Below are positions 1 through 64,000 of a stretch of 64,000 nt of DNA, piece by piece. The stretch's first letter is position 1; every line of letters begins with the position of its first letter. This stretch comes from Candidatus Dormiibacterota bacterium (lineage in GTDB: Bacteria > Chloroflexota > Dormibacteria > Aeolococcales > Aeolococcaceae), in contig CAVPXI010000008.1 of NCBI GenBank assembly GCA_963709585.1, forward strand, positions 32,001 through 96,000, in the 5' to 3' direction. Under the pieces are notes generated by a model. That model made no database searches. It was not told the origin of the DNA and saw only the letters and a list, made by a program, of their open reading frames with translations. A program made the position numbers and the translations under genes.

Positions 1-1
1 T

Positions 2-322
2 GCCGCCGCGCGTGGGCGTGTCTCGGGGGGAGGCTCGAGAAGCCGTCTGTGGCTCCAGATCGTCGCCAGCGCTCTCGAGATGCCTCTCGAAGTCATGGCC
101 ACCGATCAGGGCTCAGCGTTCGGCGCTGCCCTGCTAGGCGGTTTGGCCAGCGGTGTCTACAGCGACCTCGACCAGGCGAGCGCCGCCTGCGTTCGCGCCA
201 CAGAGGTCATCGATCCCGTCGCCGAGTGGATCGAGGCCTACCGGGAGGCACGGCGCCGGTTCCGCGACTACTATCCCGCCCTCCGCTCGGTCACGCAGAC
301 CCGGCCCGCCTCTTCAGGCTGA
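2..322 (+). CDS. xylB: Xylulokinase / FGGY sugar kinase, C-terminal part (truncated by window edge)
   Basis: Frame from nt 2 reads VSGGGSRSRLWLQIVASALEMP...GSAFGAALLGG, the FGGY C-terminal motif. It neighbours a ROK regulator and a xylose-type ABC transporter. Confidence 0.8.
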   Translation, partial: AAARGRVSGGGSRSRLWLQIVASALEMPLEVMATDQGSAFGAALLGGLASGVYSDLDQASAACVRATEVIDPVAEWIEAYREARRRFRDYYPALRSVTQTRPASSG

Positions 323-1531
323 TCTGCGCTCGGCGCTGCGTGCCGGAACCAGGGTCGGCTCGTCGAGGACCCGCGTCAGCGCCAGCTCCGCCGCACCGAG
401 CAACGGCCCGTCGGCGCCGAGCTGCGTCGGCCTGATCAGCGCATCCACGTCGAGAGCCGGCGCCATGACCCGGGCCCGGAGCTCCGCCTGCACGATGTGT
501 TCGACGACGGGCCACATGGTGCCGAGGAAGCCGCCGAGCACGACCCGCTGCGGGTTGAAGACGTTGACGAGACCGGCCAGACCGGAGCCGAGCCAGTGGC
601 CGACATCCTCCACCGCCGCGAGCGCCACCGGGTCGCCCCACGCCGCATCCCTGAGCAGGCGGGTGACTGCCTCGGGCTTGTAGCTCTTCTCGGCAATCCC
701 GATCCGGCGCAACATCGCCGGGCCGCCGATCTCCGTCTCCCAGCAACCCATCGCCCCACACCGGCATTGCACGCCGTTGGGATTCACCTGAACGTGCCCC
801 ACCTCGCCGGCGCAGCCCGCTGCCCCGACCAGCAGCTTTCCATCGATGACCAGGCCGCCGCCGACGCCCACCTCGCTGGTCACATAGATGAGGTGGCTGA
901 CCCCGACGCCCGCCCCCCACGTGTGTTCCGCAAGCGCTCCGAGATCCGCCTCGTTGGCGATGACCACAGGCAGGCCGGAGCCGAGCCGGTCCGCGACCAG
1001 ACGCCCGAGCGGCACGTCCCTCCATCCCAGGTTCGGGGCGAAGTGCACGAGCCCGTCCGCTCGGCTGACCACGCCGGCGACGGCGATGCCGAGGCCGGCC
1101 ACCCAGCAATCGGGGGGGATGGAAGCCAGTGCGGTCTGGATGAGCTTGCCGACGTCCTCGATGGTCTGGTCGACGGCCAGGCGACGCGGCTGATGGGTCG
1201 CCCGAGCGCGGTGGAGGATCCGGCCGCCGAGCCCGACGACGGCCGCGGACAGCGAATTGACGGCGATCTCGGCGGTGATCACCGCGGCGCCCTCGGGGTT
1301 CGGACGAGCCACCAGTGAGGGGCGCCCGGGCGACCCCAGACGGGCGGGATCGCCCTCCTCCACCAGGCCGCGAGCGCGAAGGTCTGCGACCAGCTCGCCG
1401 ATCGTGCTCCGGGTCATCCCCAGGGCGCCGCCGATCTCGGATCGGGACAGCGCCCCCGACTGATGCAGGTGGCGGAGCAACAGGCTCAGGTTGTGACGGC
1501 GGACGGACTCCGGCGAGGCCATGGGGCTCAT
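314..1531 (-). CDS. ROK family transcriptional regulator (XylR-like)
   Basis: N-terminal HTH (LSRSEIG...TRSTIGELV), GRP linker, ROK motifs ANEAD, GEVGH and CRCGAMGCWE. Confidence 0.93.
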   Translation of the reverse strand: MSPMASPESVRRHNLSLLLRHLHQSGALSRSEIGGALGMTRSTIGELVADLRARGLVEEGDPARLGSPGRPSLVARPNPEGAAVITAEIAVNSLSAAVVGLGGRILHRARATHQPRRLAVDQTIEDVGKLIQTALASIPPDCWVAGLGIAVAGVVSRADGLVHFAPNLGWRDVPLGRLVADRLGSGLPVVIANEADLGALAEHTWGAGVGVSHLIYVTSEVGVGGGLVIDGKLLVGAAGCAGEVGHVQVNPNGVQCRCGAMGCWETEIGGPAMLRRIGIAEKSYKPEAVTRLLRDAAWGDPVALAAVEDVGHWLGSGLAGLVNVFNPQRVVLGGFLGTMWPVVEHIVQAELRARVMAPALDVDALIRPTQLGADGPLLGAAELALTRVLDEPTLVPARSAERRSA

Positions 1532-1561
1532 AAGGACCGGACCCCTCTTACGTTCGCGATG

Positions 1562-2908
1562 TCAGGCTCGAGGCTGAGCGCCGCGGCGCGAGAGGACGTC
1601 GATGGTGCCTGCCGCCAGCAGCACGAGCGCCACAACGATGTCGATCCAGTCGGACGTGACCCCGATCAGGATCAGCCCGTTGTAGATGCCGCCGATCATC
1701 AACCCGCCGAGTAGACCGTGGATCGTCTTTCCCCGGCCGCCGAACAGGCTGGTGCCACCGATGACCGCGGCAGCCACTGCCAGGAGCACGTAGCTGTTGG
1801 CGTCCTTGATGATGTTGGTCGTGATCGACACCTGCCACGACGCGAAGAGCACGCCGGCGATCCCGGCGGTCAGGGCGGCGAGCACGAATCCCCAGGTGCG
1901 GATGGTGGGCAGATTGATCCCGGCTCGGCGCGCCGCCTCGGGGTTCCCGCCGATCGCGTACACGTACCGGCCGAAGCGGGTGCGCTGCAGGAGGATGGTC
2001 CAGGTGACCAGCACCACCAGGACGATCGGAATGATGAAGGGCAGCCCGACGATGGTCCCGAAGTGCGCACGGTTCACGTTGCACACAGCGACGACGATGA
2101 CCCCCGCCACTGCCCCGACGATGATCTTCAAAGCGGTGAGGCTGGCCGGCGGAGCCACCAGGCCGGAGTGGCGGCGGCGGGAATCGGCGAACCACACCGC
2201 GCCGCCGGCGATCACCCCCACGACGGCCAGCAGGATCCAGCTGACCGTCGGGTCGAACTTCCCATAGAAGATGTTGTAGATGGCGACCTCGTTGCCGAAC
2301 CGGGAGTTCCCGAGGCCGACGAGGCTGCCCCCGAGGACGATGATCGAGACGCCCTCGAGCACCAGCAGGCCGCCCAACGTCACGATGAACGACGGCATCT
2401 TGACCCGGGCGACCAGAGTCCCCTGGATCAAGCCCACGGCCGAGCAGATGAGCAGGGCCACGATGATCGCGATCCACCACGGCCATCCGAGGCCGGCAGG
2501 CTGCACCTCCTCGGCGACCAGGACGGCGCCCAACCCCATGACCAGCCCGACAGAGAGGTCGATCTCCCCGAGCAGCAGGGCGAAGATCTCGGCCATCGCC
2601 AGGAGCATGTAGATGGTGCTCTGCTCGAAGAGGTTGACCAGGTTCTGCGGGGACAGGAACTTGCCGTTGGCGATCTGGAACGCGACGGCGACGACGATGA
2701 TGCCGAGGAGGACGGGGAGGACGCCGCTGTCGCCGCCGCGGATCCGCTGTCCCCAGGCGCGCAGATACTGACCCAGGGATTGGGCCAGGAGCTCCGGCGG
2801 CACCTCCGCGACCGCCTCGGCCGGGGACGCCGCGGTGAGGTCGACGAGCGGCTCGGCGAGAGCCGGCTCGGCGGCCGCGATCGGCGGGTCGGTCTCTCTC
2901 CCAGCCAT
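1562..2908 (-). CDS. Sugar ABC transporter permease (XylH/RbsC-like), copy A
   Basis: GEIDLSVG, FGRYVYAIGGNPEAARRAG and AAAVIGGTSLFGGRG motifs; many TM segments. Confidence 0.93.
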   Translation of the reverse strand: MAGRETDPPIAAAEPALAEPLVDLTAASPAEAVAEVPPELLAQSLGQYLRAWGQRIRGGDSGVLPVLLGIIVVAVAFQIANGKFLSPQNLVNLFEQSTIYMLLAMAEIFALLLGEIDLSVGLVMGLGAVLVAEEVQPAGLGWPWWIAIIVALLICSAVGLIQGTLVARVKMPSFIVTLGGLLVLEGVSIIVLGGSLVGLGNSRFGNEVAIYNIFYGKFDPTVSWILLAVVGVIAGGAVWFADSRRRHSGLVAPPASLTALKIIVGAVAGVIVVAVCNVNRAHFGTIVGLPFIIPIVLVVLVTWTILLQRTRFGRYVYAIGGNPEAARRAGINLPTIRTWGFVLAALTAGIAGVLFASWQVSITTNIIKDANSYVLLAVAAAVIGGTSLFGGRGKTIHGLLGGLMIGGIYNGLILIGVTSDWIDIVVALVLLAAGTIDVLSRRGAQPRA

Positions 2909-3747
2909 GGCTCAGTCACTCCCTCTGGCGACCGCAGCTCCGAGCGGCGCGTGGGGCCGCCCGTTCGAACCCCCGGTGGTCATGTACTCGATCACGCTCT
3001 GCCGGTCGAAGCCGGCCACCGGCCCCTCGGCCACCATCCTCCCCAGGTGGAGCACGGCGATCCGGTCGGCCACCTCGAAGACGTCGTTGAGGTTGTGGGA
3101 GATCACCATCACCGCCAGGCCCCGGTCCCGGAGCCTGCGCACCAGGTCGAGCACCATCCGGGTCTGGACCACCCCCAGCGCCGCGGTGGGCTCGTCCAGG
3201 AGCACCACCTTGGAGTTCCACATCACCGCCTTCGCCACCGCCACCGACTGGCGCTGCCCACCCGAGAGCGAGCCCACCGGCTGGCGGATCGAGCGCACCG
3301 TGGTCACCCGCAGGCTGCTCAGCGTCTCCGCCGCCGCCCGCTCCATCGAGTCCTCGTCGAGCAGCCCCCGGCGCAACCGCTCCCGCCCCAGGAACATGTT
3401 CTGGACGATGTCCAGGTTGTCGGCCAGGGCCAGGTCCTGGTAGACGGTCTCGATCCCCAGGCCGGCCGCGTCCCGGGTGGTGCGGATGTGCACCGGCTGG
3501 CCTTCGAAGAAGATCTGCCCGTGGTCGATCTGGTGGACCCCGGCGATGCACCGGGTGAGCACCGACTTGCCCGCCCCGTTGTCGCCACAGAGCCCGGTCA
3601 CCTGGCCCGCGGGCAGATCCAGGTTCACCTGGTAGAGCGCCTGCACCGGCCCGAAGTGCTTGTCGATGCCCCGCAGCTGCAACAAGGCTTCCGCCGGGGC
3701 CGTCGCCCCACCGCTCACCCCTGCCCCGGGGTCGTGATTCATCTCAG
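2715..3747. repeat. Exact 1033-bp direct repeat, copy 1 (ATPase gene plus 5' end of permease)
   Basis: Identical by inspection to 4915-5947 (offset 2200). Diverges at 2714/4914 and after 3747/5947. Confidence 0.92.
2912..3742 (-). CDS. Sugar ABC transporter ATP-binding protein, copy A
   Basis: Walker A GDNGAGKS, signature LSGGQ, Walker B LLDEP, H-loop ISHN. Confidence 0.93.
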   Translation of the reverse strand: MNHDPGAGVSGGATAPAEALLQLRGIDKHFGPVQALYQVNLDLPAGQVTGLCGDNGAGKSVLTRCIAGVHQIDHGQIFFEGQPVHIRTTRDAAGLGIETVYQDLALADNLDIVQNMFLGRERLRRGLLDEDSMERAAAETLSSLRVTTVRSIRQPVGSLSGGQRQSVAVAKAVMWNSKVVLLDEPTAALGVVQTRMVLDLVRRLRDRGLAVMVISHNLNDVFEVADRIAVLHLGRMVAEGPVAGFDRQSVIEYMTTGGSNGRPHAPLGAAVARGSD

Positions 3748-5108
3748 ACACGAGACACGCTCCCGGTCCTGGCTCCCCGCCGCGAGAGGACGTCGACCAT
3801 GACCGCGATCAGGAGGACGCTGCCCGGCAGGATGTACTCGAGCGGCGTCGAGAGCTCTCCCAAGGAAAGCAGGGACACGCCGTAGGCGATGCCGCCGATC
3901 ATCAGTCCGCCGAGGAGACCGTGGATCGGCTTGCCGCGGCCGCCGAACAGGCTGGTGCCGCCGATGACCGCGGCGGCCACCGAGTACAGGATGAGCTGAC
4001 CGGGATCGGCATCGTTGGTGCTGTACTGCCCGTAGAAGAAGGAGCCCAGCAGGATCCCGGCGAACCCGGCGGTCGCCGAGCAGAGTGCGAATGCGCCGGT
4101 GCGAACCCAGGCCAGGTTCACGCCCGCCCGGCGAGCCGCTTCCGGATTGCCGCCGATCGCGTAGACATAACGGCCGAACTGGGTGCGCTGGAGCAGCAGA
4201 GTCCAGACGCCCACGATAGCGAGGACGATCGGAATCACCTCGGGGACCCCCGAGGGGAGGTTCAACCCGCAGATCGCCACGACCGCGACTTCGAGGGCCG
4301 CCATGAAGACGATGCGAATCGCGACCAGGGGGAGCGGGGGTGCCACCAGGCCGCTGCGCCGTCGCGCGGAGGTGCGTATCAGGAGCGCTGCCGCCGCGAT
4401 GAACACCAGCGCCGCCAGCGCCACCCAGCCGGCCACGGGGTTGATGACCCCCTGCACCAGGTTGAAGATCACGCTCTGGTTGGGCACCTGAGAGCTGACC
4501 GTGAGGGTTCCATCAGCGCCGCCCAGGATGATGATGATGATGCCCTCGAAGAGCAGGAAGCCTGCCAGGGTGACGACGAATGAGGGGATCCTGAGGCGCG
4601 ACACCAGGGTGCCCTGGATCGCGCCGATGATCGCGCAGCAGACCAGCGTGGTGAGGATCGCCGCCCACCAGGGCCAGTTGGGTCCCGGGTTCTGCTGCAC
4701 CAGCTTGAAGGCGATGGTCCCGCCGAGGAGCGCGACCGAACCGATGGAGAGATCGATCTCGCCGAGCAGCAGGACCGCGATCTCGGCGGTGGCAAGAACC
4801 ATATAGACCGTGCTCAAACCGAAGATGTAGACCAGGTTGCTGGGCCGCAGATAGGCGTTCTCCGGGGTGATGATTTCGAAGGTGACGGCGACCAGGATGA
4901 TGCCGAGGAGGACTGGGAGGACGCCGCTGTCGCCGCCGCGGATCCGCTGTCCCCAGGCGCGCAGATACTGACCCAGGGATTGGGCCAGGAGCTCCGGCGG
5001 CACCTCCGCGACCGCCTCGGCCGGGGACGCCGCGGTGAGGTCGACGAGCGGCTCGGCGAGAGCCGGCTCGGCGGCCGCGATCGGCGGGTCGGTCTCTCTC
5101 CCAGCCAT
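3744..5108 (-). CDS. Sugar ABC transporter permease, copy B (divergent paralogue)
   Basis: Same motifs as copy A. First ~70 aa are identical, the remainder is clearly diverged. Confidence 0.93.
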   Translation of the reverse strand: MAGRETDPPIAAAEPALAEPLVDLTAASPAEAVAEVPPELLAQSLGQYLRAWGQRIRGGDSGVLPVLLGIILVAVTFEIITPENAYLRPSNLVYIFGLSTVYMVLATAEIAVLLLGEIDLSIGSVALLGGTIAFKLVQQNPGPNWPWWAAILTTLVCCAIIGAIQGTLVSRLRIPSFVVTLAGFLLFEGIIIIILGGADGTLTVSSQVPNQSVIFNLVQGVINPVAGWVALAALVFIAAAALLIRTSARRRSGLVAPPLPLVAIRIVFMAALEVAVVAICGLNLPSGVPEVIPIVLAIVGVWTLLLQRTQFGRYVYAIGGNPEAARRAGVNLAWVRTGAFALCSATAGFAGILLGSFFYGQYSTNDADPGQLILYSVAAAVIGGTSLFGGRGKPIHGLLGGLMIGGIAYGVSLLSLGELSTPLEYILPGSVLLIAVMVDVLSRRGARTGSVSRV

Positions 5109-5947
5109 GGCTCAGTCACTCCCTCTGGCGACCGCAGCTCCGAGCGGCGCGTGGGGCCGCCCGTTCGAACCCCCGGTGGTCATGTACTCGATCACGCTCT
5201 GCCGGTCGAAGCCGGCCACCGGCCCCTCGGCCACCATCCTCCCCAGGTGGAGCACGGCGATCCGGTCGGCCACCTCGAAGACGTCGTTGAGGTTGTGGGA
5301 GATCACCATCACCGCCAGGCCCCGGTCCCGGAGCCTGCGCACCAGGTCGAGCACCATCCGGGTCTGGACCACCCCCAGCGCCGCGGTGGGCTCGTCCAGG
5401 AGCACCACCTTGGAGTTCCACATCACCGCCTTCGCCACCGCCACCGACTGGCGCTGCCCACCCGAGAGCGAGCCCACCGGCTGGCGGATCGAGCGCACCG
5501 TGGTCACCCGCAGGCTGCTCAGCGTCTCCGCCGCCGCCCGCTCCATCGAGTCCTCGTCGAGCAGCCCCCGGCGCAACCGCTCCCGCCCCAGGAACATGTT
5601 CTGGACGATGTCCAGGTTGTCGGCCAGGGCCAGGTCCTGGTAGACGGTCTCGATCCCCAGGCCGGCCGCGTCCCGGGTGGTGCGGATGTGCACCGGCTGG
5701 CCTTCGAAGAAGATCTGCCCGTGGTCGATCTGGTGGACCCCGGCGATGCACCGGGTGAGCACCGACTTGCCCGCCCCGTTGTCGCCACAGAGCCCGGTCA
5801 CCTGGCCCGCGGGCAGATCCAGGTTCACCTGGTAGAGCGCCTGCACCGGCCCGAAGTGCTTGTCGATGCCCCGCAGCTGCAACAAGGCTTCCGCCGGGGC
5901 CGTCGCCCCACCGCTCACCCCTGCCCCGGGGTCGTGATTCATCTCAG
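4915..5947. repeat. Exact 1033-bp direct repeat, copy 2
   Basis: Identical to 2715-3747. Confidence 0.92.
5112..5942 (-). CDS. Sugar ABC transporter ATP-binding protein, copy B
   Basis: Protein identical to copy A. Confidence 0.93.
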   Translation of the reverse strand: MNHDPGAGVSGGATAPAEALLQLRGIDKHFGPVQALYQVNLDLPAGQVTGLCGDNGAGKSVLTRCIAGVHQIDHGQIFFEGQPVHIRTTRDAAGLGIETVYQDLALADNLDIVQNMFLGRERLRRGLLDEDSMERAAAETLSSLRVTTVRSIRQPVGSLSGGQRQSVAVAKAVMWNSKVVLLDEPTAALGVVQTRMVLDLVRRLRDRGLAVMVISHNLNDVFEVADRIAVLHLGRMVAEGPVAGFDRQSVIEYMTTGGSNGRPHAPLGAAVARGSD

Positions 5948-6091
5948 TCGCCTCAGATCAATGAGTTGTCGATGGCATTAGTCGATGGCATTAAATGACG
6001 TGCCCGGTCCAGCCCGCGTCTTCCGGCATCCGTCCCGTGTTCGAGGCACCGGCCGATCTCGGGTGGTGCGGTGCCCTGGGAGCAGGGCAAA

Positions 6092-6117
6092 CCGGGCCGC
6101 CCCGAAGGGCGACCCGG
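6092..6117 (-). terminator. Stable GC hairpin with UUCG loop downstream of the SBP gene (mRNA stabiliser or attenuator)
   Basis: Minus strand CCGGGTCGCCC-TTCG-GGGCGGCCCGG lies between the SBP and ATPase genes. Confidence 0.5.
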
Positions 6118-6163
6118 CTGCTCTCTCCTGCGGAGATGCCCACAAGGGCGCTCCGTCAGACGA

Positions 6164-7456
6164 TTACGAGATTCCTGCCGCCGTGCAGAGGCTCTGGCCG
6201 GCGATGGCGCAGATCGACATGGCGGGGTCGAAGCCGTCCTTGACCACCGTCGCCTCCATGTTGGCCGCGTTGACCCACGATGCGGTCAGAAGCGACGCCG
6301 GCTCGGTGATGCTGCTGTTGGCGGGGTCAATCGTGGTGCCGTTCAAGAGCGCCGTCGGGACCGTGTTGCCGGAGAGGAGGATGTCGGCCAACGCGACCGC
6401 ATCCTGGGCCTCCTTGTAGACCGGCTTGTACACGGAGCCGCACTGGTAGCCCTCGAGAATCCACGCCATACCCTGGGCGGTCGCGTCCTGCCCGGTCACG
6501 GGGATTTGCTTCGGCTTCACCCCCGCCGCCTTGAGGTCGTTGATCACCGCGTTGCCGAGCCCGTCGTTGGCCTCGATGGTCGCGTTGATCGTGGGATGGG
6601 ACGTGAACTCCTGCTGGAAGATCGTGCCGCCCTGGGTGTTCGACCACCCCGGAGCGAAGTTCTCTCCGACGAGCTTCATCCCTTGGCTGTTGGTCGCACC
6701 CGCGGTGACGCTTTTGGCCGCCTGGCTCCAGACAACCTTGTTGTATCCGGTGGCGAAGGAGATGGCGTTGGGATCGGTGTCCTCACCGCCGTTGAGCACG
6801 AACACCTGCGGGCTCTTGATGCCCCAATCGGAGACGCAGGTCACGAAGCCGTTGCCGATGGCCTCGCCGACGGCCTCGTTGTTGAAGCTGACGTAGTAGG
6901 TCTTGGAGCCCTGGAAGGTCGCCCGGTCGTAGCTGATCAGGGTGACTCCCTTGGACTCGGCCAGCTGCGCGATCGCCTGGCCCGTCGGCCCATCGAGTGG
7001 GCACATGATCAGGACCTTGGCGCCGAGGTTGATATCGGCGGTCGCGTCGTCGAGCTCGGTCGCATCACTGCCCTGGGCGTTGTCGATCCGGAACTGCTGC
7101 TGGTTGAACCCGGCGTCCGCCAGCGCTGACGTCAGGTAGGGCTGATCGAAGTCCACCCAGCGCGTCGACGAGGTCGTGTCGGGGAGGATCACTCCGATGA
7201 GCAGGCTGTTGACGCCCTTGGTCGCGTACGCGGTCAGCGACTTGAGCGAACCCATCGTCGACGCGATGTCGGTGGTGAACGCGCTGACGGTCACGCCCGA
7301 TGGGACGCCGGGGTTCGTGACGGCCGAGCCGGTGTTGCCGGTCGACGTGCTTCCGCAGGCCGCAGCCACGAGCGCGGCACCACCCACCAGGGTGACCCGG
7401 CTCAACTTCGACAGACCATGGGACCCCCGGCCCCTGATTCCATCTTGCAAACGCAT
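6164..7456 (-). CDS. Sugar ABC substrate-binding lipoprotein (XylF/ChvE-like)
   Basis: Lipobox AAACG, then LPDTTSSTRW, ISYDR, YYVSFNNEAVG, VTGQDA, GSVYKP. Confidence 0.9.
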   Translation of the reverse strand: MRLQDGIRGRGSHGLSKLSRVTLVGGAALVAAACGSTSTGNTGSAVTNPGVPSGVTVSAFTTDIASTMGSLKSLTAYATKGVNSLLIGVILPDTTSSTRWVDFDQPYLTSALADAGFNQQQFRIDNAQGSDATELDDATADINLGAKVLIMCPLDGPTGQAIAQLAESKGVTLISYDRATFQGSKTYYVSFNNEAVGEAIGNGFVTCVSDWGIKSPQVFVLNGGEDTDPNAISFATGYNKVVWSQAAKSVTAGATNSQGMKLVGENFAPGWSNTQGGTIFQQEFTSHPTINATIEANDGLGNAVINDLKAAGVKPKQIPVTGQDATAQGMAWILEGYQCGSVYKPVYKEAQDAVALADILLSGNTVPTALLNGTTIDPANSSITEPASLLTASWVNAANMEATVVKDGFDPAMSICAIAGQSLCTAAGIS

Positions 7457-7577
7457 CAGACCTTTGCCCTCCGAACCGGAATCGACCGTCTGCGACGCCA
7501 CTTGCTCCGGTAGCGACAAGTGTCGCCACCCGAACCTCTGTGAGGCAGCGTGCGGATGGTTCGCCTATCGGGAAGGG

Positions 7578-7599
7578 TTTGTCAACTCCTCGAACGAAA
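7578..7599 (-). promoter_or_regulatory. Putative ROK operator overlapping a TTGACA -35 element of the ABC operon
   Basis: Minus strand TTTCGTTCGAGGAGTTGACAAA is an imperfect AT-rich palindrome resembling ROK/XylR boxes, in otherwise GC-rich DNA. Confidence 0.45.
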
Positions 7600-7692
7600 A
7601 ATCACCCTAACGGGGGATTTTTCGTACGGCTCGCCCCAGGACGACGCATCAAAAGCATCGAAAGCCGGGTCCGCGGGACGCCCCAGCCGGCC

Positions 7693-8466
7693 CTAGTCCA
7701 CCTGTTCCGTGGGACGAACGAGCACCTCGTTGATGGCGACGTGGCGAGGCCGGGAGACGATGTACGCGATCGCATCGGCGATGTCCTCGGCAGTGAGTCG
7801 CTCGATCGACGCGAAGCGCTGGCGCAACCCGGTCAGGATCTCCGGCCGGTTGTGTGACGCAAGCTCGGTGGCGACGGCGCCCGGTTCCACCAGCGACACC
7901 CGGACGTGCCGGGTGGTGACCTCCTTTCGCAAGGCGTCGCTGAACGCACCAACCCCGTGCTTGGTCGCGTTGTAGACGCCACTGCCGTTGCGCGTCTCGC
8001 GCCCGGCGACCGAGCTGATGTTCACCAGGTCGGCGACCTGACGGGGACTGTCCTCCGCGGCGCGAAGCAGGTGCGGCAGCGCGGCGTGCGTGCAGTAGAG
8101 CAGCCCGAGGACGTTGATCCGCACCATCCGGTCCCACTCGTCGACGGGGGCGTCGACGACCGGTCCAAGCAGCATCACGCCCGCGTTGTTGACCAGCGTG
8201 TCGAGGCGTCCAAGCTCGCCGACCGTCTGCTCCACCGCCCGTTCCGCCTCGGTTTGGTTGGTGATGTCGGCCGTGATCACCGTTGCCGTCGCGCCGTCTG
8301 CGCGAAGCCGCTTGGCCAGTTCCTCCAGACGCTCCGAGCGGCGGGCGACCAGTGCCACACCGGCGCCCAGAGCTGCGAGCGCTATGGCCGTCGCCTCACC
8401 GATGCCGCTCGACGCGCCGGTGACGAGCGCGACGGTGCCGTCAAGGGATCGGTTCTGTGTCGCCAT
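7693..8466 (-). CDS. SDR family oxidoreductase
   Basis: TGASSGIG, NNAG and YNATK motifs. Confidence 0.93.
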   Translation of the reverse strand: MATQNRSLDGTVALVTGASSGIGEATAIALAALGAGVALVARRSERLEELAKRLRADGATATVITADITNQTEAERAVEQTVGELGRLDTLVNNAGVMLLGPVVDAPVDEWDRMVRINVLGLLYCTHAALPHLLRAAEDSPRQVADLVNISSVAGRETRNGSGVYNATKHGVGAFSDALRKEVTTRHVRVSLVEPGAVATELASHNRPEILTGLRQRFASIERLTAEDIADAIAYIVSRPRHVAINEVLVRPTEQVD

Positions 8467-8532
8467 GGGATCAGTAGCGTGCCATAGGCGCGCCCGGCGA
8501 GCGTGGCTGGTCGATCGTGTCAAAGTAGACCC

Positions 8533-8964
8533 GTGGACAGCGACGGCTACGGCTACACGTCAGACGATCGCGGGAGCGCGCGGCTCCTCGACGACTTGCG
8601 CACCCTCTCGCCGTCGGCGATCGAGCGCGTGGCGCACGGCTGGGAGTCGCACGCACTGCCGCATCTCGACCGGTATCACGCCGCCGAGACCGCGGCGCTC
8701 GAGGCCATCGAGAGCGCTCACCGCACCACCGACTGGGAGGCTCTCCAGCGTCAGATTCTCGATCTCACCGAGGGTCGCACATCGCTCGTGTCGTGGAAGG
8801 TCGAACACGGGCAGACCGGCCATCACGCCGAGTCGGCGGCGCTCGGCGCAGCGCTCGCGCTGCACGCCGCGGGATACCTCGACCGGGCCCACACCCAAAC
8901 GCTCGCGCGTCCCATGGCGGAGGCGTTGCCGTGGCTGCTCAGCCTGCCCGGCGGGACCGCGTAG
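8533..8964 (+). CDS. Hypothetical protein
   Basis: GC3-biased ORF filling the gap between flanking genes; likely GTG start at 8533. Confidence 0.6.
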   Translation: MDSDGYGYTSDDRGSARLLDDLRTLSPSAIERVAHGWESHALPHLDRYHAAETAALEAIESAHRTTDWEALQRQILDLTEGRTSLVSWKVEHGQTGHHAESAALGAALALHAAGYLDRAHTQTLARPMAEALPWLLSLPGGTA

Positions 8965-8985
8965 CCGCGCACGACTGCCCGAGGT

Positions 8986-11352
8986 CTACTCGCTGACCAG
9001 CTCGTAGTCGGGATTCAGGATGGCGAGCCGGCGCGTCCACGATCCGACCATCCCTTCGACGATCAAACGTGCTCCGGGCTCGATGCCGGGAATCTTCGGG
9101 CGCCCCTGGAACACGAGCAGGAGCACGCCGGTATCGTCGGTGATCTCGCATTCGAGGTTGGCCGTGCCCTTGGCGGTCTGCACCCGCAACGACCGGATCC
9201 GGCCGGCGACCCGGACGCGGGTGCGCCAGGCCACTTCGCTGATGGGGATGGTGCCGGTCGCCCGACGAGCAAGCTCTCGATCCACACCCGCGCCACGCAT
9301 CGGCTTGCGGCGGCCTGCGTCGTGCTGCGCGTGTGGCCTCACCTTGCGCCGCTGCGCGGATTCGAGGTTGAACGGAACGATCGTCGCGGCCACATGAGCG
9401 ACCGTGCCGACCGCGTCGGCGATGCCGTCGGCGGTGCGATCGTGCAGCACCCGCGCAAGCCGCGAGTTGAACGCGCGACGCGGGAGGAGCACCGTGCACT
9501 CCGTCTTTCCGTCGGCGACAATATCGGCGACGTACTCGAGCGCCGCTCGTTCCAGGCGGCGGTCCCGGCACTCCACGATGTCGAGCGGCAGGTGTGCGAG
9601 GCCCAACCTGCTCCATTCGTCCTTGAGCTGTTCGGTGGCTACGGCATCGATGTCGAAATGCACCGCGCGCACTTCGTCCGGCCGCAGCGTGCGCGCGTAC
9701 TGCACCGCTCGCGCCGCGGCCATGTCGAGTTGACCCACGAGCACAAGAACGACGTGACGTTGCAGGACCGGCGCTTCGGCGGCTGCGGCCGCCCCGGTCT
9801 CCAGCTGCTTCTCCTCCGCCACGTACTGCCGGTGGAGCCGGATCAGTCCGTAGTACAGAGGTGGCCCGACCACGATCACGATCCAGGCGCCCTCGAAAAA
9901 CTTGGTGACCATCAGAATCCCCACGACGGCGACCGAAAGCGCTCCCGCAAACCCGTTGATCACCGCGCCGAGGCGCCACCGCCTGGCGCGTTGGGTCAGA
10001 TGATGTTTGAGCATGCCGAACCCGGCAAAGGAGAATCCCGTGAAGACGCCGATCGCGTAGAGACCGACCAGCGAGTTGAGGTTCGCTTTGAACACGATGA
10101 TCAGGAGGATCGCCACCGCGGCGAGCACGAAGATGCCGTTCGAGAATGCAAGCCTGTGGCCGCGCCTGGTCAGCTGGCGCGGCAGGAATGAGTCGCCGGC
10201 GACGAAGCTCGCCAGGTAGGGAAACCCGTTGAAGCTGGTGTTGCCACCCGTGAAGAGGATCATCACCGTCGCCGCCTGCACGAGATAGAAGAGCCCGGTG
10301 CCCACCCACGTGTTGCCGAGGACGTACTGCACCTCCTGCGAGACCACCGTCGGGCTGCCACTGGCATACGGAACCGCGTGGGTCCAGTGCGCGAGCAACG
10401 ACGTCCCCAGGACGAGGAACCCTAGGATCCCGCACATGACCAGGAGCGCGATGCGTCCGTTTCGCGCTTCGGGTTTGCGGAAGCTGGAGATGCCGTTGGA
10501 GACTGCCTCCATCCCGGTGAGCGAGGATCCGCCATTTGCAAAGGCGCGCAGGCAGTAGAAGATCCCCAGCCCCATGAGGAATCCGCGCTGATTACCGATT
10601 GGATAACCGAGCATGCCGGCGCTCGGGAGTGCATGCACGTGCAGCCCACCGAGTACACCCTTGACAAGCCCGATGATCACCACGAGTGACAGTGACACCA
10701 CGTAGAAATACGTGGGGATCGCAAAGATGGAGCCCGCTTCGCGGATCCCGCGCAGATTCCCGAACAGCATGAGCAGTGTGACCGCGACAGTGATTCCGAT
10801 CGTGATTGCGGTCGGCCTCAGCGCTGGAAATGCCGACGACAGCGCCGCGGTCCCCGCCGACGTCTGCACGGCGACCGTGACCGTGTAGTCGATGAGCAAT
10901 GCCACCGCTGCCACCTGCGCGACGTTCGGTCCGAAGTTGTCGCGCGCCACCACGTAGGACCCACCGCTCTTCGTATAGACACCGATGACCTGGATGTACG
11001 AGATCATTACAAAGACCATCACGGCGAGGATCGCCAGCGTGATGGGGATAACCATCGCGAATGCGGCGAGCCCGATGATCGGCACCATGACGACCAACAT
11101 CTCTTCGGTGCCGTACGCGGACGACGAGATCATGTCCGGAGCCAGCACTCCGATTGCGACGGGCGTGGCGAGCCGCTCCTGGGTCAGTTGTTCCGACACC
11201 ATCGGTGGGCCGAGGATGCGGTTCTTGAGCCGGTACGCCCAGGACTCGGGATAAGACCCCCCTCCCGGTGCGTAGGGGACGTCGGGAGCCAGTGGGCGCG
11301 AGGGCGCCAGCGGCAGACCCTGAGGCTCTTCCACGGCCGCAGTATGCCCCAT
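8986..11352 (-). CDS. APC family (KimA/YdaO-like) K+/amino-acid transporter with C-terminal OB-fold extension
   Basis: DMISSSAYGTEE, GGSYVVARDN, LTGMEAVSNG, FLPRQL..RG.RL.FSNGI. The C-terminal ~90 aa (RTRVRVAGRIRSL...LECEITDDTG...FQGR..IPGIEPG...ILNPDYEL) look OB-fold-like. Confidence 0.88.
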   Translation of the reverse strand: MGHTAAVEEPQGLPLAPSRPLAPDVPYAPGGGSYPESWAYRLKNRILGPPMVSEQLTQERLATPVAIGVLAPDMISSSAYGTEEMLVVMVPIIGLAAFAMVIPITLAILAVMVFVMISYIQVIGVYTKSGGSYVVARDNFGPNVAQVAAVALLIDYTVTVAVQTSAGTAALSSAFPALRPTAITIGITVAVTLLMLFGNLRGIREAGSIFAIPTYFYVVSLSLVVIIGLVKGVLGGLHVHALPSAGMLGYPIGNQRGFLMGLGIFYCLRAFANGGSSLTGMEAVSNGISSFRKPEARNGRIALLVMCGILGFLVLGTSLLAHWTHAVPYASGSPTVVSQEVQYVLGNTWVGTGLFYLVQAATVMILFTGGNTSFNGFPYLASFVAGDSFLPRQLTRRGHRLAFSNGIFVLAAVAILLIIVFKANLNSLVGLYAIGVFTGFSFAGFGMLKHHLTQRARRWRLGAVINGFAGALSVAVVGILMVTKFFEGAWIVIVVGPPLYYGLIRLHRQYVAEEKQLETGAAAAAEAPVLQRHVVLVLVGQLDMAAARAVQYARTLRPDEVRAVHFDIDAVATEQLKDEWSRLGLAHLPLDIVECRDRRLERAALEYVADIVADGKTECTVLLPRRAFNSRLARVLHDRTADGIADAVGTVAHVAATIVPFNLESAQRRKVRPHAQHDAGRRKPMRGAGVDRELARRATGTIPISEVAWRTRVRVAGRIRSLRVQTAKGTANLECEITDDTGVLLLVFQGRPKIPGIEPGARLIVEGMVGSWTRRLAILNPDYELVSE

Positions 11353-11407
11353 GCCGGAGATGGCGGCGATACCGCCGGACCCGTGAACGACCTGCTTGAA
11401 TGGAGCC

Positions 11408-12097
11408 GTGCACATCGTCATCGTCGGCTGCGGGAGGGTCGGCTCCGGCCTCGCTCGTGCCCTCGAAGCCGAGGGTCACACGGTGTCGGTCATCGACCGC
11501 AATCGCAGGGCTTTCCGCCGTCTTCCCGCCGACTTCAAGGGGCTCATCGTCGAGGGGTCCGGGTTCGACAGGGACGCCCTCAACGACGCGAAGATTGCAC
11601 AGGCGGACGCTTTCGCCGCGGTGACCTCGGGCGACAACTCCAATATTCTCGCTGCCCGCATCGCCCGCGAAACCTTCGGCGTCGAGCGCGTCGTGGCGCG
11701 CATCTACGACCCGCAGCGTGCCCAGGTGTACCAACGACTTGGGATCCCCACCGTGGCGACGGTCACATGGACGGTGGATCAGGTGCGCAGCTGGTTGCTG
11801 CCTGAGGAGCTCTCACCCCACTGGCGTGACGCCACGGGCTCGCTGCTGCTCATGGACCGCGTCCTTCCCGAGCACCTTGCGGGACAGAAACTGTTGTCGT
11901 TGGAGATAGACGGCAAGGTGCGCCTCGTGGCGGTCACCCGGGCGGGCGTCCCTCGACTTGACGCCAGAGGCCTGGTCGGTCAGGACGGCGACCTGCTCCA
12001 TTTCGCGGTGATGAAGGACGACCTCGACGAGCTGGCAGCTCTGCTCGCGCCGCCGAAGCCGGCAGCACTCGCCGTCGCCGCCAAGGTGGAGTCGTGA
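11408..12097 (+). CDS. trkA: TrkA/RCK potassium uptake regulatory subunit (CeoB-like)
   Basis: GCGRVG Rossmann motif, AAVTSGDNSNI, VVARIYDP. Confidence 0.88.
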   Translation: MHIVIVGCGRVGSGLARALEAEGHTVSVIDRNRRAFRRLPADFKGLIVEGSGFDRDALNDAKIAQADAFAAVTSGDNSNILAARIARETFGVERVVARIYDPQRAQVYQRLGIPTVATVTWTVDQVRSWLLPEELSPHWRDATGSLLLMDRVLPEHLAGQKLLSLEIDGKVRLVAVTRAGVPRLDARGLVGQDGDLLHFAVMKDDLDELAALLAPPKPAALAVAAKVES

Positions 12098-12789
12098 AGG
12101 TCGCCGTTGCAGGGGGTGGGAGCGTCGGCATGGCTGTCGCCTCCGACCTCAAGGAACACGGTCACGACGTCTTCATCCTCGAGGTCGACCCCGAGCAGGT
12201 GGCCCGATTCCAGCCACACGTCGATGTTCGATGGATCGTGGCCGACGCCTGCGAGGTGTCGTCTTTGCAGGCCGCAGGCATGGCCGAGGTCGACGTGATG
12301 GTGGCGGCCACCGGCGACGACGAGGACAACCTCGTTATCTCGCTGCTGTCGAAGCAGGAGTTCGCGGTTCCGCGAGTGATTTCGCGCGTCAACAACGCAA
12401 GCAACCAGTGGCTGTTCACAGAGAGCTGGGGGGTCGACGTCCCGGTCTCGACGCCACAGCTGTACACCGCGCTCGTCGAAGAGGCCGTGTCGATCGGTTC
12501 CCTGGTGCACTTGATGAGCTTCGAGGGAGCGTCGGCGCATCTGCTCGAAGTCACGCTGGCAGAGGATTCGCCCGCCCTCGGCCTGCCGATCGGCGAGCTC
12601 GGTCTCCCGCGGGAGTCAGCGATTGTCGCCATCGTCCGCCGCGATCACATGATCATTCCCGACCCGGAGACCTGTCTGTGGGCGGGAGACGAGGTGATCG
12701 TGCTCGCGATGGTCGAAAGCGAGCGCGCGATCCAGACCATCCTAGTGGGCGACGCGCCGGCGACCGTCCCCGCGCCCACGCTCGCGTAG
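12094..12789 (+). CDS. trkA: TrkA/RCK potassium uptake regulatory subunit (CeoC-like)
   Basis: GGGSVG, ATGDDEDNL and an RCK_C domain; GTGA overlap with the upstream gene. Confidence 0.88.
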   Translation: MKVAVAGGGSVGMAVASDLKEHGHDVFILEVDPEQVARFQPHVDVRWIVADACEVSSLQAAGMAEVDVMVAATGDDEDNLVISLLSKQEFAVPRVISRVNNASNQWLFTESWGVDVPVSTPQLYTALVEEAVSIGSLVHLMSFEGASAHLLEVTLAEDSPALGLPIGELGLPRESAIVAIVRRDHMIIPDPETCLWAGDEVIVLAMVESERAIQTILVGDAPATVPAPTLA

Positions 12790-12821
12790 CCGCAGTCGCG
12801 CGGCCTCGCGGGGCGCTTCGC

Positions 12822-13550
12822 ATGTACGTCGACGAGCGTCCAGGCCGCGATCCTGCGACTGTGTGGCTCCATCACGGCGCGGGGTCGACGCGCGCGTGGG
12901 AGACGTTCCTCCCCGCTGCAGCCGGGGGACGCCGGGCGATCGTCTATGACCGTCGAGGATTCGGGCGCTCGTCCCACGCTCGCCGTCTCACGACCGCCAT
13001 GTTCGACGAGGACGTGGCGGAGCTGCGCGCCCTGGTCGGCGAACGGTGCGACCAGCCCGTGCATCTGATCGGGCACAGTGACGGCGGCACGGTCGCGCTG
13101 CTCCTCGCCGCTCGGGCGCCGGAGCTGGTGCTCAGCGTCGCGGTGGTGTCGGTCCACGTGCGCGCTGACCGCACGACCGTGGCTACACTCCGGCGCATGG
13201 GTCCGCCGGAGGAGTGGCCTGACCCGATGCGGCGCAGCCTTCGGCGCGCTCACGGTGAGGACTGGGTCGACGTGGCCGGCCGCTGGTACGCGCTCTGGAC
13301 GTCATCGGAGTGGGAGCGCTGGAGCGCCGTCGACGAGCTTGCCGCGGTTGGCTGTCCCGTCTATGCGATGCACGGGCTCCACGATGACCTATCGCCGCCG
13401 CTCCACGCGGAGGTGATCGGCGATGTCCTGCCCGGGGCGCGGGTCACCTGGGTCGACACGGCGACGCACGACCCTCACCGCGCCGAGCCGGAGCGGTTTG
13501 GCAGCGACGTGCAGTCCCTCTGGCGAGACGCCGAGGCCCGCGGTGGCTGA
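12822..13550 (+). CDS. Alpha/beta fold hydrolase
   Basis: LHHG, YDRRGFGRS, nucleophile elbow GHSDGG. Confidence 0.8.
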   Translation: MYVDERPGRDPATVWLHHGAGSTRAWETFLPAAAGGRRAIVYDRRGFGRSSHARRLTTAMFDEDVAELRALVGERCDQPVHLIGHSDGGTVALLLAARAPELVLSVAVVSVHVRADRTTVATLRRMGPPEEWPDPMRRSLRRAHGEDWVDVAGRWYALWTSSEWERWSAVDELAAVGCPVYAMHGLHDDLSPPLHAEVIGDVLPGARVTWVDTATHDPHRAEPERFGSDVQSLWRDAEARGG

Positions 13551-15098
13551 GCACTTCAACTGCAGCGAGTGGCTCGTCGATCGCCACGTCGAAGCCGGGT
13601 ACGGCGCGCGCACCGCATTGCGCTGCGGCGATGCAGCGATCACGTACGCGGAATTGCTCGACGCAGTGAGCGCCGCTTCGGGGGACTCCGCGGCCTCGGT
13701 GTCCGGGCGGAGGAGCGCGTTGTGATGATCCTTCGCGACGGCATCGAGCTCGCGATCGCAATTCTCGGTGCGATGCGGATCGGAGCGATCGCGCTTCCGG
13801 TCAACCCGCTGCTGCCGCCGCGCGATCTCGCGGCCATCGCCCGCGACGCTCGCGCCCGGTGCGCGATCGTCTCCGCCGATGCCATATCGATGATCGCCGC
13901 GCTGACAGCGGATGCGCCCGACCTCACCGCGCTGGTACGCGTCGGCCCGAGCGACGGCGGTGACGCAACAGGCCATCTCTGGTCCGAGGTCCTCGCGAGC
14001 GGCGGCGACGGGAGCGTCGACGAGACCTCGACCGAATCCCCCTGTTTCTGGCTTTGCACGTCCGGCACCACCGGCCGCCCGAAGCTCGCGATGCACCGTC
14101 ACGCCGACGTGCGCACCACCTGCGACGGCTACGCCCGCGAAGTGCTGGCGGTGCAGCCGGGTGACAAGCATCTCTCGGTGGCTCCGATGTTCCACGCCTA
14201 CGGGTTCGGCAACTCGCTCACGTTCCCGCTCGCCGCCGGCGCGGAAGCGGTGCTCGAACCCACCCGTCCGCCAACCCCGGCGCGCGTGGCGGCGCTGATG
14301 GACCGGCACCGGCCGACGCTCTTTTTCGCGGTACCCACGTTCTACGCCGCGCTGATCGCCGCCGACATTCCAGACACGACCTTCGGCTCACTTCGCCAGG
14401 CCGTCTCCGCGGGTGAGGCCTTGCCCGCGGAACTGTTCCTGCGCTTCCGCGAACGCTTCGGCGTCGAGATCCTCGACGGGATCGGATCGACCGAGATGAC
14501 CCACATCTTCATCTCCAACCGTGCCGGTCACGCGGTGCCGGGCGCGTCCGGAACACCTGTCGGCGGACACGGGGTCCGGGTGCTCGACGACCTGGGCGAC
14601 GAGGTCGCCGTTGGTTCGCCTGGTCAGCTCTGGGTGACTGGCGCCGCCGCAGCGACCGGCTACTGGTGTCGAAGTGAGGAGACCCGGCGGACGTTCGTCG
14701 GGGATTGGGTCGCCACCGGCGACCTGTACGCGGTCGACGCGGATGGGATGTACCGCCACCTCGGCCGTCGCGACGACATGCTGAAGGTCGGTGGCGAGTG
14801 GGTCTCACCCGCCGAGGTGGAGCGTGTGCTGCTCGGCCACGAGTGCGTCGCCGAGGTGGCCGTGGTCGGCGCCCTTGCCGGAGATGGGCTCATGCGCACC
14901 GTCGCGTTCGCCGTGCCGCGCCCTGGAGTGCAGTTCGATGCCGACGACGTGCTGGCGCGCTGCCGCGCCGAGCTTGCCGGCTATAAGCGCCCGCGGCGTC
15001 TGATCGTCGTCGAGACGCTGCCGAAGACCGCGACCGGGAAGGTGATTCGCGCCGAGCTCCGGCGCGAGGCGACCCGCGTGCTCGCCGACGGAGGCTGA
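13543..15098 (+). CDS. Benzoate-CoA ligase family protein (one frameshift at G-run ~13680)
   Basis: N-terminus AEHFNCSEWLVDRH in one frame continues as GLRGLGV...TSGTTGRPK, GIGSTE, ATGD, PKTATGK in another; adjacent to boxBC. Confidence 0.85.
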
Positions 15099-15104
15099 GC
15101 GCCG

Positions 15105-16523
15105 CTAGGTCAGGTGGACGTACTCGTAGTCCACGGACTGGCCGTTGATGCCGGTGGAAGGCGGAGCGATCCATGCGGCCATCCTGCCGGGCTCGAAGAC
15201 AGGCTTCATCAATGACTGGACGTGGTCGAAATCGTCTTCTGTCGGAAGCCACTCCGATCGATGTCGCTCCCAGCTCTCGGCATCGGTGAGTGCTCCACCC
15301 GGGGTCACCCAATGACCGGCAAACGCACCCACACGACGGTTGAACCCGTGATGGGGCAGGGCCAACGTTCTGTCAACGCCTGCCTCCTCGAGGATGCGGT
15401 TCCAGCGGCGCACGCCGTTGTTGCAATCGGTGAAGTATTCGGATCGGAGATCCTGGTTCAGCGCGATCAGGGCAGGGATATCGGCGCGCTCGATGCGCCC
15501 GTCGACAACCACGTCAACGCCGGCGGTGAGCTCGGTGAGCTGGTGGTCGTCGGCTCGGCGCTCTTCCTGCCAGCGGCCCTTGAGGCCGGCGGTGAAGTAA
15601 TTGGCGACGTTGGTGGAGCGCTCGCCGCCGAACAGGTCGAGGGAGACGCTGTAGTGGAAATTCAAATAGCGCTGGAGGATGTCGAGCGGAATACCGCCGT
15701 ATCGCCCGATGCCATCGGTGTCGTGCTCGCGCATGAGCGCAGCGGTACGCCGGACCACGCGGTCGATGCCGGTGGTCCCGACCATCATGTGGTGCGCCTC
15801 CTCACGAAGCATGAACCTGCAGGTGCGGGAGAGCGGGTCGAACCCACTTTCGGCGAGCGTGCCGAGCTGGAATTTCCCATCGCGGTCGGTGAAGTACGTG
15901 AACATGAAGAAGGCGAGCCAGTCTCGCGTCGGTTCATTGAACGCGCCGAGGATGCGCGGCGCATCCACGCTCCCGGAATGGCGCATGAGGAGCTCCTCAG
16001 CCTGCTCGCGCCCTTCGCGCCCGAAGAAGGCGTGGAGCAGATAGACCATCGCCCAGAGATGACGGCCCTCCTCGACATTCACCTGAAACAGGTTGCGGAG
16101 GTCGTAGAGGCTCGGCGCCGTGAATCCGAGCAGCCGCTGCTGCTCCACCGACGCCGGCTCGGTGTCCCCCTGGACGACGAGCAGGCGCTGCAGCTCGGCG
16201 CGATATTCCCCAGGCACCTGCTGCCATGCCTGCGTTCCCATGTGCTCGCCAAAGGCGATGCGCCGGTCGGGCTCGCGGTCGGCCAGGAAGATTCCCCATC
16301 GATACTCCTCGAGCGGGATGTGACCGAAATGAGCCCAGCCGTCGCGGTCCGCGCTGATGGCGGTGCGGAGATACACGTCGCGCGCGATCAGATCCGGTCC
16401 GAGGTCACGCCACCACTGCATGAACCGCGGTTGCCAGGCCTCGAGCGCGCGTTGCAGACGGCGGTCGCCGCGGAGATCCACGTTGTTGGGGATGCGGTCC
16501 GTGTAATCGGCGCTGAGGCTCAT
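15105..16523 (-). CDS. boxB: Benzoyl-CoA 2,3-epoxidase subunit B (di-iron)
   Basis: IPNNVDL, VQGDTEPASVEQQ, VNVEEGRH, YFTDRDGK, EEAHH. Confidence 0.95.
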   Translation of the reverse strand: MSLSADYTDRIPNNVDLRGDRRLQRALEAWQPRFMQWWRDLGPDLIARDVYLRTAISADRDGWAHFGHIPLEEYRWGIFLADREPDRRIAFGEHMGTQAWQQVPGEYRAELQRLLVVQGDTEPASVEQQRLLGFTAPSLYDLRNLFQVNVEEGRHLWAMVYLLHAFFGREGREQAEELLMRHSGSVDAPRILGAFNEPTRDWLAFFMFTYFTDRDGKFQLGTLAESGFDPLSRTCRFMLREEAHHMMVGTTGIDRVVRRTAALMREHDTDGIGRYGGIPLDILQRYLNFHYSVSLDLFGGERSTNVANYFTAGLKGRWQEERRADDHQLTELTAGVDVVVDGRIERADIPALIALNQDLRSEYFTDCNNGVRRWNRILEEAGVDRTLALPHHGFNRRVGAFAGHWVTPGGALTDAESWERHRSEWLPTEDDFDHVQSLMKPVFEPGRMAAWIAPPSTGINGQSVDYEYVHLT

Positions 16524-16524
16524 G

Positions 16525-18226
16525 TCATACCCGTTCCTTGTCCAGCGATGCGCGTTGACCGCTGCCGTAGCGGCGGAGCGCGCCTGCCGGGCCGATTGCG
16601 TTGGGGCGGCTGAACACCCAATTCTGCCAGGCGGTGAGACGGCCGAAGATCTTGGTTTCCATCGTCTCGGGACCGACGAATCGCACGTTCGCCTCCATGG
16701 CGGTGAGCGCGTCGGGGCTGAACGCTGCGCGCTGCTCGAGCGCGATGCGCAGCTCGTCCTCCCAGTCGATGGCATCGGGGGCGAAGGTCACCAGCCCGAG
16801 CTCCGATGCCGCAGCGGCGTCAAGGGAGACCCACGTTGCCGCACGAGCCGCCTCGAGATCGGACGCGCGCCCGAAGAATCGCGCCTCGAGGCGTGAGAGG
16901 TCATTGCCCATCGGGTATAGGCCGGTGTTCGCATCGGTGATCACGATCACCGATGGATGCTGACCCTCCTCCATCGTGCCGTCGAGCATGAACTGCTGGT
17001 CGCACGCGAGCGCGAGTTCGAGCAGGAGTTCCGCCAAAACATCCGCCCGGTTCGATCGACGCCACCAGGCTGCGGCTGGTCACGTCCACACGTTTGAACA
17101 CGCGCTTGAGCAGAAGCACCACCTCGTTGACGAACCAGTCCGACGCACGGTGCTCGAGCAGGAACCGGTCGTGTGCGAGGACGCGGGACATGTCGCCCAC
17201 AGTCTTGATGACCCAGGTTCCCAGGGTGAGCTCGTTGGTCCGGAGGCGAAGGATCAGGTCGTCGAGCTCACGGGCAACGGCGAGCGGCCAGTACCTGCTT
17301 CCCAGGTCGCGTGCTGCTTCGGCATTCTCCGGAGCGGGCTGCTCGGGCCCGATGACGGTGATGGTGACCACGCCCGTGGTCCGGTCGAGCGTGGCGGTGA
17401 CGTGTTCGTAGGCGATCCCATCACTGTCCGACGATGTGGTGAGCGGTTCGAGTGCAACACCATGGGATCGCTTCGCGCGCGAGGAACCCGCTGCGATCGC
17501 CTCGGCGCGGGCGCGCACCAGGTCGTCGAACTGCCCACGTGGAATCGCCGAGTCGACCAGCCCCCATTTCACCGCCGCCGGTGCCTTGACGCCCTCGCTC
17601 TTGGTGACGAAGACGTCGGTGAGATCCCGGCGCACATGCCGTTTGTCGCCGAGACGGGTCAGCCCCCCGGTCGCCGGGAGCACCGCGAGGAGCGGCAGTT
17701 CGGGGAGCGACACCGCCGACGATCCGTCGTCGATGAGCAGGATCTCATCGCAAGCGAGCGCCAGCTCGTACCCTCCTCCGGCGGCGGCACCGTTGACGGC
17801 CGCGATGTATCTCTGTCCGGAGTTGGCGCTCGCGTCCTCCATCTCCAGCCGCGTCTCGTTCGTGAACTTGCAGAAATTGACCTTCCACGGATGCGTGGCC
17901 TGCGCGAGCATCCCGATGTTGGCGCCGGCCGAGAAGCACCGGTTCTTTGCCGAGGTGACGACCACGCACCCGACCTCCGGGTGCTCGAAGCGCAGACGCT
18001 GGACCGCGTCGTGCAGCTCGATGTCCACGCCCAGGTCATACGAGTTCAGCTTCATGACGTAGCCCGGACGCAGCCCTCGCTGCTCGTCGACGTCCATCGT
18101 GAGCGTGGCGACAGCGCCATCAATGCTGAGACGCCAGTGCACGTAGTGCTCCGGGTCCGTGGCGAACGACACCGCCGGGACGCGGTCATCGGTCGTGGCG
18201 ACCTTCTCGGCGGCTTCGAGCATCAT
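16525..18226 (-). CDS. boxC: 2,3-epoxybenzoyl-CoA dihydrolase (one frameshift ~17027)
   Basis: KLNSYDLGVDIEL, KVNFCKFTNETR, and C-terminal ETKIFGRLTAWQNWVF split over two frames. Confidence 0.92.
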
Positions 18227-18353
18227 CGACTTATACCTCCGGGGAGCGTGCGAAGTCCCTCCATTATGGACGCCGACTCCGGACCGCCTTCCCGGAGCCC
18301 GACGCCTTTGCGTCGCTTGATCCCGGGTTCTATGTCTGACTAAGAGTCAGAGA

Positions 18354-19253
18354 ATGGATCAGGCGATGATCGCGCAGGTCCGCCGCTTCAACCGAGTGGT
18401 GACCCAGCACGTCGGCGCCCTCAACGAGCGATATCTCGCCCGCGACCACTCGCTCGGCGAGGCGAGGGTGCTGTGGGAGATCGGCGCTGAGGGCTGTGAC
18501 GTTCGCACTCTTCGCACCCGGCTCGGCCTCGACTTCGGGTACCTGAGCCGGCTGCTCGGATCGTTGGTCGCGGCCGGGCTCATCGTCTTGGGACGGAGCG
18601 GATCGGACCGGCGGATTCGCACAGCTCGATTGACTCCCGCCGGGGTGACCGAGCGTTCGGTGCTCGACGAGCGCAGCGACGAGCTCGCCGAGTTGATGCT
18701 CGCCCCACTGAGCGCTGCGCAGCGTGATCGCCTGACTGCAGCCATGGGGGAGGTCGAGCGGGTCATCACCAGCGCGAGGGTCGCCATCGCTCCCACCGAC
18801 CCCTCGGATCCGCAAGCTCGCGAGTGTCTGGGCGCGTATTTCTCGGAGCTTGACCGCCGGTTCGAGGTGGGCTTCGACCCGTCACAGAGCATCAGCGCGG
18901 ACGACGACGAGCTTCGACCACCGGCCGGACTGCTCGTGCTCGTCCGGCTGCGTGAACGCCCGGTCGGCTGCGGTGCGCTCAAATTCCACGCGGACAATCC
19001 GGCGGAGCTCAAGCGCATGTGGGTCGCAGAATCCGCACGCGGCCTCGGCATTGGTCGCCGCCTGCTGTGCGAGCTTGAACGGCTCGCGGCAACGCACGGT
19101 GCGCGGACCGTGCGACTCGAGACGAATGGGACGCTCACCGAAGCGCTCGCCCTGTATCGGTCGGCGGGGTACATCGAGGTTCCCGCCTTCAACGACGAAC
19201 CGTACGCGCACCATTGGTTCGAGAAGCCGCTGATCGGTGGGGCTGCGACCTAG
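18354..19253 (+). CDS. MarR-GNAT fusion regulator/acetyltransferase
   Basis: VRRFNR...GYLSRLL wHTH followed by ELKRMWV...RGLGIG GNAT domain. Confidence 0.9.
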   Translation: MDQAMIAQVRRFNRVVTQHVGALNERYLARDHSLGEARVLWEIGAEGCDVRTLRTRLGLDFGYLSRLLGSLVAAGLIVLGRSGSDRRIRTARLTPAGVTERSVLDERSDELAELMLAPLSAAQRDRLTAAMGEVERVITSARVAIAPTDPSDPQARECLGAYFSELDRRFEVGFDPSQSISADDDELRPPAGLLVLVRLRERPVGCGALKFHADNPAELKRMWVAESARGLGIGRRLLCELERLAATHGARTVRLETNGTLTEALALYRSAGYIEVPAFNDEPYAHHWFEKPLIGGAAT

Positions 19254-19276
19254 CGGCAGCAGCGCTCAGCGCCCGG

Positions 19277-19780
19277 TCAAGCGCGCGGCGCAGCTGCCTC
19301 GCGTGCGTCGAGATCGAGGTGCAGGATGCGGTTGGTCTCCCCGAATCCGAAGCGCTCGTAGAGCGGATATGCGCGCTCACTTGGATGCACGATCAAATAC
19401 CCGAGCCCACGCGCGTGGGCTTCCGCGATCACAGCTTCGACGAGCGCCCCGCCGATGCCGCGGTTACGGTGCTCCTCGAGAACGAAGACGCTCTGAACAT
19501 TGCCCGCCCGGCGGTCCAATCGCCGCGGCTGCGGGATGCGGTCGAAGATCGCCAGCCATGCCATACCAGCGGGGTGCCCGGCCCGCTCCGCGATGAATTC
19601 CGTGTGGCCCGACTGATGGCCGGACCACCAGTCTGTGAACGCCGTCTCGAACGCCGGCTCCGACAGCCCATATTCATCGCGCTCGGTTATGCGCCACAGC
19701 CAGCGCAGCCGCGCCAGGTCCGCCGCATCCTCGATGCCGGCGCGACGGATTCTCGCGATGGAGTCGCGTGCGTTCGGCAC
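19277..19780 (-). CDS. GNAT family N-acetyltransferase
   Basis: VFVLEEHRNRGIG and LYERFGF motifs; probable GTG start at 19780. Confidence 0.78.
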   Translation of the reverse strand: MPNARDSIARIRRAGIEDAADLARLRWLWRITERDEYGLSEPAFETAFTDWWSGHQSGHTEFIAERAGHPAGMAWLAIFDRIPQPRRLDRRAGNVQSVFVLEEHRNRGIGGALVEAVIAEAHARGLGYLIVHPSERAYPLYERFGFGETNRILHLDLDAREAAAPRA

Positions 19781-19853
19781 AGAGCGACTATCGCACCGGG
19801 AGGCGACGCTGCGCGGACGCCGATGCCTGGTCCAGCCAAGTAACGTTCGCCGG

Positions 19854-20333
19854 ATGCCGGCCGACCTGGATCTGCTCTTCCCGGTGGGGAACCCCGACGA
19901 ACGCGAGTTGCTGCTGAGCTGGCTGGGGTGGCTGCGCGGTGCTGTGCTGCGAAAGATCGACGGCCTGAACGAGGTTGACGCTCGGTGGAGCCCAGACGGA
20001 GCGCTCATCTCGCTCCTCGGGATCGTCAACCATCTCACCCACGTCGAATGGCGGTGGATCGACGGCGCAATGCGTGGCATGGACACGTCCCGCCTCGAGG
20101 CGGAGTTCCGGCCAGGACCAGAGATCACCGTGGAGTCCACGGTTGCGGCGTACCGAGCACGCGCAGAGGCGACCGACGTATACGTGCGCTCGACGTCGCT
20201 CACGCAGCCGGCCAGAACCGGCGACGGAACGGATCTGCGCTGGGTCGTGCTGCATCTCATCAACGAGACGGCTCGCCACGCGGGCCACGCCGACGCGACG
20301 CGCGAACTGCTGGACGGACTGACCGGCGAATAA
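19854..20333 (+). CDS. DinB / DUF664 family protein
   Basis: SLLGIVNHLTHVE.RW and ETARHAGHAD motifs. Confidence 0.85.
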   Translation: MPADLDLLFPVGNPDERELLLSWLGWLRGAVLRKIDGLNEVDARWSPDGALISLLGIVNHLTHVEWRWIDGAMRGMDTSRLEAEFRPGPEITVESTVAAYRARAEATDVYVRSTSLTQPARTGDGTDLRWVVLHLINETARHAGHADATRELLDGLTGE

Positions 20334-20337
20334 CCTG

Positions 20338-21177
20338 TCAGCGGGCGCGCGGCGGACCGTCGCCGACGACGCTCATGACCCGGTCGGGCGGTTCGCCGGG
20401 TGGAAAGCCCTCGAGGATCCAGGTCACGCCGGATTCCTCGAGCTCGGAGACGATATCCGGTACGCGCGCCGGGTCTTCGAGCGACAACGCACAGCGCACC
20501 GCGATGTCGATGGTGGGTCGCGCGCCGAGGTCCATGAGCGCGCCACGAAGCTCGCGGATATCTGCGGGGTCAGGCGGAGGGATCGCGCCGTCTGTCCGAA
20601 AGATCGGGAAGCAACCTTGCAGACTCGCGATCCGTGCCAGCGGCTTGCGATTCGGCCACCGGCACGCTCCCCAGATGGGCAGCGGACTCTGGCGCGGCCT
20701 CGGGAGGAGCGGCGGCGAATGCACAACATAGTGCCGACCTGTGTAGCTCACCGGTTCGCCGGAGAGAAAGCGCTGCAGTAACCCGAGCGCCTCGTCGAGC
20801 ATCTGTCCACGAACGATGGGATCGACTGCGTCGCCGAACGCACTGAACTCGGACCACCCGTCATCGCCCAGCCCGATCCCGCCGATGAGACGGCCGTCGG
20901 ACAGGCGATCCAGGGTCGCCATCTGCCGGCTGAGTACCCACGGCCGCCGTCTCGGCAGCGGCGTCACGAGTGCCCCGAGCCGGATCCCGTTTGTGGCCGC
21001 CGCGACGCCCGCCATCGTCACCCAGGGATCGGCGATGGCCATGCCGGTCTCGGCGAGCATGTGGTCCCACAGGAAGAACCCATCCCAGCCGGCTTCCTCG
21101 GCTACGACGGCAAGCACCACCACAAGGTCTGGCTCGGCATATTCGGCGAAGGGTGGCAGGAAGACTCCGAAGCGCAC
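20338..21177 (-). CDS. LLM class flavin-dependent oxidoreductase
   Basis: AEEAGWDGFFLWDH, TPLPRRRP, TLDRLSDGR. Confidence 0.9.
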   Translation of the reverse strand: MRFGVFLPPFAEYAEPDLVVVLAVVAEEAGWDGFFLWDHMLAETGMAIADPWVTMAGVAAATNGIRLGALVTPLPRRRPWVLSRQMATLDRLSDGRLIGGIGLGDDGWSEFSAFGDAVDPIVRGQMLDEALGLLQRFLSGEPVSYTGRHYVVHSPPLLPRPRQSPLPIWGACRWPNRKPLARIASLQGCFPIFRTDGAIPPPDPADIRELRGALMDLGARPTIDIAVRCALSLEDPARVPDIVSELEESGVTWILEGFPPGEPPDRVMSVVGDGPPRAR

Positions 21178-21252
21178 CGCGCGATTATGGGAGCCGGCGG
21201 CAGGCGGACCGGAGCTCAGTCCATGAAGTTCGCTGCGGCGGCGCCGCGGGCG

Positions 21253-21432
21253 TCAGATGACGATCGCGATCTTGACGCCGAGCAGGATGAACGGCCAGAG
21301 GATCACGGCCAGGATGGCCGACAGGATCGCGCCGATGGTGCCGACGTGGTCGAAGAAATGGTGGGTCGCCGCCACGACGATTCCGATCACGATCCAGATC
21401 AGTGGTAGGAGGGAGACACTCGACCGTCTCAC
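21253..21432 (-). CDS. Small membrane protein (59 aa, absent from ORF track)
   Basis: Manual translation MRRSSVSLLPLIWIVIGIVVAATHHFFDHVGTIGAILSAILAVILWPFILLGVKIAIVI*; two hydrophobic helices and strong GC3 bias. Confidence 0.75.
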   Translation of the reverse strand: MRRSSVSLLPLIWIVIGIVVAATHHFFDHVGTIGAILSAILAVILWPFILLGVKIAIVI

Positions 21433-21586
21433 GCTTGCACCTCAGTCATGCGTCGCGTCGAGACGCGACGGCGATGGTCAGCGATCGTCCGCTTTGATAG
21501 CACGAGTATCACACAATGCACCAGCATATGTGGGTTGCTGGTGTCTCGCGGTCAGGACTTTTCAGCGCCGCCGATGCCGGGCGGGC

Positions 21587-22459
21587 CTACCAGTGCTCCA
21601 GGAGCCAGTCGTACACCTCGCCGAGATGCAGTGCCGTCAGGGTCAGGTGCCCGTCATCCTCGGTGAGCCGAGCCTCGACTCCAGGGACGTGCTCGGCAAG
21701 CCAGACGCCGTGACCGAATGGGACGAATCGATCCTGCTGCCCATGCAAGAGCAGCACCGGAATGTCGATGTCACTGAACGCGAAGCCCCAGGGCTCGAAT
21801 TCCGCGGCGCCGTCCTCCCACCAGCCCTCGCCACCGGGTCCAAGCCCAGCAGCCGCGCTGTCCACGAAATACTGGGCCAGCTGGGGCGTGAAGACAGCGG
21901 CGTCGGCATCGGAGACCAGGGTCCTGATGATGCCCCCGACCTGCTCGGCGGTGGCGCCGAGCATCGCCACGCGGTCATTCTCGAGCTTGATCCTCGCCGC
22001 CTTCTTGTCCTCGAGGTGGAGCCTGGTGTCGTCGGCGTTCATCTCGCCCATCCCGGCGAAATAGTCCAGGCCGTCGGCCCCCCAGGGCGCGGGCGAGGCG
22101 AGGGACGCCGCCGCAGGAACGATATCGGGCAGCAGTGCGGCGCACGCGAGCACATGCGGCCCACCGCCGGAGATGCCCCAGGTCAGCACCCGGTCGATAC
22201 CGAGCGCCGCGCAGATGGTGCGGACGTCAGCGGCACAGTCGCCGACGGTACGTCCCGGCTGGGCTGTCGAACCACCATAACCGGGACGGTCGTAGGTGAT
22301 CATGCGTACACCGTGCTCGGCAGCCGCGTCCACGTCAGGGCCGTACTGCAGCCTCGAATTCGGGGTGCCGTAGTGCACGAGGACGGGAACACCGTCAGCG
22401 TCGCCGCCTTCGGAGACGGCCAGCTTCCGTCCGTCCGGCGCATCGATCACATGCTCCAT
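21587..22459 (-). CDS. Alpha/beta hydrolase
   Basis: YDRPGYGGS, GISGGGP, LLHGQQD, GHLT. Confidence 0.88.
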   Translation of the reverse strand: MEHVIDAPDGRKLAVSEGGDADGVPVLVHYGTPNSRLQYGPDVDAAAEHGVRMITYDRPGYGGSTAQPGRTVGDCAADVRTICAALGIDRVLTWGISGGGPHVLACAALLPDIVPAAASLASPAPWGADGLDYFAGMGEMNADDTRLHLEDKKAARIKLENDRVAMLGATAEQVGGIIRTLVSDADAAVFTPQLAQYFVDSAAAGLGPGGEGWWEDGAAEFEPWGFAFSDIDIPVLLLHGQQDRFVPFGHGVWLAEHVPGVEARLTEDDGHLTLTALHLGEVYDWLLEHW

Positions 22460-22571
22460 TGACATCCACCTCGTTGCACTGGAAAGAGCCGCAGCGTACC
22501 CGGCGCGTGATCGCGCTCGCTCGCATCTGTCCGCGGAATGGCGCAACTCAGCGTCGATGTATGCTCCGGCG

Positions 22572-23285
22572 ATGCTGAACTCCCGTGAGGAACACATCCG
22601 TGGCGAGGACGGCCACGAATTCACTGGCTATCTCTCCCTCCCGGCGACCGGAACGGGTGCCGGCATGGTGGTGGTGCAGGAGATCTTCGGAGTCACCGAT
22701 TACATCAAGGACGTCTGCGCGCGTCTCAGTGACCTCGGGTACGTTGCCCTCGCGCCCGACCTGTACTCGAGGATCGACGGTGAATCGGTCATCGACGAGC
22801 GCTCGGACAACTCGCTGCCGCGCGCGTTCGCTTCGATGCAGAAGCTGGACATGGCGCAGGCCGCGCGCGACTCGGCCACGGCTCTCGAACATCTGCGCAC
22901 GGTGCCTGAGGTGAGGGAACGACGCGCCGGCATCATCGGGTTCTGTCTCGGCGGCGGCATGGCGTATCTCGTCGCTGCGGCGTCAGACCCCGACGTGGCC
23001 GTCTGCTACTACGGCTCCGCGATTCCCGGCAATCTCGACAAGGCGCCCGACGTCCATTGCCCGGTGCTCTTCCAGTTCGGTGATGCCGATGAGTACATCA
23101 CCGCCGAGCAGCGTTCGGCAGTGGAGAAGGCATTCGAGGGACGGCCGCACACCGAGTTCCATCTCCATCAAGGGCCTAACCACGCGTTTGACAATCACCA
23201 TGCGGCGATGTTCCATCACGCGGAAGCGGCAGCAGCAGCCTGGAAGCAGACCGCCGCTTTCCTGGCACGCGAGTTTCCGGCGTAG
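22572..23285 (+). CDS. Dienelactone hydrolase family protein
   Basis: QEIFG, GFCLGG, HAFDN. Confidence 0.92.
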   Translation: MLNSREEHIRGEDGHEFTGYLSLPATGTGAGMVVVQEIFGVTDYIKDVCARLSDLGYVALAPDLYSRIDGESVIDERSDNSLPRAFASMQKLDMAQAARDSATALEHLRTVPEVRERRAGIIGFCLGGGMAYLVAAASDPDVAVCYYGSAIPGNLDKAPDVHCPVLFQFGDADEYITAEQRSAVEKAFEGRPHTEFHLHQGPNHAFDNHHAAMFHHAEAAAAAWKQTAAFLAREFPA

Positions 23286-23297
23286 CCGGCAAGAACC

Positions 23298-24284
23298 TCA
23301 GACCACCTCGATCACGTGTCGACCGCGAGGTACCAGCTCGCCGATGATCGGTGATCCCGCAACCTCGCAGGCGACGAGCAGGCCACCGCTCGTCTGCGCG
23401 TCGGCGAGCAGGAGGCGCTCGCGTTCATCGCCGGCCGCGCGACCGCCCCACTTGACATGCGGCGCGACCCACTCGAGGTTGCGGCGGGTGCCACCGCTCA
23501 CGTACCCGGCGTCGAGCGCATCGCGTGCGCCCTCGAGGTAGGGCACGGCGTCGGCGTTGATCACGGCGGTGAGGTTGCTCGCCCGCGCCAGCTTGAACAG
23601 GTGACCGAGAAGACCGAACCCGGTGACGTCGGTAGCGCAGCGCGCGCCCGCCGCGAGCGCCGCCTCGGAGGCACCGCGATTGAGCTCGACCATGGTCTCG
23701 ACCGCTTGTGGAAAAACCTCCCCGGTCTGCTTGTGCCGGCTGTTGAGCACCCCGATACCGAGCGGTTTGCTGAGCGAGAGCGGTTGCCCGGCGACCCCGG
23801 CGTCGGTACGGAGCAGCCGGTCCGAAGGCGCTACTCCGGTGACCGCCATACCATATTTCGGCTCGGGGTCGTCGACGCTGTGACCACCAGCCACGGGGCA
23901 TCCGGCCTCGGTTGCGACCGCGAGGCCGCCGCGCAGGACGTCGGCAGCGAGGGTCATGGGCAGGAGGTCGCGCGGCCAGCACACCAGGTTCACGGCGAGG
24001 ATGGGCCTCCCACCCATCGCATAGATATCTGAGAACGCGTTGGCGGCGGCGATGCGACCCCAGTCGTAGGCATCGTCGACGACCGGGGTGAAGAAGTCCA
24101 CGGTGCTGAGCACGGCGATTCCATTGCCGTCCAGGCGGACCGCGGCCGCGTCATCGCCGTGCTCGAGGCCGACGAGCAGCGTCTCGCTGGGCACGCCGAT
24201 CAGCCCCGCGACCATCTCCTCCAACTCCCCTGGCGGGATCTTGCAGGCACAGCCGCCGCCGTGCGCGTATGCGGTCAGACGCAT
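23298..24284 (-). CDS. selD: Selenide, water dikinase (Cys form)
   Basis: GGGCACKI, DDAAAV, DFFTPVVDD, TDVTGFGLLGH, DAQTSGGLL. Confidence 0.96.
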   Translation of the reverse strand: MRLTAYAHGGGCACKIPPGELEEMVAGLIGVPSETLLVGLEHGDDAAAVRLDGNGIAVLSTVDFFTPVVDDAYDWGRIAAANAFSDIYAMGGRPILAVNLVCWPRDLLPMTLAADVLRGGLAVATEAGCPVAGGHSVDDPEPKYGMAVTGVAPSDRLLRTDAGVAGQPLSLSKPLGIGVLNSRHKQTGEVFPQAVETMVELNRGASEAALAAGARCATDVTGFGLLGHLFKLARASNLTAVINADAVPYLEGARDALDAGYVSGGTRRNLEWVAPHVKWGGRAAGDERERLLLADAQTSGGLLVACEVAGSPIIGELVPRGRHVIEVV

Positions 24285-24339
24285 GCCACGATGTTCGCAG
24301 GTTGACGGCCGAGCCCCACTGTCGCCTACGCTTGTTGAC

Positions 24340-24432
24340 GGAGGCGTCTGGGCACCTGGTGGGCTTCCTGATCTTCAAAATCAGTGTGACCGAGTATCCC
24401 GGTCAAGCGGGTTCGATTCCCGTCCGCCTCCG
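24340..24432 (+). tRNA. selC: tRNA-Sec (anticodon UCA)
   Basis: GGAGGCG/CGCCTCC acceptor stem, anticodon arm CTGAT-CTTCAAA-ATCAG, long variable arm, T arm GCGGG-TTCGATT-CCCGT, G discriminator; lies between selD and selA. Confidence 0.95.
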
Positions 24433-24479
24433 CCGATTCGGTGGTCTGCAGCCGGCCGTTGCACGTGAGGTCATCGCGC

Positions 24480-25763
24480 TTGGACACGGATCCGCGCCGG
24501 GCGATCCCGCAGACGGACTCGGTGCTCGCCAACTCGCGTCTCGCCGAGCCGCAACGCCGCCTCGGTCGCACCCGCGTGCGTGACACCGTGCGCATGTCCC
24601 AGGAACGCGTGCGCGATGGACTGGTGCCGCCCGAGCGGCTGATCGACGATGTCCTCCGCGGCCTGCCGGCTCGGGCAACGAGCCTGCAGCCGGTCATCAA
24701 CGCCACCGGGACCGTGCTGCATACGAACCTGGGGCGGGCTCCCCTCTCCGATGCCGCGCGCGACGCACTCCTCGCCGCCGCTGGGTACGTGGATGTCGAA
24801 TACGACCTCGTCGACGGGAAGCGCGCGCCGCGTGGACGCGGCACCCTGACCACACTCCGCGCGGCGCTGCCGGACGCGGGCGATGTCATGGTGGTGAACA
24901 ACGGAGCCGCGGCGCTGCTGCTCGCGGTGACCGTGCTTGCGGCCGGCCGCGAGGTCGTCTGGAGTCGTGGTGAGCTCGTCGAGATCGGTGACGGGTTTCG
25001 ACTCCCCGACCTCGTCGCATGTACCGGCGCGACGCTGCGCGAGGTGGGGACGACCAACCGCACCACCCGCGCCGACTACGTGGCCGCGCTCGGGGACCGC
25101 ACCGGGTGTGTGCTCAAGGTGCACACGTCCAATTTCCGGATGACCGGGTTCACCTCGTCGGTAGCGATCGGCGAGCTCACCGGACTTGGCCCTCCTCTGG
25201 TGGTGGACGTCGGGTCGGGTCTGCTCGCGCCCGACCGTCTGCTGCCTGACGAGCCAGACGTCGGCGGCGCCCTGCGCGCAGGCGCGGACGTCGTGACCGC
25301 GAGCGGCGACAAGCTGCTCGGCGGGCCGCAGGCGGGGCTCATCGCCGGCAGAGCTGACCTCATCGCCGGGTTCCGGCGGCATCCGCTCGCCCGCGCGCTT
25401 CGGGTCGACAAGCTGACCCTGGCGGCGCTCGAGGCGACGCTGAGCGGCCCTCGGCCACCGACCGTGATGGCGCTGCATGCCGATCCGAACCTGTTGCGCT
25501 CGCGCGCCGAGGCGATCGTCGCCCGGCTGGGCGGCGACGCCGGTGTCGTTCCGAGTGCGGGGACGGTCGGCGGGGGCAGCGGACCCGGTATCTCGTTGCC
25601 CGGCTGGGCCGTGAGCCTTCCTGAGCGTTATGCCCCGCGACTGCGCGCCGGTGACCCCGTGGTGGTAGCCCGGCTCGAGGGCGGCCGATGCCTTCTCGAT
25701 CTTCGCTGCATACCACCGGCGTCCGACGACGCCCTGGTTGAGGCGGTGCTCGCGTGCAGGTGA
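24480..25763 (+). CDS. selA: L-seryl-tRNA(Sec) selenium transferase
   Basis: VINATGTVLHTNLGRA, EVGTTNRT, SGDKLLGGPQAG. Confidence 0.96.
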   Translation: MDTDPRRAIPQTDSVLANSRLAEPQRRLGRTRVRDTVRMSQERVRDGLVPPERLIDDVLRGLPARATSLQPVINATGTVLHTNLGRAPLSDAARDALLAAAGYVDVEYDLVDGKRAPRGRGTLTTLRAALPDAGDVMVVNNGAAALLLAVTVLAAGREVVWSRGELVEIGDGFRLPDLVACTGATLREVGTTNRTTRADYVAALGDRTGCVLKVHTSNFRMTGFTSSVAIGELTGLGPPLVVDVGSGLLAPDRLLPDEPDVGGALRAGADVVTASGDKLLGGPQAGLIAGRADLIAGFRRHPLARALRVDKLTLAALEATLSGPRPPTVMALHADPNLLRSRAEAIVARLGGDAGVVPSAGTVGGGSGPGISLPGWAVSLPERYAPRLRAGDPVVVARLEGGRCLLDLRCIPPASDDALVEAVLACR

Positions 25764-27610
25764 TCGCGACCGCGGGGCACGTCGACCATGGGAAGTCGAC
25801 GCTGGTGCGGGCGCTGACCGGGATGGAGCCCGACCGGTGGGCCGAGGAGCGCCGCCGCGGCATGACGATCGACCTTGGTTATGCGTGGACCACGCTGCCC
25901 TCGGGACAGGAGATGGCGTTCGTCGACGTTCCCGGCCACGAGCGCTTCACGACCAACATGCTCGCCGGGGTGGGCCCGGTCCCCGCGGTGTTGCTGGTCA
26001 TCGCCGCCGACGAGGGCTGGTGCGCGCAGACCGACGAGCACGTGAGAGCGCTCGACGCACTCGGGGTCCGTCACGGCGTCGTGGCTGTGACCCGCTGCGA
26101 CCTGGCCGATCCCAGCCCGGCGATCGAGCAGGCGGCCGAACTCCTTGCCGCCACGACGCTGGCGGGCATCCCGGCGGTGAGCGTCTCCGGTCAGACCGGG
26201 GCCGGCTTGGCGGCTCTCCGAGCCGCGCTTGACGTGCTCGCGAGCGAGCTGCCCCTGCCCGACCCCGAGGCGCGAATCCGTCTCTGGGTGGACCGCTCGT
26301 TCACCGTCCGGGGGAGCGGCACCGTGGTCACCGGAACGCTCGCGGCCGGAACCCTGCGCCGGGGCGACCTCCTCGAACTTCACAACTCCACGGTGTTCGT
26401 GAGAGCCCTCCAGCAACTCGGGCACCCGATGGACCACGTGACCGCGCCCGCTCGCGTTGCTGTGAACCTCCGCGGCGTTGCCCGTGAGGACGTCCGGCGC
26501 GGCGACGCGCTGCTGACACCCGGAGTGTGGCGGCGGACCAACGTGGTGGATGCCCGTGTCGAGGGCGGGGATCTCCCGAGCCATGTCGTGCTCCACGTGG
26601 GGGCGGCCGCCGTGCCCGCCAGAGTCCGCAGGCTGGACGCGCTCACCCCGGCCGGCTCATTGCGGGGCTTGTCGCCGAACTCGTCGCCTGACTCTTGGCC
26701 GGGCTCTAGCCGGAACTCGTGCGTCGTGCGGCTGATGCTCGACGCGGCGCTGCCGCTTCAGGTTGGTGACCGCGTGCTGCTCAGGGATCCAGGTCGCCGT
26801 CAGATCATCGGCGGCGCGACGGTGCTCGACCCGGCGCCACCTGCGCTGCGGCGGCGCGGCGCCGCCAAGGCCCGCGCCGCGTCGCTTGCCGAGGACCGCG
26901 GCACTCCGGACGCCGGTGCGGAACTGGCCCGCCGCGGCGCCGTCAGCCGCTCGTTTTTGCGCGAGATCGGCGTCCCAGTCGGTGACACGCCGCCGCCCGG
27001 GGTGATTTCGTCCGGGTCGTGGCTTGTCACCGAGCCACTCTGGGAGCAATGGCGACGCAGGCTCCGCGGTGCCGTCGAGCGCCGACCTGGCTTGCTGCTC
27101 GACGCCGGTGTGAGTCATGCGGATCTCGCGCGCGCCCTCAAACTCGAGGAGCCGCACCTCCTGACCGCGCTGCTGGATTCGTGCCCCGAGCTCGAGGACG
27201 TCGGTGGCCGGGTCCGCCCACGTGGCACCGCGCCGGCACTCCGTCAGGACGTGGGAGATGCGGTGTCGCGTCTCGTCATGTCGCTCCTCGCCGAGCCTTT
27301 CGCGGCGCCGGACCAGCAGCGGATCGCCGCTCTCGGGCTGGGACGGCGCGAACTCGGCGCGGCGGCTGCGGCGCGAGCCATCCTGCTGTTGCCCGGAGAC
27401 ATCGCGTTGCTTCCCAGCGCGCCGGACGTCGCCGCCGAACGCCTCCGCGAATTGCCGCAGCCATTCACGCTCTCGGCGGCGCGCCAGGCGCTCGGCACAA
27501 CCCGTCGCGTTGCGGTCCCGCTTCTCGAGTATCTCGACCGAATCGGCGTCACCGAGCGAATGGACGGGGACCTGCGCCGGTTGCGCGTGCCCGCGGCGGT
27601 CGGCGCCTAA
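25754..27610 (+). CDS. selB: Selenocysteine-specific elongation factor
   Basis: TAGHVDHGKS, RGMTIDLG, DVPGHE; C-terminal WH TTRRVAVPLLEYLD. Confidence 0.95.
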   Translation: MQVIATAGHVDHGKSTLVRALTGMEPDRWAEERRRGMTIDLGYAWTTLPSGQEMAFVDVPGHERFTTNMLAGVGPVPAVLLVIAADEGWCAQTDEHVRALDALGVRHGVVAVTRCDLADPSPAIEQAAELLAATTLAGIPAVSVSGQTGAGLAALRAALDVLASELPLPDPEARIRLWVDRSFTVRGSGTVVTGTLAAGTLRRGDLLELHNSTVFVRALQQLGHPMDHVTAPARVAVNLRGVAREDVRRGDALLTPGVWRRTNVVDARVEGGDLPSHVVLHVGAAAVPARVRRLDALTPAGSLRGLSPNSSPDSWPGSSRNSCVVRLMLDAALPLQVGDRVLLRDPGRRQIIGGATVLDPAPPALRRRGAAKARAASLAEDRGTPDAGAELARRGAVSRSFLREIGVPVGDTPPPGVISSGSWLVTEPLWEQWRRRLRGAVERRPGLLLDAGVSHADLARALKLEEPHLLTALLDSCPELEDVGGRVRPRGTAPALRQDVGDAVSRLVMSLLAEPFAAPDQQRIAALGLGRRELGAAAAARAILLLPGDIALLPSAPDVAAERLRELPQPFTLSAARQALGTTRRVAVPLLEYLDRIGVTERMDGDLRRLRVPAAVGA

Positions 27611-28641
27611 GGGCGCCGGACGCCGCCGTCCGTGATTTCATTCAGACGCTGACGTTGCGGCACCACGGTGTAACGGGGGTCGCGCGCCAACTCCTGCCCG
27701 GCTTCGAAGATGGCGAAGCGGGTACAGGCCGCACCAGCGAGGAGCGCCGCACCCGAGACTCGCGCGGCTCGCTGATGACGGCCGAGGATGACCGCTCCCA
27801 GGGCCCCGCCGATCGTGAGCGCACGGCTCGCGTCGAGAAGCCGTTTGGCCGTCCCGTGGCGAAGCGTCTCGGCGCTGAGGCCCATGTTCCGCACCATCTG
27901 CGCCTCCATGGCGAGCGCCATCGCCGCCCCGCCCACGCCCATACGGCGCGCCGGCGCCGCCTGCTCGACACAGGTGCCGAGCATGGCGAAACCTCCCGCG
28001 GATGCTGCCGCGGACGCCACGAACACGAAGGGGAGCTCACCACGGGCGGCGTGCCAGCCCGGGGTCGCCGTGTTGGAGAGGAGGACTCCGGTGTACGAGG
28101 CAAGCGCAGGCGCAAGCATGGCCGCGATCAGTCCCGCGGGCCGCGCGCCCAGAGTGAGAAGCCGGCCGGCGATCGGGACCCGGCGCGGCAGCATCTCGGC
28201 CACCTCCGCCGCTCCGGCCAGGCTCGCCAGCGGAGCGTACGTTGCGAGCACCCACGTGCCCATCGACATCGGCGACGTGGGTTTTGCCGTTCGCAACATG
28301 TTCAGAAACCGCGTTGGTTTGCCGAGATCGTGGATCAGAGCGGCGGTACCGGCTGCGGCGCCGGCGACCGCGCCGATGCGCGCCACCCGGCGCAACTCCG
28401 GCAGATTCCCGAGGTCAGCGCCGGCCGCGAGCAGGGACGACCCGGCCGCCAGCCCACCGAAAAAGAGGTACGCGGGGATGTCGGCCTTCCACGGCGAGGC
28501 CTTCACCACCGGGCGTCCGTAGTAGGAGGTGAAGGTCGCCGGCGGGACCATCAGCCGCTCGCCGCCGCGACCGCCACCGCCCCGGCGCCGGCGTCGGGGC
28601 GCGGTGTCCGCCGGGTGCGTCGCCCGCGCCTCCACGGTCAC
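27607..28641 (-). CDS. NrfD/PsrC family membrane anchor subunit
   Basis: SYYGRPVVK, YLFFGGLAAG, DLGKP.RFLNM, TSPMS.G.W. Confidence 0.88.
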   Translation of the reverse strand: MTVEARATHPADTAPRRRRRGGGGRGGERLMVPPATFTSYYGRPVVKASPWKADIPAYLFFGGLAAGSSLLAAGADLGNLPELRRVARIGAVAGAAAGTAALIHDLGKPTRFLNMLRTAKPTSPMSMGTWVLATYAPLASLAGAAEVAEMLPRRVPIAGRLLTLGARPAGLIAAMLAPALASYTGVLLSNTATPGWHAARGELPFVFVASAAASAGGFAMLGTCVEQAAPARRMGVGGAAMALAMEAQMVRNMGLSAETLRHGTAKRLLDASRALTIGGALGAVILGRHQRAARVSGAALLAGAACTRFAIFEAGQELARDPRYTVVPQRQRLNEITDGGVRRP

Positions 28642-29552
28642 GAGCGGGCCCGGACAAATGCCGCCGCCGCACCGGCGAGCAGAGTCACACCCGCGATCGC
28701 GGATGTCCGCCACATCGCCGGGAGGTCCCGGGTGGTGACCACCGGATCGGGCGGCAACCCATAGACCTCGGGCTCGTCCAGGAGCAGGAAGAACGCTCCA
28801 GCTCCGCCGATACCATCATTCGGGTCCGCGCCGTAGAGCCTGGCGTCGGCGACGCCCGCGGCGTGCAGCTTCCCGACGCGGTGCTGGGCGCGGACTCGCA
28901 GCTCGTCGAGGTCGCCGTACTGGATCGACTGTGTCGGGCACGCCTGCGCACACGCCGGAGTCATGCCCTCGCCAAGGCGGCCGTAGCAGAGCGTGCACTT
29001 CTGCGCGATGCCGACGTTCCTTGCGCCGGCCGGGCCTTCGCGGCGGTCGATGACACCGAAGGGACAAGCCGGAACGCAATACCCGCAGCCGTTGCAGATG
29101 TCGTCCTGGATGACCACAGTCCCGAACTCGGTGCGCGTCAACGATCCGGTCGGGCAGACGTCGAGACACGCGGCGTGCGTGCAGTGCTTGCAGACGTCCG
29201 ACGACATCAGCCACCGGATGCCGGCCTCCACTCCCACCGGAGCTGCGTTCTGGCCAGGTGTGGCGGCAACCACGGGGAGCGGCGTGAAGCCGGTCGCGTC
29301 CGCCGGGCGGCGCGGCTGTTCGATGAAGGCAACGTGGCGCCAGGTGCTGGCACCGAGTGCCCCGGTGTTGTCGTAGGACATCCCGAGCATCTGCAGTCCG
29401 TCCTCGGGGATGCCGTTCCACTCCTTGCACGCCACCTCGCACGCCTTGCAGCCGATGCAGATGGAACTGTCCGTGAAAAACCCCTTGCGCGGCGGGGCAT
29501 CGGTCCAGCCCGCGGCCAGGGCCGGGTCGGGCGCGCTCGACCATCGCTCCAT
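28638..29552 (-). CDS. Formate dehydrogenase iron-sulfur (beta) subunit
   Basis: CIGCKACEVAC, CKHCTHAACLDVCP, CNGCGYCVPACP, KCTLC...PACAQACP; TGATG coupling to the alpha gene. Confidence 0.92.
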   Translation of the reverse strand: MERWSSAPDPALAAGWTDAPPRKGFFTDSSICIGCKACEVACKEWNGIPEDGLQMLGMSYDNTGALGASTWRHVAFIEQPRRPADATGFTPLPVVAATPGQNAAPVGVEAGIRWLMSSDVCKHCTHAACLDVCPTGSLTRTEFGTVVIQDDICNGCGYCVPACPFGVIDRREGPAGARNVGIAQKCTLCYGRLGEGMTPACAQACPTQSIQYGDLDELRVRAQHRVGKLHAAGVADARLYGADPNDGIGGAGAFFLLLDEPEVYGLPPDPVVTTRDLPAMWRTSAIAGVTLLAGAAAAFVRARS

Positions 29553-32500
29553 CAAGGTGGGTCCCCGGGTGGCGTCACCCGCACGGTCCCGGTGTCGATG
29601 GTCAGGCGCGCGCGGCGCCGGTACACCTCGACGTAACGTGGCAGCGCTGCCCCGGTGGGGCGCCTGCCCGGTTGGATGTCGCACGACGCGGCTTTCGACT
29701 CCTGGATGTGCACGTTGGGATCGAGCGAGACCCCCATGACGTCGTTCGCCGAATCACCGCTGACGATCGCCCCGCCGCCGCCCACCCCCCAGTGGTACGG
29801 GAGGCCGATCTGGTGGATGGTGCGCCCGCCGACTGTGAGTGGGGTCATCCGCTCGGTGACCAGCACCCTCGCCTCGATCGCGGTTCGCGCCGTGACGATG
29901 GTTGCCCAGCCGAGGTGCTCGAGGCCGCGCTCGGTCGCAAGCTCTGGCGAGACTTCGCAGAAGAACTCCGGCTGCAACTCGGCGAGGTACGGCGACCAGC
30001 GGCTCATGCCACCTGCGGTGTGATGCTCGGTGAGCCGGTACGTGGTCACGATGTACGGAAACACGTCGGAGCCCGGCTCCGGTGGCGACGGGCTCGTGAG
30101 ATTCTCGTTGCGCGGAAACATGTCGCGCGTGGGGTTCGATTGCTGCGGATGCAACGCGTTGCGAAGCGGCGATTCGACCGGCTCGTAGTGCACCGGCAGC
30201 GGGCCGTCGAGCAGTCCGCTCGGGGCGTAGAGCCATGCCTTCCCGTCGCCCTGCATGATGAAGGGGTCGTCACCTGCGAGCCCGTCGGGCCCGCCGACGC
30301 CCGGCTCGGGACGAAACGAAGGCGCCTTGGTCGCCTGGAAGTCCGGCACGTCGTGCCCGGTCCATTTCCCCGCGGCCTCGTCCCACCAGACGTACGCTTT
30401 GCGTTCGCTCCAGGGCTTGCCTTCCGGGTCGGCCGACGCGCGGTTGTAGAGAATCCGCCGGTTCATCGGCCAGGCCCACCCCCAGTCGGGTGCGACCCAC
30501 GACTGCTCCGATCCCGGCTTCCGCCTCGCCGACCGGTTGACGCCGTCGCTGTAGACACCCGTGTAAATCCAGCAGCCACCCGATGTTGAACCATCCGCCT
30601 TCATCTCGATGAAGCTGCTGAGCATCTGCCCGGCCCTCTCTCCGCTGAGGTGGCGACCGTTGATCTCGCGCAACACCGCCTCAGCATCGGGCTCCTCGCC
30701 GGCGAGCAGCGGATAGTCCCACGCCAGCGTGCGCAGCGGCAGGTCGCGTTCGAGCGGTGACGTCTCAAGACGCTCCCGAAGCAGCCTGCCGAGGTGATAG
30801 AAGAAGTGGAGCTCGCTGCGACAGTCGCCCGACGGCTCGACTGCCTTGTGGTGCCACTGGAGCAGGCGTTGAGTCTGCGTGAAGGTGCCGTCCTTCTCCG
30901 TGTGCGCCGCGGCTGGGAGGAAGAACACCTCGGTGCCGATATCCTCAGTGCGCATCTCGCCGGTGGCGATCTCCGGACCGTCCTTCCAGAACGTGGCGGA
31001 CTCGATGAGATTGAAGTCCCGAACCACCAGCCACCTCAGGTGGGACATCGCGAGCCGCTGCAGCTTGCCGTTCGCGGACCCGACTGCGGGATTCTGCCCG
31101 AGCAGGAAGTAACCCTCGACCTTCCCGTCGAGCATGTCCACGATCGTCTGATAGTTGCTGTGGTCGCCACTGATGCGCGGCAGCCATTCGAAGCCGAAGT
31201 CGTTGTCCGGCGTGGCAGCGTCACCCCACCATGCTTTGAGCAGGCTGACGACATATGTGTCCGCTGCCGTCCAGAAGCCCTTCTGTCCGTCGCTTTTGAT
31301 CGACGCGAGGTACGCGTGGAGATCCGCGTGCACCCCCGCCTTCGGCATCGGGAGATACCCGGGGAGCAGATCAAAGAGCGTTGGAATGTCTGTCGATCCC
31401 TGGATGCTCGCGTGGCCGCGGAGCGCGAGGATGCCGCCGCCCGGACGCCCGATGTTGCCGAGCAGCAGCTGGATGATGGCCGCACCGCGGATGTACTGGA
31501 CCCCGACGGAGTGCTGTGTCCACCCCACCGAATACACCCACGCTGTCGTGCGTTCGCGACCACTGTTGGCGGTGACCGCCTCGCACACCGTCGCGAACTG
31601 CCCGGCTGGGACACCGCAGATGCGCTCGACCACCTCGGGGGTGTACCGCGCGTAGTGACGCTTGAGAATCTGAAAGACGCAGAAGGGATCCTGGAGGCTT
31701 TCATCGCGCCGGACCCCCCGTGGGGCAGGGCTGTGCCGCGGCCACCGAGCTCGTGGCCACCCCCGCCCGCGTGCGCCGCCGGCTGCCTGCCCGGCACCAC
31801 CCGCGAGCCCGCCGCCGCGGCCATCTCCATCCCCTCATATGCCCAGCTGGTGGTGTCATACGTCCCGGCCGTCGGGTCGAAGCCGGAGAAGAGGCCGCCG
31901 AGCTGGTCGGCGTCCTGGAAGTCCTCACTGACGATCGTGGCCGCGTTGGTGTAGCGCACGACGTACTCACGGAAATACTTCTCGGTGCTGAGGATGTAGT
32001 TGATGATTCCGCCAAGGAAGGCGATATCGCTGCCGGCGCGAACCGGCACGAACACGTCGGCCATCGCCGATGTCCTGGTGAAGCGCGGGTCGATGTGGAT
32101 GATCGTCGCGCCGCGCGCCTTGGCCTCCATGACCCACTGAAATCCAACCGGGTGACACTCGGCCATGTTCGAGCCCTGGATGACGATGCAGTCAGCGTTC
32201 TGCAGGTCCTGCTGGAAGGTCGTGGCTCCGCCCCGTCCGAACGATGTCCCCAGACTGGGGACGGTGGAGCTATGTCAAATACGGGCCTGGTTCTCGACCT
32301 GCACGACCCCGATCGCTGTGAAGAGTTTCTTGATCAGGTAGTTCTCTTCGTTGTCCAGGGTGGCGCCGCCGAGGCTTGCGATTCCGAGCGTGCGGTGCAC
32401 CGCGTCTCCGCGCGCGTCGGCGTCCTCCCAGGTTCGGGTGCGAGTGTCGATCAATCGGTCGGCGATCATCTCCATGGCACGCTCGAGCGGGAGGTCTTCC

Positions 32501-32844
32501 CAATCGGTGCCGTAGGGGCGCCGGTACTTGACCGTTGTCACCCGGCTCGGGCTGTTGACCAGCTGCTCGCTCGCCGATCCCTTCGGGCACAGACGGCCTC
32601 GCGATATCGGCGAGTCGGGATCGCCCTCGATCTGCACCACGCGCTCACCTTTCACGTAGACGCGCTGGCCGCAGCCGACCGCGCAGTACGGACAGATGCT
32701 CTTGACCATGCGGTCGGCGGTCCTGGTCCGGGGCGTGAGCGCTTCGGTGCGCGCCGAGCGAACCGCGGTCCCGCGTCCGAGCCGGTCCCCGCCGGTGAGT
32801 TGGCGAACCACCGGCCACGTACCAAGTCGACGGCGGATGCTCAC
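29552..32844 (-). CDS. Selenocysteine-containing formate dehydrogenase alpha subunit (FdnG/FdoG-like); Sec UGA at 32275-32277, one frameshift in C-run ~31715
   Basis: CPYCAVGCG, NQARI-UGA-HSSTV, LRGHASIQGSTD, TTYRLTEHH. Frames are continuous across the TGA; RBS GGAGG precedes GTG 32844. Confidence 0.93.
32246..32262 (-). promoter_or_regulatory. Bacterial SECIS hairpin
   Basis: GTCCCCA-GTC-TGGGGAC begins 12 nt after the in-frame UGA. Confidence 0.82.
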
Positions 32845-33011
32845 TCGATTACCTCCAGGCATGCTGCAACCGGCGAGGCGGACCGCCAAGGATGATAGTC
32901 CCCAGCGGCGGGGACGGACGAGCAGAATGACGAATTCTCCCGACGACCTCGCCGGCGCGATCAGGCGACTGGAGCGCACCACGTGCATCTTGTGAGGACT
33001 GGGAAATCTCG

Positions 33012-35282
33012 ATGACCGGCCAGGCGACCGTTCCCGCTGTGGCGGAGGCCGCGCCCTCCCCCCCGCGTGCCGCCCCCGAGAGGCGCGCCGACCCCCGCCG
33101 CGTGACCCTGCACCGCGCAACCCGGGCAGCGATCGTCAATCCCGCCGTCTTCGCGTTCAGCCTCCTGGTGATCCGCGATCTGCAGGTTGCCACCTTTGCC
33201 GCTTTCGGATGCTTCGGGTTGCTGGTGATGGCGGACTTCGGCGGTCCTCGGCGGACCCGAGCGCTCGCGTACGCCGCCGCGACCCTCGCCGGCGCTGCGC
33301 TGGTTGCGCTCGGAACCGTTGTCTCGTTCAGCGCCGTCATTGCCGCGATCGTCATGCTGGCGATCGGTTTCACGCTGTCCTTCGCGAGCGTCTTCGGTGG
33401 GTACGTCGCGGCTGCGCAGACGGCGCTCCTGCTCGTGTTCGTGCTCTCGGCCTCGGTAGTCGCTCCCGCCTCCGCAATCCCGACCCGTCTAGCTGGATGG
33501 CTGCTCGCCGGGGTGGTCTCGACCCTCGCCGGGGTGGTCTTCTGGCCGTGGTTTGAGCATGCCTCGCTGCGCAAACGGGCCGCCGAAGCCTGCGACGCCT
33601 TGGCAGACCTCGTCGCGGCGATGCGACGTGGTCCCGCGAACGAGCAGGTCGCAGCGTACGCTCGGGCGGCGCGCACGGCCGTGTCGGCGGTCCGTAGGGA
33701 GTACGCGCACACCGGCATGCGACCCGCGGGTCCCACCCTCCGCGATCGTGCATTCGTCGAGCTCGTGGCTCAGAGCGAGCAGGTCGTCGATCTCATCGAG
33801 CGACCGTTCCACGAACTGCGTCCGTCGCTGCGGCCCTGCATCCAGGAGGGGGACCTGCTTGCCGAGGCGGTGATCGCCGCGTTGCGTAGGAGTGCCGAGG
33901 TCCTCACGGGCGGATCTCCACCGCCCGTGCGCGACCTCGAGGTGGCGCGGCGCGCACATCGCGCCGCACTCGACCGCTGGGCTGCCGATGAGCTGCGAAC
34001 CGGACGTGCGCCGGACGACGTGCTCGACGGCCTCGACGTCGATCACACGCTTCGGGTGATCGCATACCTGACCATCGGACTGAGCACGAATGCGGTCATC
34101 GCGGCTGGAGGGAGACCGGAAGGCGGCGTGTCGTTGCCGGCCGGAACCTCACGACAGGAAGGCGCCCGCGGCGTCGCGCTGCGAACTGCGCGGACGCTGC
34201 GCACCCACCTGGAGCCGAGCTCGACGATCCTCCACAGCAGCGCACGCGTGGCCGTTGGGCTGGCGATCTCAGTGCTGCTTGCACGGACCCTCGGTCTCGG
34301 CCACGCGTTCTGGGTGGTGCTGGGCACGCTCTCCGTGCTTCGTTCGAACGCCCTGGCAACGGGGCGGACCACGGTGCAGGCGCTGGCAGGCAGCGTCATC
34401 GGGTTTGCCGCCGGCGGTCTCTTCGCAAGTCTTGCCGGCAATGATCCGGTCCTCATGTGGGTTGCGATGCCGATTGCGATCTTCCTCGCGTCGTACGCTG
34501 CCAGCGCCATCGGGTTCGTGGCCGGCCAGGCGGCCTTCACCGTGACGGTGATCATCATCTTCAACCTGATCACGCCGGTCGGATGGCAGGTGGGCCTGGT
34601 GCGCATCGAGGACGTGGCGGTCGGCACCGGCGTCAGCATCGTTGTCGGAGTCCTGCTCTGGCCGCGAGGCGCGCGGCGCGACCTCGCCCGAGCGACCGCC
34701 GGCTTCTATCGCGCCGTTCGCGCCTACGTCGCCCAGGCGTTCGGCCTGGTGCTCGGCATGGACAGCACCGCCGACGTCGCCCGGATCCGCGCCGACGCGG
34801 TGCGAGCACGGGACCGCGCGGGCGAAGCATTCGACGTCTTCCTCAACGAACGCGGCGCCAAGCCTCTCGGTACCGATGTGGCGGCTCGCCTCGTCGCTGC
34901 GGGAAACCAGGCGTTGCTGGCCGGCGACCTGCTCGTGGTGGTCGCGACCGACCTCGGCTACCGGGCCACTTCCTGCCCCGACGGTGCCGCGACAGTCGAC
35001 GCGCAGGTGCGCACGCTGCTGGCTGGGGTCGATCATCTCGCCGATGAACTGACCGGGGTGCGCAACGCTCGCGCCGGCCCCGAGCATCCATCGCTCGAGG
35101 CACTGCGTTCCGCCGCGGTGAAGTGCATGCGTCGGGCAGGGAGCGATCAGCGGGCCGTCCGCGGCGCGATCGCGCTCGTGATCGCGGGCGAATGGGTGCA
35201 GAACCTGGCGCGCATGGAAGAGGGTCTCGAGCAGCCTGTCGAGGCGGCCGTGGCAACTGCGCGAATGCGGTGGTGGCGCTGA
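33012..35282 (+). CDS. FUSC family membrane protein
   Basis: Two TM blocks; HAFWVVLGTLSVLR and RIEDVAVG motifs. Confidence 0.85.
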   Translation: MTGQATVPAVAEAAPSPPRAAPERRADPRRVTLHRATRAAIVNPAVFAFSLLVIRDLQVATFAAFGCFGLLVMADFGGPRRTRALAYAAATLAGAALVALGTVVSFSAVIAAIVMLAIGFTLSFASVFGGYVAAAQTALLLVFVLSASVVAPASAIPTRLAGWLLAGVVSTLAGVVFWPWFEHASLRKRAAEACDALADLVAAMRRGPANEQVAAYARAARTAVSAVRREYAHTGMRPAGPTLRDRAFVELVAQSEQVVDLIERPFHELRPSLRPCIQEGDLLAEAVIAALRRSAEVLTGGSPPPVRDLEVARRAHRAALDRWAADELRTGRAPDDVLDGLDVDHTLRVIAYLTIGLSTNAVIAAGGRPEGGVSLPAGTSRQEGARGVALRTARTLRTHLEPSSTILHSSARVAVGLAISVLLARTLGLGHAFWVVLGTLSVLRSNALATGRTTVQALAGSVIGFAAGGLFASLAGNDPVLMWVAMPIAIFLASYAASAIGFVAGQAAFTVTVIIIFNLITPVGWQVGLVRIEDVAVGTGVSIVVGVLLWPRGARRDLARATAGFYRAVRAYVAQAFGLVLGMDSTADVARIRADAVRARDRAGEAFDVFLNERGAKPLGTDVAARLVAAGNQALLAGDLLVVVATDLGYRATSCPDGAATVDAQVRTLLAGVDHLADELTGVRNARAGPEHPSLEALRSAAVKCMRRAGSDQRAVRGAIALVIAGEWVQNLARMEEGLEQPVEAAVATARMRWWR

Positions 35283-35322
35283 TGACCGCCGCGATTGCAA
35301 CCGAACCAGACGGCGGAGGTGG

Positions 35323-36186
35323 ATGATGACGACGGTCGCGGTCCTCGGTATCGGCAAGATGGGCGGCGCGATGGCGCGCCGTCTCGCCGCCTCCGGCTTT
35401 GACCTGACGCTGTGGAATCGCACGCCCAGCAGGGCGCAGGAACTGGGCATCGGTCGCGTCGCGGCCACACCGGCGGATGCTGCGCGCGATGCCGAGGTTG
35501 TGCTCAGCAGCCTGACCAACGAAGCCGCTGTCCGCGATGTCTACCTGGGCGACGACGGAGTGCTCCGGACCGCGGCGGGCAAGCTGATCATCGACGCGAG
35601 CACCGCGGGGCCGCGCGTGGCCGAAGAACTGGGCCGCGAAGCGCAGGCAAAGGGAGCGCGGTTTCTCGAAGCGCCGGTGGTCGGGAGCGTGCCCGCAGTG
35701 GAGAGCGGCAAGCTGCTCATCCTTGTGGCGGGCGATCGCACCGTCGTCGAGCAGGCGCGACCGGTGCTCGAACAGCTCGGCCAGATCACCTACGCCGGTG
35801 CGTGGGGCAATGCGCAGCGGTTGAAGCTGATCGCCAACAGCATGTTGGGCATCACCAGCGCTGCCGCCGCCGAGCTGCTCGCTGCCGGGGCGGCCGCGGG
35901 GCTCGATGGCGGACAGGTTTTCTCGATCCTGACTCGGTTTGCGCCGGGGCTGGCCGCGCGCGAGCGCGGCTTCCTCCACGACCAGCACAGCCCGACGATG
36001 TTCGCGGTGCGCGACCTGGTCAAGGACCTCGACCTTTCGCTCGAGACGTACAGCGGTGCGGGTAGCCGGATGCCGCTCACGCGCCAGGCGCGCGAACTGT
36101 TCGCGGCGACCATGCAACAGTCGCCGGACCTCGATATCTCAGCCATCGTCGGGTTAGGTGATGCCGTCGAGTTGCCGCCACGTTGA
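35323..36186 (+). CDS. NAD(P)-dependent beta-hydroxyacid dehydrogenase
   Basis: GIGKMG, WNRT, EAPVVG, KLIAN, KDL. Confidence 0.9.
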   Translation: MMTTVAVLGIGKMGGAMARRLAASGFDLTLWNRTPSRAQELGIGRVAATPADAARDAEVVLSSLTNEAAVRDVYLGDDGVLRTAAGKLIIDASTAGPRVAEELGREAQAKGARFLEAPVVGSVPAVESGKLLILVAGDRTVVEQARPVLEQLGQITYAGAWGNAQRLKLIANSMLGITSAAAAELLAAGAAAGLDGGQVFSILTRFAPGLAARERGFLHDQHSPTMFAVRDLVKDLDLSLETYSGAGSRMPLTRQARELFAATMQQSPDLDISAIVGLGDAVELPPR

Positions 36187-37168
36187 CCCGGTCAGCGCCC
36201 AGATGTGAAGTGGACTCGCGCTCTGCGCCCGCGAGCCGACCACAACGAGTTGGCGGCGATCAAGGTCAGCAATCTCGATCGCCGGTGTGACTGGAGAGGG
36301 CGCCACCTCGAGTGATGCCCAGGCCGTACCGGTCCACATCCACAACTTCGGCTCAGACGTGAACACACCGTTACAGCTGCACAGTACGAGTCGACCGAGC
36401 GCAGGATCGAGCGCCAGACTCGATCCGACCGCCGGGGGGTTGGGAGCGAGCACGATTTGACGCCAAACGCCCTTGTCCAGGCGCCATGTCGTGTCCACCG
36501 TGCCGCCGTCGGACGATGGTGCTTGACAGCATCCGACCGCCAGGAGCGATCGAGTCACCGGGTCGAATGCCATACCACTGACGAAGGCTGCGTTCGGAAA
36601 GTAGCTGCTCATCTGGTTGACCCATCGAGACCCACGCCAGATCCAGTTGCCGGCTCCCCCTTCACTGGCGGCGGTGACGAGCACCATCTCCTTCTTGGCT
36701 TCGTCCCAGGCCATCGCAGAACCTTCCCCGGGCGGCGGACCGCCGGAGCCGCCGGCGAGCTTGCGCCACGTGATCCCGTTCCACGCCCACGTGTCGTTGG
36801 CTGCATCGCCTGAACTCGAGCCGTCCACCGAAGAGCAACACCTGCGCGGTCTGAGGATCAAAGGCGGCAGACGCACCGACCCGACCCAGCGGGCTCGCCG
36901 AGGGGTGGGTGAGCAGCCACCTCGTGCCGTTCCAGAGCCAGGTGTTGTCGTAGTTGTCCACGCCACCAAAGAGGACGACCGCGTGCATGGGCGGATCGTC
37001 CACCGCTGAAAACCCGAGGGCGGTCAGCGGTTGCGCTGGGGCTGCGGTCGGGGTCACTCCGGGAACAGTCGGCGGCGCCGTGGGGCGCTGAGCCAGCGAG
37101 AGAGCGCCGCCTGCAATCGCTGTGACGGCAATCACACTCGCGAGCACAAGCGCGGACCGATGCTGCAA
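36154..37168 (-). CDS. Secreted kelch-like beta-propeller protein (one frameshift ~36815)
   Basis: Signal/TM, then repeated VLFGG...DTW.W.G..W units split across two frames. Confidence 0.7.
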
Positions 37169-37329
37169 TCGTCACCTCCGCCAGACTGGCTCTCTGAGTT
37201 TGGCGGACCGAATTGTCCTATTTACTCATGGAGCCGAACGTGCTTCAGAGCCTTGCTAGAGCCACACCCGCCGGTCGGTAGCGCTGCCCGACGGTACCCG
37301 AAAACCGCCTTCGGCCGTCTATAGGATGC

Positions 37330-37835
37330 ATGCCTCATCCGAACCGCATCAGCTCCGACGGCAAGGGAGCGCGCGAGGTCAGCGAGTTCTTTGATCGGTA
37401 TGCACGCGAGTTAGCCGCTGCGGTGGCGCTTGCGACCGGCGACATTGCCGCAGCCGAAGACGCCATCCAGGAAGCGATCGCCAGCGCATATTCTGATTGG
37501 GATCGGGTGTCCCGAATGGGCCGCCCAGGCATCTGGGTCCTTCGCGTGGCGCAGCGCAAGGCGATCGACGGATGGCGCAAGCGGCACCGAGAGTACGCCC
37601 TTGACGACGAATCCACACGCGCTTCCGTGCCCGACGTTGTGCAGCGTCTCTGGGTCAGGTGGGGCCTCGAACGTCTGACACCGGAGGACCGAATGCTGGT
37701 CATCCTCCGGCACCGCGACAGCCTGAGCGTCGACGAGATTGCCGTCGCCGTGGGAAACCAACGAATACGGTGGCGGTTGCGCTGAAGAGGGCTCGCCGAC
37801 GCTTGCGCAATTTGCTAAGGGAGGCCGATCAGTGA
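37330..37835 (+). CDS. ECF sigma-70 factor (frameshift in A-run ~37755)
   Basis: AEDAIQEA, W.LRVA.RKAID, LSVDEIA. The alternate frame gives NTVAVALKRARRRL, ending in a GTGA overlap. Confidence 0.78.
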
Positions 37836-38701
37836 ATCGCATGGAACAGGACCTTCACGACCTCGGAGCCATTCTCTGGCCGGACGGCGTATCCCTCCGG
37901 CCGAAGTTGCGAGGTACGAAGGAAGGATCATCGCCAGCACCGTCCCGCTTCATTGTGGCCGCCATCGGGACAGCAACCCTCCTCGTCGTTTTCGGCATCA
38001 TTGGGCTGGGTCTCGTGGTCCTGCACAGACAAACGCCGCCTTCAAGTGTCGCGTCAGTGCCGCCAGTCGCGACGGCATCGGCGGGGCCTACCGTAACTCG
38101 CGTCGAAATGTCGGTTCCGGGGAATCCGCTTACATTTGAGGTCGCCAACGGCACGATCATCGCGATGCACCTCCACAGCACGACAAACGCGCCTGGGAGC
38201 ACGTGGGCGGTGGGCACGACGGGGCCCGGGGTCGACTTCCAGCCTGTCAAAGTTACTTACCCGGGAACACATCCGGCGTCATCGGCCGTCGACTTCTATG
38301 TCGCGTTCCGCATTCCCGACATAGGAGTGACACACATCGACATCGGGATTCCGGTCACCTGCCCGAAGGCGTTGTCCTGCCCTGACCTGTTTCAGACGTT
38401 CAATATTCGTTCGGTCGCCCCGCCGATGCACACGGGAACGGTGACTGGAGAACTCACGCTGGAATGCATGCCAGCCAACTGTGTCGCACCAGCCAGGAAT
38501 GCGTTGATCAGCTTCCGGAATACGCTGGGTCAAACCATCAGCACCAAGACCGATGCTGCGGGCGACTACTTCGCGGAGTTGCCCCCGGGGATCTGGCAAC
38601 TGGGAACACCGCTAGCGCCCACGCCCGGTTCAACGATCCGGTTCACGATCAGGGCAGCGGGCGACATCGTAATCGAGGACGTCCAACTCCCCCGGCTGTG
38701 A
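37832..38701 (+). CDS. Putative anti-sigma / single-pass membrane protein with carboxypeptidase-regulatory-like C-terminus
   Basis: Coupled to the ECF gene; one TM helix; TKTDAAGDY...LPPG.W motif. Confidence 0.55.
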   Translation: MNRMEQDLHDLGAILWPDGVSLRPKLRGTKEGSSPAPSRFIVAAIGTATLLVVFGIIGLGLVVLHRQTPPSSVASVPPVATASAGPTVTRVEMSVPGNPLTFEVANGTIIAMHLHSTTNAPGSTWAVGTTGPGVDFQPVKVTYPGTHPASSAVDFYVAFRIPDIGVTHIDIGIPVTCPKALSCPDLFQTFNIRSVAPPMHTGTVTGELTLECMPANCVAPARNALISFRNTLGQTISTKTDAAGDYFAELPPGIWQLGTPLAPTPGSTIRFTIRAAGDIVIEDVQLPRL

Positions 38702-39011
38702 TAAGCCCCGTGCTCGCCAGATCCGCGCGTTGGTCCTCTGCCAAAGCCGCAGCCGGTGGCGTTCGCGCAGCCTGCCACGAAGGCAACATGACCACGGCCG
38801 CCTTGTTGGCTGGAAGGAATGAGCATTCTCGGAAGCATCAGGGGTCAGACGGGTACCCCGCTATCGAGACGGGAGTGCACCGATCGCCCTCCTGGGTGAG
38901 GCGGGCCTTTCCTGGCGCAGAGCAGCAGGGCACAAGATTTCGTTACATCGGGGCGCACATGCGTCAAACCGGCAGCACCAATGGCCGCGCTGTTGCTCGT
39001 AGCGTATTCCC

Positions 39012-40058
39012 ATGCGGGTTTCGAACCGATGGCCGGCGCTCGACGGCTTGCGGGCGGTCGCGGTCTGTGCGGTCATACTCACACACACGTGGGTCTCGCA
39101 ATTCCCGGGAGGCTGGATCGGGGTCGATGTCTTCTTCGTGCTCTCCGGCTTTCTCATAACCGGTGTGCTCCTTCGCGAGGACGGAGAGACGGGGACCATC
39201 TCGCTTCTTCGTTTCTATCGGCGACGCGCAGTACGACTGCTCCCCGCCGTTTTGGTCATGCTGCCGATCGTCGTCGTTGCGGCATACGTATTTCGCCCAG
39301 GTCTCGCGTCAGCAACCCTGCGCATGGCCATCTTCACTGTGGTGTACAGCGCCAACTGGTTTGCTGCCTCTCACCAGCCCACGGGGCTCCTGAGCCACAC
39401 GTGGTCGCTCTCCGTGGAGGAGCAGTTTTATCTGGTCTGGCCCGTGCTTTTGATATTGATGCTCCGCTGGCGCAGCGCTCGTCTCGCGCTGGTCTTGACC
39501 ATTGTCTGCATCGTCGCCGTGGTCATCCATCGAACGATGGCCGCGCAGGCCGTGAACCCACACGACGCGCAGCTCTTTTGGCGCACCGACACTCGGGTGG
39601 ATTCGATTTTGGTTGGGTGCGCACTCTGCTTGGCATCGTCGCTTGGCTACAAGGGATCCGAACGGTTGTGGCGCACCGCCGCTCTGATTGGCGCGGCGTA
39701 CATGGCCGCGCTCCTTCCGACCGCGTACAACACCGGAGGCTGGAATTACACCGTCGGTTATACGGTACTCGCGTTGGCCGCAGCAAGCGTCGTCGGAGCG
39801 GTGGCCGTGCATCCCTGGCCACCACTTGTACGCGTGCTCTCGTGGACTCCACTTGTGCGGATAGGCAAGATATCGTACGCCGTCTATCTCTGGCACTTCC
39901 CGATCGCGGTTTTGCTGCCTCTCGGTCAGGGCCCGGTGCTGGCGCTGGCGACCTTCGCGCTGAGCGTCCTGGTTGCCGAAGTGTCGTGGCGAGTTGTGGA
40001 GCGCCCCGCACAGCGATGGCGCTCTCCACGCAACGCGCTCCGACCCGTGGCGGCGTGA
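39012..40058 (+). CDS. Acyltransferase family 3 (OafA-like)
   Basis: LDGLRAVAV, GVDVFFVLSGFLIT, HTWSLSVEEQFY, GKISYAVYLWH. Confidence 0.93.
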   Translation: MRVSNRWPALDGLRAVAVCAVILTHTWVSQFPGGWIGVDVFFVLSGFLITGVLLREDGETGTISLLRFYRRRAVRLLPAVLVMLPIVVVAAYVFRPGLASATLRMAIFTVVYSANWFAASHQPTGLLSHTWSLSVEEQFYLVWPVLLILMLRWRSARLALVLTIVCIVAVVIHRTMAAQAVNPHDAQLFWRTDTRVDSILVGCALCLASSLGYKGSERLWRTAALIGAAYMAALLPTAYNTGGWNYTVGYTVLALAAASVVGAVAVHPWPPLVRVLSWTPLVRIGKISYAVYLWHFPIAVLLPLGQGPVLALATFALSVLVAEVSWRVVERPAQRWRSPRNALRPVAA

Positions 40059-40195
40059 GTTGATGGCGTACAGGCTAACGTTGCATCGCTGTCACAGCCC
40101 AACCTCGGAACAGCGAGCAGAGTACACGCGTGATCTACGTTGGAGCCGAGTTCGGATGCCCGGGGTGATCGAAGTCGTTCAACTATGGACGGCGC

Positions 40196-40831
40196 TTGCT
40201 CTCCGAGCGGGGATCCGCTTCGACCGTACTCAGGGCTCCCGCGTTGGCTGATACCGCCGCAGTCCACCCGACCGCCGACGTCGAGAACGGCGCGCGTGTG
40301 GGCAAGCGGACCCGCATCTGGGCACGATCACATCTCCGTCGCGGCGCCTCCGTCGGTGACGATTGCATCATCGGCGAAAACGTGCTGATCGATCTCGATG
40401 TGCAGGTGGGCAGTCGCTGCAAGATACAGAACAACGCGCTCTTGTACCACGGAGCCGTGCTCGGCGATGAGGTATTCGTGGGTCCGGGCGCGTGCCTAAC
40501 CAACGACCGCTACCCTCGAGCATCGACGTCTGATGGATCGCTCAAGGCCGACACCGACTGGGTGGTCTCGGGTGTGGTGGTGGAGCGAGGGGCCACGATT
40601 GGAGCGCATGCGGTGGTGGTCGGCGGAGTCCACATCGGCGGCTGGTCGATGATTGGTTCCGGTGCCGTGGTCACGCACGACGTACCTGCCCACGGAATCG
40701 TGGTTGGAAACCCGGCTCGCCGGATCGGCTGGGCCTGCCGGTGCGGCCATCCTCTCGACGCAATGCTTATCTGTGCCGAATGCAGTCGTATCCACGCACT
40801 TCGCGATGGTGAGCTCGTCGAGCTGAGCTAG
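40196..40831 (+). CDS. Hexapeptide-repeat N-acetyltransferase (WbpD/WxcM-like)
   Basis: VHPTADVE, KIQNN, TND.YPR, VVGNPAR.IGW.C.CG; its stop codon overlaps the IS110 core. Confidence 0.88.
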   Translation: MLSERGSASTVLRAPALADTAAVHPTADVENGARVGKRTRIWARSHLRRGASVGDDCIIGENVLIDLDVQVGSRCKIQNNALLYHGAVLGDEVFVGPGACLTNDRYPRASTSDGSLKADTDWVVSGVVVERGATIGAHAVVVGGVHIGGWSMIGSGAVVTHDVPAHGIVVGNPARRIGWACRCGHPLDAMLICAECSRIHALRDGELVELS

Positions 40832-40847
40832 ATCCCATAAGTTGTTG

Positions 40848-42050
40848 TCAAGCTAATCCGGCGCTGCCATGCGCCGGATCGAAGTCCTTGTCGCCGCGCC
40901 ACACGCCCCAGACGATGGCGAGCGCCTTGCTCATGCAGTGACCAAGGGAGTTCATCGCTGACTTGCCCGCGGCCCGCTTGCGAGCGTAGTGGGCGCGGAT
41001 GATCGGGTTGTGTTGCACGCCGACCACCGCCATCCGGTACGCCGCCGCACGCAGATACGAGTTGCCGGTCTTGGCCATGGTCCAGCTCGTCTCGGGGTTC
41101 GCACCCTTCTTCCCTGAACTCTGCTCCTTGGGATGCACGCCTGCGTAGGCGAGCAACTGGTCGACATCGCTGAAGCGCCAGATGTCGCCGATCTCGGCCA
41201 TGAGTGTGGCCGCGGTGGACGGCCCGACACCGGGAATCGAGAGCAGCCGCTGCGACACCTCGCCGTCGAGCAGGGAGGCGACCCGGGTGTCCGCGCTGGC
41301 GATCTGCTGGTCGAGCAGGTCGTGCTGCGCAATCAGGAGGCGCATCGCGAACCCGACCTGCTGCGCGAGTTCCGGCGCAGCCACCGAGGTCTGAGCCAGC
41401 TGCTTGAGCTGGCCGGCCTTGAGCGGTCCGATCGCACGGCCACCACCGCCCGGACACTTGAGCCGAGCCAGGCGGTCCTGGTGCATGCGCGCCACGGCCG
41501 CGGCGGTCGGCGCGTGGCGGAGCACCGCCAGGGCGCTCACGCAGGTCGGGTCGTCCCAGACCTCGCGCAGCTCAGGAAAGCCGATGTCCACCAACCGCTG
41601 GATGCGCTGGCAGACCTGGGCCTGCTCACGCACCAAACGCATCGCGAACCGCGCCGCCTCCTTGAGCTCGGCCCCCACCAGGGGCTCGCTGATCCGCGGC
41701 TGGTCGTGCGTTCCCAACGCCGCCAGTGTGCGCGCGTCGGCCGGGTCGCTCTTGCTCCGCTGCAGCCGGCTCTTGGCGAAGTACTTGGCCTGCAACGGGT
41801 TCACCACCGCCACCGGATACCCCTGGCGACGCAGGTGGCTGGCCAGGTTGAACCAGTAGTGGCCGCTCGATTCCATCACCACCACCTCGATCGGCGCTTC
41901 CTGCTTCGTCATCCACGCGTCCAGTTCGCCGAAGCCCTTGCGCTTGGTGGTGATGGTGAGCACCTTCCGATCCGCCTCGCGCTCACCCTGGCGACACACC
42001 GCCGCCGCGCACTTGTATGCCCCCACGTCGATCCCCACCGCCAGGCTCAT
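40848..42050 (-). CDS. IS110 family recombinase/transposase
   Basis: RuvC-like DEDD (GIDVG, MESSG, KSDPADA), SIPGVG, AYAG..P...SSG serine loop; RBS GGAGG before ATG 42050. Confidence 0.95.
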   Translation of the reverse strand: MSLAVGIDVGAYKCAAAVCRQGEREADRKVLTITTKRKGFGELDAWMTKQEAPIEVVVMESSGHYWFNLASHLRRQGYPVAVVNPLQAKYFAKSRLQRSKSDPADARTLAALGTHDQPRISEPLVGAELKEAARFAMRLVREQAQVCQRIQRLVDIGFPELREVWDDPTCVSALAVLRHAPTAAAVARMHQDRLARLKCPGGGGRAIGPLKAGQLKQLAQTSVAAPELAQQVGFAMRLLIAQHDLLDQQIASADTRVASLLDGEVSQRLLSIPGVGPSTAATLMAEIGDIWRFSDVDQLLAYAGVHPKEQSSGKKGANPETSWTMAKTGNSYLRAAAYRMAVVGVQHNPIIRAHYARKRAAGKSAMNSLGHCMSKALAIVWGVWRGDKDFDPAHGSAGLA

Positions 42051-42074
42051 ACGCACCTCCTGTGTCGGGTTGCG

Positions 42075-42270
42075 ACCCCAGGGGTCCTCGCCTTGCTTCG
42101 TCGCCGCGTGGGCTGATGCTCCATCACCGGTCACCGCCGTCGGATCCCAATCACCGCTCGAAGACGAAGCACGAGGGCCGGTCACTAGCTCCATCGGTCC
42201 CGTCGCCGGATAGCTATGCGCCGGTCTCCCCGTCGAGGTCAGATTCCCCGCGATTCTGACCCTGCCAGGA
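42075..42270 (-). ncRNA. IS110 bridge RNA (boundaries approximate)
   Basis: 5' hairpin GGTCAGA/TCTGACC. Target-loop guides ATAGCTA (42211-42217) and GAGCTAG (42185-42191); donor-loop guides TGGGATC (42143-42149) and ATCAG (42113-42117); closing stem GCTTCGTC/GACGAAGC. Confidence 0.82.
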
Positions 42271-42394
42271 GATATATCAGCTATAAGCGGTCGCGGGACC
42301 TACTCACGAGAGGGCTGCCGGCGACATCCTCCGTAGGGCCGACCTCGAGGATGGAGTTGAGCGCAAGCGGATGGAATTCGCTGGGGCGGCCCGA

Positions 42395-42853
42395 TCAGCC
42401 GCAGATGAACACGACAGCCGCACCCGTCTCCAAGCCACCGTACCCCTTGGCTGAGGTCGCCATGAAGGTCCAGGTATCCCCGCAATTGTTTGTGACGATG
42501 GTCACCTTCACGGACCTGCCGGGTGCGAGCGTGCCGTTGGCGGGAGTTACTGTGGACTGAGTTCCGCCCTCAGGAACGATGAATTGTGGGAACCAATTCA
42601 AAGCGGCGCTAGAGCTACTTGGGTTGCTCAGGGTCACGTGGCACGTCGCTGTGAAGATGGGTGTGCCCGGGGATTGGGTGCAGTTGGCGGGAGGGATGAC
42701 GTCAAACTGGAGCCCGACCGCGCGCGGACTAACCTCCAATCGTGGGGCCGTTGAGGCGGTCACGGTTCCGCCTGCCTCGGCCAGCATCATGCCGATTGCC
42801 AGTAACGGCAGCACCCACAGGACGCGCCTGATTTGCTTCCTGACCATGGTCAT
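42395..42853 (-). CDS. Secreted hypothetical protein (Ig/BACON-like)
   Basis: Signal peptide, then VTPANGTLAPGRSVKVTI beta-rich segment. Confidence 0.55.
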   Translation of the reverse strand: MTMVRKQIRRVLWVLPLLAIGMMLAEAGGTVTASTAPRLEVSPRAVGLQFDVIPPANCTQSPGTPIFTATCHVTLSNPSSSSAALNWFPQFIVPEGGTQSTVTPANGTLAPGRSVKVTIVTNNCGDTWTFMATSAKGYGGLETGAAVVFICG

Positions 42854-42941
42854 CGGCTCTGCTGCCGCCGCCGAAGGCTTGACTTTGCGTGGCAAAGTGA
42901 GGTAGCTTTGTGGTGCAAAGTCACCCAAGGAGATCCCAACC

Positions 42942-43616
42942 ATGGATAACACCCGTGATCTGGAGCAGGCCGCGACCGCCGACAACGGCGGTGCGCTCGA
43001 CCCGCGCGAAGCAGCGCGGCTGCTGGAGCAGACCAACCGAGAGGCCCGGCGTCAATTCTCCATGAACCCGCCGCTGGCGACCGCGCTGATGGGGGTGCTG
43101 ATCCTTTTCGCCTACGGCGCTCTGTGGCTCTCGGTGCTCGGACAGCAACCCTACGCCGGACCGAACCTCGGCGTGATCGCGCTGGTGTACGTGACGGTCG
43201 CCGTCGCGGCCGCCGTGACCGTGAGGATCCACCACCGCGCAACCGCCGGCGTCAGTGGACCCTCCACGAGACAGCGCACGGTCGAGGGGATTGCGGTCCT
43301 CGTGTCCATCGTCGGCGGCAGCCCCGTGATTCAGGGCGCGATGAAGGAGTACGGCGCCAGCGCTGCCATCGTCTACGGAGTGATCCCGGCCGCGGCGCCG
43401 CTGATCATCATCGGCACGACCCTCGTGGGCATTGCCGCTAGCAAGTCCGACTGGCCGATGTTCGGCACCGCTCTCGCGGTCGTGACCGGGGGGATCGTCG
43501 CCGCGTTCGTGGGGCCGATCGATGCGTGGCTGGTCGCCGGGATCAGCCTGTTCATCGCGGTGGTCGGCTACGCCGCTGCCACCACCTCGCAGGGCCGCGC
43601 AGCCGGCCGCGTATGA
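42942..43616 (+). CDS. Membrane protein
   Basis: About 6 TM helices; coupled to the downstream wHTH gene. Confidence 0.75.
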   Translation: MDNTRDLEQAATADNGGALDPREAARLLEQTNREARRQFSMNPPLATALMGVLILFAYGALWLSVLGQQPYAGPNLGVIALVYVTVAVAAAVTVRIHHRATAGVSGPSTRQRTVEGIAVLVSIVGGSPVIQGAMKEYGASAAIVYGVIPAAAPLIIIGTTLVGIAASKSDWPMFGTALAVVTGGIVAAFVGPIDAWLVAGISLFIAVVGYAAATTSQGRAAGRV

Positions 43617-43909
43617 CAGAGGAAGCGCTGGACCCGCTGATCCATGCGCCGGCCCGTCTGCGGATCGTCGCGACGCTGGCCGCGCTGCCCGAGGGCGACG
43701 CGCTCTCATTCACCAGGCTGCAGGACATGCTCGAGCTGACGCCCGGCAACCTGATCACGCACGTGCGAAAGCTCGAGGACGCCGGCTACCTGACGACCGA
43801 AAAGACCGGCAACGGGACGGCGTCACGCACCTCGATCGGCCTCACGGCGCGAGGCCGGGCGGCGCTGGAGGCCTACACGGCCGCCCTGCGGGGCTTGCTA
43901 GGCGTCTGA
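43613..43909 (+). CDS. Winged-helix transcriptional regulator (ArsR/MarR-like)
   Basis: LDPLIHAPARL, LTPGNLITHVRKLEDAGY, LTARGR. Confidence 0.88.
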   Translation: MTEEALDPLIHAPARLRIVATLAALPEGDALSFTRLQDMLELTPGNLITHVRKLEDAGYLTTEKTGNGTASRTSIGLTARGRAALEAYTAALRGLLGV

Positions 43910-43928
43910 ACCGTCCCCGAGTTCGCGC

Positions 43929-43975
43929 GAGCGGGAGACGAGGCTCGAACTCGCGACCCCTACCTTGGCAAGGTA
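43929..43975 (-). repeat. att site: 3' fragment of tRNA-Gly (outermost; no CCA)
   Basis: 47-nt match to 59915-59961. Confidence 0.92.
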
Positions 43976-44245
43976 CGCTTCTCATTCTGTATTCGGGAGG
44001 GGCTGAAATTGGCCTCTAAGCCACTACTTACCCCCAGTTTCCACGGGGATCCACGCTGACCGCACGGGACGCCCCGCTGGCCCTACGGGCGTCCACGCTG
44101 AACACAACATCGGGAATACGGGGCCCATCTCGATGTTGCACAGCTGAACCGACTCCGCGACCCGAAACTCCGACCGGTTGCGGGGTACGCGCCAATCGTT
44201 GGCCGGGAACTGGTGGCGCGCCGCCGGCGCCTCCACGCCCTTCCA

Positions 44246-45279
44246 TCATGGTGCCGTGCCCCAGACCGGGCCTCGGGGGAAGATGTTGGTGAGTGGCGTG
44301 GGATGCCAGATCACCACCGGGTGTGAGCCGTCGGCCTGCATGATCACTAGCCCAACGAAGTGGGTTCCATCCTGAAACTGGAGGAAGGCGATCATCGTGC
44401 CATCGGGCGACCAGGCGGGGTCCTCCGCCCAACTGGGGTCAGACTCGTGGGTTAGCGCTGTCAGCCCGCTCCCATCAGAGTTAACGACGTAGACGTTCCG
44501 GTCCGAGGGAGCAGTATCGGAATCGGGTGCACCGAAAAGGAGCTTCGACCCATCCGGCGACCAGCGCGGTCTCCAAGCGTCTGCTGAGGTCGGCGTCACT
44601 TTGCGAAGGCCCATTCCGTCGATCCCAACAATGTAGATCGTTCCATCGCCACCATCACTCCCATCCCGAACGAAGGCGAGTTTCGTTCCATCGGGCGAGA
44701 AGTCCGGTAGCTGGTCTCCGCCGACAGCCGACGCCGGCGGCGTGGTGATCCGAACAATGTGGCTCCCATCGGCGTTCATGAGATAGATCCCAGTCAGATG
44801 TCCACTTAGATCGAACCGGTCGAATGCAATGCGCGTGCCATCCGGCGATATCGCAGGATCACCGTCATACACATGGATGGGCTCGGATGTGAGTTGCCGG
44901 ATGGAGCCACCATGTGAGTCCATCCAGAACAGATTGCTCGACGTCGCATTCGCGCTGGAAGCATTAGGAGGAAAGGTGCTATCGAAGACAATCCGATCAC
45001 CCGCTGCGGTCCACGCCGGCTCGCCGACACGTCCGGCGGTGACGTTGGTGAGCATGCGCAGGCCGGTACCATCGGGCTCGATGGTCAGGATATTGCCATC
45101 GTCTCCAGTTGGGCCGAACTCCAGGGTGAACGCGATCCGGCCGTGCCCCGGAAGTCCACTCGCGGATGAAGGCGTTGTCGCGATCGGGGTGTTCGCATTC
45201 GAGGTGCGGATTGGGGCGGCGAGCCGCAGGCAACGAGCGCCAGCAGCGTAGACGCCGTGAAGGCGGTCATCAGCTTCAT
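44246..45279 (-). CDS. TolB/PD40 beta-propeller lipoprotein (frameshift ~45215)
   Basis: Lipobox LVACG, then repeated P.WSPDG..IAF units. Confidence 0.78.
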
Positions 45280-45469
45280 GTCAGGACCTTCAAACAAGTC
45301 GCCGTCGGTGTTGGGTTGATCACGCAACGAGCCCGGCGATCGCGTCGACCCTTCGAACCCGTCGACCGCGATCCGCGTTGCCGCCCCTCAACCTCGCCAA
45401 CCTGGCGAATTCGGGTCTGAATGTCGGCCTCTACGGCTGGCACGGCGACGCTCCCTGCACACGCATCTC

Positions 45470-47128
45470 TCAGCATCCAAAGCACTGATCAGGCAGGTTG
45501 CGAGCGGTGGTGCTGTTACTCAGCGTCACGGGAAAGGCGGTGAAGAGACCTCCCCCATGCGCCGTGATGCCAGGGCTCGCCGTCAACGTGTTGCCCGACA
45601 CCGTGCTACCGGACAGTGTGAGCTGGACCGGCGGGGTGGCGCAGGGGACCGGGCCGTTCCAGATGCCGCCGCCCTGGACCTTCCCAGAAGCGCCTCGCGC
45701 CGTCCCTGTGTTGTTCTCGACGACTGTGCTTTGCAGCATCAGCAGCTCGTCGCTCTGGATGCCGCCGCCCTCGACGATCGCCGAGCCGCTCGTCGTCGTC
45801 GCGGTTACGCGATTGTCAGCGATGACGCTATCGCTGATCGTGGTCACTGGGTTGGTGCCGCCAATGAATGCCCCACCAGCGGCCTGGGCAGTCCCGGCCG
45901 ATGAGGTGGCCTCGACGCTGTTGGAAGTGAATCGAGTGTTGCGGATCGGGCCAGGCGCATTCATCTCGCCGGCGCCAGAGTTGGCAAAGGCACTGCCCGA
46001 TGAGCCAGCCGATGTGCTCGCGCTGACGCTGTTGCCGCTGAAGGTGTCGTTGGACAGCACGAGCGCGAGCGGGCCATCGGAGTGAAGGCCGCCCGAAGTC
46101 GGCGGTTGCGTCACCAGCCGTATTCGTCGCCCTGACGGAATTCTCGGAGATCGTGGTGTCACTTATAGTTCCGGAGGTGGAGGTGGAGACATGAACGCCT
46201 CCGGCGATCGCGCCCAGCCGCCGGTCGCTGATGCAATCCGTTGGGTTCGTAAACGGCAGCGAAGACGAAAGCTCCGCCGCGTTGCCCGTCACGAAGTCGT
46301 GGTTCATCGTCAGTGTCGCGCCCTCAACATAGATGCCGCCGGAGTCAACGAAGCGACCGTTGGGCGCGGTCGTGCTTGCATGGTTGTTGCTGATCATGGA
46401 ATCGTTGACCACGAGGGTGCCCGTCGGCTCGACCATGATCCCGCCTCCATTTGCGTCGCTGGCGAGCGTCGAGAGCCCGGATGCGGAGCCGATCAGGTTC
46501 TCGCTGACCGTAGTGTGGGCGAGCGTCAGCCTGCCCCAGTCGTCGATCCCGCCACCGTCCGCTTCGGCGTAGGGGCAATTGACGTTGCCCGGGCACGGAG
46601 ATCCGATGGGGAGAGTTCGGGTCGGGGCGGCCCGGTTCCCGGTGATGACGCTGTTCGTGATGGTCACGGTGGCCCCAGTGCCGGCCTTCGACTGCGGGAT
46701 CTCGATGCCGCCCCCTTGCGCGATGACACCGGAATAGCTCGCAATCCCGACCCCGGGGTTCGACTGGGGGCTCGAGCGAGTCACTCCGCCGGTGATCGTC
46801 ACGCCGGCGATCGAGACAGTCGGCTCAGTCGGCGCCTCGTACATGCCGATAGTCAGGACGCTGTTCCCACCCCGGATGATGGTCGACGTCGCCCCTGCCC
46901 CGATGATCGTGACGCTCACGTTGACGGTGACTTCGCCCGAGAACGTGCCCGAGTTCGATCCGGATCGTGTTACCCGCGTGGGCTGCAGCGATCGCCGCCT
47001 TCAGCGTTGAGTAACAGCCTGAACTCGCCGCCAACGCACAAAGCGTTCTTGGCAGGTGCCGGGTTGCAAGCCACACCCCCCGCGACAAGGACCCCGCAGG
47101 CTACCGCAAGAAGGCGCTTGGTTCGCAT
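45470..47128 (-). pseudogene. Secreted beta-helix (GGGI-repeat / pectin-lyase-like) protein, three frameshifts (~47020, ~46950, ~46100)
   Basis: Signal peptide, CYSTLKAAIAAA..G.TI, and repeated GGGI...N.A units spread over four ORF segments. Confidence 0.65.
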
Positions 47129-47141
47129 CAGATCCACCCCG

Positions 47142-47450
47142 TCATCGCAGTCTGCCAGTTGTGTCTTCTGTGCCCCCATCCGACCAGCGCCACTCGATCA
47201 CGCGCTCGATGGGGATGGACGCGTGCTGGCTGACGGCTCGTATCTCAGGTTCATTGCCGTGGAAGAGGCAGAAGACGGTCTCATCTGCCGGCATGAGGAT
47301 TGAGCCGACGAACCAGACGTTCGCGCCCGCGCAACGCAGTTGTGTGGCTGCAGCCTCGATGCGTCGTGCTGCGGTGGCGAGTTCTTGGTCATTGATGCCG
47401 GGCCAGTAGCACTCGACCAGGTAGCTGTTGCCGGCGCGGTTCGCGAGCAT
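47142..47450 (-). CDS. DUF4242 / SCO4226-like small protein
   Basis: YLVECYWP...SILMPADETVFCLF...IPIERVIE pattern. Confidence 0.65.
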   Translation of the reverse strand: MLANRAGNSYLVECYWPGINDQELATAARRIEAAATQLRCAGANVWFVGSILMPADETVFCLFHGNEPEIRAVSQHASIPIERVIEWRWSDGGTEDTTGRLR

Positions 47451-47567
47451 GCGTTCGAGGGTACGGGCGCGGCCACCGGAGAGGAATCGGGTGTTTCCCT
47501 ACTTCTGCGAAGGTCGCGGCGGCCTGAGGACTTTACGGTCGCCAACCACGTGTGCAAGAGTGCGCCC

Positions 47568-50365
47568 ATGCCGGACGGCATCCTGGGACGCGAGCAGGAG
47601 CTCATGGTTGCGGCAGGGCTCCTCGGAAGGCTGGAACACGGGCCGGCTGCCCTCGTCTTTGCAGGTGAAGCGGGGATCGGCAAGACGACGCTGTGGCGGG
47701 AGGCCGTCGATCGTGCTCGGGCGGAGCCGGTGGTGGCCCTTGTTGCCTCCCCCGCAGCCGCGGAGGCCGCACTAGCTTTTGCCGCCCTCGCCGACTTGCT
47801 TGAGCCGGTGGTTGACGGACTGCTGCCTGAGCTCAGCGAGCCTCAGCGCCACGCCCTGGCGATCGCGTTACTCCGCGAAGGTCCTGGCTCCCGACGTCTC
47901 GACCAGCGCGCCGCATCGGCAGGCGTGCTTTCGATATTCCGAATGCTGGCCGGGACAAGCAAGGTGCTTGTGGCGATTGACGACCTCCAGTGGCTCGACC
48001 AGCCATCTGCCCATGTGCTCGGCTATGTAATGCGCCGCCTGGGGGATTTGCCGGTGGGGGTGTTGGCTTGCGAACGGCTAGGAGAGGTGAGGGAGCTTCC
48101 GCTTGATTTGCGCGCCGGCCTGGGCGAGGAACGCTTCGTTGGGATGGAGCTGGGGCCGCTCAGCCTTGCGGCCTTGCACGAACTCTTGAAGGAGCGGCTG
48201 GGCAGGTCCTTTTCGCGGAGGACGCTCACCCGCATCGAGCAGGTGGCCGGAGGCAATCCCTTCTTCGCCCTGGAGATCGGTCGCGCCTTGCGGGAAGACC
48301 TGCCGTCTGGCGCTCCAGCGGTGCCGATTCCGGAGAACCTGCGCCAACTCATCGAGGGTCGTATGGCTGGCCTTCCCAAAGCCACGCGCACGACGCTGCT
48401 CGCCACAGCGTCACTTCCCGCACCGACCGTTGATGTCGTGGCCTCGGCAACCGGCACGCTGCCGTCAAACACACGTCGGGCTCTTGAGCGTGCGGCCGCA
48501 GCCGGACTGGTGAGGTTGGATGCCTCCAACGTCCGCTTCTCTCACCCGCTTTACGCAGCCGTCGCCTACTCATCAGCGGTCCCCAGCGAGCGCCGTCGGG
48601 CTCACAGGCGGCTCGCTCTGGTCAGCACCGACATCGAGGAGCGAGCCCGTCATCGTGCGCTGAGCGCGGAAGGTGACGATGAGGAGGCGGCTGCGCTCCT
48701 CGAGGCTGCAGCAGAGCACGCTCTGTCGCGGGGCGCGCCGGAGACCGCAGCTGAGCTGGCAGACCACGCGCGGTTGCTGACACCGCGGGATCAGCATGCC
48801 CGGATGCAGCGGCGCAGCATCCAGGCAGCCGAGTACCGCTTCCACGCCGGTGAGCGAGAGCCGGCACGGTTGCTACTGGAGGAGGTCCTACGTGAAACTC
48901 CCGCCGGGCGCGTGCGGGCGGATGTGCTCGTCCTGCTCGGTGAAATCCGATATCACGAGAATAGTTTTCCTGAAGCGATTCGTCACTTCGAGGAGGCGTT
49001 GGAGCATGTGGGCGACGCTCTGGGGGTGAGCGCTGCGATTGAAACCCAACTCGCGTACAGCTACAACGCGATCGCCGACTGGGCCGGCGCTGAGCGGCAT
49101 GCAAGCCGCGGGCTGGAACTCGCGGAGCAGGCCGGTGAGCCCGGCGTCCTGGCGGAAGCGCTCGCCGTCCACGCCATTGCGACCTTCCTGCTGGGGCGGG
49201 GTCTCGATCGAGCGCAACTCGAACGAGCACTCGAGTTGGAGGATGCTCAGCGTCAGGTTGTCGTCGAGATGCGACCGAGCCTGATCGCCGGATGCCTGGA
49301 GCTGTATCTAGGCGAACTGGATCGATCGATCGCCTATCTGTCGGTCCTTCGCGAGCGTGCCCTGGAGCACGGCGCAGAGAGTGATCTCGTCTTTGTCAGC
49401 GGCCAGCTGGCGTTGGCGCAGTGCTGGAAGGGCAACCTCGGTGCTGCCGCGACGTATGCGGACGAAGCCATCGACACAGCGACGCATATCGAAAGCGACT
49501 CCGCCTCTGCTCCGCGCTTGCGTTCGGCGCCGTAGCGGCTGCATTTGCGGGTGACGTCGAGGTGGCGACTAGCAGAGCCGCGCAAACGTGCGCCCTAGCA
49601 AGTGAGACGGGATACCGCATCGGGATCATGTGGGCAAGTTGGGCACTCGGCGTCCTTGAGCTCGCTCGTGGCGACCCTCAAGCCGTCGATGCCGTCCTCG
49701 GGCCGTTGGCGACGATGATCGAGCAGGAGGGTCTCGGGGAGCCAGTGCGCGCGATCCACCTCGCCGATGAGATCGAAGCGTTGATCGCCCTCGGGCAACT
49801 GGGTCGTGCTGAGCGACTGACGGCCATGCTCGAGGAGACGGGAACGCGCCTCGAGCGACAGTGGACTCTCGTACAAGCCAACAGATCCCGCGCGCTGCTC
49901 TTGGCGGCGCGGGGCGAACTAGATGCAGCCTCCCTGGCGGCCAGCCAAGCAGTTGCGCTCTGCGCTGATCTTGAACCCGGGCTCGAGGTCGCGCGTTCGC
50001 TGCTTGTCGCAGGTAGCGTCGAGCGGCGGCGGCGGCGCAAGCGAGCGGCGAGCGACATGCTGCAGCGGTCACTCGAGATATTCGAGCAAGCGGGCGCGCG
50101 CCTATGGGCGGAGAAGGCGCAGAGAGAACTCGACCGGGTCGGAATCCACCGGGTAGCAGGGAAGCAGCTGAGCGCCGCGGAGCAGCGCGTCGCCGAGCTT
50201 GCCGCGTCGGGCTTTACGAACCGCCAGGTCGCCGGCGCGCTGTTCATGAGCCCAAAGACGGTGGAAGCGAATCTCGCCCACGTCTATGCCAAGCTGGGCA
50301 TACGCTCACGCGCCGAACTCGGCGCCCGAGTTAGTACTGTCCTTTTGGGGGACCCGCAAAGGTAG
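47568..50365 (+). CDS. Large ATP-binding LuxR-family regulator (AAA-TPR-HTH; frameshift ~49505)
   Basis: GEAGIGKT, IDDLQWLD, GNPFFALE; C-terminal TNRQVA..LFMSPKTVEANL..VY.KLG. Confidence 0.85.
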
Positions 50366-50765
50366 GGGGCGCTTGTCAACGCTGACAAGTTGACACCCGT
50401 GGCGCCGGTGGCTTTGGCCATTTCCAGCACACGCGGTTGCGCTTGCCGGAAGGTGAAAGGAGCTACAGGCGCTTCCGGCCGCGTGTTCTTGGCCGGCGCG
50501 CTGCTGTGGACCATGGGACCGGGACAAGACTTGGGCTTTGTGTCCGATCGGCGAGGTGAAATGCAGGTGTTGTAGTACGTGATGACCACAGCACTCGGAG
50601 GAGCGGCGGACTTCAAGCGCCCGACCCTGCGCGGCTCCGCTCGAGGGCCCTAACACCACTTTCTCCAGGTAGTGCGTCTAGGAATTCCTGGACACGTACT
50701 CTCGGCGAGTTTCACGCGGTCGGCCGCCGACCGAAGCCGGGCCACTCCGTATTCAAATCGCGGAG

Positions 50766-50813
50766 TGGAGCGGGAGACGAGGCTTGAACTCGCGACCCTT
50801 ACCTTGGCAAGGT
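50766..50813 (-). repeat. att site: 3' fragment of tRNA-Gly (internal; with CCA)
   Basis: 48 nt matching 59913-59960 with 2 substitutions. Confidence 0.92.
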
Positions 50814-51185
50814 CCAGCTCCAATTCCGAATACGCGAGGAGCTGAAAACGGCCTTGCGGCGCCTACTTCCCCGCTGGATCGATGCTGTTCGACGCGGAGT
50901 TGACGGCGGGCGACGTCAAGCCACGACGACCTGTCGGTGATCGAGTGAGAGCACACTCGCGTGTGCGAGGACGCTCGTAGCTGAGAAACTGTGACTAACG
51001 TGGTGCAGGGCGATGGGTAGGGTTCGGATACAAGTTGCTCGACGCGGAACTGTCGACTAACAAGTTCGTCGGGGTCACCAGGTCCACCGCGCAGCAACCA
51101 AAGCGATCCTGACGGTCCCGCGCCAATGGCGCGAGGCAGCAGCGGCCGCCGACGTGGACCCAAGATCACAGAGAACCCACGAGGC

Positions 51186-51887
51186 CTATGCACTCGTGGC
51201 GAGTTGCCGGACCGCAGCTCGAAGGAGGTCTTCCTCCGTGTCCTCGGAGAGATTGGATGGCCGTCCGAACACCAGGCTGGTGGCCGGGAGTACCAACATC
51301 GCGGCGACCGGGTACGTCGCGATGTGCAGATGCAGGGCTGGTGGACGCGGGCGCATCGACCGGAACTCCTCGTAGAGGCGCTGGCGACGCTCGAAGCGCT
51401 GCTCGACGGAGGTATCGAGATCGAGTGGGATGGTCGACGATGTAATGGCCCGCCAGCGGTCGAGACATGTGGCGAGAGCGATAAGGGTCCTAGCGTCTCC
51501 GGGCCATGCGGCAAGAATGTCTCCCGCTTGTCCGTGCTGTCGAAGTGCTGCCTGGACTCGAGGATCGGCGAAGTTGGGCAGCGCAGATGGCGGAGATGCT
51601 CGGAACGTCTGAAAAAGTGACGCCTGAGCCTGAGCGTGCCGTGCGACGAGCTCCAGGAGCCATGCGTGCCATGTGTCTCCGTTTACCCCGGCCGCTCGAA
51701 GGCTGCCGTTGCCTTCGGCATGTTCCACAAATGGCTCAACCCGAAGGCCGTCATCGAGCAAAGTCCACACTGCGAAAGCAACAGGTCCACTATCCCATTC
51801 CTCCCAAGTCCATCGATCCGGGTCGCTAGCGGAGAACACGTCGTCAGTTTGGAGGTTCGCGAATGCTCGCGTGGGCTCGAGTGACAT
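51186..51887 (-). CDS. Hypothetical protein
   Basis: 233-aa ORF with plausible composition; no motif recognised. Confidence 0.5.
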   Translation of the reverse strand: MSLEPTRAFANLQTDDVFSASDPDRWTWEEWDSGPVAFAVWTLLDDGLRVEPFVEHAEGNGSLRAAGVNGDTWHAWLLELVARHAQAQASLFQTFRASPPSALPNFADPRVQAALRQHGQAGDILAAWPGDARTLIALATCLDRWRAITSSTIPLDLDTSVEQRFERRQRLYEEFRSMRPRPPALHLHIATYPVAAMLVLPATSLVFGRPSNLSEDTEEDLLRAAVRQLATSA

Positions 51888-52000
51888 TTGCGGACCCTGG
51901 CCTGGTCGACGAGCGTAACGGGTGAATCGCGCCGACCTTCAAGACCCGTTGATACCCTCCCCACGCCCTACCAACCGTCGGCGCCCAGAGGAATGTCGAC

Positions 52001-52663
52001 ATGACCTACGCGCTCCTGTTCGACTTCGATGGCGTGCTAGTCGACTCCACCCCTGCCTACCGTGCGGCCTGGTCGGAATGGGCACGAACCTATCGAGCAA
52101 ACGAGGCGTTCATTTGGGCAGACGCACACGGACGACGACCTGATGACATCATTCGTCGCGTCGCGCCCCGCGTTGACTTCTCAGAGGCGCTTCTGACGTT
52201 CGATCTGCTCCTTAGCGCCGCAATCCCTGGGCGCGTGACTCCGTTGCCGGGTGCCCTCGCGTTGCTACGCCAGTTGCGAGATGGGGAGTGGGCGATCGTC
52301 ACTTCTGGCCGACGCAGACATGTACCGGCAATGCTCGAGCACGCGCGACTTCCTTCCCCCGCAGTGCTCATCTGCGGCGATAATGTAACCGCTGGCAAGC
52401 CCGACCCTGAATGCTTCTTCCGAGCGGCGGCGCGCCTCAACGTTCCCGCCTCCCGCTGCATCGTCATCGAGGATGCGCCAGGAGGAATTACCGCGGCGCG
52501 CGCCGCAGTCATGACCACCGTTGCTGTGGCGACTACCCACCGGTTCGACGAACTCTCCGGGGCGGACAGCATCTTTACTTCGCTCAACGAGGCGTCCGGC
52601 TACCTTCTGGCCGCCGTGCGTGACCGAGGGGATCCGAGCGCGGATCTCCCCGGACAGATATGA
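52001..52663 (+). CDS. HAD-IA family phosphatase
   Basis: FDFDGVLVDS, IVTS, GKPDPE, IEDAP.G. Confidence 0.9.
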   Translation: MTYALLFDFDGVLVDSTPAYRAAWSEWARTYRANEAFIWADAHGRRPDDIIRRVAPRVDFSEALLTFDLLLSAAIPGRVTPLPGALALLRQLRDGEWAIVTSGRRRHVPAMLEHARLPSPAVLICGDNVTAGKPDPECFFRAAARLNVPASRCIVIEDAPGGITAARAAVMTTVAVATTHRFDELSGADSIFTSLNEASGYLLAAVRDRGDPSADLPGQI

Positions 52664-52799
52664 ACGCTTCCTCGTTCGCATGGCCCACCACCTAGCCATT
52701 AGGTGATCGGAAGCTAGTGGAATCTGATGCGGCTGCCACTAGTTCAGTGTCTCGCGGAGGCCTCTAGGTGCGCCTATCCCCGTGCGACTCTTCAGTCAG

Positions 52800-53555
52800 T
52801 CAGCCCGCTGGGGGCGCGATGATTTCACGAACCACCTGCGCCTTCCAAACGTATCCTAGGTCGCTCTCTGGGTTGATCCGTCCCGAATACACGCCGAGGA
52901 AACGCCAGACTGGTGCCGTGAAGATTGAGGTATCGCCGTTCTCCATTGGCACCGCACCACCCGACCGGTAGGCGATCACGGGCGACCCCGAACTTCCCGG
53001 TCGCGTGCGGCTGTCGACAAGCATTACGGGCCGATCAAGAATATCGATGCCCGGCTCGGATGCAATAGTGCCGCCAACCCAAATCCCTAACGCAGCGCCA
53101 GCAGTGCGGCCAAATGGGAAGCCGATGATGCTGACCCAGTCGCTCGGCCCGAAGGCGAGCAGAGCGCCTGGCTTCCACGGATCGTAGGAGTAGATCGCAA
53201 CATCGTCGGTCTGGGTCAGTTCCAGAGCCACGACATCAACGGCTCCTCCCAATATCGGATGTTCCCGCCAGAGAGGATCGCCAAACTCTGAATACACGGG
53301 CTCCTCGGCGATGACGTACTGGCCGATCAACGCGTTCTTGTTGTGCACGATGCGCACCCGCGACGGAACTGCGAGAGATGGGTGCAGAGGCTCGTTCGTG
53401 TCCTGATGTCGGCCTCGGAGGACATGACGGTTTGTGATGAGGTAGAAAGCTCCAGCGCGCTCCACGATGAAGCCCGTGGCGGTGCCGAGCGCCGCGTTGT
53501 CCGAGCAGGTCTCCAACAACAACGACATCACCGACGGCTGGGTGATGCTCGCCAC
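52800..53555 (-). CDS. Trypsin-like serine protease
   Basis: ATGF, TNRHV (His), DVVAL (Asp), GSSGSP (Ser); RBS GGAGG before GTG 53555. Confidence 0.82.
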   Translation of the reverse strand: MASITQPSVMSLLLETCSDNAALGTATGFIVERAGAFYLITNRHVLRGRHQDTNEPLHPSLAVPSRVRIVHNKNALIGQYVIAEEPVYSEFGDPLWREHPILGGAVDVVALELTQTDDVAIYSYDPWKPGALLAFGPSDWVSIIGFPFGRTAGAALGIWVGGTIASEPGIDILDRPVMLVDSRTRPGSSGSPVIAYRSGGAVPMENGDTSIFTAPVWRFLGVYSGRINPESDLGYVWKAQVVREIIAPPAG

Positions 53556-53760
53556 TATCGACTCCTCCGGTATAGGGTGGGCTTCCTTTCCATATACCTT
53601 AACCAGTTGTTGCCGGCAACGCTGACGCCCGAGCCCTCGCAGGCACTCGCCCAGCAAGCAGCGCTCCGCGAAGCCATCACCATCGCCGACAGCCCCTTCT
53701 CGCGTCCCCCTTCCTCTGCCACACCGGCCCGTCCTCCGTGCACTCGCTCCAGGCCATCCC

Positions 53761-53839
53761 TACTACTACAGACAATTACACCTGCGGTGTCGGCGCGTGG
53801 CCCACGGCGAAAATGTAGGCGCTATGTAGGCGTTTCGCC
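53761..53839 (-). other. Putative MOBF oriT with nic between 53770 and 53769
   Basis: Minus strand ACACC-GCA-GGTGT-AATTGTCT^GTAG resembles the R388 nic region (hairpin, then TATTGTCT^ATAG). An adjacent GGCGAAA/TTTCGCC inverted repeat encloses two ATGTAGGCG copies. Confidence 0.7.
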
Positions 53840-53874
53840 TTTACGCTGGAGCTCGTGCAACACGCGTTCTCGCG

Positions 53875-56817
53875 ATGATCTCCATCGGCAAGCTCACCAG
53901 TGTCGAGCAAGCGGTGCGATATCTCCGCGAGGCCATGGCACACCAGCAGATCGAGTACTACACCGCCCGCGGTGAGTTGCCGGGACGCTGGAACGGTGTC
54001 GGCGCCGAGGCGCTCGGGCTGCGCGGCGAGGTGATCGACACAGACTTCGCAGCCGTTCTCGCCGGCACACATCCACGCACGGGTGAGGACCTCGGCAAAC
54101 ACTGGCGGACGCAGTCGGTCGTCGCGTTCGACGTCGCGGTGTCCGCACCGAAGGACGTGAGCATCCTCTACGCGCTCGGCGACGAGCACATTCGCGCCAC
54201 CATCCTGCGCATCCACGGCGAGGGAGTCCAGGCAGCCGCCGATTATCTCCAGGCTAACGCCGGTTGGGCGCGCCAGTTCAATCCGACGACCAGGACCACT
54301 GAGGCGGTGCGCGCCAAGCTGGTCATGCCCGAGTTCGTGCATCGCACGGCACGGCCGGTCACCGATCCGAGCACCGGCAGAGTCACGGTCGACCCGCAGC
54401 TGCACACCCACGTCACGGTGCCGACGTGGGTGCAACGGCCCGACGGGAGCTGGAGCCAGCTGTACAGCGAGGGCCTCTACCAGCACGCGGCTGCTGCCGG
54501 TGCCATCGCTCAGGCGGAATGGCGCGACCGCCTGGTGCGCGAGCTGGGCATCTCCACAGTCGTGGACGGCAAGGGCTGCTTCTCCATCGTCGGCATCACC
54601 GACACGCAGCGCCGTGAGTTCTCCCGGCGCACCCAGCAGATCGAGGCGCTCGAGCGCCAGCTGGGCATCGACTCCCCATACGGACACAAGCTCGCGGTGG
54701 TGTCGACGCGCGAGAGCAAGGACGAGGTCGCCCCCACCGAGAACCTCTTCGCCCAATGGCGAGAGCGCGCCGCGGGCGTCGAACTCGACGCCACCAGCAT
54801 CCAGACCCTGCTGGCACGCGAGCCTGCGGCGTTGCGCCCGCGCCGACTCGATGTGCATCGCGCCGCGGAGCTGCTCGGTGAACGTGGGCTCACCGCCCAG
54901 TACGCGACGTTCACCCGTCGCGACGTTATCCGCAGCGTGGCTGCGCACACGCCGCTGGGGATGAGCCGGGCCCAGCTCGAAGCGGCCGCCGACGCGGTCC
55001 TCGCCGACCGCGAGGCGGTGCAACCGCTGGTGCCGCAGCGGCTCGAGGGAGAGCGCGACACCGACGCGATCACCCGATGGGTCGACAGCGGCCACGAGCT
55101 GCGCTTCACCACCCCGGAGATGCTCGCCATCGAGCGGGGCATGATCGCCACCGCTCAGCAGCGATCGGCCGCGTGCGTCGGTGTCGCCGACGCGCGCGAG
55201 GTCGAGGCGGCTATCGCCGCGCGTTCGACGCTGACCACGGACCAACGGGTGATGGTCCAGACCGTCTGCCAGATCCCGGCCGGCGTGGTGATCGTCGAGG
55301 GCGCCGCCGGGGTGGGCAAGACCTTCGCCCTCGACGTGTGCCGGGAGGCGTTCGAGGCCACCGGCATCCAGGTCGTCGGCTGCGCGCTTGCCGGACGCGC
55401 CGCCGACGTGCTCGAAACGGGCGCGGACATCCCCACCTGGACGGTCACCGGCATGCTCAACGAGCTCCAGGTCGACCACCTGCCGCCCGGCGGCGTGCTC
55501 GTGGTCGACGAGGCAGGCATGATCGGCGACCGCGAGCTTGCCGAGCTGGTCTCACTGGCGGCACGGGACACCGCCAAGCTGGTCGTGGTCGGTGACCCCG
55601 CGCAGCTCCAACCCATCGGCGCGGGGGCACCCATGCGCACCCTGGGCGAACACATCGGCAGGGTGCTGGTCACCGAGAACGTGCGCCAGAAGGAGCCCTG
55701 GGAGCGAGCCGCCCTCCAGCTGGTGCGCGACGGCGAGGCACGGGCCGCCTACGAGCTGTATCTGAGCCACGACCGCATCCACATCGCCGAGTCGGTGTCC
55801 GAGCGGCGCGCGGACGTGGTCGCCGAGCACGCGCGGCTCGAGGAACGGGGCGTTGACGCGGTGATCCTGGCCCAACGCCGCGACGAGGTTGCGGCCCTCA
55901 ACGAGCTCGCCCGGGCAAAGGCGGTCGAGGCCGAGCGTGTGCACGGACCCACGCTGACCGTGGACGGCAAGGAGTACCAGGCCGGCGACCGTGTCCTCTG
56001 CCTGAGCAACGACCGCGGCAACGGCGTGAGCAACGGCACACGCGGTACGGTGGTCGCGGTTGACGTCGAGCGTCAGACGCTCACATTGGAGCGAGGGGAT
56101 CATCGCCAGGTGGTCATCGACACCACGCAGTACGACGCCATCGACCGCGGCTACGCGATGACCGTGCACAAGGCCCAGGGGATGACCGCCGAGGTTGCCC
56201 TGGTGGTGGGTTCCGACGGCGCCACCCGGGAGTGGACGTACACGGCGATGTCCCGCGGCACCGAGGCCACCCACTACTACGCGGTCGCCCAGCCACCTGA
56301 GCGTGACCGCCTCGGCGTCAGCCACACGGCGGCGCCGACGCATCCCGCAGAGGAGCGGATCGTGCATTCGTGGGAGCGCTCGCTGCAGAAGGAGTCGGCG
56401 CTCGACTACCCGGAGCGGTATGGCGAGGCCGATCGGGACCACACCGTCTCAGCACCCGACGTCTACGCGCCCGCGACGGAAGCGCAGCGCGCGGCGCTCG
56501 CCGACCTCGGCGCTCCCGAACCTGGCGAGCACGCAACCCGGCTCGAGGCCGCCCTGGAGATCGACCGCTGGTCCGAGCAGACCCCGGGCACGGGCCTGGA
56601 TCAGTGGCTGCACGAGACCGACGCCGCCGAGCACCGGCTCGAGCAGCTCATCAGCGACGACGGCGGCGTGCGACCCGACCGCGCCGACCTGCCGCATCCA
56701 TCACGAGGCATCAACCCAGGCGACTTCGAGGCTGCGAAGGCGCTGCTCGACCCCTACCATGCGCTTCTCGAGGTGGAGGCGCTCGCGCCGGCAATCGGTC
56801 CGGGGCTCGCGCCGTGA
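53875..56817 (+). CDS. MOBF (TrwC/TraI-like) relaxase-helicase
   Basis: N-terminal RYL...EYY...GRW.G, SAPKDVS, HRTAR...DPQLHTH (HUH), FSRR; helicase GAAGVGKT, DEAGM, YAMTVHKAQG. Confidence 0.94.
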   Translation: MISIGKLTSVEQAVRYLREAMAHQQIEYYTARGELPGRWNGVGAEALGLRGEVIDTDFAAVLAGTHPRTGEDLGKHWRTQSVVAFDVAVSAPKDVSILYALGDEHIRATILRIHGEGVQAAADYLQANAGWARQFNPTTRTTEAVRAKLVMPEFVHRTARPVTDPSTGRVTVDPQLHTHVTVPTWVQRPDGSWSQLYSEGLYQHAAAAGAIAQAEWRDRLVRELGISTVVDGKGCFSIVGITDTQRREFSRRTQQIEALERQLGIDSPYGHKLAVVSTRESKDEVAPTENLFAQWRERAAGVELDATSIQTLLAREPAALRPRRLDVHRAAELLGERGLTAQYATFTRRDVIRSVAAHTPLGMSRAQLEAAADAVLADREAVQPLVPQRLEGERDTDAITRWVDSGHELRFTTPEMLAIERGMIATAQQRSAACVGVADAREVEAAIAARSTLTTDQRVMVQTVCQIPAGVVIVEGAAGVGKTFALDVCREAFEATGIQVVGCALAGRAADVLETGADIPTWTVTGMLNELQVDHLPPGGVLVVDEAGMIGDRELAELVSLAARDTAKLVVVGDPAQLQPIGAGAPMRTLGEHIGRVLVTENVRQKEPWERAALQLVRDGEARAAYELYLSHDRIHIAESVSERRADVVAEHARLEERGVDAVILAQRRDEVAALNELARAKAVEAERVHGPTLTVDGKEYQAGDRVLCLSNDRGNGVSNGTRGTVVAVDVERQTLTLERGDHRQVVIDTTQYDAIDRGYAMTVHKAQGMTAEVALVVGSDGATREWTYTAMSRGTEATHYYAVAQPPERDRLGVSHTAAPTHPAEERIVHSWERSLQKESALDYPERYGEADRDHTVSAPDVYAPATEAQRAALADLGAPEPGEHATRLEAALEIDRWSEQTPGTGLDQWLHETDAAEHRLEQLISDDGGVRPDRADLPHPSRGINPGDFEAAKALLDPYHALLEVEALAPAIGPGLAP

Positions 56818-57327
56818 CGCGCACGACCAACGGCACAGCCGGCCGGATCGCGGCGCTCACCCAATGGGCAGCACAGCTCGACGTCGGCCTTGCGTCCGTC
56901 GCCGGACAGGTGGCCGAGCTACGGACCCGTCTGGACGACCCTGAGCACGCCGCGGTATCCCCCGCGGACGTCAGCCGCGGCATCGCCGATAACGCGCAGC
57001 CGAGCGAGGACTTCGTGTCGCTCCTGGATTGGGTCAACTGGATGGCGCGCGCATTCGCTCTCTCGGAACGCTTCCCCAGCTGCTGGTACAAGCACGAGGG
57101 CGTGGTCGTGGCACTCCGGGCGCTTCGCCACTGGCACTCCGCGCTGCAACGTAGCGGCTCGAGCGACCCCTCGCTCGACCATCCTCTGGGTCGATGCCGT
57201 CTATCGAATCAATGACCGAATGCTGCGGCCAGTCGCGCAGCATTGCTTGTCGAACCACCGGGACGCGCCCAACCTCGACCGCCCGACGGAGGACGAGCTG
57301 CCGCACGGGCGATTGACCGCCCGGTAA
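56814..57327 (+). CDS. DUF4913-like protein (frameshift ~57178)
   Basis: LLDWVNW...FPSCWYKHEGVVVALRAL..W motif; GTGA coupled to the relaxase. Confidence 0.6.
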
Positions 57328-57438
57328 GCCACCGAAAGGCCGAGACGGCCGCTGGTGACCTGCATGTCAACAGGATGTCAACAGGAAAAACTGTAAGCGA
57401 TATGAGAGCGCTGTCACGCTACGATTGAGACGCCCACC

Positions 57439-57768
57439 TTGCATGACTCCTCAGATGCACCAGCCTCAATCCTTGCCAGAGCTCACCGCCGACGGGACGG
57501 TTCATCGGTGCCCGACGTGAGCGACACCTCCAATGCCGTCGGATTGTGGGACGAGAACATCCACAGCTTTCGAGGCGCTGCGCTGCGTCGTGCGATCCTC
57601 GCTCGCGGGTGGACGATTCCCGATTTCGCTCGGGCAACACAACTCCACGCGGCCTCTGTGTACAACGCCGTCAAAGGGCGTCCCGTTCGGGACTCCACGG
57701 CAATACGAATCTTTGAGGCGCTCGAGAAGAGAGAGCCGATGTCGGTCGCAATGCAGTTGGCGAGCTGA
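57439..57768 (+). CDS. XRE-type helix-turn-helix protein
   Basis: LRRAILARGWTIPDFARATQLHAASVYNAVKG; true start may be GTG ~57517. Confidence 0.7.
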   Translation: MHDSSDAPASILARAHRRRDGSSVPDVSDTSNAVGLWDENIHSFRGAALRRAILARGWTIPDFARATQLHAASVYNAVKGRPVRDSTAIRIFEALEKREPMSVAMQLAS

Positions 57769-57789
57769 CTGTAAATAGACTCCGGCGCG

Positions 57790-58497
57790 CTAGACGCCTT
57801 GGACAACGGCGACGCGAACCGTGATGTTGCCTTGAGGCCCCGTTACGTCCCCCTCGAATCCACGTGGGTTGTCGACGAGTCCCTGCGGGTCGTACACCAG
57901 GCACACCAGGATCTTGCAATCCGGGTGCGCTTGGTACCTCAGCAAATCGACCGCGAGCTCGTCACCGATCGAACGAGCGTGATGCCCGGGTCTCGTCATC
58001 TTTGTCTCAATAACCACCTGTTCCCGCTTTAACAGGAAGTCCATCCTCGACGAACCGCCCGCGTAGCTCGGGATCCACTCCTCGGGCCTCACGTCTTCAA
58101 ACATTGCGACGAGAATCGTCCTGAGCAGATCTTGAACGTCGTATTCGTCGACGATCGCAATCGGGGGTCTGGCCGCGTGACGCCGCTGCATGGAGCGGAT
58201 AGAGAGCGGCAGGCGTCGACACGCCGCCTCGACCACGTGGGCTTCTGTCTCGCCGAGCCCAGAGCGTTCGCTCTCAACTGCTTCCTCGAGTACCTGGCGC
58301 TGGCCAAGCAACGAAGGCACGAGGGTCGTCTCGACCGGATTCGACCAATACGGAATGAGCGGATTGGGCGCTACCGATGGGTCGTCTGAGACTAGTGGAT
58401 TGCGCTGAGTAGGCGCCTCGAGAAACTGCTTGATTCGTTTCGTGAACGCACCGCCCTCGTAGAAGTCGCGGAATTTCGCCTGCAACGGCTGGGGCAC
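57790..58497 (-). CDS. PD-(D/E)XK nuclease (REase-like)
   Basis: EYDVQDLL, PEEWIPSYAG.SSRMDFLL...IETK, VYDP. The frame stays open upstream to ~58665, so the start is uncertain. Confidence 0.78.
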   Translation of the reverse strand: MPQPLQAKFRDFYEGGAFTKRIKQFLEAPTQRNPLVSDDPSVAPNPLIPYWSNPVETTLVPSLLGQRQVLEEAVESERSGLGETEAHVVEAACRRLPLSIRSMQRRHAARPPIAIVDEYDVQDLLRTILVAMFEDVRPEEWIPSYAGGSSRMDFLLKREQVVIETKMTRPGHHARSIGDELAVDLLRYQAHPDCKILVCLVYDPQGLVDNPRGFEGDVTGPQGNITVRVAVVQGV

Positions 58498-58729
58498 GAC
58501 GATCAGGCACAGCGCATACCATTGAAGGTAGTCATCGCGCAGACGTTCAACAGCACCCTGATCAGCGGGCGCGGCGGTGTCTGCCTGGAGCCTGCGAGCG
58601 CTCGCTTCGAGCGCAGGGACGTGAGGGATGAGCGCGGCCAGACTCGACTCCGAGGAAACGCTCGCCTACAGAGCGTCGCAGATTGACAGCGCCAGCAGTA
58701 CGCCTAGGGTTGCTCCCCCTTGGCAGCGC

Positions 58730-59761
58730 CTAAAACCGGACTCGCGCCGCGGCCTGGAGGACGGCTTCGCTCGTCTTGCCGCGGTAGTAGTAGGCGACCA
58801 TGTCGCTGCTGGCGTGGCCGAGGAGCTGCTGCAGATGGAGCATGTGCATGCCGGCATCCGCGCACCACGTGCAGAACGTGTGCCGGAAGCGATACGCGTT
58901 GCACCTGATGCCGGTCGCCTCGCCGAGCTTCGCGAGCATCGATTTGAGGCCCTCCATCGTGAGCGGCTGTGCCCGCCCGAAATGGTCATTGCGCAGGGAG
59001 AGGAACAGGCGCCCCTCGCCCACTGGCCTGGCGGTGTCGGTCAGGTGCGCCCGGAGCAACCGCGGCAGGATGCTCTGTCCGACCGTGAGGGGCACATCGC
59101 GGAAGCCCGCTTGGGTCTTGGTCGCGTCGGGATCGTGCACCGTGCCGCGGATCTCGACGATCGGCGGGGTGCGGTCGAGGCGGATGTGCTGCTCCTCGAG
59201 TGCCAGGAGCTCGCTGGGACGCATGCCCGTGTAGAGGAGCATGGCGACGATGAGGCGGTCCCGGCCCGTCAGCGCGGCCTTGAGCAGGCGCTCCGCCTCG
59301 CCCTGGGTGAGCGCGGGGTCGCGTCGCCGCTCGTAGTCGGTCGCCGGCGAGACCCGCAGCGTGGTCAACGCCCCACCGGCCGCTTGGTTGGTGCCGAAGT
59401 GCTCGTCGCAGAACGCACCGAAGGAACGGAGCTGACCGCGCACCTTCTTGATGGTCGCCGAGTCGCGGCGGAGATCGACCTGGAGCCAGCGCAGGTACTC
59501 GGCCGCCAGGTCGCCGTTCCAGGAGGCGACGGCCTCGATGCCCCGCTCGCGGCGAAAGCCCGTCAGGGGGGTGCCCAAGAGGTTGTGGCGGATGTTCTCC
59601 CGGCTCGTCGAGCTGAAGACCCGTCCCGTCTTGCGCGAGACATGCCCCGCGGCGAAGCGCTCTACCGCTCGCTCGAAGGAGAGAGGGCCTTCGCCGACCG
59701 GTGCCGGTGTGCGACCGGGTGGCCGGTGGTTCGGTTGCAACGGCTGCAGCCAGTCTGGCAT
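58730..59761 (-). CDS. Tyrosine recombinase / integrase
   Basis: TGMRPSEL, TKT, YRFRHTF, LLGH, AYYY; directly downstream of tRNA-Gly. Confidence 0.92.
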   Translation of the reverse strand: MPDWLQPLQPNHRPPGRTPAPVGEGPLSFERAVERFAAGHVSRKTGRVFSSTSRENIRHNLLGTPLTGFRRERGIEAVASWNGDLAAEYLRWLQVDLRRDSATIKKVRGQLRSFGAFCDEHFGTNQAAGGALTTLRVSPATDYERRRDPALTQGEAERLLKAALTGRDRLIVAMLLYTGMRPSELLALEEQHIRLDRTPPIVEIRGTVHDPDATKTQAGFRDVPLTVGQSILPRLLRAHLTDTARPVGEGRLFLSLRNDHFGRAQPLTMEGLKSMLAKLGEATGIRCNAYRFRHTFCTWCADAGMHMLHLQQLLGHASSDMVAYYYRGKTSEAVLQAAARVRF

Positions 59762-59912
59762 CTCGGCCGAGAGTTTAGCACCGTTTTGTTAGGTAAGTGG
59801 TGGAGGCGACTCGCTGCCCCCTACTTTCGGCGCACTCGACACAAATCAAGGTAGGGTGCTCAGCGGGCGTACGAGGGTCGAAATGAATTCGACCAAGCCC
59901 CTCGAGGGAGGC

Positions 59913-59987
59913 TGGAGCGGGAGACGAGGCTCGAACTCGCGACCCCTACCTTGGCAAGGTAGTGCTCTACCACTGAGCTACTCCCGC
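59913..59987 (-). tRNA. tRNA-Gly (GCC)
   Basis: GCGGGAGTAGCTCAGTGGTAGAGCACTACCTTGCCAAGGTAGGGGTCGCGAGTTCGAGCCTCGTCTCCCGCTCCA folds as a cloverleaf. Confidence 0.97.
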
Positions 59988-60130
59988 GGGCCTTTTGATC
60001 TCAGCTCGACCACTTCCTTGGATTTCTCTGCCTTGCAGCATCAATACTCCAGCCGAGAAGTGTTCGATCGCCGAGCCGAAAAGGTAGCACCTCAGTCCTC
60101 GCCTGTTCCTGTGTGCCCCTGGAGTGTGTA

Positions 60131-60160
60131 TATTATCGCGTGCGCATATCAGATGCGCAC
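60131..60160 (+). promoter_or_regulatory. -10 (TATTAT) plus palindromic operator GTGCGCAT-N5-ATGCGCAC
   Basis: Perfect 8-bp inverted repeat at 60140-60160, just upstream of an RHH-type gene. Confidence 0.6.
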
Positions 60161-60182
60161 AAACCCAAAGGAACCTCACGAG

Positions 60183-60656
60183 ATGGCACGGCGGAACGTC
60201 TACATCCGCGACGAGGATGAGGTCGTCTGGGATGGTGCCGAGAAGCTGGCCGGCGGTGCACCAATGTCTCGCGTCATCACCGAAGCGCTGCGGGCATACG
60301 TCAGCAGCCGGGATGGCAATCCGATGCAGCGGCTGACCATCGGCACCATGCACGGGGGCGAAGAGATAACCAAAGCGTTCATTGGGAGATGGCTGATAGC
60401 GCCGGATGAGGCGTACCGCTCAGAGCACGAGGGCGACGCCAGTATCGAGACTCAGGTGCGCGCCGGTACCACCTTTGCAGTCGCCGAGACAGCGAAGGAG
60501 CACATCGTGGTCTATGTGGACGCGGGCACTGGTGGGGCCGAATTCGACGTTTATGACAATTTCGACCAGGCGGAAGAGCGAGGCATTCCGGGCGACGTCC
60601 TGACCCTGGCAGCAAAGCGCGCCGGCATTGAGCGCGCCGAGCTGCTGGATATCTAG
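60183..60656 (+). CDS. EXLDI-family-like protein (N-terminal ribbon-helix-helix)
   Basis: RNVYIRDED..VW..AEKLAGG..MSRVITEALRAYV; C-terminus ELLDI. Confidence 0.7.
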   Translation: MARRNVYIRDEDEVVWDGAEKLAGGAPMSRVITEALRAYVSSRDGNPMQRLTIGTMHGGEEITKAFIGRWLIAPDEAYRSEHEGDASIETQVRAGTTFAVAETAKEHIVVYVDAGTGGAEFDVYDNFDQAEERGIPGDVLTLAAKRAGIERAELLDI

Positions 60657-60671
60657 GAGCAACCGGACGAG

Positions 60672-61314
60672 TCAGACCGGCTGAGCCGCCTTGAGCCGCT
60701 GCGATGCGATCCAGCGGTCGAGCGGGTCACCGAGACTCGAAGGACGTGATCAGCGCATATCGCGGATTCGGTCCCGGGTTGTGCACGACGTGATACAGGC
60801 GCTCGGTATCGAGCACGAGTTGCCGGCGCGGATGCAGCGGGATGCGCGTCTCCGTGGACGGATCATCGCGAACCTCGCGCAGGATGAACTCCGACCCCTC
60901 GGGAGCGTTGAGCTCGAGCCAGGCACGGACCACCCAACCTTCGCCGTCGGGATTGAGACGGTTGTTGTCGTCCTGATGCAGCTGGCGCAGTGCATCGGTT
61001 TCCGACGATGGGTTCAGCTTGATCACCCGGACGCGCCCGTATCTCGCCCCCACCGCCTCGACGTACTTGCACAGGGTCGGCGCGATCTCGCGGTTCGACG
61101 TCCAGATCCCGTCCTTGTCCGGCTTGCCGTGGTCCCAGAAGCCGGCACACTCCATCTCACCCTTCGCCGACGCAAGCGGTGCGAAGTTGGTGTCGCCGCC
61201 CGATTTCCAGTCGACGTACTCGAGACGTTCCCACTCCTCCGGGGGGATCGCCGGACCGTCGCCGAGGATTGCGTAGCCGTTCTCGGCAAGCACGTCGAGT
61301 TTGATGTGAGCCAT
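60672..61314 (-). CDS. Conserved hypothetical, 2OG-Fe(II)/cupin-like (frameshift ~60733)
   Basis: LHQD...YHVVHN...RYALI resembles an HxD...H...R oxygenase pattern; the C-terminus continues in a shifted frame. Confidence 0.6.
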
Positions 61315-61402
61315 GGAACTACCTCTCGATGTCTGGACGCACCGCAACCAACGCCGGATCAGCCGCTAGGCTACAGCACCGCCCACGCCGGTAAGCTCAT
61401 GC

Positions 61403-62188
61403 GTGGTGACAGACGATCTCGCGCTCGCGATCGAGCTCGCGGACGTCGCTGACGGCATCTCGATGGAGCGATTCCGGGCTCACGACCTCAAGATCGACTC
61501 GAAGCCCGACCTCTCGCCGGTGACCGAGGCCGATCGGGCGATCGAGACCTACGCTCGCGAGCGGATCGGTGCGGAGCGCCCGAACCACGCGATCATCGGC
61601 GAGGAGTTCGGCGTGGTCGGCGATCGGGGCGCCACCTGGCGCTGGGTGATCGACCCGATCGACGGCACCCGGAGCTTCGTCCGCGGCAACGAGACCTGGG
61701 CGACGTTGATAGCCCTCCAGCGCGACGGGGAATCAGTGGTTGGGGTGGCGTCCGCGCCGGCGATGCGGCTGCGTTTCCACGCCACCCTCGGCGGGGGCGC
61801 ATTTCTCAACGGACGCCGGATCCACGTGTCGAAGATCACGGAGATCTCCGAAGCGCTGATCACCCACACCGCGATCCGGGGCTTCGTGATCACCAAGCAG
61901 GCCGAGAGGCTCGTTGCCCTTGCCGGCCGTTGCTGGGACGCGCGCGGTGTGGGCAACTCGATGTCGCACCTCGCCGTGGCTCGGGGCACCGCGGACATCG
62001 GCTGGACATCCCGGGCGAACCTGTGGGATTACGCGGCGCTCAAGCTCGTCGTCACCGAGGCCGGCGGTCGCTTCACCGATCGCAGCGCCGACGATCCCGT
62101 GCTTGGCGGCACCGGCATCTCGTCGAACGGACTGCTCCACGACCTGGTGCTCGAAGCTGCCGGGTACCCGGCCGAGGAGGCGCGATGA
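61403..62188 (+). CDS. hisN: Histidinol-phosphate phosphatase (inositol monophosphatase family)
   Basis: KPDLSPVTEAD, GEEFG, WVIDPIDGT.SFVRG...WATLIAL, WDYAA. Confidence 0.75.
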   Translation: MVTDDLALAIELADVADGISMERFRAHDLKIDSKPDLSPVTEADRAIETYARERIGAERPNHAIIGEEFGVVGDRGATWRWVIDPIDGTRSFVRGNETWATLIALQRDGESVVGVASAPAMRLRFHATLGGGAFLNGRRIHVSKITEISEALITHTAIRGFVITKQAERLVALAGRCWDARGVGNSMSHLAVARGTADIGWTSRANLWDYAALKLVVTEAGGRFTDRSADDPVLGGTGISSNGLLHDLVLEAAGYPAEEAR

Positions 62189-62190
62189 AG

Positions 62191-64000
62191 CTAGAGGTGG
62201 ATGCCTCGCATCAGCATCCCGAGTGCGTAGGCCTCGGGAGTCACGGGTTCATCGCTGCGCTCGCCCTCCGCATCCGGTTGTGAGGAGCTGTCCGGCATCA
62301 TCTGGAAAGCGCCGGCCATGATCAGCTGATGGACGTTGGGCGCGATCGCGTGGACGAGCTCACCGAACTTCCCGACACGCGTGGACACCTCGTGCGGCCG
62401 CTTGATGAGCGCTTCGATGACCATGTCGGCCGCCTCGTCGGAGCTGATCGTCGGGAAGTTCTTGTACATCCCGGTGGGCTCGATCATCGGCGTGCGCACC
62501 AGTGGCATGTGGATGGTGGTGACTGCGATGCCGTCGGCCGCCACCTCGGGCGCGAAGCAGCGTGAGAACCCGTCCAACGCATTCTTGCTCGCGACGTACG
62601 CGGCAAATCGTGGTGGGTACGCCTGCCCGCCGATCGACGTGATGTTGATGATGTGCCCATCCCGCCGCTCGCGCATCCCCGTGATCACCGCCATGATGAG
62701 CGCGATCGCCCCGAAGTAATTCAGCTTCATGGTGCGCTCGAAATCGTGGAAGCGGTCCAGCGAGTCGAGCACCGATCGCCGGATCGACCGTCCGGCGTTG
62801 TTGATCAGGACGTCGACGCGGCCGTGGTCGGCGATCACCCGCTCGATGAGGAGCGTGCACGCGTGGTGGTCACTGAGGTCGGTGGGATACGCGTACGCCG
62901 TGCCGCCCGCGCTCCCGACCTCGGCGCGCATCTCCTCGAGCTGTTCGACGCGCCGCGCGACCCCGATGATCGTCGCTCCTGAGACCGCCAAGTGTTTGCA
63001 CACCGCTCGCCCGATCCCACTCGAGGCGCCCGTGATCACCACGACGCGGCCGCCGACCACCCGGCGCACGTTGGCGTGACTCGGCAGTTGCGGGTCGAGG
63101 TGTCGCTCCCAGTAGTCCCACACCTTCCAGGCGTACTCGTGGAGCGGCGGACAGGAGACCCCGCTGCCGGCCAGTGCCGTCTGCGCGCCGGTCGCGTCGA
63201 AGGTCGCCGGATAGTCCATGTACGTGAACGCCGCCTCGGGAATACCGAGGCGCGACAATGCCTGCTCGCGCATTCGCTTGACCGCGGGCAGCGAACCCAC
63301 AGCCGCGAATCCGCCGGGAATCATCCGCGCCATGCGCCGGTCGATGCGAAGTGCGAACTCCGGTGCGTGCGCGGCTCTGCAGAAGGTGTTGAGCGTGTCA
63401 CCGAGCGACATCGGCGCGGGGTCGACGATGTGGAACGCGCGACCGTCGAGACCCTCGAGATGCGCGATGTGGTCGATCGCCTTGGCGACGAAGTCGACCG
63501 GAACGACGTTGAACGGTCCGCCCTCGGGGCCGATGAACGGCACCCACTGGGGAAACGCGTCGCGCATCTGCTGGATGAGCTTGAACGCGTAGTACGGGCC
63601 GTCGACGCGATCCGCCTCGCCGGTGTCGGACGAACCGATGACCATGCCGGGGCGATACACCCGCCAGGGGACGGTCGCCTCGGTGCGCACGATCCGTTCC
63701 GACTCGTGCTTGGTCTTGTAATAAGGATGGTCGAGCGCCTGACCCTCGTCGAACATCGCCTCGGTGAAGGAGCCTTTGAACCGTCCCGCGACGGCGATCG
63801 AGCTGACCAGGTGCAGGCAGCCCGCGCCCACCTGGTTGGCGAGACCGACGACGTTGCGCGTGCCGGTGACGTTGGCACGCTCGGTCTCGTCGGCCGGCGC
63901 GGTCAGGTCGTAGACGGCGGCGAGATGAAACACGTGAGCCCCGCGGAGCTGCTCGCGATCGTCCACGGAAAGCCCAAGCCCCGGCTCGACCAGTTCGCCG
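62191..64000 (-). CDS. Two-domain SDR, fatty acyl-CoA reductase-like (5' truncated by window edge)
   Basis: HLAAVYD, YYKTK; second domain TGASSGIG, NNAGRSIRR, YVASK, HMPLVRTPMI. Confidence 0.88.
   Translation of the reverse strand, partial: GELVEPGLGLSVDDREQLRGAHVFHLAAVYDLTAPADETERANVTGTRNVVGLANQVGAGCLHLVSSIAVAGRFKGSFTEAMFDEGQALDHPYYKTKHESERIVRTEATVPWRVYRPGMVIGSSDTGEADRVDGPYYAFKLIQQMRDAFPQWVPFIGPEGGPFNVVPVDFVAKAIDHIAHLEGLDGRAFHIVDPAPMSLGDTLNTFCRAAHAPEFALRIDRRMARMIPGGFAAVGSLPAVKRMREQALSRLGIPEAAFTYMDYPATFDATGAQTALAGSGVSCPPLHEYAWKVWDYWERHLDPQLPSHANVRRVVGGRVVVITGASSGIGRAVCKHLAVSGATIIGVARRVEQLEEMRAEVGSAGGTAYAYPTDLSDHHACTLLIERVIADHGRVDVLINNAGRSIRRSVLDSLDRFHDFERTMKLNYFGAIALIMAVITGMRERRDGHIINITSIGGQAYPPRFAAYVASKNALDGFSRCFAPEVAADGIAVTTIHMPLVRTPMIEPTGMYKNFPTISSDEAADMVIEALIKRPHEVSTRVGKFGELVHAIAPNVHQLIMAGAFQMMPDSSSQPDAEGERSDEPVTPEAYALGMLMRGIHL

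What the first reader, a model, noticed from the sequence alone, without database searches (positions are those of the whole stretch)
40830..42280. IS110 element with a fully readable bridge RNA: guides match both its donor junction and its insertion site
Seen (minus strand): the right end is TATGGGAT-CT|AGCTC and the left end is TATAG-CT|GATAT. This reconstructs a target TATAG-CT-AGCTC and a circular donor TGGGAT-CT-GAT. The 5' NCR carries, in order, a hairpin, ATAGCTA (left target), GAGCTAG (complement of CTAGCTC, right target), TGGGATC (left donor) and ATCAG (complement of CTGAT, right donor). Known: IS110 recombinases such as IS621 use a two-loop bridge RNA with this guide order and a CT core. 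Inference: this is an intact RNA-guided recombinase with its own specificity and a candidate new programmable ortholog.
Basis: partly seen in the sequence, partly recalled or inferred. Interest (0 to 1): 0.85.

Follow-up and report, generated by a model that had tools for sequence, protein, structure and literature searches.

The report
IS110 insertion sequence with bridge RNA

Summary
Window 40830-42280 (minus strand) is a 1451-bp element bounded by CT at both ends. It encodes a 400-aa IS110-family recombinase with the DEDD and Ser catalytic residues. A 229-nt left end carries ATAGCTA, GAGCTAG, TGGGATC and ATCAG in that order.

- **Copies.** The genome holds three near-identical copies at sites (A)(T/A)AG-CT-AGCT(C/G).
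- **Empty sites.** A same-genus genome has two of these sites empty, each with a single CT.
- **Target guides.** Across 64 distinct insertion events of relatives, guide and flank covary at LT -4..-1 and RT +1..+5.
- **Donor guide.** The left donor guide covaries with the right end of the element.
- **Blind scan.** A scan of the whole left end against the flanks returns only these guide positions, plus one "handshake" base.
[quoted passage not shown] The guides lie in the loops.

This matches IS621 feature by feature. Transcription, RNA binding and recombination were not tested. Verdict: supported; a new member of a known kind; modest interest as a high-GC soil (Dormibacterota) orthologue with short guides.

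The parts
40830..42280 (-). Whole element including the CT core at both ends (1451 bp; 1449 bp counting one core)
   Evidence: Three copies in the genome share exactly these ends. Empty sites with one CT exist in a relative.
42279..42280 (-). Left copy of the CT core
42271..42278 (-). Start of the left end, GATATATC. It holds the right-donor bases GAT, the ATA half of a short TAT...ATA subterminal inverted repeat, and a possible TG-n-TATATC extended -10.
   Evidence: CTGATATA is invariant in 49 of 49 aligned relatives. The promoter role is inferred. A junction promoter is described for IS621.
42237..42261 (-). 5' stem-loop of the bridge RNA (nt 20-44 of the element)
   Evidence: All 7 pairs show compensatory changes among relatives (helices 1-2).
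42172..42232 (-). Target-binding loop module (outer stem nt 49-60/100-109, inner stem nt 73-75/84-86)
   Evidence: RNAalifold on a plain MAFFT alignment predicts both stems and leaves the guides unpaired. 97-100% of cells are paired.
42211..42217 (-). Left target guide ATAGCTA (LT -4..-1, core CT, +1)
   Evidence: Same-sense match to flanks: -4 0.48, -3 0.75, -2 0.89 against 0.23-0.37 in shuffles, 0 of 2000 shuffles as high. Recovered by the blind scan.
42185..42191 (-). Right target guide GAGCTAG (reverse complement of CT + AGCTC)
   Evidence: Complement match to flanks at +2..+5: 0.94, 0.80, 0.88, 0.70 against 0.63, 0.25, 0.29, 0.37 in shuffles, 0 of 2000 as high. These are among the top signals of the blind scan.
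42095..42170 (-). Donor-binding loop module (outer stem nt 111-118/179-186, middle stem 124-126/173-175, inner stem 142-144/151-153)
   Evidence: All 8 outer-stem pairs show compensatory changes. The middle stem shows GC to AU in 21 rows.
42143..42149 (-). Left donor guide TGGGATC (matches the right end TGGGAT plus the first core base)
   Evidence: Covaries with the right end: GGGAT/GGGAC/GGGTT pair with GGGATC/GGGACC/GGGTTC. At -2 0.95 vs 0.58 and at -1 0.98 vs 0.70, 0 of 2000 shuffles as high.
42113..42117 (-). Right donor guide ATCAG (reverse complement of CT + GAT)
   Evidence: RNAalifold pairs it with element nt 1-5 in 49 of 49 sequences. Both sides are almost invariant, so no covariation test is possible.
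42112..42112 (-). Probable handshake guide base C (nt 169), complementary to target position -1 (G)
   Evidence: Against LTG -1: G/C 55, C/G 2, U/A 1, G/U 1 and 2 with a gap, of 61 distinct left ends. Sixth-strongest signal in the blind scan. An analogous position is described for IS621.
42056..42061 (-). Ribosome-binding site AGGAGG, 5 nt before the ATG
   Evidence: Read directly from the sequence.
40848..42050 (-). Recombinase gene, 400 aa (ATG 42050, TGA 40850-40848)
   Evidence: PF01548 5e-26 and PF02371 3e-23. NF033542 at 205.7 bits against a cutoff of 140. D8, E60, D102, D105, S311 and S312 are invariant in 21 relatives. Aligned to IS621 and ISCro4.
40846..40851 (-). TTGACA in the right end, overlapping the stop codon; candidate -35 box of a promoter completed only in the circular form
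   Evidence: TTGACN lies 18 bp from TATAnn across the computed RE-LE junction in 70 of 71 relatives. Function is inferred.
40830..40837 (-). Right end TGGGAT plus the right copy of the CT core

Best explanation
An intact, recently mobile insertion sequence of the IS110 group of the IS110 family.

Proposed cycle (inferred by analogy with IS621):
1. The element excises as a circle.
2. In the circle, the right end (TTGACA) and the left end (TG-n-TATATC) probably form a promoter.
3. That promoter would start transcription near the 5' stem-loop and make a bridge RNA of about 170 nt.
4. The DEDD/Ser recombinase binds this RNA.
5. The first internal loop reads the target ATAG-CT-AGCTC on both strands. 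ATAGCTA pairs with the bottom strand and GAGCTAG with the top strand.
6. The second loop reads the circle junction TGGGAT-CT-GAT.
7. Strands are exchanged at the CT core, leaving one CT on each side.

Shown here: the anatomy, the copies, the empty sites, the conserved RNA structure, and guide/target and guide/donor covariation.
Inferred from IS621: transcription, RNA binding, the chemistry and the circle.
For: Protein:
- Both family domains are present, and the NCBIfam equivalog 'IS110 family RNA-guided transposase' scores above its cutoff.
- The DEDD residues and the Ser-Gly loop are invariant and align to IS621 and ISCro4. Their roles come from passages read in PMC11208158.

Mobility:
- Three copies differ at 2 of 1451 positions, and all three have open reading frames.
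- The sites of copies 2 and 3 are empty, with a single CT, in same-genus genome G443.
- The two flanks of copy 3 lie adjacent in many other relatives.
- Soil metagenome contigs break at the element's ends and continue into further left-flank contexts. Depth inside the element is 3-5 times that of the flanks.

Target specificity:
- The three own sites match the 11-nt guide-predicted target at 11, 10 and 10 positions.
- The genome has 0 free exact sites and only 2 free sites with one mismatch.

Covariation:
- 64 distinct insertion events with 50 distinct guide pairs were analysed.
- Signal appears at LT -4..-1 and RT +1..+5 only.
- A blind scan of the variable positions among left-end nt 1-199 against 20 flank positions in both senses gave nt 90-93, 64-67 and 169 as its top nine signals.
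- The left donor guide covaries with the right end.

Structure:
- 92% of cells are paired, against 31-52% when partners are slid.
- 19 of 34 pairs show compensatory changes, against 11.9 in shuffles; 0 of 500 shuffles are as high.
- RNAalifold on an unfitted alignment leaves both target guides unpaired.

Detail shared with IS621: the left donor guide pairs with only the first core base, and the second is C opposite T in 41 of 41 combinations. IS621's LDG likewise ends at the pair with dG7*.
Against: - No RNA evidence. The only RNA-library contigs laid (X16) are 90-95% alike, so they come from a relative. They also run on into flanking DNA, so they do not show a discrete small RNA.
- No contig joined right end to left end, and none showed an empty window site (contigs only). 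No syntenic empty site was found for the window copy itself.
- The consensus promoter scan finds nothing in the integrated copy.
- The proposed -10 (TATATC) lacks the usual final T.
- Rfam has no match at E <= 1.
- The single-sequence fold pairs the two target guides with each other and is only marginally better than shuffles.
- The structure counts come from an alignment fitted to a structure I drew from this sequence, which favours that structure.
- The right donor guide cannot be tested by covariation, because both sides are invariant.
Confidence: 0.9

Rival explanations
1. The element is a true IS110 member but an immobile relic. The three copies would be old duplications, and the guide matches would record past activity only.
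For: No circle junction or excision product was seen in the contigs laid. No RNA evidence exists. No empty site was found for the window copy.
Against: - The copies differ at 2 of 1451 bases and all have open frames.
- The catalytic residues are intact.
- Sites occupied here are empty in a same-genus genome whose flanks are 91-99% identical.
- Metagenome contigs show further insertion contexts of a >=99% identical element.
Confidence: 0.06
2. The left end is only a leader that regulates recombinase expression. Target choice would be made by the protein, and the sequence matches would be a by-product of the element copying part of its target.
For: The left end lies directly upstream of the gene, and a conserved hairpin precedes the ribosome-binding site. 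Older literature read IS110 ends as regulatory, as cited in PMC11208160.
Against: - The guide segments lie 60-170 nt inside the element, not at its ends, so they cannot be carried-over target DNA.
- They covary with flanks base by base, in the strand senses expected for RNA-DNA pairing.
- They sit in loops held by conserved stems.
Confidence: 0.03
3. The four matches are chance, helped by the palindromic AGCT-rich target.
For: ATAGCTA and GAGCTAG share the palindrome AGCT and can pair with each other.
Against: The ordered motifs occurred in 0 of 200,000 shuffles. Relatives with quite different, non-palindromic targets (AATAC, AGAAG, GAAGCC, TTTCG, ATTCA) carry the matching guide.
Confidence: 0.01

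Closest known systems
IS621 of Escherichia coli (IS110 group; bridge RNA; PMC11208160, PMC11208158: passages read)
   Same: - DEDD RuvC-like domain plus a Tnp domain with a catalytic Ser.
- CT core, long left end and short right end.
- RNA made of a 5' stem-loop, a target-binding loop and a donor-binding loop.
- Left guides are in the sense of the top strand and right guides are its reverse complement, each including the core.
- The left donor guide stops after the first core base.
- A handshake base follows the right donor guide.
- A TAT...ATA short inverted repeat flanks the donor.
- A -35 box lies in the right end.
   Different: - The protein is distant. phmmer gives E = 5e-24, and only residues 5-123 and 267-393 align.
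- The protein is 400 aa against 326 aa in IS621, with a middle region about 75 aa longer.
- Guides are shorter on the left: 4 nt plus the core plus one base, against 7 plus the core in IS621.
- The right guide is 5 nt plus the core.
- Target positions -1 (G), +1 (A) and mostly +2 (G) are nearly fixed in this clade.
- No support was found for the second (target-loop) handshake base.
- The host is a high-GC uncultured soil lineage.
ISCro4 transposase (PDB 9t56)
   Same: It is the best-scoring solved relative (E = 3e-26) and aligns over the same two domains.
   Different: Only the sequence match was examined. Nothing about its RNA was checked here.
IS1111 group of the IS110 family (seekRNA type)
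   Same: It has the same recombinase family and an RNA-guided mechanism (PMC11208160 passage).
   Different: IS1111 elements have short left ends, long right ends that carry the RNA, and 7-17 bp subterminal inverted repeats. Here the left end is 229 nt, the right end is 16 nt plus the core, and the inverted repeat is 3 nt.

Membership tests
IS110 family, IS110 group (bridge-RNA elements) | [quoted passage not shown] | tested here: met
   PF01548 E = 5e-26 over the full profile 1-155. D8, E60, D102 and D105 are invariant in 21 relatives. They lie in the motifs aligned to IS621 GID, IEATG and KTDxxDA. Residue roles come from PMC11208158.
IS110 family, IS110 group (bridge-RNA elements) | C-terminal Tnp domain (PF02371) with the conserved catalytic serine followed by glycine | tested here: met
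   PF02371 E = 3e-23. S312-G313 aligns to the S-G of IS621 and is invariant.
IS110 family, IS110 group (bridge-RNA elements) | Curated whole-protein model | tested here: met
   NF033542 'IS110 family RNA-guided transposase' scores 205.7 bits against a cutoff of 140.
IS110 family, IS110 group (bridge-RNA elements) | Long non-coding left end, short right end | tested here: met
   229 nt from the core to the ATG; 16 nt from the stop codon to the core.
IS110 family, IS110 group (bridge-RNA elements) | Insertion at a short core (CT) present once in the empty site and at both ends of the inserted element, with no other duplication | tested here: met
   Occupied against empty sites for copies 2 and 3. 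71 relatives are bounded by CT...CT.
IS110 family, IS110 group (bridge-RNA elements) | [quoted passage not shown] | tested here: met
   19 of 34 pairs have compensatory changes. 92% of cells are paired against 31-52% when slid. Caveat: the alignment was fitted to the model.
IS110 family, IS110 group (bridge-RNA elements) | First loop: the 5' side matches the top strand of left target plus core, the 3' side is the reverse complement of core plus right target, and both covary with insertion sites | tested here: met
   (64-68 distinct events).
IS110 family, IS110 group (bridge-RNA elements) | Second loop: matches the right end plus core and the core plus left end of the element itself | tested here: met
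   The left donor guide covaries with the right end. The right donor guide is complementary to nt 1-5 in 49 of 49 sequences but is invariant, so there is complementarity without covariation.
IS110 family, IS110 group (bridge-RNA elements) | Promoter rebuilt across the right-end/left-end junction of the circle | tested here: inconclusive
   TTGACN lies 18 bp from TATAnn in 70 of 71 elements. The -10 is non-canonical and nothing was measured.
IS110 family, IS110 group (bridge-RNA elements) | The RNA is made, binds the recombinase and directs recombination; a circular intermediate exists | not testable with these tools
   Only contigs of public runs were available. They showed no joints and no clear transcript.
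IS1111 group (seekRNA downstream of the gene) | Long right end carrying the RNA and 7-17 bp subterminal inverted repeats | tested here: not met
   The right end is 16 nt plus the core, and the inverted repeat is TAT...ATA only.

The most novel reading that the evidence does not exclude
This Dormibacterota clade may be a naturally 'short-guide' bridge recombinase. Its features would be:
- Only four left and five right target bases are read, three of them nearly fixed.
- Target position -1 is locked to a handshake base in the donor loop.
- The middle domain of the protein is enlarged.

Its 50 or more natural guide pairs amount to a ready-made reprogramming series. If the cloned system works in a heterologous host, it would be a compact orthologue suited to high-GC genomes, with specificity rules different from IS621.
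Probability: 0.45. Interest if true: 0.45.

Novelty: new member of a known kind. Interest (0 to 1): 0.3.

Why it matters
The finding shows that a bridge RNA can be read correctly from raw sequence. It documents the system in an uncultured high-GC soil phylum for which no paper in the library mentions IS110.

The family offers more than 60 natural insertion events with matched guides. These define the readable positions (4 + CT + 5) and one handshake position without any experiment.

For genome annotation, it explains three repeat-induced assembly breakpoints in this genome. It does not change what is known about the mechanism.

Tried and rejected
- **Rfam.** Release 15 had no match at E <= 1 over 40000-43000. 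I did not establish whether Rfam holds a bridge-RNA family, so this says little.
- **Single-sequence fold.** It is not informative, because it pairs the two target guides with each other owing to the palindromic target.
- **RNAalifold.** It missed the outer and middle donor-loop stems, because MAFFT misaligned the 3' strand. I therefore drew a structure by hand, built model R1 and realigned.
- **Empty site for the window copy.** None was found. The hexapeptide-transferase gene matches relatives only up to about 50 nt before the site, and the other flank lies elsewhere in those genomes.
- **Phylum-wide protein search.** Only 3 of 401 sampled genomes matched at E <= 1e-80, so it gave little material.
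- **Public runs.**
  - All runs are kept as contigs.
  - No joints were found.
  - The RNA-library contigs of X16 come from a 90-95% relative and run into flanks, so they show no transcript.
- **Consensus promoter and terminator scan.** It found nothing in the integrated copy.
- **Target-loop handshake base.** Nt 97 against donor -1 gave 27 complementary and 34 non-complementary pairs of 61, so there is no support.
- **Earlier-findings index.** It held nothing for this genome.
- **Supplements.** I did not open the supplements of the papers, so I cannot say whether this orthologue is already listed in the 2024 catalogue of predicted bridge RNAs.
Full report
**What is there.** On the minus strand, window 42280-40830 is a 1451-bp unit that begins CT|GATATATC and ends TTATGGGAT|CT.
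- It contains one long gene, 42050-40848, of 400 aa. An AGGAGG lies 5 nt before the ATG.
- The longer 448-aa frame in the ORF list runs through the non-coding left end. No homologue uses it; relatives are about 400 aa.
- The protein has the two domains of IS110-family recombinases: PF01548 at 5e-26 and PF02371 at 3e-23.
- It passes the curated NCBIfam model 'IS110 family RNA-guided transposase' with 205.7 bits against a cutoff of 140.
- Its closest solved relatives are ISCro4 (E = 3e-26) and IS621 (E = 5e-24).
- In the IS621 alignment, the window's D8, E60, D102, D105 and S312-G313 fall in the motifs that hold IS621's D11, E60, D102, D105 and S241-G242. The roles of those residues were read in passages of PMC11208158.
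- All of these residues are invariant in an alignment of 21 relatives at 64-100% identity.
- Only residues 5-123 and 267-393 align to IS621, so the middle region is about 75 aa longer than in IS621.

**The observation.**
- ATAGCTA lies at 42217-42211, GAGCTAG at 42191-42185, TGGGATC at 42149-42143 and ATCAG at 42117-42113.
- A hairpin at 42261-42237 precedes them.
- In 200,000 shuffles of the left end, the four motifs never occurred in this order.

**Copies and empty sites.** The genome (24 contigs, 88.8% complete) has three copies.
- Two copies are identical, and the window copy differs from them at 2 of 1451 positions.
- All three have open frames, and each carries one match to the RNA model.
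- In element orientation, the flanks are:
  - copy 1: cttatag[CT..CT]agctcag
  - copy 2: gcggatag[CT..CT]agctgtt
  - copy 3: ccgaaag[CT..CT]agctcgg
- Against the guide-predicted target ATAG-CT-AGCTC, the three sites match at 11, 10 and 10 of 11 positions.
- In same-genus genome G443, the sites of copies 2 and 3 are uninterrupted and hold one CT (...ggatag CT agctgtt......cgagag CT agctcgg...).
- The two flanks of copy 3 are also adjacent in most of the 40 genus relatives searched.
- For the window copy no syntenic empty site was found.
- The genome has no free exact copy of the 11-mer, where 0.6 would be expected by composition. It has two free sites with one mismatch.
- The window copy sits on the TAG stop codon of a hexapeptide-repeat acyltransferase gene (40196-40831). 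The stop codon is the same with and without the element.

**Relatives.**
- A protein search found 1313 relatives among the 8000 candidates scored.
- Genome contigs gave 24 loci, nearly all from Dormibacterota assemblies.
- A metagenome scan gave 80 more loci, the best of 226.
- Of 109 loci screened, 71 had a recognisable left-end start and right end 1300-1700 bp apart with enough flank.

**Guide and target covariation.**
- I dropped four rows with gaps in the guide columns (L012, L016, L046, L067) and collapsed duplicates. This left 64 distinct insertion events with 50 distinct guide pairs.
- The 5' side of the first loop, read in the sense of the top strand, matches the left flank as follows:

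| Left-flank position | Match | Shuffled |
|---|---|---|
| -4 | 0.48 | 0.23 |
| -3 | 0.75 | 0.29 |
| -2 | 0.89 | 0.37 |
| -1 | 0.89 | 0.82 |

- Positions -5 to -9 show no excess.
- The reverse complement of the 3' side matches the right flank as follows:

| Right-flank position | Match | Shuffled |
|---|---|---|
| +1 | 0.91 | 0.85 |
| +2 | 0.94 | 0.63 |
| +3 | 0.80 | 0.25 |
| +4 | 0.88 | 0.29 |
| +5 | 0.70 | 0.37 |

- Positions +6 to +10 show no excess.
- For -4..-2 and +2..+5, 0 of 2000 shuffles reached the observed value.
- Kinship among elements inflates such counts. Even so, the examples are plain: guides predicting AATAC, AGAAG, AGTAG, GAAGCC, TTTCG and ATTCA sit beside exactly those flanks.
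- A blind scan took every variable position among left-end nt 1-199 against 20 flank positions in both senses (68 events). Its nine strongest signals were nt 90-93, nt 64-67 and nt 169, and nothing else rose above background.
- The strand senses and order agree with the IS621 scheme read in PMC11208160. There the left guides pair with the bottom strand and the right guides with the top strand, and both include the core.

**Donor side.**
- Among 41 distinct combinations, the left donor guide follows the right end. GGGAT, GGGAC and GGGTT ends go with GGGATC, GGGACC and GGGTTC guides.
- At -2 the match is 0.95 against 0.58, and at -1 it is 0.98 against 0.70, with 0 of 2000 shuffles as high. Two exceptions are L076 and L078.
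- The guide base opposite the second core base is C, not T, in 41 of 41 combinations. This matches IS621, whose left donor guide (A123-C130) pairs only as far as the complement of the first core base.
- ATCAG is complementary to the element's first five bases in 49 of 49 aligned relatives. Both sides are nearly invariant, so this is complementarity without a covariation test.
- Nt 169, just 3' of ATCAG, is complementary to target position -1 as encoded in the left target guide. The counts are G/C 55, C/G 2, U/A 1, G/U 1 and 2 gaps, of 61 distinct left ends. This corresponds to the donor-loop handshake guide of IS621.
- The target-loop handshake position shows no such relation (27 complementary of 61).

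**Structure.**
- The single-sequence fold is weak (z = -1.8). It pairs the two target guides, which can form 5 bp here because the target is palindromic.
- RNAalifold on a plain alignment of 49 distinct left ends predicts the outer and inner stems of the first module and the inner stem of the second. It leaves both target guides unpaired.
- I then wrote a full structure: a 5' stem-loop plus two modules, each with an outer stem, an internal loop and an inner stem. I built a covariance model from it and realigned 91 matches, 76 of them distinct.
- On that alignment:
  - 92.0% of cells pair, against 31-52% when partners are slid and 86.4% in shuffles.
  - 19 of 34 pairs have compensatory changes, against 11.9 in shuffles; 0 of 500 shuffles are as high.
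  - The compensatory pairs include all 7 pairs of the 5' stem-loop and all 8 pairs of the donor-module outer stem.
- The alignment is fitted to the model, and the structure came from this sequence, so these figures lean towards it.
- The target-module stems hardly vary. They therefore say little either way, apart from one pair with 6 GC-to-AU changes.

**Promoter.**
- The right end carries TTGACA overlapping the stop codon.
- Across the computed circle junction, it lies 18 bp from TATAnn, preceded by TG, in 70 of 71 elements.
- IS621 is reported to rebuild a promoter across this junction (passage in PMC11208160) and to express its RNA weakly from integrated copies (abstract of PMC13626964).
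- Here the -10 is non-canonical. The integrated copy has no consensus promoter, and nothing was measured. This step is inferred.

**Population data.**
- In contigs of three soil DNA runs, the element is a collapsed repeat at 3-5 times the depth of its flanks.
- Contigs end at 40820-40829 and 42281-42284. They continue into the three known contexts and into several further left-flank contexts.
- No contig joins right end to left end.
- Contigs from an RNA library belong to a 90-95% relative and run into flanks, so they do not show a small RNA.

**Verdict.**
- The element passes every sequence-level feature of the IS110 group and fails those of the IS1111 group.
- It is a new member of a known kind.
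- Its particular traits are a short left guide (4 nt plus the core plus one base), nearly fixed target positions G(-1), A(+1) and G(+2), a longer middle domain and a high-GC uncultured host.
- No paper in the library pairs Dormibacterota with IS110. I did not check the supplementary catalogues of predicted bridge RNAs.
- One of the 64 events (L029) comes from a genome flagged as unpublished (G272). No claim depends on it.

Noticed in passing
L012:520-625: A 74%-identical relative keeps the element start, the donor-binding module and both ends. [quoted passage not shown] It could only move with a target guide supplied by another copy, or it is dead.
   Followed up: partly
L009:2198-2253 and L011:2198-2253: Two of three copies in one Dormibacterota genome carry a 33-bp tandem duplication of the right end, so they have two TTGAC...TATGGGAT units.
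   Followed up: no
L033:257-270 and L033 right flank: A metagenome contig holds an element whose recombinase is 99% identical. It has the same right flank as this genome's copy 3 but a different left flank (ccactag). This could be recombination between copies or a chimeric assembly across the repeat. The same left context appears as a loose end in run X2.
   Followed up: partly
L076 and L078 right ends: The right ends read GGGAG-CT and GGGAT-CT, while the elements' own left donor guide predicts GGGTT. These are the only clear guide/donor mismatches among 41 combinations. The cause could be hybrid elements or mobilisation by another copy's RNA.
   Followed up: no
L020 and L023 right flanks: The flank reads CT|cagccc where the guide predicts CT|agccc, so one extra C follows the core in two of five copies in one genome.
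   Followed up: no
window 40196-40831 (+): A hexapeptide-repeat acyltransferase gene ends in the TAG that overlaps the insertion site. The stop codon is unchanged by the insertion, so the gene is not disrupted.
   Followed up: yes
window 42155-42150 and 42128-42123 (-): The motif GGTGAT occurs on both sides of the donor loop, and CGGC...GACCG forms the inner stem of both modules. The two modules are therefore built alike, which recalls the pseudo-symmetry described for IS621.
   Followed up: no
window 42074-42087 (-): A GGACCCCTGGGGTC palindrome, conserved in relatives, lies between the end of the donor module and the ribosome-binding site. No U-run follows it. It could be a 3' end or processing site of the RNA, or an element that controls translation.
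   Followed up: no
G000:C14 (minus strand, index 438205) and G000:C18 (plus strand, index 25056): These are the only two free sites in the genome within one mismatch of the predicted target. The C14 site (ATAG-CT-AGCTG) is identical over all 11 positions to the site occupied by copy 2.
   Followed up: no
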